A DNA stretch of 63,548 nt, the filler included, from Welwitschia mirabilis (Eukaryota): assembly GCA_051453625.1 (NCBI GenBank). It is 7 parts of one record of this genome, joined end to end, with 100 filler letters (N's around TTAATTAATTAA, not from the genome) between each part and the next. Parts side by side here need not be neighbours in the genome. Positions count along the whole stretch, not along the records: positions 1 to 24,082 come from JBOZIK010000001.1; 6 more parts are not named here. One strand, written 5' to 3'. Of the stretch, positions 1 to 63,548 are shown in pieces. The notes beneath the pieces are model-generated. The model had not been told where the DNA came from, did not search any database, and was given only the letters and a program-made list of their open reading frames with translations. Both the position numbers and the translations under genes were made by a program. Numbering within the stretch: position 1 is the first letter of the stretch; each line of letters begins with the position of its first letter.

Positions 1-497
1 GGTTTGTCATGTCTTAAGAAGCTCAAAATGGGCCATCTCTTAACATAAAGTAAGGTGTGACAATTATAGGGTTTAATAACTATGAAGATAAATCAAAAGG
101 GATAGTTACTTTACCTATCGAAGTAGTTCAAAAGGTTGATGACATTAAATTCCATGTAATAGACAACGCAGCAACATTTAATTTATTACTAGAATGTTCA
201 TGGATAATGAACATGGGGGCAATCATATCTGTACCCCATCAAAAGCTAAAATTTGTGGGCTTTAAAATTTTAGTGCAGTTAGAATGCAATTATACTGTGG
301 TAAATGTGAAAGCACCATCGATGTCATCTTATCCATCACTGCCATCCGCATCTAAGAAGATGACTATTTCCTTTTTACATTTTGAGCCTGATCCAGTGGA
401 CCCTCATAAGATGAAGGTTTTCCCCATTTCTGATAGCCAAGTCTTAGACACAGGATGGGTTCTATTCCTCTCTGATGATTTTCCAATTAGCTCATGA
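1..497 (+). pseudogene. Tat/Ogre-type gypsy aspartic protease region (C-terminal part), copy A1
   Basis: ORF 57-497 contains FHVIDNAATFNLLLECSWIMNMGAIISVPHQKLKF, matching the Tat/Ogre protease tail pattern (F.V.D....YN.LLGRPWIH...AVPSTLHQKLKF). RT homology follows downstream. Confidence 0.8.
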
Positions 498-983
498 TTT
501 TAAACCCTCAACGAATTAAAAAAAAAAAAAAGAAAAAATGGAGAAAACCTTAATTTAAAACCAGAAAAAAGAACTCAAAACAATCATTTAAAAAAAAGGA
601 ATTAAAGCACAAAAACAAAAACAAAAACATGTATATATGTGTATATACAAAAAACTATGCAAAAAAAAACAAAAACAAAAATAAGACAAAAAAAAGATGA
701 TAATAACATGTTAGTTCATTTATCTACTTAAAATAGAAAGGATAAAGTCCTTGAGAATCAAAGTATCTGCCTATTACACTACACATAAACATTCACAAAG
801 CGTAATGTTTTACAACGTTCTTTTAACCAAAAAAAAATTGAAAGATAAAAGTCTTGTCTAAAAAATAGTTTATGTTTTGTTTTTCAATTTTTTTGATTAA
901 AAGTAGTTTGACATATTTTTCAGTAACTACTTTTAGTTTGCCCCTTGTTGTTGTTATTCTTATGTCATTCTCTTGACTTATAG

Positions 984-1484
984 GACATTATAATGAGAAG
1001 CTAATTGAACACACCCTTGCATTTCACCATTGATAATCAACCCGTCGAAAGGTATGTCGATCTCAACCTTGTCAATTTCAATTATAGCAATTTCTTAGAA
1101 AAACCTTGTATCTTCTCAAATCACGAATAAATAAGTAAGAACTCTGAGGAATATAAAATAATGAAGTCATAAAACATGAAATCATCTCTAGTAAAACAAT
1201 AGGATGTCACAACATATGACTTCCTCGTAGATCCCATTAGTCGAGAAAAATATCTTAAGATTAATAAACAATTACTATAACAAACCAAAACTAAGCTCAA
1301 AAAATGTGCTATCTTCTAATAGGAACATATTTGCTTGGCATTACAAAGATATGCCAGGAATTGACAAATCAATTGTTATGCATAACATTATTCTAAAACC
1401 AAATTTGATCCTGATGAGACAGAAGGTTAGAAAGCTAAATCCTCACCGTGCATTAGTAGTGAAACAAGATCTAGAGCCTCTCTT
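984..1484 (+). pseudogene. Tat pol linker and RT N-terminus, copy A1 (cut by gap)
   Basis: IFAWHYKDMPGIDKSIVMHNI..PN....RQKVRKLNP is a typical Tat RT N-terminus. It is homologous to 2222-2720. Confidence 0.8.
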
Positions 1485-1584
1485 NNNNNNNNNNNNNNNN
1501 NNNNNNNNNNNNNNNNNNNNNNNNNNNNNNNNNNNNNNNNNNNNNNNNNNNNNNNNNNNNNNNNNNNNNNNNNNNNNNNNNNNN

Positions 1585-4500
1585 TCTGAGAAGATGACTA
1601 TTCCCTTTTTACATTTTGAGCATGATCCAGTGGACCCTCATAAGATGAAGGTTCCCTCCATTTCTGATAGTCAAATCTTAGACACGGGATGGGTTCCATT
1701 CCTCTCTGACAATTTTCCAATTAGCTCATGATTTTAAACTCTTAACAAACAAAAAAGAAAAAAGAGAGAGAAAACCTTTATTCAAAATCGAAAAAAAGAA
1801 AAACTCAAAACAACCAAAAAAAATCAAAGCACAAAAACAAAAACATGTACATATGTGTATTTATAAAAACTATACCTCCCCCTCCAAAAAAAAAAGAGAA
1901 AAGAGAAAAAAAAGAGATAACAACAACATGCTAGTTTATCCTTGAGAATTGAAGTACCTCATATAAAACAAGCTTGTCCATGTGAGCAAAGTTTTAATGG
2001 CTGAGCAAAACCTCTGCCTATCACACTACACATAAACATTTGCAAAGAATAATAATTCAAAACTTTCTTTTGACAAAAAAATTAAAGAGCAAAGTCTCTT
2101 CTAAAAATAGTTTATGTTTTTTTCTAATTTTTTGATTAAAGTAGTTTGACATGTTTTTCAGTGTTTGCTTTTAGGTTGCCCCTTTTTGTTATTGTTTTTA
2201 CGTCATTCTCTTAACTTGTAAGACATCACAATGAGGATTCAAGTGAACAAACCCCTGCATTTCACCCTTGATGATCAACCTATTGAAAGATATGTTGATC
2301 TCAACCTTGTTGATTTCAATTATAAAAATTTCTTAGGGAAGCCTTACGTCTTCTCAAATCACGAATAAATAAGTGAGAACTCTGAGGCATATGAAATAAT
2401 GAAGTTACAAAACATGAAAAAATTTCTAGTAAAACAACAAGATGTCACAACATGTGACTTCCTGGTAGGTCCCATTAGTCGAGAAAATTCTCTTAAGATT
2501 AATGAACAACTACTACAACAAACCAAAATTGAGCTAAAAAATGTGCTATCTTCTAATAGGGACATCTTTGCTTGGCATTATAAAGATATGCTGGGAATTG
2601 ACAAATCAATCATTCTACATAACATTGTTCTAAAGCCAAATTCGATCCCTGTGAGACAAAAGGTTAGAAAGCTAAATCCTCACCTTGCATTAGTAGTGAA
2701 ACAAGATCTAGAGCATCTCTTGACTACTCATTTTAGTCGACTAGTAGATTACTCAGATTGGCTATCTAATATGGTGGTCATTCTAAAGAAGAATGGCCAG
2801 ATTAGGATTTACATCGATTATTATGATTTAAACAAGGTTACATTAAAGGATGACTATCCTTTGCTGAATATTGACATCTTAGTAGGAAAAACTACTAGTT
2901 ATGACCTCTTATCATTTATGAATGTTTACTTAGGTTATAATCAGATCTTTATCAATCCTGCAGACCAATATAAAATAATTTTTATAACACCATGGGGTCT
3001 CTTCTATTATATTATGATGCTCTTCACATTAAAGAATGCTAGTACAATCTACTAGCATGCAATAACACATATCTTTCACAATATGATTCATCACAATGTG
3101 GAAGACTATGTTGATGATGTTGTGGTTAAGTTAAAGATAATTTTTGATCATCCTAATGACCTAAATCAACTATTTATGCAAGAAAGATGATATAATTTAC
3201 GCTTAAACCCAAAGAAATGTGTGTTTGGTATGCCATCAGAAAAACTCTTAGGATTCATAGTATCAAAACAAGGCATAGAAATTGATCCTGATAAGATCAA
3301 GGCAATTATAGGTATGCCATCACCATGTAACTTGAAACAATTACGTAGTCTCTAAGATAGGCTATAAGCAATATGTCAATTTATTTCAACTTTGGCATAT
3401 CAATGTAAACCATTTATGTATTTACTTAAAAAAGACAACCAATTTAAGTAGGATGAAAATTACCAAAAGTCTTTTGATAGAATTAAGGAATATTTAACAT
3501 CCACCCTTGTTCTAAGTCTGTCTAAGCCTGATCAGCCATTTTACCTTTACTTAGCATATACATTATCATCGCTTAGTGCAATGATCTTTTAACATGATGA
3601 GTTACATTGAGATCATTCAATTTACTATATTAGTAGAACATTACATTAATATGAAAAAAATTATACTGAACAGAAAAGGCATGTTTGACTTTAGTTTTCG
3701 CTTTACAAAAGTTTTGTTATTATATGATAACAAATAAATAATAATGATTAATAATCAAAATTTGCTCAAACATCTACTTGAATACTCTACTGGTAACACA
3801 CGTTTAACAAAGTGGGCATCGATTCTTGCTGAATTTGACCTAGATTTCCAATCTCAAAAGTGAGTCAAGGGAAAGTACATAGCCGAACAAATAGCAGATC
3901 TACCAATAGAAGCTGAAGGTGGAACCTCAAGTGAAACTGAACAATTCCCTAATGATTGGGATGCATTGATGTTTTTCAATGATGCATCTAACTGAAATGG
4001 TGGATTTGCAGGAGTAGTCTTCTTTCTCAACAACAAAATAAGTTTGCCATTCTCTTTTAAACTGAATTTTCATTACACAAACAACATTGTTAAATATGAG
4101 GCCTTAACAAGAGGAATCATGCTTGCTATTCAAACAGGTTTCAAGAAACTACACATTTTTAGCAACTCGTAATCAGTTGTCAATCAAGTCTTAGACAAGT
4201 ATGAATCTAGATCAGGAATTCTAAGTGCATATCTTGGAAGAGTAAGAAAGCTTCTTGCCTTATTTAATACATGTGAAATTCTAGCTATTCCTAGACATGA
4301 AAATCAATTCACAGATTATCTTGCAAACTTTGCTCAAATGTGTTTTAGAGATTCATTCCTTAAAGAGTATGTCACATGCATAGACATCAATCAAAATTTC
4401 CTTGATAAACATCAAATGACTGCTTATCTAGAGCTATCAGGAGATGAAGTAAGTCAATTGATAAAAGATCCTAAAGAGAATAATGAGTGGTATGATACTT

Positions 4501-5725
4501 TATTAGATTACTTCACTAATCAGAGGCTACCCGAAAATTTTTCCTCATTATAAAAGAGAAACTTTAGGGATCAAGAAATACATTTTACCTAATTCAAGGT
4601 CAGTTGTATAAGAAGTCAAATAAAGGTATCTTGTTAAGATGCATAAAATCAAGTAAAGCTATTTATGTCCTAAAAAAAACCCATGCTAGACTATGTGGAT
4701 CCCACCAAAGGGTAAAATCATTATTGGGTCATATGTTACGGTCTAGCTATTTCTGGAAAATAATGAACAGTAACTATTTTAAAATAGTCAAAATGTGTCA
4801 TACTTATCAAATGTTTTTATCAAGAATACATCAACCGCCTACTGATCTTTTTCCTTCTGATCCAATTTGGGTTTTTAGAAAATGGGATATGGATTTAATC
4901 AACCTATTACACCTGCCTCATCAGGCCAACATGCATTCATCCTTACTACAAAAGAATACTTTTCTAAATGAGTCAAAGTAGTCTCATTATGGTAAACAAC
5001 ATCAAAGCAAATTCAAAATTTCATTCTTGATCACATCATTGCTAGATTTGGCATATCTTATGTCATTGTCACTGATAATGGTCCACAATTCAAATCATCA
5101 AAATTGAAAAATTTCTTGAGTAAATTTGGGATAAAACACTCCTTTTTGATACCAAATTATTCTCAAGCAAATGAACAAGTTAAAACTACAAATAAGTTGA
5201 TCATAAATTATCTCAAAAAGCTCTTACAAAGGAATACCAAATCATGGCATAAGAAATTACCTTTAGCATTATGGGCTTACCATACTACAATAAAACTACT
5301 ATACGAACAACACCATTTCAACTCGTCTATGGTACTAAAATAGTCTTGCCCACTCAAATTCAGATCCCCACATTAAAAACACTAGTTAAGGATTTAGAGT
5401 TATCTGATATGAAAATGGAAAATCAAATTACACAACTAGAAACTTTAGATGAAAAACGGATAAAGGCCTTGCAATAAAACCAACTTTATTAGAAGCGAAT
5501 CAGTAATGCATATAATAAGCATGTGAATCTAAGATCTTATGATATAGATAAATTAGTGTTAAAAGCAAACTTAACTAAAAAGACTTCAAAGTATTTACCT
5601 AATTGGTTAGGACCATTTGTTATCTCACAGAAGTTTAACAAGGGAACATACAAACTAAGGAGTTTACATGGCATTGAAGAGAATGAACCGATAAATTTGC
5701 TATATCTTTGACCTTATTTTCATTG
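1585..5725 (+). pseudogene. Tat/Ogre-type gypsy pol, copy A2: protease tail, A-rich spacer, RT, RNase H, aRH, integrase; degenerate
   Basis: RT motifs WLSNMVVILKKNGQIRIYIDY, GYNQI and YVDD (3107-3118). RH ~3540-3900, second RNase H ~3960-4340, integrase HHCC/core ~4600-5400, GPF tail (PNWLGPF). Many stops and frameshifts. Confidence 0.92.
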
Positions 5726-5825
5726 NNNNNNNNNNNNNNNNNNNNNNNNNNNNNNNNNNNNNNNNNNNNNNNNNNNNNNNNNNNNNNNNNNNNNNNNNNN
5801 NNNNNNNNNNNNNNNNNNNNNNNNN

Positions 5826-8038
5826 TCTAAAAATCAATGAATAATAACTATTTTAAGATAGGTAAAATGTCTCATACTTGTCAGATCTTTTCACTAAGAA
5901 TGCATTAACTGCCTACTCATCTTTTTTCTTCTGATCCAATTTGGGTTTTTAGAAAATAAGGTATGGATTTAATTGACCCTATTATACCTACTCATCAGGA
6001 TAACATACATTTATCCTTACTATAATAGAATACTTTTCTAAATGATTTAAAGTAGTCCCATTATGATAAACAACATCAAAGTGAATTTAAAATTTCATTC
6101 TTGATCACGTCATTGCTAGATTTGGCATACCTTATATCATTGTCACTGATAATGATGCATAATTAAAATTATCAAAATTCAAAAATTTCTTTAGCAAATT
6201 TGGGATAAAACACCCTTTTTTGACACCACATTATTCTTAATAAAATGGACAGGCTGAAGCTACAAATAAATTGATTATAAATTATCTCAAGAAATTCTTA
6301 CAAAGGAATACAAAGTCATGGCATGAGAAATTGCCTTTAGCATTATGAGCTTATTGCACTACAGTAAAAACTACTATAAGGACAACACCGTTTCAACTCC
6401 TCTATGGTACTAAAGTAGTCTTCCCTACTCAAATTCAGATTCCCATATTAGAAACACTAGTTATGGATCTAGATTTATCTAATATAAAAAAGGAAATATG
6501 ACTTATAAAACTTAAAACTTTAAATGAAAGACGACTAAAAGCCTTACAACAAATCCAACTTTATCAAAAGTGAATCAGTAATGCATACAATAAGCATGTG
6601 AATCCAAGATTTTATGATATAGATAACTTAGTATTTAAAGCAAACTTAACTGAAAAGAATTTAAAGTTTTCACCTAATTTGTTAGAACCATTTTTCATCT
6701 CACAGAAGTTTGATAAGGAAACATACAAACTAAGAAGTTAAATTGGTATTGAAGAGAGTGAACCAATAAATTTGCTATATCTTTGACCTTATTTTCATTG
6801 AAATAAAGTTCCAAAAACATGTTAATTTTGTTTCATGTTGCAATTTAGTTGTTTTCATATTTTCATTTATAAGTGTGCCTAATATACATTGGTTCTCGTG
6901 TAAAACTTTTCTCGCATTGCATAAAGCCTACATTTTGATTTCTATATGTGAAGTTCAGACTATGGCTGATGATTATCCTTCATCCTTTTCTCATTCTTTT
7001 TGAAAGGAATATGCTGCTTTTCTTTGAGCATAATGCTAATGCAAGGAAGCACCAGACTTTGCTGTTATTAACATTCCATTCTATGAGGCCCCAGTAATGG
7101 AAGATGATGATGACGAAATATATCACATCGATCCATGCTATGATCCACCTAATCCTTTTTGGACCATGATTCATACCCTTGCATGATCCTTCTTATTCTA
7201 TACACTTGCATATCACCATCGTTATCCCACTAGATAGTAGTGGATACATGTTCTCGCCTATCATGCATTTCATCACACCCTTCATCCATTAGTACTACCA
7301 TATTTATACCATTTTTTTTATACCCATCATATCACTATTTCGTCATACCTATGTTACACTTTTAAACCTCTCACTTATATTTTATTTTTCAAAAAAGAAA
7401 AAAAAGATATAAAGCAGGAAAAAAAAGGGGGAAAAAAGGAAAAAAAAGAGGAAAAAAATTTCCTTTTCACTTCTTTTATTGTACAGCCTGTTACATACAT
7501 ATTTATAATAAGTTAACTTCTAAGTGACTAAGTCTTTATCTTATGGAAAAGTGCATTTTTGATGACTCCATTGAGCTTCTTAATTTAGATACCTTGAGAA
7601 CCTTAGGGTTGATGGAAAATAGTTAGAACTATATCAGTTAATAATTGATATGTTATTAGCAAAATAGAAGTAATTGAGTAGGAAGTTCACCTAAATTGAG
7701 AGATATAATTCCCTTCACCTTTAGCTAAGTGACTTCTTAGCATCGTTTCTTGATTAAGATCATTTTTTTGTTCAAATCGTCTATTTGTTTAATTTCTTGT
7801 CAAATCACATTCGAGTTTCATTAAAGTAGTTCTCTACTTTTGGGCATTTATAGTGGTAAGATTGGATTTCACTCAATCTTGAGATATTTCCATATCTATA
7901 GCCTCTCATGTCTCAAGTTATTCAGTATTAGCATCAATTGTGTCAAATCTGATGCTTATCTTTAACTGTGAGCTTTATAATTTATCATTCTAGTGATTAA
8001 GCAATGTTCAAAAATAAAAGAGAATCCAAGCCACGCGG
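5826..8038 (+). mobile_element. Tat element copy A3: integrase (stop ~6801) plus 3' UTR
   Basis: 5826-6801 aligns to integrase 4755-5725 with many substitutions. 7070-8035 aligns to 10660-11600. Confidence 0.88.
6962..7186 (+). pseudogene. Small acidic extra ORF (~74 aa) in Tat 3' UTR, copy A3; interrupted by in-frame stops
   Basis: ATG at 6962, 3 nt after CAG. Reads MADDYPSS...INIPFYEAPVMEDDDDEIYHIDPCYDPPNPFWTMIHTLA*. Same frame and C-terminus as 10554-10784. Confidence 0.6.
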
Positions 8039-8138
8039 NNNNNNNNNNNNNNNNNNNNNNNNNNNNNNNNNNNNNNNNNNNNNNNNNNNNNNNNNNNNNN
8101 NNNNNNNNNNNNNNNNNNNNNNNNNNNNNNNNNNNNNN

Positions 8139-10369
8139 ATCAACCCTTTTACCTTTACCTTGCATGCATACCATCATCACTCAGTGCAATGATTTTTGAA
8201 TGAAACAAGTTACACTGAGATCACCCCATTTATTATATCAGTAGAATACTTCATCAATATGAGAAAAATTACACCAAGGTAGAGAAAGCATGTCTGAGCT
8301 TAGTCTTTGCTTCACAGAAGTTTCACCACTACATGATAACAAATAAAACCATTGTGATCAATAACCAGAACTTGCTCAAACATTTACTTGAATATTCTAC
8401 TAGAAGTACTCATCTAACGAAGTGGAAATCGATTCTCGCTGAGTTCAACTTAAAATTTGAATTCCAAAAATCTGTCAAAGGTAAATGCATAGTTCAACAG
8501 ATAGTGGATTTACCAGTAGAAACTGAGAATGAAATCTTAGATGAATCTAAACAATTTCTAGATGAAGAAATCCACTTTGTCAAAATCAAAAAGGACTATG
8601 ATGCATTAATGTTCTTCGATGGTGCATCGAATAGAAATGGTGGTTTTGTAGAAGTAGTCTTCTTTTTGAGTAATAAAACAAGTTTATCATTCTTCTTCAA
8701 ACTAAAGTTTTCTTGCACAAATAACATTGTCAAATATGAAGCCTTATCGAGAGGAATAATCCTTGCCATTCAAGTTAATTTCAAGAGTTTACGCATCTTC
8801 AATGATTCACAGCTAGTAGTAAACCAAGTGTTGGGTAAGCACAAAGCAAAATCGAAAGTTTTAAGTCTTTACCTTAAAAAGGTGAGAAGATTACTTTCCA
8901 CATTTGACCCTTATGAAATCCTAGGCATCCCAAGAAGTGAAAATCAATTCATCAATTACCTTGCATACTTTGCTCAAACTTGTTTCAAGGATTCGTCATT
9001 TAAAGAATTTGTCACGTGTGTAGATGTGAATCAAAATTTTCTAGTTGAATAGCTAATGATAGCCTATTAAGAATTACCATGAGATGAGGTAAACCAACTA
9101 GTAAAAGATCCTAAAACAATCAATGAATGGTATGACACATTAGTAAATTATCTCATAAATCAAAAGCTACCAGAAGCTTTTACCTCTATACAAAGATAAA
9201 ATTTTCGTGAACAAGATACGCATTTTACCATAATTCAAAGCCAGCTGTATAAGAAATCAAATGATGGCATCTTGCTTAGATGTCTAAAGTTAGGTGAAGC
9301 AGCCTATGTTCTAAAAGAAACACACGCTAGTTTGTGCGGTCCCCACTAAGGGGCAAAATCATTATTGATTCACATTTTAAAATCGAGTTACTTCTAGAAG
9401 ATCATAAGTTACGACTATTTTAGGATGGTAAAAACCTGTCACACTTGCCAAATCTTTTCATCTAGGATACATCAACTGCCTATTGAACTTTTTCCATCTG
9501 ATCCTATTTGGGCATTTAGAAAATGGGGTATGGATCTAATCGGTCCAATTACACTGACTTCGTCTGAATGACATGCTTATATTCTTACCGCAACTGAATA
9601 TTTTTTGAAATGGGTAGAAGCAGTACCTTTACATCAAATGACTATAAAACAAATCCAAAAATTTATCATGAATTACATCATTATTAGATATGGTACTCCT
9701 TATATCATAGTTAGTGATAATAGTCCACAATTCAAGTCTGTCAAGCTAAAAAACTTCTTGACTAAATTTAGAATAAAACATTCCTTCTCCACCCCACGTT
9801 ATCCACAAGTAAATGGTCAAATTGAGGCAACGAATAAAGTAATCAGAAACTATCTTAAGAAATTATTACAGAAAAATCCCAAATCATGGCATGAAAAATT
9901 ACCCTTTGCATTATGGGCTTACTGTACCTCAATAAAAAGTGCTATGGGAACAACTCCATTCGAGTTAGTTTATGGTACTAAGGCAATTTTGCCAACTTAA
10001 ATCCAAATTCCTTCACTGAGAACCTTGGTTAAAGATCTTGAATTATCCAACATTAAAAGAGAAGAATGACTCACTCAGTTAGAAACTCTAGACGAGAAAA
10101 GAATAAAAGCACTGCAACATACACAACTTTACCAAAAATGAATGAGTAAAGCATATAATAAACATGTCAATCCATGATCATACAATATAGGTGAACTCAT
10201 CTTAAAGATAAACTTAACTACGAAAACCTCAAAATTTTCATCAAACTGGTTAGGACCATTTCTTATTTCACAAAAATTCAATAAAAGAACATACAAGCTC
10301 AAAAGTCTGGACGACGTCGAAGACAAAGAACCCATAAAGTTATTTTATCTTTGACCATATTATCAATAA
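8139..10369 (+). pseudogene. Tat pol copy B: RNase H, archaeal-type RNase H, integrase
   Basis: ORF 8333-9052 has DALMFFDGAS...CTNNIVKYEAL...IFNDSQLVVNQV (aRH). ORF 9605-10000 has KWVEAVP...IVSDNSPQF...YPQVNGQIEATNK (integrase core). Confidence 0.93.
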
Positions 10370-10553
10370 ATTTCAAATTTGCATCTTTCTGTGGAATTTT
10401 AACTGTTTGTTTCATACATTTTTTATTTTTTGTTACCATCTTAGTCATGCTAAAATGCGATGCATCTATATGGCTACTAGTTACTTAGAATAGCATTTTC
10501 TTATGTGTCATATAGATTTCACGTTTTTTCTCTTTGTCTGAGTTTTACAGATC

Positions 10554-10784
10554 ATGAGTTACCATATACTTCAACTTCTGACACGGCTAAATGTTGATGA
10601 TCCTCTTGAAACTTCTACATCTGGCAGACATTATCCCATTCCTTAATAAGCTTCCTTGATTGACATTCCTTTTCACGAGGCTCCTCCTATCGAAGACGAC
10701 GATGATGATGATGAGATATATTGGATCGATCCATGTTATGACCCACCTGACTCTTCTTTGGTTATGATTCGCACCCTTGCATGA
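10554..10784 (+). pseudogene. Small acidic extra ORF (~76 aa) in Tat 3' UTR, copy B
   Basis: Pyrimidine tract and TTTTACAG end at 10550, ATG at 10554. Reads MSYHILQLLTRL...PIP**ASLIDIPFHEAPPIEDDDDDDEIYWIDPCYDPPDSSLVMIRTLA*. The two stops are TAA TAA, plausibly from CAA CAA. Confidence 0.62.
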
Positions 10785-12602
10785 GCCTTCTTATTTTACA
10801 TATTTGTATATCATCATCGTTGTCCCACTAGACAATAGTGGATACATGTTCCCGCCTGTCATGCATTTCATCACACCCTTCATCCATTACTACTACCATA
10901 TTTATACCATTTTGTTTATGTCCATTATATCACTATTTCATCATACACATGTTATACTTCTAAAATATTATTTTCAAAATAAAAAAAAAGAAAAAAAAGA
11001 GAAAAAGAAAAAGAAAAGAAAAAAAAAATATTTCCTTTTCACTTCTCTCGTTGTACAGTCTATTACATACCTCTTTATAATAAGTTAACTTCTAAGTGAC
11101 TAAGTCTTTATTTTGTAAAAAAGTGCATTTTGGATGACTCCATCGAGCTTCTTAATTTAGATGCTCTGAAAACCTTAAGGTTAATGGATAATAGTTAAAA
11201 CTATGTCAGTTAATAATTGATATGCTATTGGCATGATAGAAGCAATTGAGTAGGAAGTTCATCTCGATTGAGAGATGTGATTTCCCTTCATCTTCAGCTA
11301 AATGACTCCTTAGCATTGTTTCTTGGTTAAGATCATTTGTTCAATCATCCATTCATTTGATTTTGTGTTAAATCATATTCGAGTTTCATTAAAGTAGTTC
11401 TCTACGTTTGGGCATTTACAATGGTAAGATTGGATTTCATCCAATCTTAAGACATTTCCATGTCTATGACCTCTCATGTCTTAAGTTATTCAGTGTTAGT
11501 ATCAATTGTGTCAAATCTAATGTTTATCTTCAGCTATGAGCTTTACAATTTATCATTCTAGTGATCAAGTAATGTTCAAAAAATGAAAAGAGAATCCAAG
11601 ATAATTGGTCAAAAAAAAAGAAAACAGAAAAAAATAAGAGAGAAAAGAAAAAAAAAATCATAATGTTCTACCATAAGCGCACCGGGGCAAATATTCCTGA
11701 GAGGGGCCTTTGACAGTGTGATATGGTAGCTGTAGAAACTCCACCAGGGTGTCAATTGGTCATGATCTGGCTTTGGCTTGAGGACCCTTACACTCTTGGT
11801 AGTGGTTGCACTCCCCTCATTATGATAAAAGTTGTTCTTTAAACACCCCATTGGCTTGATTTTCCCACGACTTCGAAGCTATGACTTCATGAGCATTCAG
11901 AACATCTTGATCATTAGATGATAAGTAAGAAGGTCTCACTCCTTATCGTAGCCAATGATTAGATTGAGTTATAGTCTAAACACTACATTGATACTTTGTA
12001 GAATAATCATAGGCATTGTCATAACCATTTCCCTTATCACATGATACTCTATGTTAATTAACATTAAACCACTATGCTAATGACATCGAACAATTTTATG
12101 ATTCATACCAATAGACTATGCTAGGTTAGTGTTTAGAGGTGTAGAAATCAATCTTCTTTATGTCCTATTTGTCCATTTTCATTTAATCTTTTCTTGGTGT
12201 TTATGATTAATTACCTCAAAATCATTATTGCATTTACTCTTACTTACTTAAGACTAATCCCACTTTCTAGTTAACTTATTATCTTTTGGTATCCCTCTCT
12301 TTTACTACTCCCTTTACTATCTTGTAATGTGGTGAGAATTTATTTCTTAATGTCATCACCTCTTTTGCTTTGTTTATCATTCTCCTATACCCTAGCTTTC
12401 CTTTACCGTTTTCGTGATTATTGTCAAATATTAATCATCATTCTTTGTCTCCCATTTTTTCTACATCTTATCACTATTTCTTTTTCTTGACGTCTTACCA
12501 TCTTATCATCTCATTCATCACTCGTGTCATTCTTCAATACTCTCCAAACAAGTACATGATCATTTTCGACATAAGGCTCACCTTTTCCCCTCACCGCATG
12601 TC

Positions 12603-12616
12603 AAAAAGGGGGCAAC
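12603..12616 (+). promoter_or_regulatory. Polypurine tract of Tat element
   Basis: AAAAAGGGGGCAAC lies immediately before TG at 12617. Confidence 0.8.
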
Positions 12617-14189
12617 TGGACCAAGCAGTGCACACTCCTAGGCGCTGCCTGTCTAAAACAGTCTACAGGCGGTGGACAGTGCTATCGACTGCCAGGGTGG
12701 CACCAGAAAACAAGGCGCCGCCAAGAAACACACTGTTAAAGAAAACCACAGAGCACAGGAAGGAGGAGGAGGGGAAAGAAAATGGAAGTGCAAGGAGAGA
12801 AGCTGAGAGAGAGGGAGATCGGTGGAAAACACGAGAGGCTCTGCAAAGCAAAGCTAAAGAATGCGAGAACTCTGCAAAGTAGAGAACAGAAAGGGGAAAA
12901 CAAGAGGAAGAAAAGGGAAGCCACAAAGGATAGCAGCGAAAACAAACACGAGATAATGAAGGGCAGCAAAAAGCGAAAACGGAGGGGAAAAGAAAAGAGG
13001 AGAAAACAGCAAAAGGAAGAAAACAACGTAGCAGAAAACAGACGCACAAGGAGAGATGCGCAGTAGAACAGAAGAGCGCAGGAAGCCAGGTTTTTTTTAA
13101 ATTTTTTTTCCTTATTTTTGTTTTTTATTGTTTTTTTATTTTTATTTTAAAAACAAAAGAAAGTTTTTCTTTAAAGAAAAATAAGAAATGGGCAATTTAA
13201 ATTTTCTTTTTTTTGTTATTTTTAATTTACTTTCACAAGGCATTTTTATTTTTTTTTAATTTAAAAAAAGAAAAAAGGATCCATTGAAATAGTTTTTTTA
13301 AGTTATATGTTTACAAAAGTTGTCTTTAAAAGCTATTAATTAGGATTTAAAAACAAAATTTCTTGTTAATTTTAAATTTTTTTCTGAAAATAATAAAAGG
13401 ACTTTCCTTTTTTTTTCGTTTTTTCCCAAAAAAAAACCAAAAACAACGAGTAGTCATTCAATTTTCTTTTTCCTTTAAAGTTATACTTTTTTTTGGTTTT
13501 TAAGAAAAGAAAAACAAAAATTAAAAAAAAAATAAAAAAGAACTTAGGAAAATATTTTTTATTGTTTTTTAATTTAAAAAGAAAAAATCTTTTTATTTTT
13601 GAAATCGTATTTAAAACTTTGCCTTTCTTTAATTGTAGCCTTTAAATTTAAAGTTCTCGTAAAACCGAAAAAAAATTTATATTCTGAAAAAAAAAGTGTT
13701 TTATTGGATTAGCATTCGTGTTTTTTTATTTTATGCATTTAAATTTTCGCCAAATGTAAACCTTTTTAGGCCAAAATCGCACAAAATATTACGACATCAG
13801 ACCAAAATAGTCAATCTTAGTCAAATTCAATCAAACCATAACGGTCAAAGTTAGCCATACTCAGTCAAAGTGAGTCAAAATCAGTCAAACCTAGTCAAAC
13901 TGTCAAAGCACAGTTAAACTCGGTCAAAACATAACATTCAAACTTAGTCAAACGGTCAAACAACGGTCAAAGTCAGTCAAAATGAGTCAAATGACATCAG
14001 TCAACATAAGTCAAAGTTAGTCAAACACAGTCAAATGTAGTTAAATTTAGTCAACTCTAGTCAAACTAGGTCAAGTCATTAGCTTTAGCTTAAACTAGCT
14101 TAAATCGTCATCAAACCACCAAAGTTACCTATCATTGAGTAACATTAGAACTAATCCACTATTTACAGGAGATAAAAAGCTCGTAAACA
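12617..14189 (+). repeat. 3' LTR of Tat/Ogre-type element (~1.57 kb)
   Basis: Starts TG right after the PPT; likely ends ...GCTCGTAAACA at 14189, where sequence character changes. No second LTR is present to confirm the end. Confidence 0.7.
13809..14074. repeat. Degenerate ~10-bp tandem array of RGTCAA (reverse complement TTGACY, W-box)
   Basis: 20 RGTCAA hexamers counted, e.g. tcagtcaaag tgagtcaaaa tcagtcaaac ctagtcaaac. Confidence 0.9.
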
Positions 14190-15280
14190 CCTCTAGTTCA
14201 TCAGCTCTCACTATTCTCCTTGTGTAGATCTTATTGGATTTCTTTTAAGCCAAATAAATTCATGCCTGAAAGAAGCTTAAGAAGTAATAGCTAAGGAATG
14301 CAATCTATTGATCTTCGCATGTTGATGGGAGGCTTCTTTCAACATTGCCTGCTCCTTCCTTCTTCTCTTTTACTATTCGATGGATCGATTGCCATTGTGC
14401 TTCGCACTTCTTACTCAATAGACCTCCTATGCACTGTGATTATTGAGGTGATCTCTTGGCTGCGCTATCAATGTCCTTCTACTCTGCCTTTCTAATCTTG
14501 CACCTATCTTGTTTCTGCTGGCTGCGTTCCTTTGTGACATTGTCCATCACTTCTACCTCCCTTCAATTGCATTGGCATACTTTTCTTCGTCAATGGTTCT
14601 CTTTGTGCATAACTTTTGTGCTAGCTAGTTGCTGCATTTTTCTCCTGTGAAGTACCTTTCTTCTTATGTGTCAGCATCTTTCCAGTCTATTCTGTAATGC
14701 CTCTCTTTCTTGGTCCCGCGATCTTTCCACATCACTACCAACTGACTTCCACCTGTGATGATCTATCACCAGCGCTCTTCTAACTATCAACCTAAAACTC
14801 TACTTCTTCTTTTGGATGAATTGTCCTCTGACTAGCATCTTACTTTGGTGGATCCTCATTTCTTCACTACGTTTACTTCTATAGGCTTACTCCTTGTATT
14901 ATATCCTTATCGGGATGGGGATGAATCTTGCGTTTAAAGTTTAGCTCTCTACACAGGACATGATGGTTAAGAGTAGTAATCTTAGCTCATAGATAAAGAC
15001 GTGGCTATTTCCCAGTAGTTAGCTTAGAAAGCATCTTATTAGCATGTTGTGAAGATCAGATGATGTCAAGATTTGAAGACATAGCAATGATGTGTATTTG
15101 GTAAGAAATTAACCCTAAATCCTTAGATAAGCATATCGAATTAAATTCCTCATTGAAATGGTTTCAATCTTGTTTAGTAAACATAAAAAGTAAATAATAG
15201 GTCTTGTAAAGTTGTAGAACAACTGTATGTCAGAGAGTCTAGCCAAATAGATTTGAAAATAAGTTTTACAGAGGATATGA

Positions 15281-18200
15281 AACTAAAACTAAAATAAAAT
15301 TAAATGTTTATTATGTCTAAAGACCCAAAGGATCTATTGGACAAAGGAAATGATTATGTCATAGAATACAAAGATAGATTCAATAAAGTGGCCAACAACC
15401 ACTGGATGTAATATGCAGTGATATTGAATTGTTTTCTTATAGGTTTTGTAGTAACAAAAGAAAAAAAATAAAACATATTCTACATCTTTAAGGGTGCTTA
15501 GATTACACAATTTGCAAGTTTGTTCTTCTATGGGAATGCTATTCCATCTTTCACTTCAATTCTGAGATGATGTGAACTTAATTAAACTTTGCTAATAAGT
15601 TTATATGTCTTTATTGGGATTTTTGCTGTGAGATAGTGAACTGGTGAATCAAACTAATTATGGCAAATATGCTCAAAATAAAACTTCCTCTTGCCTTATA
15701 TATTTATCCATAATTTTATTAGGACATGATTCTTGAGGACACTATAAATCTTAATGGAATTGGTTTGGAAATTATCCCAAGAAGTATTTCTTTTTTGTAT
15801 CCACTACATTTCTTGAAAATACTATCCTTTCTCTTTTGTAACTTAAAGAACTACTCTTGAAAATTTTAGTTACTATGCTTCCATTAGTTTTAAAGTGTAA
15901 GTACAAAACTGACACATGGCTTTGACTTCAATAGGAAAAATATCACATTCTAACGACATTATAAGTTACAGTGTTTGAATTCTTACTTTAATTTTATCCA
16001 ATAATAACAATTTTTGTACTCTCTTAATATCTTTTCAATTTCTTTCACTGATATATGGCCCCCAAAGTGGGTATCCATAAAAAATAGTGGGATACACGAT
16101 GGATTAAAAAAACTTATTTATAAACTTGTTAAGCCCAAATCCCCAGTGAACTACATTTATTTTTTATAGTATAAAAAGCTTTAATTCAATCTTCTATCCT
16201 CTCTTTAATGCATTAATCACATCTATAAGTATTAGAGTAACAAAGACCCCAGTATTGAAAAGTTTCTACTATTTTAATTTTCTCCCTATTGATTTTAAAG
16301 TCAAATTAGGTGTTCTTGGTGCCCTAAATAATTAATTTAGATTTTTTGGTATTTAGTGTCAAACCATAGGATTGACAAAAGTTTTCCAATTTTTGAAGCA
16401 TGTTTTTCATACTTGTCTTCAAAGTAGAAATTAAAGATGTATCATCTCCATAAAGGAGTAATTAAACTACTAATGATAATATCTTAACACCATAGTAATT
16501 ATGTTCTTTACAAAGTTAATCTTATAACTCCTAAATGAAGAGAGCAAAGAGTGTTGGAAAGAGAGGGCATTCCTATTTACTTCTATTATAGAATAAAATT
16601 TAAAACATCTTTGTTGATTGAAGTCTTATATTTTAATTATAACCTCTTTATGTAACCTATGAACAGTAGCAAGATGATTAGGAGAAATTCCAATATCATT
16701 AAGCCGCATCCATAATTTGGTATGATTCACTGAATCATAAGCTTTAGAAAAATCAATAAAACAAAGAAAAATTTTTTCGTTTGGCTTTTTTGCAAAATTT
16801 ATACAATGCCTCAATGTAAGAAAATTATTAATAATGAAATGATGTTGGTGTAAATCTACTTGACAAATCGTTTTGATATGATTTGCTTTTGCCCACTTAC
16901 CAACCTTCTATTCAAGAAGTGTGCCAAAAAGCTTTACAAAAACATTACTTACCACTATCATTCTATAACTATTTAGATCATTCTTATCTCCTTTCTTAAA
17001 TAGCAAAATTACCTTACTTGTTTCCCATCCCTGATTTAATCTGTTTTCCATTGTAAAATTCAGTTTTTTAAAATTTTTTTGTGAATTAAATTTCTAGCCC
17101 ACTTAATTAGCACAACATATAAACCAGTTAAATCATGGAATTTTCATTACCTAATCTATTAATGCCAGCTAAAACTTCTTCAAATGTAATTTGCAAGTAA
17201 TTTTGATAATTAACGATAAATTTTTTCTCACTTATATCTGAAAAAAGATTTTTGTAAAAATCACATATTGCAGAAAAAGAGAAATTTATAGTTAAGGATT
17301 TTCAATGTTAGAAAGAATTCCAAAATTTCTTTGGGTTCTTTTCGATCATACAAATGAAATATTCTTATTCATCTTTAATAAGCTATCTCTTTTTACTTAT
17401 AACAAGGCTTTTGTATCTTTTTCTTACTACTTCCCTTTGATTTCTATCTATTATTTTAATATTTCTCTTTGCATTTATTCATTCATCATTAAACTAGGAA
17501 TTTTGAGTGCATTCATTTTTTCCTTTAAAAGTTTCAGCAGTTTCATTCAGTAAAATTTCTTCAGAATTTTTAGTTTATCTTTGAGATTATCATAGACTTT
17601 TTTTAACTAATTTAAATTCTAATTTTACCTTCGATCTTATTCTTCTTTAATTCTTTTTCTTTTTTTGATTATTTATCTTATGCAAATTTAAAGTAATTCC
17701 TATCACAAATTTCAAATGATGATGAAATGATTCCAACAAATCATTACCTATTTCAAATCCTTCAGAGACTATATTCCTCAAAAGAAGAAAGAACGAAATT
17801 AATACATGAATTTTCTTTGATCCTTGTTATTACACTACCAACTTACATGTATTTAATAGGGTATTCTGAGTTGTTTTACAGGTAAATTAGCAGATAAATG
17901 CTTAGTTCTCATGATAATGAAGAACTGAGATGAAGAGAATGAAAACATGTCATTTCCACTTAAATTATAAGCATTTTGTGTAGATATGGATAAATTATAT
18001 TTTTTATAATAATTCCTACAAACAACAAGTGATCATATTGACTAAAGATTGAAAAAAAGCCATCATCCACCTTATTGTCCAGACGTCAATAGCGGATGAC
18101 ATCTCTAATAGGGCAATAACAAGTTTACATATCCTACACAAGCAGTTAAACTAGGAGCTAAATAGATATCTGATTATCACTCTTTGTCATCTCCTCCATC

Positions 18201-19100
18201 GTCCAAACGATTAGTAGGATGATACTATTCTTTTATACTTTTATTGAATGTTTTCTCGAGTTGTCGCCACTTTATTGCGACTTTCCTTTGCATGTTAGCT
18301 AGGGTTTTTTTATACTTCTCTGTTAGTCTCCCTTTCTTTTCTTTCTATAAATAAGGGTCTTCTCCTTAATACTTAATCATCTTTGATAGCACCTGACATA
18401 CTCATGATAGGAGATCTTAGGACTAGAGAACCATTCTATGATTGCAGAGAGATGTTTCCTTGGGTGGCATTTCCTTCATTGAGAAATGGATAATTTGTAA
18501 TATGAATTTTACATGCTTTTTAATATGAATTATCTTCTTTTGTATTTAATATATGTAGGAACGTATCCCTTATAGTTTATGTTATTTAAGATTCAGTGAA
18601 AAGTTTCTTCTATTATATAGATTATGAGGGCAGCCTTTGTCAAGGTTGAGATTGATTAGTTTAGGTGCATCGTTATTTCTTTTCCTAGATTAGTTTTGCA
18701 TAAATATGTTTTATTTTAATTCCATGCATTGTAATTTATTTCAATAGATTAAGGTTACACATTTTTTCCCTGAAAGTAACTCTTTATTTTTCATACTTTG
18801 GCCTTCGACGGAATTATGACATTTTGGATCACTCCCATCTATAATAGTTTGTTGTGTTTGTGCATAATATTTGTGATTAACAAGATTCATCTTAGGACAT
18901 AAAACGATTGCATAAATACACACTGCAACATACCACTTATTTAATGATCCCTTTAAGCCTTTCCATTTGTTCATTCCAATCCCAATAAATTCACAAAGCT
19001 AATAAACCATTTACCATAGCCATTCACTTATGAATTCATGAGACTTATAGACCTAAGTTAATGGTATTTAATAAAAATTAATAAAGAGTGATCTTAAGAC
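15281..19100 (-). mobile_element. Degenerate non-LTR retrotransposon (LINE, RTEX-like) ORF2: endonuclease, RT, C-terminal Cys motif; split by a solo LTR
   Basis: Minus strand reads VNGYGKW (~19020), NSCINFVLSS (~17800), FLCFIDFSKAYDSVNH (16626-16814), QGCPLSP-like remnant (~16570), LLYGDD (~16450), IFYGYPLWG (~16070) and SSHHLRIEV.RW..IPIEEQTCKLC (~15500-15580). AATAAA plus a short repeat tail lies near 15281-15315. Confidence 0.82.
17828..18930 (+). repeat. Solo LTR, Athila-like family A, inserted in the LINE endonuclease
   Basis: Start tattacactaccaactta and end cataaatacacactgcaaca match family A LTR ends (36203, 42826, 51221). No PBS or PPT flanks it; LINE coding remnants lie on both sides. 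No TSD recognised. Confidence 0.78.
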
Positions 19101-19249
19101 TATTTCAAGTAATGGTTATGATTAAATACACTTATGTTTTTTTAAAAAAAAAACATTATGCTTATTTTGATCATGATTGTTAAAGCCATGTTAACTTGAG
19201 GTCTTTAATTTTTTAAAAAAATGGATGGAATTTTGAAATATACCTTCAT

Positions 19250-20888
19250 ATTATGTTCCCTATGTTTAAATAATTCTTATGAGGTTAAGATATTTCTTAA
19301 GTAGCCTAATTATTCAATGACCCCTCTTTTCTGCATAAAAACTAAATGTGAGAAGAAGAATAAAAATAAAAATATAATATCTCTTCTTCAAAAGCACATT
19401 TCATTAGGTTTATTTAACTGCATCAGAGTTATAGGCGCTCACTGGCAATGCAAATCTAACAATTTATTTCTGACATAACTAATTACATTAGGGCTATAGA
19501 TTCTCTCTATAAATAAAACAGTGATCTCTTCATAAAACAACATGCTTAAATCTTTTGAAATAAAATGTTGTACAATTAAATTATAAATGTGATCCAAAAA
19601 TTCTTGAAAAAAGGGACATATATAATGGTAGAAAAGGTAAATAATGGAAAGAAAAAGTGGAAACTAGAGGCCGTTTGAGTTATCTTTTCTTTAATTTTTG
19701 TATGTAATATTTGCTACTAATTCTTGAATTTGCTTATCTAATACCAAGATCCATTAAAAATCACAAAAATATAATAAATTCATTAACTTAGGTAAGTTGT
19801 ATTTTTTAATTCATAAGTTACATCGTTGAGTCTTTTTTCATATTATCATTCTCATTATCCATTCCACTTCATCCATATTTCATAAGAAATAGCATCATAA
19901 AACATACCTATTTTTATGGATTAACCTTTCGCTTAGCTTGTAAGGAGGGAATCACATTAGATGAAGAAAATAGTCATCTCTCATTAGATAGTTTCCTTTT
20001 CTACATTAGAGCTTAGTTGCATGCTTTATATATTTTTAATTTTTAATAAAAATAAAAGCTGAGATAAATATTTTCTAAGGATATGTTCTCAAAATTACAT
20101 TAACACTTTCCATCTTAAAATGTTGACAACAAAGTTTAGTTTTGGTTGGGGGTATGATATCTCTTTTTCATAGAATTTATTCTAAATTTTTATGTCTCAT
20201 TTTTAAAAATTGATCATAAATTTTTCATAGGCTATATCGTTCTTCTCACTTTAGCATTTTTATTTAAACAAAATTTTCCATGTTGGTCATTTCATTATCA
20301 ACTTTTTACTAAGAGACTAACAAAAGTTTAGTTAAGTAGTGTGTTAACATGTAAAAAATGACATTTATATCAAGTGTTTTAGGTTGTTGTATTATAAATT
20401 AAGACATTAATTTAATTATTTTAATCATAAAACATGTGTTCCATTATGTTTTAAAACTTAATTTTATGCTTTTCTCCATAATAATTATGTATCCTTAGCC
20501 ACGTTTTCAAATACATGGCAGAACATGAACATAATTCTACATAAAACAATGGTGGTAATATACACATTGCAAGGTGACATGTAGTAATATCATTGCAAGA
20601 CATGTGGCACAGACATGTGGAGGTGGCATTAAAAACATGTGACAATAGTACTAGTCAGTAGAGGAATCTAGCTTCAAAGGTCATATGTTGGATTCATCAT
20701 GACAAACCCTTCACGAAACACTATAGGATGAAGATTTCACCTAACACTACATGACAGCCTCAACAAATTGATACATGATAAAGATTATACCTAATACTTT
20801 AGGATAGGATCTTATATACCTAATACTAAAAGATAAAGATTTCATGTAATGCTATAGGATGGAGTTTGTCCATCTTATCTACCATTAT
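19250..20888 (+). mobile_element. Athila-like family B: 3' internal region, PPT remnant and start of 3' LTR (from 20342)
   Basis: 19300-19500 and 20120-20340 are reverse-complement homologs of parts of 41866-42800. The LTR start TGTTAACATGTAAAA matches minus-strand copies ending near 38855, 41863, 57715 and 59520. Confidence 0.65.
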
Positions 20889-20988
20889 NNNNNNNNNNNN
20901 NNNNNNNNNNNNNNNNNNNNNNNNNNNNNNNNNNNNNNNNNNNNNNNNNNNNNNNNNNNNNNNNNNNNNNNNNNNNNNNNNNNNNNNN

Positions 20989-23900
20989 TTCCTATACTCT
21001 TCTATCAATTTTCCTTCTTTTTCTATCTATAAATAAGGGTCTTCCCCTCACTCATTAATCATCTTCGACAGTACCTGACATACTTGTGATAGAAGATCTT
21101 GGGATCGGAGAATCATTCTATGATTGCAGAGAGACGTTACCTTAGTATTGGACAGCATTTTTTCCATTGAGTAGCAGCTACTTTGTAATTATGAATTTTG
21201 CATGCATTTTAATATGAATTATCTTCTTTTGTATTTAATATATGAATGAACTTCTCCCTCATAGTTTATGTTATCTAAGATTTGGTGATAAGCTTCTTTA
21301 ATTATATAGATTATGAGGGCAGCCTTTATCATGGTTGAGCATAGTTAGTTTAGGTGCATCGTTATTTATTTTCTTAGATTAGTTTTGCATAAGAATGTTT
21401 TATTTCAATTCCATGCATTATAATTTATTTTAGTAGATTAGGTCACATAATTTCTCTTGAAAGAAACTCTTTTATTTCCATACTTTGGCCTTCAATAGAA
21501 TTATGATATTTGGATCACTTTCATCTATACTAGTGTGTTGTGTTTGTGTATATTATTTGTAATTAACAGGATTCAGCTTAGGACATAAACGTTACATAAA
21601 TACACACCGTAATATTTTAACACCATTGCCAAGAAAGGCTTCTTGGAGATTGAGAGTTATCGTTGCTTTAGTGAATATTCCAAATGTTTGCTGGAACAAT
21701 GGTGTACCAATACCTTTTGTAAGTGTTTGTTTTAGTTTTCTTTTTGCTAACCTCTAACGTCCCCTTCATCGTTCAGATGTTACAGTCAAACGATTGTATT
21801 GAAAAAAAGGAAAAATATTAGAGAGAGTGGCTCTTCATTACTGAAAATATTAGAGAAGGTTTGATAGATTTTGAAATTGAAACAAATCAAAATAGCAAAG
21901 GTGTGAAAGATTTAGAATTTCTTATAACTTTCGGTTTTAATTTTGTAGAGTCTGATATCATGTCGACCTCTATCTAAAAGCATAAAGAAGTTTTCTCTTT
22001 AAATCCCCTCCTTGTCATTAGAACCCTTACTTTTACTGATTTTAAACCTAATACTCGTGCTACTTTGAAAGATCTTATTACAACCAAAAAACATGAAATC
22101 CAAAGTCCTTTCGAGTTACCTCCTAGTGATGATGTAGAACTTTAAAACTTGAATGCTTACCCTACCTTTAGTAGATAACCTAATGACGATCCTCTATAAC
22201 ACATCACTGAAATCAAACAATTTATTCTTACTTCTGGAAATGGTAAAAAACAAATAAGTGATAGAACCTATATGGTTATCTTTCCCATGATCTTAAGAGA
22301 TAAAACAAAACTTTGGCTTAGAATGATTTCCTATAAGAGCCTGAAATCTTGGAGTCAAGTCCAAGAAGCCTTTATCAAGAGATTCATGAGTGAAACCACC
22401 ATCTAGAAGTATAAAAAAAAAGTCACAAACTTCCAACAATTTTATAATGAAGACTATGCCTTTGCTTATGAATAATTCTTTATTGCTTTACATTCAAACC
22501 CTGTGGATGCCTTTTTTGAGGTATAGTTGATTGACTATTTCTATAGTGGATTGAACAGTCATACCATGGTAGATTTCTCTTACAGAGGCAATGTTATAAC
22601 CCACATTTTGTAAGCTTTAATTAATAGGGTTTCTAAACTATGTAAAATACTTTGATATTAATTTTANNNNNNNNNNNNNNNNNNNNNNNNNNNNNNNNNN
22701 NNNNNNNNNNNNNNNNNNNNNNNNNNNNNNNNNNNNNNNNNNNNNNNNNNNNNNNNNNNNNNNNNNGCATCGTTCACTTAAGGAGAGATGGTCCATGTTT
22801 CATAAGCCAACCTTATTTGATGATCAAATGGAAGTAGAGTACCTTATGTGCTTAAAGAACAACTTGAGCTTGATCATTCCTCAACTAAGTTTTCTGAACT
22901 AAAAAGGAGTAAGTCTGAGTTTGTAACCTATTTTAAAGTCTTAAAAACTGAAAATCCTAAGAATTCTGGTGTTGAGATCAGTCATTTACTATTGACATCC
23001 GGACAACAGTCTAAGATGACAGTTAACTTTTCTGAGAATTTTCTTGAAACCAAAAGTCTGAATCTTAACTTGAACTTGAAACCTTTAGCTAGTGGATTAA
23101 AATATATTTTTTTGAACAGAGATCTGAATAAACCTTTGATTATCAATAAAAATTTTTCACCTCAATAAGAATCCAATCTCATCTCTCTCTTAGGGTCAAA
23201 AGTTCATGTGTTTGCTTGATTCGATAATGATCTATCAAGCATCCCTACTTACATTGTGTAACACAAAATCTATCTTAAAGAAAATTCAAAACCTATGAGG
23301 TAACCCTAATGTAGACTAAATTTAGCCCTAAAGAAAATTGTAAAAGATGAAATTACAAAACTTATGGATGTTAGAATCATTTACTGCATTGTTGATAGTG
23401 AGTAGGTTAGCCCCTTAACAGTAGTACCTTAAAAGGATGGGAAATGACATATGTGTATAGACTTTCAAAAACTAAATAAGGTAACTAAAAAAAACCAATG
23501 TTCTTTACTTTGTCTTGATCAAATTCATGATAGGATTTAGGGACATATCTTTTACTATTTTCTTGACAGTTATAGTGGTTATAATCAAACTTTCATTGCA
23601 CTTAAGGACCAAGATAAAACTACCTTCACTTCTTCTTTTGGTACCTTTACCTTTAAACACATGCCTTTAGAACTTTATAATGCTCTTGGTACCTTTTAGT
23701 GTGCTACGATGGGTATTTTTTTTGATATTCTTGAGGATTCCATTGATATTTTCATAGATGACTTCTCTATCTATGCTAAAACTTTTAAGCAAATTTTAGA
23801 TCATTTAGAGAAAATCTTAGATTAATGCATTACTAGTGGTCTCCACTTGAGTTAGGAAAATACTTATTTTCTTGTAGAGAGTGGCATTGTTTTAGGTCAT

Positions 23901-24082
23901 CACATTTCTCGAGAGGGGATTAATGTGGATGCTTCTAAAGTTAGTATTATTCAAAATCTTAATCCCCTTACAAATGTTAAATAGATGCAATTTTTCCTTG
24001 GTCATTGTGATTTTTACCATCGGTTCATTCATGATTATGCTTCTATTTGTAAACCCCTTCATTCATTACTGGAGAAAGATGC
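20989..24082 (+). mobile_element. Athila-like family A element: 5' LTR end (to 21614), PBS, gag remnant (~21960-22666), RT remnant (~23260-24082)
   Basis: The LTR part closely matches 18310-18930. Gag reads FPMILRDKTKLWL..SLKSWSQVQEAFIKRF. RT reads VSPLTVVP*KDGK*HMCIDFQKLN, FLDSYSGYNQ and IFIDDFSIY. Confidence 0.88.
21618..21635 (+). promoter_or_regulatory. Degenerate tRNA-Asp primer binding site
   Basis: TAACACCATTGCCAAGAA versus canonical TGGCGCCGTTGCCGGGGA; all differences are G>A. It lies directly after the LTR end. Confidence 0.7.
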
Positions 24083-24126
24083 NNNNNNNNNNNNNNNNNN
24101 NNNNNNNNNNNNNNNNNNNNNNNNNN

Positions 24127-24138
24127 TTAATTAATTAA
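24127..24138. other. Artificial scaffold linker TTAATTAATTAA (also 34190-34201, 47503-47514, 57082-57093, 60881-60892, 62161-62172)
   Basis: Identical six-frame-stop 12-mer, each time centred in ~44+44 N. Confidence 0.97.
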
Positions 24139-24182
24139 NNNNNNNNNNNNNNNNNNNNNNNNNNNNNNNNNNNNNNNNNNNN

Positions 24183-24990
24183 TCTCTTAACAGTAAGGGT
24201 GACCGAATAGTTAGTTAAGGGTGATTGTATAATACCCATAATATACCTTTACAAGATTAAACAGTTAAGTAAGGGCGACCTAAATAAGGTCAACCACCTA
24301 TTTACATAAGGGCACTAAAAGTTCATCTGCTCCAGACTGAGAAATCTGTGTCAAACAAGGGTGACCAAATAAATGAACTTAGGGCAACTGAATGTTGCTA
24401 TTTAAATCTATAACAAATATGAATCAAACAAAAGCGACCAAAATAAATAAATAAGAAAAACCAAGATTATTTAATGGTCAACCTGATGTATTACAAAAAT
24501 AACCATTATGTTTTAATGGTTCATCCAAAAAGTGCAAAATTCTATACAATGGTTTACTTCTTTTTTCATTCAATAGTTACCTTGTCTAATTTCTCTATTT
24601 AAGTATCTTTTCACTCAAATGGATGATCCCTTTTTTTTTCATCAAGCACACACAAAGAAAAAAACTATTACATCAATTAATTTTTGTACCTGAATAAACT
24701 ATGAGTTTAGATTTCTATTTGAGTATCTTATTGCATAATCTATTGTGAGAGGTTGTTGTACTACTAGGAAGCATATTTGTGCACCTATGCACTTAGCTCA
24801 CTTTCTTTCTATCATGGTTATGGATTAGCCAAAAAATCCTCTGATGATATAATAGATTTATGGTGATCCTAAAAACTAGTCTTTGAGGTTAATATATGCC
24901 AACCAAGGGTAGGAGGTCTAAGGGGATAAAAGGTGGTGTTTATCCACCATTAAAAATATTTTACACTTATATTGGTACACTTTATTTTTA
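24183..24990 (+). repeat. LTR-like segment with repeated AGGGYGACC motif (possibly copia/Sirevirus-type LTR)
   Basis: Five to six variants of agggtgacc/agggcgacc at 24196-24440, then a TATA-like ctctatttaa near 24595. Termini not identified. Confidence 0.35.
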
Positions 24991-25284
24991 TTTATAGGTT
25001 GTTGAAGAGGACTAATTTTGGTACTAAGACCTAAACAAATATTTTAAGATTGATTTTTCTCACTTTCTAAGCACCTCTTACCATTTCCAAAAGGTTCTTT
25101 AGCCCTTGTAGATTTTTCATGTATTTATAATTTATAAAATTATTAAAATAGTAAAAGGGAATTTTTTAAGGAATAAGGTTAAGAGTGGAGTCTATATTAT
25201 ATCCTTTGCATTATCTTCTAATTAAATTCTCTAACAAAATATAAGAAATAAGATCAAAATTACAAACTCTCACCTAGCAAAGGA

Positions 25285-38855: not shown

Positions 38856-40679
38856 AGTAGCTAAGGTTATTAGAATTATTTTTTAGCTCAACCTTATCTT
38901 GATTTTAAGACATCATTTCTCATCCTATTTTTAGAGTAAAACATAATGTATTGTAGCATATTCTTATAGATAGACTTCTATCACCCTTGTTAAATATAAT
39001 AAACATTTGTGATGAAATCAAAATAAATGAAACCCACATTAATAACTTTAATATTTAACAATGTTGAACTTCTTGAAAAATCTCATAATTATCATCTTTT
39101 ACATTTTATTTTACCCTTCCCCTCAAAAAAAAATGGCATGAAAAAAAAGTTAGTAAGAAAAATCATTAGAAAAAATGTAGAGAAACATAGAGAAAATTGG
39201 GTGCCAAAATGTAATTAAAAAATTAAAAAAAAGATCACCTAGTGGATTATTTATAAATATAAGATTATATGTATAATAATAAATTTAAATTTGTATGGGA
39301 TTGTATGTATTAATACTTAAAGTTTTCACACTATGCAGTAACTATTAATATTACCTACAATTAGAAGCCTACATGGATCTTAGGTATAATGTATTAGCTC
39401 ATGACTCTTTGAAAAGGGCCATCAAGAACTCAATAGTTCTCTTGTCAAGACCTCAAGAGTTCTCAATAGGAGTCTTTGGATCTTGAGCCACTCAATAATT
39501 TATATAAGTAATTATGAAGAAATAGAAGGCATGTATGACTACAAAAAGGAGAAAACTTTAAAGAGGTTATGGAGAATAACTCCTCCTATACTAATTATAT
39601 TAATAATTTTGGATTAAGTTAAAGTTTAATTTAAAATCTTAATTCTAGATTAATTAAGTTACTTAATCCAATAATTATTATAATTAGAAAAGGGTGAAAA
39701 ATCAAGGGGGTCATTGAGAATAACATCTCTTCTTTCATGAAAATTATATTTAACTAGACTAAGGTAATTTTGCTTATATAGTATTTTCATGTTTCTTGCA
39801 TGTGGCATGTTTCTAATTTCACATTTATCTTGTGTAGAAAATAAGAAGTATAAAAAGTAAAATATCCTAAATGGATCTTTAATTAATCGAAAATCTTCTC
39901 TTCATATTAAACTAGAACTATTTTAGTATCCTTTTAATAAATACCAAATCCTTCTACAAATGATCCTCAATACATTTTTAGAGATTAGGTTTTAAGAATG
40001 TTTTTTTTTAATTATTTGCTTATTAAATAAGTGAACACTTGTAAGATTCGCATGTATATTTATCATGCAATATTTTAATTATAAAACAGAAACTCATTAA
40101 ACCAATACATCAATCTTATCAACTTCTAATTCTTCCTCTAAGTAAGATCATCATGAGCACCCCACCTACTAGTTATTTAAATTCCCTCTTCCTTTTCTAA
40201 AGCTTTATTATAAATTCCAAAAGTGAAATATTATCTATTCAATTTTAAATTAACTTAAGTTAATGTTTACATTTAAAGTTAGAGCCCATATCTTCATAGA
40301 TTACTGTCAGGACTAAATCATGATGGAGCTTGTCCCATCAACTTATAAGTATATTTTTAAAGTCCTTTATATCTTAGATACTTGAATCACAGAAAATAAT
40401 ATAGAATAATTTTAAAATGAGGTAATTATTCGTATTTTCATCCCGTAATCGCTTTTAGTAGATGATTATCTGAAGCTAGGAACTAAAAAATTACATTGTC
40501 TATTAATTAAAGGAAATTAGCTTATGATATTTTACTTAGGAGGTTAATTAATTAACTTGAAGAGTTGAAAAAAGAATTAGTTAACTACAAGGTACAAATC
40601 TTAAACTTAGTCTGGCTACATTAAGCTTTAATAAAGAAAATATAGAAAAATTAGTATGAAATATAAAGGGGTATGCAAA

Positions 40680-42825
40680 TGTTTGAATGCACATTCCCAA
40701 GAGGTCTAGATGCTTATAGATCATAACTTTGTAGTGATTGAAATTTAAAACTAAATATACACTTAGTGATTAGTATTCTACAGGGATATATGTAATAACT
40801 TAATTAAAAAAAAATGCAAATTCTAACTTGCAATGAAAAACTTAAACACAAATTGCTAATGCCAAAATGATTATGCAATAATAATAAAAGAATGAATCAC
40901 ACTTAGAATTAACCCTACCTAAATATTGCTAATGCTAAATTAATATGCAATAATAATGAAAGGATTTAAACTAATTCAAGAAATGGTCCTATTTAAATAT
41001 TCCTAATGTCAAGTAAAATGCGAAATAATAATGAAAGGGTTTAAACCAATTCTTTATTAAAACTAAAATAAATCAATTTTACATTAATCATGGAGGAGAA
41101 GAATAAGAACTCCTCAACTCTCCTTAAATCATTTCATCCCCAAAAAAGATGATCAGAGCACCATTACATCCTAGCCTTTAAGTATTTCCCATATTTAACT
41201 AACTAAAAGATCTTTATAATGGGTGCTTAAGGCCCTATTTTGGGGAGCTACATCATAATTCTATTAAGTTGTAATTAAATAAGATGGATTACTTAAGGGC
41301 AATTGCATAAAAGTAAGTTATAATTATTTGACATGTAGCCACAAATAGGATTTCTTTATCTTCTCATGTAAACATGATGATGACATATCCTCTAGATGCT
41401 AATGATGCTGTCAGCAGATACCATGTTATATATCTTCCATGTAGTAATCCTTTTTTGTGCCAGAAATCACTCAGAGGTATCATTTTATACTTTTTTCATG
41501 TGTCATCAGGTTTGAAGATTTATTTTGAATTAATTCTTTCTTATACCATAAGGTAAAGGTGATGAATTCTCTAAAATAATGTAAGAACATGATTTGTCCA
41601 TCAGTTTACCTCAAAAAGCTAGTGGCACCAGTGATCCTAGCTAGTGGCATCGATGTTTGGTGCTATTATTTGTTTAGTTTGTGCGTAGGCCTTTTCCAGG
41701 TAGCAATTAACTTGTGAATGTTAAGGAAAGTTAATGATTTCATGAAATGTAATAAAAAGAGCAAAAATCATTAATATGTAATAAAACAATTAATTTAATT
41801 TTTCTTCCTATGCTAAATTAATCTATTACACTTTCTTATAATGTCAACTTTAGGATGTAAACACATCCCTTAACTAGACTTTTTCTAGACTCTTAGCAAA
41901 ACACTAATAACGAAATGGTGTTATGGAAAAAATTGAATAAGTAAAAATGGCAAGTAAGAAAATAAAATGATATTTTTATAGAAATTAAAAAAACATTTAG
42001 TGAAAATGGATGTCATACTCATAACCAAAATTAAACTTTATCCTCAAAGTTATAAAGGTAGAAACTTTAATATAAGTTTTTTAAGAACAATTTAATTACA
42101 TGGCTAGTAAATAATTTCATGAATGTATTTGTGGAAAAGAATGCAAAGTTTAACTAGAATGCAATCTTTAGGGAGTACAAAATATGCAACCTAATGAAAA
42201 TTTTCATTATTCATAGATTAAAAAGATAGATTTTCTGAATTAATGACCACATTTATTAAAACTTTATTAAATTTTATTTCAAATGTGTTACATTATTAAT
42301 CAAATAAGATATCATCTAAGTAATCCTATAAGTAATCAAAAATCAATTAAAAAAATTCTCATGTACATAAGTTAAAGAAAGTAATCGTAAAAGACTCTAC
42401 CAAATTTCACCTTTTTCATTTGAATTTATCTTTTTCTACAATTATGCTTTATTCTTTATTTAAGCATTTAATCAAATTGGGCATTCAATGTTATGATATC
42501 TCCTTCCAATAAAGTTAAGCACATTAAAATATAAAGGAGATGATGTTGCATTGCCAGTAAGAATTTATAGCTCAATGCAGTTGAACATGTCATAAATTAA
42601 ATTGTTAGAGTTGCATTACATGTGAACATCCATAGGCTTAATGTACTTAAATAAATAGAACTTTTAACTTATTAATAATTAATGATCTTTTAGAAAGGAT
42701 ATATTTCATGTTCTTTTTAATCAGCTTTCTCATATTTAACAATTTTTTAATGCACATAAAAGGGTTATTGGCTCATTGGCCTAAATAAGATAATTCTTAT
42801 TCCCATAAAATGCTATGAAAAGAAT
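40680..42825 (-). mobile_element. Athila-like family B 3' internal region, PPT and LTR (LTR starts 41863; lower end uncertain)
   Basis: Minus strand ttttgctaagagtctagaaaagtctagttaagggatg-TGTTTACATCC is an Athila-like pre-LTR/PPT motif. Homologous to 19250-20600. Confidence 0.55.
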
Positions 42826-45800
42826 TGTTGCATTGCTAAATTGTATGTATTTAATAGAGTATTTTAAGTAGTTTTATAGTAGATTAGGCAGGTTTAAAAT
42901 AAGTTTTGATGATAACAGAGAGCTAAGATAAATGTTACAAAAACATACAATCTTCATTACATTTAACAACATTTAAAGCAATTTACAATACTTATTATCT
43001 AAAGAAATAGTTCTATAATTGAAAAGGCTAATATGACATATGAAATACTTTAAAAATCCTATTGTCCATCTCATTATTTGAGCAACATTACACATAATAG
43101 AAAAACTTAAGTACAAAAGGATGTTTACTAAACCAAATCTAGTAGTTGATGTGGAACTCTTATGATGTGGCATCATCTCTTGTGATATTTGGACAACAAT
43201 AAAGATGACACTTGAGATAAATGATCTACCAAACTTCACCAAACTCTAGCTATTTATCTTACACTTTCTTGCATGGTTGTTAGGGTTGTTTACACATCTA
43301 TCAATCTTTTTTAATTTTAGAATTCATTTGAAATAAATATCTCCTCTACCTTCGACTCCATTTTCATCTTGTTTTGCATCATAAATTCTTATGAGAGGAG
43401 ATTAGAGGGTCAAAGGTTCATCCATTATTATTGTAGAGAGACATCTTCCTTGGTATTGGGTTGTGTATCCTTCATTGAGGTGCTACTACTTTGTAACATG
43501 AATGTTGATTCACTTTTAGTTAAAACTCTTTTTTCCCCTCATATATTTTATTTTGTGTATCACCCTTATGGTTTATATTATCTATAATTCTATAATAGCT
43601 TCTTTGATGATATAGATCATGACAGCAACCTTTGTTAAGATTAACATTATCAATTTAGGTGCATTACATTTTGTTTCCTAGATTAGCTTTGCATTTCCTT
43701 TTCTAGCTTAGNNNNNNNNNNNNNNNNNNNNNNNNNNNNNNNNNNNNNNNNNNNNNNNNNNNNNNNNNNNNNNNNNNNNNNNNNNNNNNNNNNNNNNNNN
43801 NNNNNNNNNNNTAGATCATGACAGCAACCTTTGTTAAGATTAACATTATCAATTTAGGTGCATTACATTTTGTTTACTAGATTAGCTTTGCATTTCATTT
43901 TCTAGCTTAGGTTGGTTTTGATCTAGTAATAACTTTTCTTGATTAATCTATGTTATATAAGACTGACCTCTATGACAAGTTCATTTGGTAATTGGACAGA
44001 AGCTGCATTTAGTTTAGTCTTATATAGTGTGTTTATTTGCATTATTATTTTGCATTGTTATTTCATTCTACTTTGAGGATACAACATTTCATTTATGAAA
44101 TCAATTCTATTTTTTTTCTTGTCTATGCCTTTAATGAGATTATAACATTTGGGTTACTCCCATCTATATTAGTGTATTATGTTATGAAAAATCTATATAT
44201 ATTAATAACTTACAGATCTATTTTAGGATGTTACGTTTACATAAAGATGCACCATAACATCTTAGCACCATTGTTGGAAAAGGCTACTTAGAGTTTGAGG
44301 ATTATCATTACTTAAGTAAGTGCTTTGGATTCTAGTTTATGTATTTATTATAGTAGAACTTTTGGTTTTCTTTCTACGTTTTTCATTTTATGTTCTAAAA
44401 TAAAAGCTCTATTGTCCTCTTAGTCATCTAAACAACACATAGTGATAATGGCCTATGTACCTTAGGTCTTTCATTTTTTTTAAGAACTAGGGTTTTCTTA
44501 TCATCCCCTCTGTCATCCAGAAACTTAAAGGATAACTGTCTATTTTCATTCTATATTATTTTGTAATTTTATTTTTTTGCAGCTTTCATTTTTTAGGTTT
44601 TTTGCATATGCTATCATCTAAGTATATCGTCCATATGATCAAAAAGATGATCCATACAAAAATAGAATTGAGCATGTTAGGACATGATAAATTCTGATAA
44701 AAAAGCAAAATATCAATGAGAGTAATTATTCATCAAAGAAAACATCTAATAAGGATTGTTTGACTATGAACTTAACCTAAGTATGTGCATCATAGGTATG
44801 CAAAATATTTTTAAAAATTAGAAAGAACGTTTTTCTACATTTATTATTTCATAATCTGATTTTTCAAAATAAAATTTTTCAAAATACAGTTAGAAGAAAG
44901 TAATTTTATTATAATGTCAAATTCATCTCAAAAAAAGAAATAGGTTGCTTCACCTAATATCCCTATTATTATCAAAACCTCTAGTACTACCCCAATAAAT
45001 CCTACTGCTAATATCATCCTTACAAAACTTATAACAAACAAGAAACTTGAAATTCAAACCCCTTTTTTCCTACCTCTTAGAGGTAATGTTAAGTTAAGAA
45101 ATTTAAATTCTTATCCTGTTTTTAATGAATAGAATAATAAAGATACCCTTCAACATCTAGTTGACATTGAATAATTGGTATTTACTTGCAAAAAATGGTA
45201 AAAATCAAATTAGTGATCTTACTTATATGGGTATTTTTCAATCACGTTAAAAGGAAAAGCTAAACTATGGTTAAGAACTATACTACATAAAAGTTTAAAA
45301 ACATGGAAACAAGCCTAAGATGTATTTATAAAAATATTTATGAGTGAAACAATCATAAGAAAAAAAAGAAAAAACTAAAAAATTTTCAATAATAACATAA
45401 TGAAGGTTATGCCTTCACTTATGATTGGTTTTTCATTGCCATACATTCTAACCTTATAGATGCTTCACTCAAGAAGAATTAGTAAATTATTTATACAGTG
45501 GAATTAATAGCCAAATCAAACAACTTGTAGATTTTTCATGTGGAGGAAACTTGATGAATCTCACATTAAAAAAATGCATGGAAAGTGTTGGAAGAGCTAG
45601 TAGATGTAAATAAAACATACCCTAAACTAACAGCTTAAAAAAATAATACAGTAGAACAAATCATAAAAGATCTTAAAGAAGTTAAACAAGTAAACAAGGA
45701 AGTGAAAACAGAGAAAGAACTAATGAATGTTATTAAGAATTTCACTACAATACTAGAAAAATACCCTCAAATGATCTTAGATGCTAAAATGACAATTAAA

Positions 45801-47458
45801 AAGAGTGCAATTATGGTTCCAAATTGTAATTTATATGAATACAACTATCATATAATAAAATATTATCCTTTACTATCTAATGATAAAGAAAAGATTTATA
45901 ATTAAGTGTGTGCATTCAATCAAAAATCTTCAAACTTTAAAACACAAAATAAAAATCAAAATTAAAATCAATTTTAACCTAGTTTGAATGCACAACCAAA
46001 TTTTTACTCCTTTGAAAATAAATTTAAAAACTTTCAAGCAAATCATCCAAACTTTTAACCATTTAGAAATAGATTTAAGAAAGCTAACTTTCAAACAAAC
46101 AATTCAAGCTTGCAACTAAATAACTCAAATTATCAAGCAAGCATACCAAACTCACAAAATCAAAATGATTTAATTAGAGATTTTATTGATGAGTTAAGAA
46201 AATATTAAGAGAAAACTAACTCAAACATTAAAAATCTTGTTAATGTTCTACAATAAAATATGCTTGTTAACCAAAGACCACAAGGATTACTTAGAATACA
46301 ATGTTAACCCAGTCCTAACAAAACAAAAAAGATTTTAAGATTATGATGAGAAGTGGAAATGATATAATACCTCCTATCCAAAAGGCTTTAATGTCTTAAA
46401 ATGATAAAAATGATTAAAAAGAAAATGATATATAAATCTTACAAAATCATAGTTTTTCTTCTCCTATAAATGATGATATGAAAAATTCTTCTCAAGATAA
46501 AGGTAAGAAGTTTGATACCCCTTAGCTTGATATATTAAACATCAATCCTACTTATGATGAATATCTTAAAGCCTTAATGCAAAATGTAAGTATAAATTTA
46601 CCATTTTATAATCTTTTCAAGAAAATCCAAAATATTCTAAGTTGTGGAAAGATCTATTTAGGAGGGAAAAGAATGAATTATATTTAATAAAGTCTTCCTA
46701 GCCTAATCTATAATCAATTCGGGTCTAGTAACTATTAGTTTTACATTAGAAGGAAATAAAAAATAAACAAATCCTTAATCAATATAGGATAAAATGTTAA
46801 TATTATACCCTTACACATTTGTCAACAACTTGGTTTGGAAGGTAGAATTGAGCCTACAAGAATTGCTTAAAATTGGCAAATACATCAGTGAAGAAAGCTT
46901 TAGGGATAATTAAATATTTGGTGATTTAAATTGAAGAAGCATTCTATTTAATAAATGTGGTTATGATTAAAGTAGAGCATAACATAAGTTATCCATTACT
47001 TCTAGGTAGAGCTTTTTGTGTAACAATCCATTATATTATCAATACTAGAACTAAAATGATGGAACGTCACTTAAGAAATAAAAAATTTACCATTAGAGTA
47101 TTTGATGCTACTGAAAAGGATTAGTTAATGAGTTGAAATATTGAAGGAGAAATTAAGCTTAGTTTATTATTATGGGATCGTCTACTTGAAGAAAGATAAT
47201 TAATGCTTTATGAGCCTACCTTATTTGATGACCCACTTGAAGTTATAAACTTGAAATCCTTTGATGACAATTAAGTTAACTATTAGTATTTACAATTTTT
47301 ATCAAGAGAGTAGAAAAACTAAAACTATAAATTGTGAAAAAGTCCAAAATCTAAACAAATGTAAGATTTTCTATTTTAAAGGAGGTCGTCCACTCCAGTC
47401 ATCTAGATGACTATCTAAGACGATAATCAGTTTTGATAAAATTTAATAGAAAATAAAA
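42826..47458 (+). mobile_element. Athila-like family A element: 5' LTR 42826-44259, PBS 44263-44280, gag-protease remnant ~44914-47100
   Basis: LTR TGTTGCATTGC...GCACCATAACA; PBS TAGCACCATTGTTGGAAA. Gag is homologous to 21960-22650. Protease reads NVNIIPLHICQQLGL...KLANTSVKKALGII...PLLLGRAF. Confidence 0.85.
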
Positions 47459-47558
47459 NNNNNNNNNNNNNNNNNNNNNNNNNNNNNNNNNNNNNNNNNN
47501 NNTTAATTAATTAANNNNNNNNNNNNNNNNNNNNNNNNNNNNNNNNNNNNNNNNNNNN

Positions 47559-49850
47559 CTTATTTGTATGCCCAAATAATATGAAAGATGTCCAAGATCA
47601 GTCATCTCAAATTCCTTCATCATATCACTTCTAAAGTTTTCTATCAATCTGTCATCATTACCAGCAAAAATAATATCATTCACATAAATCAAAACAAATT
47701 TTTTTTCCATTTGCTTCCTTCTTGTAAAGTGTGTTGTCTGAAGAGCACTTGATATATCCTTATTGCTTTAGGTAGTGGTTCAGTCTAGAAAACCATGCTC
47801 ATGGTGCCTGTTTTAAACCATACAAAGCCCTTTTAAGTAAATAAACATAACTTTCTTTACCTGACACAACGAAACCTTTAGGCTGTGAGATGCAATGAGT
47901 AAAATGTCGGCACATTAAAATGTTGGCAGGCTTAAAAAGTCATGTCGGGGATACATGTCGCCATTGTGTCAGCAATATGTCTACGCAAAATGTCGGCAAT
48001 TGTTTTTCTTAAAAAAAAGGCAAAGCTTATTAATTTAATAAGATGTGCAATCAATCAATTCTCTACTAGCAAAAATGGATTTTGCATAAGAAAATTGTGA
48101 TTTTCCCCTTAGTTTTACTCACTATTCACTAGTCTGTTGCACTAAAAATGGTTTTTTTAGCCAGAAAATAGTTTTAATGGTACCTGTGCGAGACATTTTG
48201 AAAAAGTCGGCAACATGTCGGCAAAAAGTTGGAAATGTCAGAAATGTCACCGATTTTTTCAAAATGTCGGCTGAAAATGTCAGCCAATTTAAAGACATTT
48301 TCAATTTGATGGCGACATGTCACGACATTTTAATCATTGGTGAGATGTATACTTCCTCATCAAGATGACCATTTAAGAAGGCTAATTTCACATCCATCTG
48401 GCATACTGTTATTTTCATTTTAGCAGTAAAGGCAAGAAAGGCTTTTACTGATTCTAATCTGGCCACAGGTGAATATGTTTTACCATAATCGATTCCTGCT
48501 TCCTGCACATATCCTTTGACCACAAGTAGCCTTATATTTATTAATGGTGTCATCTAGATTATAGTTTGTCTTATAAATCCATTTTGTACCAATAATATTT
48601 TTACCTTTTGCACAAGGAGCCAGGATCGAAGTTTTGATTCTTCTCTTTATGGTTAATCTCCTCCTTCAATTGCCTCCACCCAATGTGGGAAATCTTTTGC
48701 TTCTTTGTATCTGATCGGATCTGCTTGCATAACTTTGGTATTCAAAGCCAAGTGCTCTTTTATCAAGTCTCTCCTTTTGCTCTCATCACATAAAGCTAAA
48801 TAGGCAGATTCTGTTGTTTGTCTTCTCGTTTTAACTTCATCTAGAGAAGTGCCTATGATGTTTTNNNNNNNNNNNNNNNNNNNNNNNNNNNNNNNNNNNN
48901 NNNNNNNNNNNNNNNNNNNNNNNNNNNNNNNNNNNNNNNNNNNNNNNNNNNNNNNNNNNNNNNNAATGGTGTCATTTGGATTATACTTTGTCCTATAAAT
49001 CCATTTTGTACCAATAATATTTTTACCTTTTGGACAAGGAGCCAGGATCGAAGTTTTGATTCTTCTCTATATGGTTAATCTCCTCCTTCATTGCCTCCAC
49101 CCAATGTGGGAAATCTTTTTCTTCTTTGTATCTGATTGGATCTACTTGCATAACTTTGGCATTCAAAGCCAAGTGCTCTTTTATCAAGTCTCTCCTTTTG
49201 CTCTCATCGCATAAAGCTAAACAGGCAGATTCTATTGTTTGTCTTCTCGTTTTAACTTCATCTAGAGAAGTGCCTATGATGTTTTATGGCTCATTATAGA
49301 TTTGTAGCCTTTTGTGCTTTTCCATTAAAGGGACATGCTTATCATCTATGATATCTAGTAAATCAAACACATTTTCTATGGTGGGTATAACCTTATTTAC
49401 AAGCTTAACATTGTTATGCTCATCGGAGGAAGGATTACTTGAGGCAAAGTTTGGGCATTTTTCCCTTCTTTCTCCACAAATCTAACATCAATACTTTCAA
49501 TTACTTTATTTTTTTAGGGGATCATAGCACCTAAAGGCTTTACTATTAGGAGAATATCCCACAAAAGTGCATTCAACTAATTGGGCATCTAATTTATCTT
49601 GACCTGGTTTTACAATCATCACAAAACATTTAGTTCCAAAAATCTTTAAATGAGATAGATTGGATTTATGACCATACAACATTTCATAAGGTGTCGAATT
49701 CTTCAAATTCTTTGTGATCGCCCTGTTTTGTATATAATTTGCTGTATGTATGGCTTCACCCCAAAATCTTTTACCCAAACTTGCATCTAGCATCATAGAT
49801 CTAGCCATATTCATCAATGTTCTGTTTTTTCTCTCTGCCACTCCATTTTG
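47559..49850 (-). pseudogene. Ty1/copia pol remnant: integrase core and RT
   Basis: Integrase QNGVAERKNRTLMNMARSM..FWGEAIHTANY. RT QEAGIDYGKTYSPVARLES, QMDVKLAFLNG, ALYGLKQAP and IYVNDIIF. Confidence 0.93.
47893..48339. mobile_element. hAT-superfamily MITE (447 bp)
   Basis: 17-bp TIRs CAATGAGTAAAATGTCG / CGACATTTTAATCATTG (1 mismatch). Perfect 8-bp TSD GTGAGATG at 47885-47892 and 48340-48347. Subterminal ATGTCGG repeats. Removal restores EEVYISQPKGF. Confidence 0.93.
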
Positions 49851-50099
49851 NNNNNNNNNNNNNNNNNNNNNNNNNNNNNNNNNNNNNNNNNNNNNNNNNN
49901 NNNNNNNNNNNNNNNNNNNNNNNNNNNNNNNNNNNNNNNNNNNNNNNNNNTTAGATTCATTCACACCCATGCTCACCATTGGGATCATGGCCAACATGAA
50001 AGTCGGTCTTCAACATAATCAATCATGGAGGGCTTAGCGTGAGGATTTTATGTCAACCAAGTAGATTTATGGTTATTAGAAGGATTTTTTTAGCACACT

Positions 50100-52933
50100 T
50101 TTGTGATGCCAAATTGTATGTTTTTGATGGGATATTTTATGTAGTTTTGCAGGACATTTAGATAGGTTTAAGCATAAAATGATGATTATTAAGAGTCAAA
50201 GAGAAAATCATGAAAATGTGCAAATACGAGTACATTTGGAGGCATTTTAAACTAACTATAATACTTTACATTTTAAGGAGGAATTAATGAGCTTAAAGGC
50301 TAATTTAACTTCATAAATAGCTTCAAGAAGGCTGTCATCCCTCCCATTATCTGGATGACCATTAGGATAATACCATTTGCATGCTGATTGGACCAACATA
50401 AAGGCTAACTTATGTAATGCATCATGTGCTTCCTAAGAATCTGTTATGTTTTACCTCGTCTACTAGATTTGCTATTTTTAAGTCTATTATTATTAATAAA
50501 TACTACCTTTATCCTCAACTCTGATCGTCTTTGTTGCAAAATTTTCATGATAGGAAATTGAAAGGCTGAAGGCCTATTCATTAGTTACAGAGAGGGCTCT
50601 TCATTAGTGTTGAACTGTGTCTCTTTCATTAAGGTGTTGCTACTTTGTAACAGGATGTTGAATCAGCTTTTAACAGAAATCTTATTTTAGTTTTATTCAT
50701 ATTCATGTGCATGTCTCTTATGGTTTTTGTTTCTTATAATTCTATCACAACTTCATTTGTAATATCGGTCATTAAAGGCAACCTTTGTTAAGGCTGAAAA
50801 CATTAGTTTACGACTTGCATTGAACTTTCTATTTCATAGATTAATCATTGCATGTTTTTCATAATTTGTTTGACGTACTTGGTAACCAAGGTTGACTTTG
50901 GTTAGTGACACATTCCTTGATTGATATAGGTTATACAAGGCTAATCTAGTAATAGGGATTTGGTAGTTGGACAGATATTGCATTTAGAGTAGTTTTCGTT
51001 TTGCATTCGCATTGTGTGTTTACTTTTCTTGCATTATTAATTTTCATTTTGAACCTTTACTTCATGAAAAGCATTTTGCTTTCTTTTCACCTAGTGCCTT
51101 TGATGGATTTTGAAGTTTGGGTCCAGTCCCATCTATATTAGTATGTTGTATTTGTATATATATTTGTGACTAACATGATTTGACTAAGGATGTAACGTTT
51201 GCATAAATACACATTGTAACATCTTGGTGCCATTACTAGAAAAGGCTGCAAGGATTTTGAGGATTGTTGTTACCCAGATAAGTGCTTTGGATTTCAATTT
51301 AAGTATTTATTTGTGGTAGCATTGTATTTTTACTATAAATATTGTAGTTTTTCCTTTTGCCTTTTTTTTGCCTTTTTTATTTTTTATTTTATATTTTTTG
51401 AGCCTATCATCCTTTTTGTTATTCAGATGACACAGACGAATAATGACCTAGGGTTATGATTTTCTTTTTTTTTTATAGGTTTTTTAAGTTTTCTGCTGCA
51501 TAATAAGCCAATACCATCTCCTTTATTATCTGGATGACACTGGAAGATGACTAACAACATGTTTCTACTTGGTTTTTGGTGCTTATCTTTTCTATTTTAT
51601 CTGTATTTTTTGTTTTTTTTTTGTTTTCTAGTCATCTAGGATATTTTCTAGATAATGAACAAGACGATAAATAGGCAGACATTTTACTGAGCATGTAGGA
51701 ATGTGATAAATTTGGTAAAAAGCTAAAATATCTGAGAGAATGAAGTTAAATCAGAAAAATATCAGAAAAGGCTTGCTTGATAAAAAATAAAATACAGATC
51801 GCACATCCAGGTACATAATTTTCAAGATTTAAAGAAATTTTTTCTATTTTTGTGATTCTAGAATCAAAATTTTCAAATAGCAGTAGTGAAAATAATAGAA
51901 TAGGAGAAAAATCATTTTATCCCCTTCTTAGTAATGAATAGTATTATTGCAAAACATGATAGAACCCTCTAGTTCAAATAAAAATATTACGGTAGGAGAT
52001 ATAATGACTAGAAGCAGACATAAAAAAGAAAAAGCTTGTAACTTATCTCCTAATGATGATTTAGAACTTAAAACTGAGAATTCTTCTTGTTCATCCCTCC
52101 CATCCACTACTAGAAATAATGATAAAAAACCACTATGAGAAATTGTGGTTGAAATGAGAGCTAATAAAAGGAGGAGAAAACATAAAGTTCTAATTATAAT
52201 GGAAATAAAACACTTAGGGAAATATTTTAAGAATAATTCTGGGGAACTTCAAATGATGTTGAAACTATGACCCCTTCCTCTTTTTAAACTTATTATTTTT
52301 CCCCTCATTCTTTTCAAACATCAAATGAAAATAACATAAATGATTTACAACATTTTAGAGACTCCATCTCATCTAGTGAAACATCCTACAGTCATTTTCG
52401 TTAATCTCAATCATCTCCCATGAGTCATTCTGAAGAACAACCATCTTCCGTAAGTTATTATGAAGAACAAACATCTCCATACATTATGTTGAAGAAGAAA
52501 GATCTATCTACCACAAGTTACTATAAAAAAAGAAATAACTCAGCAACAAAAATGCTTAAGGAAATGAAAATGAGGCAAGAAAATACCAACAAGAACTTAG
52601 AAAATTTGATAAGAATATTTCAATAAAATTTATTAAAAATTCAAAAATTTCAAGGTTCTTTTACACAAAAAATCTATCCTGCTACATTCCACTTTGAAAA
52701 ACATGAGGAGAACTTTAAAATAACAATTAACTATAATTCTTGCTTCAATATAGAAAATGAAAGTATGGATCAACCTACAACACCAAATTTATTAGGAGAT
52801 GGACAACAAAAGAAAAACAATGATGATTCAAATCTATTATTTATTAATAAGAATGAATATGATTATTTCTCAGATGATAAGATAGGTTATAACCCTATTC
52901 AATTAATATTAGAGAATAAAGATGAAATAAAAG
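50100..52933 (+). mobile_element. Family A 5' LTR (~50100-51221), PBS (51225-51242) and pol-less internal region, copy 1
   Basis: LTR ends match other family A copies; PBS TGGTGCCATTACTAGAAA. Internal N/E/K/S-rich ORF remnants begin near 51930. Confidence 0.8.
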
Positions 52934-53033
52934 NNNNNNNNNNNNNNNNNNNNNNNNNNNNNNNNNNNNNNNNNNNNNNNNNNNNNNNNNNNNNNNNNNN
53001 NNNNNNNNNNNNNNNNNNNNNNNNNNNNNNNNN

Positions 53034-56000
53034 TGAACCTTTACTTCATGAAAATCATTTCTCTTTCTTCTCACCTAGTGCCTTTGATGGATTTTAACAT
53101 TTAGGTCCTGTCCCATCTATATTAGTATGTTGTATTTGTATATATATATTTGTGATTAATAGGATTTGACTAAGGATGTAACATTTTCATAAATACACAC
53201 TGTAATATCTTGGCACCATTACTAGGGAAGGCCGTAATAATTTTGAGGATTATTGTTACCCAAATAAGTGCTTTGGATTTCAATTTAAGTATTTATTTGT
53301 GGTAGCATTGTATTTTTACTATAAATATTTTAGTTTTTCCTTTTGCCTTTTGTTTTTTTCTTTTTAATTTTTTGTTTTATATTTTTTGAGCCTATCATCC
53401 TATTTGTTTTTTAGATGACACATGCGAACAATGACCTAGGGTTAGGATTTTTTGTTATTTTTTTATAGTTTTTTTTAAGTTTTCTGCTGCATAATAAGCC
53501 AATACCATCTCCTTTATCATCTGGATGACACTGGAAGATGACTAACAACATGTTTATACTTGGTTTTTGGTGATTATCTTTTCTATTTTATCTATATTTT
53601 TTGGTTTTTTTTTGTTTTCTAGTCATCTAGGATATTTTCTAGATAATGAATAAGACGATAAATAGGCAAACATTTTATTGAGCATGTAGGGATGTGATAA
53701 AATTTGGTAAAAAGCTGAAATATCTGAGAGAATGAAGTTTAATTAGAAAAATATCAGAAAAGGCTTACTTGATAAAAAATAGAATACAGATCACACATCC
53801 CAGGTACATAATTTTCAAGATTTAAAGAAATTTTTTCTATTTTTTTGTGATTCTAGAATCAAAATTTTCAAATAGCAGTGGTGAAAATAATAGAATAGGA
53901 GAAAAATCATTTTATCCCCTTCTTATTAATGAATAGTATTGTTTCAAAACATGATAGGACCCTCTAGTTCAAATAAAAATATTACGGTAGGAGATATAAT
54001 GACTAGAAGCAGACATAAAAGAGAAAAAGCTTGTAACTTATCTCCTAATGATGATTTACAACTTAAAACTGAGAATTCTTCTTGTTCATCCCTCCCATCC
54101 ACTACTAGAAATAATGATAAAAAACCACTATGAGAAATTTTGGCTGAAATGAGAGCTAATAAAATGAGGAGAAAACATAAAAGTTCTAATAATAATGGAA
54201 ATAAAACACTTAGAGAAATATTTCAAGAATAATTCTGGGGAACTTCAAATGATGTTGAAACTATGATTCCTTCCTCTTTTTAAACTTATTATTTTTTCCC
54301 TCATTCTTTTCAAACATCAAATGAAAATGACATAGATGATTTACAACATTTTAGAGACTTCATCTCATATAGTAAAACATCCTACAGTCATTTTTGTTAA
54401 TTCCAATCATCTCCCATGAATCATTCTGAAGAATAACCATCTTCCGTAAGTTATTATGAAGAACAAACATCTCCATCCATTATGTTGAAGAAGAAAGATC
54501 TATCTACCACAAGTTACTATAAAAAACGAAATAAATCAGCAACAAAAATGCTTAAGAAAATGAAAATGAGGCAAGAAAATATCAACAAGAACTTAGAAAA
54601 TTTGATAGGAATATTTCAATAAAATTTATTACAAATTCAAAAATTTCAAGGTTCTTTTATACAACAAATCTATCCTACTACATTCCACTTTGAAAAACAT
54701 GAGGAGAACTTTAAAATAACAAGTAACAATAATTCTTGCTTTAATATAGAAAATGAAAGTATGGATCAACCTACAACACTAAATTTATTAGGAGATGGAC
54801 AACAAAAGAAAAATAATGATGATTCAAATCTATTATTTATCAATAAGAATGAATATGATTATTTCTCAGATGATAAGCTAGGTTATAACCCTGTTTAATT
54901 CCTATTAGAAAATAAAGATGAAATAAAAGAATTAACTCATGAAAAATCTAAAAATTCATTAATCCATGATAAACATAATGATCACATTTCTCGTTCTAAT
55001 GAATCTAACGAATTTTAAAAATAATAACATGAAACAAATAATGAGAATGGTAAATAAGACGATGATGATGATTATATTAAAATATTAGATCATATCCCTG
55101 ATTTTCACTTACTTTGTGATGAGGATGAAGGAGTTCAACCTTTAAAAGAAGTTCAACATATGAGATCAAAGGAGAATTTAAGTAATGAAATAGAATCAAT
55201 GGAAAATTTACATTATGAAGGGAGTCATCCACCCCTTTTGTCTGGACGACAGTCCACAACAACAATATGTAATAGCAACTCAAAAACTAAAAATAAGGAT
55301 TATAGTTTAGAATTAATAGAATTATTCAATAGAGAGGAAGAAGAATCAACTCAGGAAATATCAGAAAATCTTCCATCACATAATGAAAATTTTTCTTTCT
55401 ATGCTCTTTTTAATGATCTTTTTGAGGAATTCACCAACTTAAAAAATGAAAATAATCCTTAACAAAATAATAATTAGTTTAATAAAGGAGAGCAAGATAT
55501 AGTCCATTATAATGATAAAGACAATGAAGAAGAGGGAGCTATTATTAAAGAGATAACAAACAAAGTAGAGAATGAATTCAATCAAGTAATGATGAAGTCA
55601 ACAATGAGGAGGAGAGAAATAAATAAGAATATATAGAAAATCAACCAAACTTAATGGAGAATAGACTTATTACTTCCAATGAAATAAACAAACTTAAAGA
55701 GTTTACTCATGCTTCTCCATCACTTTCACTTGTACTTCCATGCAAAATATTAAATGATATCCCTTCTTCTACTTCTACTTCCACATTATCTTGTAATCTT
55801 GACAATGATAACATTTGTATTCCTCTCTCTCAATTGAACATTTAAGTAATTATCCAAATCACATATCTCTCCTTGAATTTAATGAAACACATCATCTTAT
55901 CGAATCTACTCCAAAAATCTCTCTCTCTTTTTCTTTTAAAACTTCTTGTACTACAAAAAGTAACATCTTTTCCTCTTTTACAAAGTCAACTTTACCTTGT

Positions 56001-57037
56001 TCTTTTAATGATTAGTCTTTTCATAAATAAGACTTGGAATATCTTAGAACTCTAAATTGGGATAAACCTTATCTTCTTGATCCAAATCCATGCTTAGAAT
56101 TGGATGTTAAGGAAATTATTAAGTATGTTAAACCTATATAAATAAATAACACTAAGAAGTTTCTTCAAAAGCCTTAGATTCCAAATAATACCATTAATAT
56201 CTCCCATATTTAATATTAAGCTTTGAATAAAGTCTATGTTTTAAATTCTTTACATCATGAGTTTGATAAGAGATTGTTTTTCCATGAGTTATATGAATTT
56301 TTTATCTCCTATATTGCTACTAAATCTTATAAAAATAAAATGTCATGTGNNNNNNNNNNNNNNNNNNNNNNNNNNNNNNNNNNNNNNNNNNNNNNNNNNN
56401 NNNNNNNNNNNNNNNNNNNNNNNNNNNNNNNNNNNNNNNNNNNNNNNNNNNNNNNNNNNNNNNNNNNNNNNNNNNNNNNNNNNNNNNNNNNNNNNNNNNN
56501 NNNNNNNNNNNNNNNNNNNNNNNNNNNNNNNNNNNNNNNNNNNNNNNNNNNNNNNNNNNNNNNNNNNNNNNNNNNNNNNNNNNNNNNNNNNNNNNNNNNN
56601 NNNNNNNNNNNNNNNNNNNNNNNNNNNNNNNNNNNNNNNNNNNNNNNNNNNNNNNNNNNNNNNNNNNNNNNNNNNNNNNNNNNNNNNNNNNNNNNNNNNN
56701 NNNNNNNNNNNNNNNNNNNNNNNNNNNNNNNNNNNNNNNNNNNNNNNNNNNNNNNNNNNNNNNNNNNNNNNNNNNNNNNNNNNNNNNNNNTAAACCTTGC
56801 TTTTATTTTGCTTTGGTATTTCCTTTTTGCTCTTATGTTTTTATGCTTTTATCTTTGGTTTTTATTTTAAGCAATAAATTTATCTCTTAGATTGTTAAAT
56901 CCTTATCTTTTAGAAAAAGTACCTTTTTAGTGGCTCAGTTGAGATTTATGCACACCAAAGAAATTCAAAAATATGGAAAAAGATTACAAATCATGAATTA
57001 TCAAAAGACCTTAAACATGATAGAAGCAATTGTTTTA
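53034..57037 (+). mobile_element. Family A LTR end (to 53207), PBS (53211-53228) and pol-less internal region, copy 2
   Basis: 53034-54930 nearly duplicates 51050-52933. An integrase-tail-like LLNPYLLEKV..SGSVEI lies near 56890-56950. No RT/RH motifs seen. Confidence 0.78.
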
Positions 57038-57137
57038 NNNNNNNNNNNNNNNNNNNNNNNNNNNNNNNNNNNNNNNNNNNNTTAATTAATTAANNNNNNN
57101 NNNNNNNNNNNNNNNNNNNNNNNNNNNNNNNNNNNNN

Positions 57138-57715
57138 GCTTTTGGCTTGTAGCTTTAAGTAGAATCTTCACCATTCAGTGTTAGGTAGATAAGATTCTAT
57201 CTTATAGAATTTGGTGTAAGTTATCTTATAGTGTTAGGTAGATAAGACTCTGTCTTCTAGTGTTAGGTAAAATCTTCATCATTTAGCATTTGGTGAAGAT
57301 TATATTGTAGCATATAGTGGAGATTGTCATGTAGCATTTTGTGGAATCTTTATCATGATGAGTCCAACGCATGTCCTTTGTAGTCAGATTCCTCTACCAA
57401 TTGATGCTATTATTACATATCTCCAATACCGCTTTCACATACCTCTATCACATGTCTTTCAATTCTACTACTATGTGTCACCATGTCATTTCTTCATTGC
57501 CACTATTGTTTTATGTGGAATTATGTCTATCTTCCATCATGTGCTCCAAAATGTGGCTAAAGATCTACATTTATCATAGAGAAAAACATAATACTAAATT
57601 TTATTTAAAAAATAATAGAAGACATATTTTATGATTAAAACAATTAAATTAATGTCTTCATTTATAATAAATTGGTATGAAATTATTGATATAAATTTTA
57701 ATTTTTACATGATAA
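57138..57715 (-). repeat. Family B LTR fragment with short tandem subrepeats
   Basis: Reverse-complement homolog of 20342-20880; agtgttaggtagataaga repeats at 57177-57275. Confidence 0.7.
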
Positions 57716-58399
57716 AAATACTTCTGAAAAACAAACAAAAAGTAATTTCCACAATGGAAATGAATCTTAGTAACCCAAGGAATATAAATTAAAATCACTA
57801 AAATTGGTGTAAGAAATTACTATGCCTTAATTTTTGGTTTAATTCTTGATCTTTTGAAGATGTACACTAACTATTAAGGTATGAGTATAGCTAATCTTAA
57901 TTACCATTCTCTCTTAAGGATTATAGACATATTTTAGAGATAAAAAATAATTATGAAAGAATTTTAAAAAAGGATTAAGAATTAATATTATAGATTCTCA
58001 TGCTAATAATTAAGAATGACTGTTTATTAGAAAACCTACTACATAATTCTAATCTAAATTTAAAAAGTTGCTTTAACCAAAAATTAGATTTATAGATATG
58101 CAATCAATTATTCATTGCAGCCTCTAAATGTCATAAAAGCACTCAATATTAGAAATGTAATGTCTTATAATAAAATTTAAGAAATACTAAGATAACATGA
58201 AAGAGATTATAAATGATAATACATTAATCATCTAAACCCTAATAATACATTAAAGGAATAGGTATAATTAATAAATATGAAAAAAAGCATTTAAAATGTA
58301 CCATTGCATTATGTGTAATCATATTAATGAACAAAGAAAAGGATAAATCTAACCACATATCAAAGCNNNNNNNTTATTGATGCAAACACCATAGTATAA

Positions 58400-60480
58400 C
58401 ATCAATTTTTCATAGATAAGGGTGGGAGAAGAGAGGCTTAAAACCTCATGATGAGATAATCCCTCATCATAACAATAGGAATTTCAAACATAGGATGATA
58501 GAATTCTAATGGAATTTAAATTGGATGAACTGATGGATTACATTCTTTGACTGATTAGATTCCTAATCCTTTAGTGGAGCTTTGCTTATATAGCTTTTCT
58601 TAGGATTATAAATCACCTTAATATATCTCTATTAACAATAGATGATCATTAATAAATCTCCTTTAGCTACAGGATTTAGGTATGTAATCTTTAATGTTCT
58701 TATAGTTTGATTCAGTGCTTTGGCTAATAGACTAACTTTAGCTTCATGATATAGGGATAATTTAATGATTTATTCTCTATTGTATAATCCGCTCTTTCAA
58801 GAACTAATCTTTTTAAGAACACTTATAGTGCTAGTCCCTTTTGGTTTTTGATTTTTATGAAAGATACACAGCTTAAGATGATCTATAAATAAAAGACCAT
58901 GAATTAGTCCTTTTTAATAATATTTTTATAAGCTTAGGGATAAAACATGATTAGCAATATTCTAATAATAAATATAGTTCAAACATATTATTGACTAAAT
59001 TTGAAGAGGCCAAATGTGTAAAAATACAAGTGTAAACATGAGCCATCTCATCAACACAATGAAGATGGCATCATATCGATAATTAGACCTAGGTAAGTCA
59101 ACCATAAAATCCATACTAATTCTTTGTCAAGGTGCCTTTGATATGGGTGGTGACTAGTATAAGAAAAATATTTGTTATGTATCTTTCATAAATTAGCAAA
59201 TAGCACATTGCATTTAATTTAGTTTTTCATGAAAATTCACTAAGATGAGATTTGAAGTATTTTGCCCTTTTAAACTGGCAATGCTGGTAGTCATGGATGG
59301 CTACGTTAGCATTTTAGCTTGGATCATCTTTAGATTTTACAGTGTTCTTCAACATGTAGTATTTGTCTTAAAAATGTCATGAAAAGATTCTAAGTCTAAA
59401 CTTATTATAGAAAAATAATAGAATATATTTTTTAATGATAAAATCGATTATATTAATGTCTTCCATTAAGATAAATTGGTCATTTAACTTGATGATAATG
59501 TCCATTTTTACATGTTAGTATACATTGCTATAGAAATGCCTCTGCTTATTTTTTAAACTAGACTAGTAGTATAATCAACTTACTAATCTCGAGTTTTATC
59601 TCTATTAATATGTGATGTTGTATTAGTAGTGTGACTTTGTTGGATCAATTGTTCCCTAAGGCTTTCAACTAGAATACAAAATCTACCACTTTTATATGAT
59701 AACTTATTTATCAAATGGTAATTACATAATTTGACTTATCATTCTATAGATTCTACCAAATTTCTCTACATTTAGGATCATAATTTTACTCTTTCTACAA
59801 ATATTAGATATTTTCTATAAGATTTTAGATCACAACTCCACATCTCGGATTGAGTGCATTAGGTAGTCTCTTAGTGGTTCCCTCACATACTTTAGTTTGA
59901 AAGTAAACTTCTATAGTTGCTTAATCCATTAGGCATACATAGATTTCCTAATCTTTGCATACAAGTTAGTGCACTTTAAGGTTCAAGGATCTATTCATAA
60001 GATAAACTTCTTTAGCAATAAGAAATATCTCCACCTATGTAGAGTAGATTACTATGTATAACTATTGATCATAGTGGAATATTATTACTTCATATCATTT
60101 AACTTCTCACAAAAGTATGCTATGTTTATTCTTATTACTAAGAAACCCTTAAATTCTATTATTACTTACATCCAACTCATCAAGAAATGTCCTTGTAAAT
60201 TTTGAGAAAACTAACATTCACTCTTCATAAAGCTTCTTCTTTATTAGCTAAGATTCTATTTTCTACTTCTATTCGTTGAAGATCCTTTATCTTTCCTTTG
60301 AATTTATTTGTCATAAGTGATACGATTTCTACAAAATTGTAAATACACTTTTTATAAAAGCATAATAAGCCATAGAAATTATGTACATGATTAGCATTTT
60401 TTGTATTAGTCAATTATGGATTGCTTTAATCTTTATTAAGTCCATTTTGAATGTACATGCCTTTATAAAGCCTAAGTACA
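58400..60480 (-). pseudogene. Highly degenerate Ty3/gypsy pol (RT end, RNase H, integrase), interrupted by a family B LTR fragment (~59270-59520)
   Basis: VHNFYGLLCFYKKCIYNF (RT thumb), LHRWRYFLLLKKFIL (RH), CAIC and P*QRISMDFMVDLPRS...YDAIFIV (integrase). Confidence 0.72.
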
Positions 60481-62216
60481 CAAATTTTTTTATTTTATCT
60501 TACTCTAATTATGTAATTTTTTTTATTTTACTTCTTTTCTTCTTTAACGTTTTTACCTAATAAACACTGTAAAACCTAGGACCAAATTATACTTACTTCT
60601 TAATTATAATTTCTACATTCTAAGAAAGATAAATCATATTAATATCATATATTTATGTATAATTAATTTCTAGGTTATTTTAATTTAGAAATAATAGCGA
60701 TGTCATAAGTTTATGTCCTCCATTTATTTTTAGTTTTTTATCACATAAAATGTATCTTATGAATAGTTTAGAAGATGTAAACTTATTATCAACATACATA
60801 GATAAATTTTAAGGATAATGCCTAACTAATATAATANNNNNNNNNNNNNNNNNNNNNNNNNNNNNNNNNNNNNNNNNNNNTTAATTAATTAANNNNNNNN
60901 NNNNNNNNNNNNNNNNNNNNNNNNNNNNNNNNNNNNTTTAAATATCCTTTGATGGAATTAATATGGCCATAATAAAATGAAAATAGTATAAGACAACTTT
61001 ATTTTAATCAAAAATAAAAAATCTTATTAAGTAAAATAGTTTATTACAACCAATTGTAGGAGTAATAGTAAAAACATATCTCAAATCACTAAGCAAATAA
61101 ATCACCAACTAAAGCAACTCAATTCTTAAAGTAACCAAAAAACTTATTCCTCTTATGAGAACACCTAGTCTTAGAAGACAATCCTATAGAATTATCACCT
61201 AAGGGCAGTAGATGCNNNNNNNNNNATCTCATTTAAAGATTCATATAGCATATTAATCTCATTTAGATGGCCTTATCAAAATTTTTAATAAGGTTTAGCA
61301 TTCCATATTATCTTCTCTATATTTTTCTTATTAAAATGCAATGTCGTAAGACTAAGAATAGGGTTTGTGCCTTGAAGCTGATCAACCCTTTCCTCTATCA
61401 CTTACATTTGCCTAGCTAACTTACCCAAAGAAATGTCACAAGTTGAATTCCCATAGTAGAGTTACTAACAAAGTTCTTCAATTCTCACCCTCAGATACTC
61501 ATCCACTAATTGATGGATCATGGGACTAAAACTTGAGAAAATGATACTGCTTTCAAAATAATCTTTACTAGCCTCAATTATGAAGAAATCTAAGGTATCT
61601 AAGACCTAAATACTTAATTTGTAAGGGTAGTATGAGAATTTCTATAGTACATTTTTTAATCTAATAGAGATTTAAGGTGATTGGGAGTCTACACTACTAA
61701 TGCACATGTCTATCTATGTGGAATCCAAATTGAACAAGAAATATTTTAGTTTCTTAACACTAGAGTAAACAATGGAAGAAGGAAGAGAAGCATAAGCCAT
61801 AAGGATTAATGGAGAAAAGATAAGAAGGATTAACATATGGTCAAGTGAAGGTATTCTAAAGCTCAGGTCGAGAATGATGGATGATTAGCATGTAAGAAAT
61901 GAGATTTATAGAATAAGTCTTACGATCATATTTGATAAGTATAAGTCATATTAAATTACCTAATGCACATTTATTCAATATTGAAGTAAAGGATTATGTA
62001 AAAGTGACATACTTGTCTTACCAACAGCTAAAGCTTACCAAGTATCAACATTAATCTTAGAGCAAATCTAGAATCGAGAAATCATAAACTAATTAAGATT
62101 TAATTTAAAGTCAAAANNNNNNNNNNNNNNNNNNNNNNNNNNNNNNNNNNNNNNNNNNNNTTAATTAATTAANNNNNNNNNNNNNNNNNNNNNNNNNNNN
62201 NNNNNNNNNNNNNNNN

Positions 62217-63300
62217 AACTTCTGAATTTCGACAGGTAACAAAGTGTTGAAACCAGTTTCTTCATTCATCATTGAAACTTATTATCTCTACAAGTGGATG
62301 ATCTAAAGTTGGCAAATGTTTGTCTAGGTAAGTTGACTTTAATAGTGGGCATCCCCACTTTGTTGTTTAGTTATTAAGTTATATCAGTTGCCTAGACGTC
62401 CTCACTCAATAAAGCCTAGATGTCCCCACTAGTCGTAGTTGAATTGTATGGGAGTGACTTATTAACAGGTACTGAGGTCCCCACTTAAGTAGACCAGATG
62501 CCCTACTCCTTACGGGAAATTTCTATGATTCTATCTTGTTAACAGGTGCGGATGTCCCCACTCAGGGAGCTCGAACGTCCCCTCTCCTCTCTGCCAATGA
62601 GAGACTACACCACAGACAAATAAGCCATATTGTACGAGCAACTGCACCTCTAACAGGTGCAGACGTCCCTTCCCCCAAAGGTGGGTGTCCCCACCATTAG
62701 AAGTGTGGACATCTCCCCCCACAGCCCCCAACCCCCACCCAAATCCTTTAAGCGCGAACATCCCCACTCTTTTAGGGTGGTAGTCCCCACTCCTAGACCG
62801 TTGTAAAATGGTCGTTTTTGGCAGAACTCGTTGTGGTTTCAAATTTCTTATTTTAGTGCGATCTTTAAGGCTGATCCAGTAAAGGATGTTTCTTGGGGCT
62901 AGGCCCAGATTGACAGTGAAATAAATGAGATCTAAAATCATGGTCTCTTAGATATTACAGTCTATTTTCTTCTAATAGCTATCTGTTGTTCTCTATAAAA
63001 GAAAGAAATCTCCTCATTCATTGCTAATGCTCTTTCATCAACAATGACCCTACTTTAGATATCATCCAGTGAAGGAACCAACATTTAGTGATTTATCTCT
63101 GTAGTAATCATCTTGTGATATTTGTGCTTAAGGCACTTTATTTTTTCCTGTTCTTACCGTGGTTGAGTCTAAGCCAAGAAAAGACTTTGTGTTGTACTAG
63201 ATTGATGATAAGCCTAAAGCCATCTATGTTGTAAAAGGGTTGATGATCAGCCATATATCATATGTTGAAGAGATTTAAAGGAACTAGGGAAGGAGAATCA
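62217..63300 (+). repeat. LTR-like segment with dispersed GAYGTCCCCACT motif array (62345-62795)
   Basis: About a dozen variants (gatgtccccact, gaggtccccact, gaacatccccact...), followed by TATA-like ctctataaaa near 62991. Family not established. Confidence 0.4.
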
Positions 63301-63548
63301 TTTCTCTCTCCTTGAAGAGTGGAGAAGAGAAATACATTATACAAATAAAGTGTTACAACAAGAGAAAAATAAAAGATACAAAAGAGGATTTGACTTCAAC
63401 TCCAACAAGTCTTCCACTTGAAGACAAATCTAACCAGCCTCCAAGAATCAAAAGAGATGCATTACTTCAATGTGTCCCTTTGCTGCCCATTGCTCAAGTT
63501 ATGGCAATTCCAAGCTTTCCTTTACAGAAGTTATGCTTCTCCACTGCC

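Follow-up and report, generated by a model that had tools for sequence, protein, structure and literature searches.

Retroelement copies in the window

The DNA analysed here, called the window throughout, is a stretch of 63,548 nucleotides from Welwitschia mirabilis. It is AT-rich (GC 19–34%), and its first 11.6 kb consist of pieces of Ty3/gypsy elements (Table 1). Domains were assigned with Pfam. The ORF at 8219–9052 holds RT_RNaseH (residues 2–76, 8.6e-16) and RVT_3 (aRH; residues 161–251, 6.9e-12), and the integrase core, rve, lies in the ORF at 9572–10000 (1.9e-9), giving the order RT_RNaseH, RVT_3 (aRH), rve in copy B. Within the Tat lineage, an aRH between RH and INT is described as marking the angiosperm Ogre/Retand clades (PMC6317226). 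Because the aRH sits between RH and integrase here as well, the Tat label of the initial annotation holds, and the elements are Tat-lineage (Ogre/Retand-type) Ty3/gypsy elements.

Three integrase ends are present in the window (5535–5708, 6613–6783 and 10178–10351). Past pol only two contigs continue, copy A (5826–8038) and copy B (8139 onward), and searches of the window with blastn and tblastn found no copies of the small frame described below beyond these two. The copy B polyprotein terminates in EPIKLFYL, the same place at which distant Tat polyproteins end. The integrase of copy A is 58% identical to that of copy B (tblastn), and over pol the two copies share 70–72% identity with saturated synonymous sites (pS 0.78). 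The closest relatives of pol, from Melastoma and Gossypium, are just 43–48% identical. There is no second LTR within the window; a purine-rich tract at ~10980–11029 (copy B) and 7395–7470 (copy A) is a candidate PPT.

The 5' parts of the element pieces are interrupted by 100-N gaps. Such runs (1485–1584, 5726–5825, 8039–8138, 52934–53033 and others) are bordered by near-duplicate sequence: 351–1484 matches 1585–2721 at 80%, 4757–5725 matches 5830–6800 at 86%, and 51050–52933 matches 53034–54929 at 94%. The seeming tandem order of the pieces may be a product of scaffolding and not biology. Elsewhere in the window, a 93-codon open frame on the minus strand (16626–16907), reading ...FIDFSKAYDSVNH..., presumably resembles the reverse-transcriptase motif of a non-LTR (LINE) element. 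Downstream of copy B, long open frames overlap on both strands in purine/pyrimidine-rich sequence of low complexity (12418–13146) and are probably compositional. An Rfam search of 9000–14000 gave a single sub-threshold chance match.

Table 1. Features of the two element copies, with positions in the window.
Feature	Position	Strand	Basis or remark
Copy A pol, integrase part	5830..6786	+	ends with TGA 6784-6786
Copy A island: CAG 6956-6958, ATG 6962-6964	6933..6964	+	alignment to copy B
Copy A 75-codon frame	6962..7186	+	translation; 4 internal stops, none beyond codon 26
Copy A conserved core NIPFYEAPVMEDDDDEIYHIDPCYDPP	7067..7150	+	alignment to copy B
Copy A non-coding 3' block	7187..8030	+	alignment; cut by the 100-N gap 8039-8138
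Copy B pol remnant (RH, aRH, integrase)	8139..10354	+	Pfam; TGA 10352-10354
Copy B variable spacer after pol	10355..10524	+	50-55% identity to copy A, gapped; barely alignable
Copy B island: T-rich tract, CAG 10548-10550, ATG 10554-10556	10525..10556	+	weakly conserved
Copy B 77-codon frame	10554..10784	+	translation; broken by TAA TAA 10644-10649
Copy B conserved core DIPFHEAPPIEDDDDDDEIYWIDPCYDPP	10659..10748	+	differences from copy A by codon position; pN/pS (see text)
Copy B tail with TGA, less constrained	10749..10784	+	differences by codon position (see text)
Copy B non-coding 3' block with purine-rich tract	10785..11600	+	83.5% identity to 7100-8030
Antisense ORF, 67 and 70 codons	10587-10790 and 6980-7192	-	longest open frame over the region

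Two small frames behind pol

The initial annotation had proposed a short acidic ORF in the 3' region of the element, opening directly behind a CAG. Both copies carry the landmarks on which that proposal was built. An ATG follows 3 nt after a CAG in copy B (CAGATCATG, 10548–10556) and in copy A (CAGACTATG, 6956–6964), and the frames run for 77 and 75 codons, stops counted, to the common end ...TLA-TGA. Copy B reads MSYHILQLLTRLNVDDPLETSTSGRHYPIP, two stops, ASLIDIPFHEAPPIEDDDDDDEIYWIDPCYDPPDSSLVMIRTLA, stop. The motif I[DN]IPF[HY]EAP..EDDDD(DD)EIY[WH]IDPCYDPP occurs in both. The frames are thus present as described, but neither is an open ~75-residue ORF: there are two internal stops in copy B (TAA TAA) and four in copy A (TGA, TGA, TAA, TAA), all of the TAA/TGA type as had been noted, and only the last 44 codons (copy B) or 48 codons (copy A) are free of stops. 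All six internal stops lie in the unconstrained N-terminal halves, which had been called unrelated and which share 28–33% identity against 30% expected. The length difference in the Asp run is 6 nt and in frame, but it falls in a (GAT/GAC)n run, in which slippage gives multiples of three regardless of coding.

The frame was found in two of the two window copies that reach the region, and in RNA and DNA relatives; it is open in neither window copy. It lies on the sense strand after pol and before the 3' purine tract, the position of an aORF-3S. The coding-type pattern lies 305 nt (copy B) and 281 nt (copy A) past the pol stop, upstream of the purine tract, and just ~630 nt separate the pol stop from that tract. 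Of the last 44 residues in copy B, 13 are acidic and one is Arg. No hydrophobic stretch was found in the copy B frame, and the long ORF with transmembrane or hydrophobic segments that characterizes env-like genes is not seen. An AlphaFold (AF2) model of the 44-residue part was without secondary structure (pLDDT 61.5, pTM 0.15) and therefore offers no fold that would support a function; as modelled, this part looks like a disordered acidic peptide and not a domain.

The 3' block

Identity between the copies is 72–78% in the core and rises to 85–93% past the TGA, where it is maintained for at least 800 nt and across the purine-rich tract. Differences in this 3' block amount to ~12% and are spread evenly over the three phases. 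The divergence of copies A and B is thus a mosaic, with pol at 70–72% and the 3' block at 83–93% identity, and the change from one to the other comes no more than a few bases from the stop of the small frame. This mosaic probably arose when subfamilies with a common 3' end or LTR recombined or switched templates.

Related sequences in DNA and RNA

Two DNA-contig runs (X1 and X4) and two RNA runs (X15 and X18, chosen by species label) were aligned to the window at a likeness of at least 80%. This placed 19539 and 17126 DNA contigs, and 389 and 333 RNA reads, respectively; the element family is very abundant. DNA depth falls ~10-fold at 10362–10435. At this likeness the family depth peaks in the bins 10510–10583 (island and ATG) and 10658–10731 (core) and dips in the N-terminal half and the tail.

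Diverged relatives carry the small-frame region in their RNA, in one piece with pol. Reads of these relatives part from the window at 10720/21 (X15, 22 reads; X18, 10 reads), and from 10721 on they are too diverged to align. Their consensus reads Y-H-[V/A]-D-P-R-Y-D-T-T-Y in the same frame, collinear with Y-W-I-D-P-C-Y-D-P-P-D of copy B. The Y, D, P and Y are kept via synonymous changes, and a hand count on the listed consensus gave differences of 6/1/8 at codon positions 1/2/3 relative to copy B. The Cys and the two Pro of the motif are absent from this third lineage, and the comparison reduces the conserved kernel to Y-x-[IVA]-D-P-x-Y-D. In the N-terminal half, an RNA relative compared with copy B over 10611–10640 differed at 5/2/1 sites by phase, again counted by hand.

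In the RNA consensus strings of the relatives, G+C content is far higher than in the window copy. The window copies seem to be aged family members decayed by C-to-T change, and the transcribed ones younger or less methylated. In the integrase, a 3-nt in-frame deletion at position 9949 occurs in RNA only (3 of 29 reads in X15, 4 of 27 in X18) and in none of the DNA contigs. A separate feature of the DNA runs is the 74-nt bin 11398–11471, in which the word depth reaches 142149 and 86798 in the two runs, against ~10000 in the neighbouring bins. Many contigs have loose ends there (at 11402, 11422, 11436 and 11469), and the bin contains a hairpin (11425–11449) with a perfect 11-bp inverted repeat and a 3-nt loop, TAAGATTGGAT-TTC-ATCCAATCTTA. 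This stretch may have been amplified on its own as a short repeat, or it may be a shared module.

Coding signal in the core

Copies A and B were compared by codon phase, and their pol and downstream segments served as controls. Over the last part of pol the differences at positions 1/2/3 were 24/20/55 (~107 sites per position), and in the core they were 4/2/12 (28 sites per position). The tail (10749–10781) gave 3/4/3 (11 sites per position), and four downstream segments were even, with 3/5/4, 5/4/3, 5/5/2 and 5/2/7. The N-terminal half together with the island gave 29/23/27 (~42 sites per position), and in the N-terminal half ~65% of the sites differ in every phase. The synonymous third-position differences reported previously are real in the 28-codon core, in which 12 of 18 differences fall at position 3 (binomial p = 0.004; position 3 versus 1+2, Fisher p = 0.0014). 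The main test comprises two copies and 28 codons in a frame that had been chosen beforehand by the initial annotation; correction for three frames brings p to ~0.004–0.05.

Nei-Gojobori estimates for the core in this frame were pN 0.113 and pS 0.676, corresponding to an omega of 0.07, a value from the two copies only and not near 1. For the pol control, pN was 0.19 and pS 0.78 (saturated). The two other plus-strand frames over the core gave omega values of 0.77 and 1.17, and in stop-free alternative frames omega was 0.8–1.6 throughout. One antisense frame had a low omega (0.18), computed from just 23 usable codons, and this frame has stops inside the core in both copies.

The most serious alternative is that the whole region is plain non-coding 3' UTR, the core being the ragged edge of a cis-acting block before the PPT/LTR and the periodicity a matter of chance and of a (GAT)n microsatellite. 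The similarity does continue through the TGA and is higher downstream, as such a block would predict. However, third positions of the core differ by 43% and positions 1+2 by 11%, next to a non-coding block that differs by ~12% in all phases, and a sequence as young as that block cannot reach 43% at third positions. The core therefore belongs to the anciently diverged part of the element, and the third-position divergence at the border of so similar a block argues that it is held by selection on the protein. Within the GAT/GAC run lie the 6-nt indel and 2 of the 12 third-position differences; with the Asp run set aside, 10 of 16 differences are still at position 3 (p = 0.016). Since 5 of the 12 third-position differences are transversions, they are not explained by decay of methyl-cytosine, and the third lineage shows a like pattern. 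That many frames are stop-poor on the T/C-rich strand, that both copies are broken and that homologue searches were blank (see below) fits non-coding sequence, and on balance we regard this explanation as unlikely, though it deserves to be kept in sight.

The reading that we prefer is that of a coding core. The C-terminal core is supported as behaving like protein-coding sequence, in the frame named by the initial annotation. As judged from these alignments, the phase comparison shows protein-level conservation of ~28 codons across a divergence equal in age to the one between the two pol genes. The same alignments give the motif [DN]-I-P-F-x-E-A-P-x-x-E-D(4-6)-E-I-Y-x-[IVA]-D-P-x-Y-D. Within the core there is no ATG.

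The start island and the candidate splice acceptor

Between the pol stop and the core, the ungapped diagonal of the core gives an overall identity of 31%, where 30% is expected. One stretch stands out, the island around the CAG and ATG, in which 19 of 32 positions are identical and five more differ by transitions; this was reached by 515 of 20000 shuffles (p ~0.03), a marginal value. In the spacer before the island the copies differ in length by 24 nt, with several gaps. The distance from ATG to core is 109 nt in both copies, across ~95 nt of randomised sequence, and this constancy next to a varying spacer favours a constraint on frame or length. The string CAGNNNATG itself is not enriched, with 17 occurrences on both strands of the window versus 21.7 expected; two such sites at an equal 109 nt from the core are nevertheless hard to obtain without homology.

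A pyrimidine tract had been noted before the CAG of copy B. The 30 nt in question are 77% pyrimidine, but against a background of 58 ± 16% this is unexceptional, and in copy A the corresponding value (60%) equals the local plus-strand background. Among the RNA joints and loose ends listed, which begin at 7 reads over a depth of ~22–35, none falls at 10545–10555, where depth is thin and the reads are mostly less than 90% alike. Three listed loose ends (10425, 10610 and 10720) mark homologous sequence that has diverged, and not junctions. RNA depth is continuous from pol (10–20 per orientation) into 10436–10731 and equal on both mate orientations, which could reflect unspliced genomic RNA, read-through or carry-over of DNA. 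The CAG is a candidate acceptor only, and its use in splicing is unsupported.

Splicing could enter in another way. The core could be the last exon of a longer spliced product, either an alternative tail of the integrase or a two-exon protein with its first exon in the unseen 5' part, the N-terminal half then being intron or linker. This would account for N-terminal halves that are unconstrained and hold all the stops, and for a conservation that, the island apart, starts only ~9 nt upstream of a core lacking an ATG; splicing within Tat-lineage elements is also documented for Ogre (PMC6317226). It leaves the conserved ATG at identical distance unexplained. Moreover, pol ends where distant Tat polyproteins end, inspection by eye found no GT donor conserved at the pol end in both copies, and no RNA joint into 10640–10660 is among those listed. 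An acidic integrase tail is absent in 8 of 8 relatives, of which the nearest (43–48% identity, ending ...RYY/F) are too distant to decide. We consider a last exon improbable and a self-contained frame starting at the island ATG the better account of the conserved spacing.

Decay of the window copies

The density of stops in the small frame is that of pol, with 4 in 75 codons versus 21 in 319 for copy A (whose pol has no frameshift) and 2 in 77 versus 10 in 434 for copy B (pol frame 9053–10354), and fits a frame that was open at insertion. Since stops are just as scarce in several non-coding frames (one in the 74–76 antisense codons of this stretch, 0–2 in downstream frames), stop density was dropped as a discriminator. 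At the first letter of the second stop of copy B, another letter is found in 3632 of 3952 (X1) and 3802 of 4147 (X4) of the DNA depth and in 71 of 73 RNA reads; because 92% of the family depth and nearly all of these RNA reads differ, this stop is private to the copy. The first stop of copy B has no entry among the differences listed and may be common to most family copies. Transitions, headed by T>C and C>T, are the commonest differences between window and family, as expected for old methylated copies.

Common indels were taken as those with a share of at least 10%, among those listed. One lies in pol (3 nt), eight lie in the spacer (the last at 10535), and four lie beyond 11334, none a multiple of three; of the 12 entries listed, seven fall within 10355–10524. 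None of the listed common indels falls in 10536–11334. This absence is not specific to the ORF, because the 550 nt of non-coding sequence that follow are equally free.

Homology searches

The initial annotation had recognised no family for the peptide, and the searches agree. Pfam gave no match for copy B and one sub-threshold match for copy A (RAP, E 0.12). Two word-index runs of a 5.8-billion cluster search returned no homologue, near or longer, and a HMMER profile search of 1.84 billion representatives gave two matches at E ≤ 1e-3, both repeat artefacts. The ESM Atlas yielded no usable match. The likeness to retrovirus-style accessory proteins that had been suggested finds no backing here, there being no homologue of any kind in the libraries searched. 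An integrase-based scan of metagenome contigs found only two loci at 26–29% identity, a scan of viral contigs found none, and a 28-nt exact pattern had no matches in prokaryote genome contigs. One match to a degenerate motif in viral contigs was rejected as chance; it sits in a GC-rich phage ORF.

A peptide with no retroelement relatives might be a fragment of a host gene, captured by the family ancestor and carrying a left-over coding signature but serving no purpose in the element; plant LTR retrotransposons are known to transduce gene pieces (PMC7264820). Here no host-like protein was matched, the two HMMER matches being the artefacts mentioned. The synonymous excess arose after the split of copies A and B, and selection therefore acted inside the element lineages, which makes a captured fragment very improbable.

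Comparison with known additional ORFs

Sense additional ORFs between pol and the 3' LTR are known in plant Ty3/gypsy elements such as Athila, Bagy-2 and Calypso, and the env-like ORF of Bagy-2 in barley is documented as being expressed through a splice acceptor immediately upstream of its start (PMC7264820). Such aORF-3S and env-like genes share with the small frame their place after pol and before the purine tract, the sense orientation and their retention in diverged family members. They differ in comprising hundreds of codons and often transmembrane segments, whereas the present frame has ~75 codons, is strongly acidic, and has no hydrophobic segment or predicted fold. In surveys, only ORFs of at least 250 codons were counted (PMC6317226), and because of this requirement the small size class is uncatalogued.

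Ogre, of the Tat lineage, has a spliced intron between gag-pro and RT-RH-INT (PMC6317226). Ogre has in common with the present elements the aRH between RH and INT, and host splicing regulates the expression of its genomic RNA. The Ogre intron lies inside the polyprotein region, however, while here the frame follows pol and no junction is among the RNA entries listed. With retroviral accessory proteins such as Tat and Rev there is an analogy only, that of a small ORF behind pol needing its own mRNA; there is no sequence relation, and splicing and activity of the present frame are hypothetical.

Retand-type elements belong to the same broad clade and likewise have extra coding capacity behind pol, but their extra ORFs are antisense, lie in regions of 2.9–6.6 kb and have a named domain; here the frame is sense and its region is ~630 nt. 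That the antisense ORF of Table 1 is a real gene, as in Retand, Grande and RIRE2, is barely credible: although no longer open frame covers the region in either copy and antisense ORFs are common in Retand (PMC11963269), the variable sites fall on its first codon position, its omega in the core is 1.55, it has no Pfam or other match, and with the other antisense frames holding stops no constrained antisense gene of the Retand type (TRP28) is seen.

Discussion

The explanation that we favour, with a probability of roughly 0.55, is a small extra ORF in sense orientation, now decayed, of a Tat-lineage family, with a ~28-codon acidic-aromatic core that appears to have been under purifying selection. 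The frame would be a small extra gene between pol and the polypurine tract or 3' LTR of an abundant Tat-lineage (Ogre/Retand-type) family, its core flanked by randomised sequence upstream and by non-coding sequence downstream. The case consists of two dead copies and a few read consensus strings, and makes a good lead, not yet a discovery. Of the accessory-peptide reading in the initial annotation, the coding-like core in the named frame stands, with a pN/pS close to that of pol and residues kept by the third lineage; a homologue that would give it a known counterpart was not found in the libraries searched.

In live elements, translation would start at the ATG 109 nt before the core and read through a fast-evolving, unconstrained N-terminal half. 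The predicted peptide, ~75 residues long, would be disordered and strongly acidic, and its acidic-aromatic core might serve as a short docking motif for a basic partner. This partner might be a nucleic-acid-binding protein of the element itself, or a host factor involved in chromatin or transport. An ORF behind the long pol ORF needs an mRNA of its own. In the most speculative step of the scheme, genomic RNA would be spliced onto the CAG 3 nt before the ATG, which we take to be the likeliest route; an internal transcription start may serve instead. The full proposition, that the abundant family encodes an accessory peptide of ~75 residues from spliced RNA, disordered and with a hypervariable N-terminal half, whose conserved motif docks onto a host or element factor and aids amplification, is tentative, and we would sooner expect parts of it to fail than all of it to hold.

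Most of what is known about additional genes in plant LTR retrotransposons concerns long ORFs, either env-like or antisense. If the reading is true, small extra ORFs of this kind would be invisible to surveys that require at least 250 codons, and a short, protein-constrained acidic motif behind pol would represent a small accessory factor or docking peptide that aids a highly successful element.
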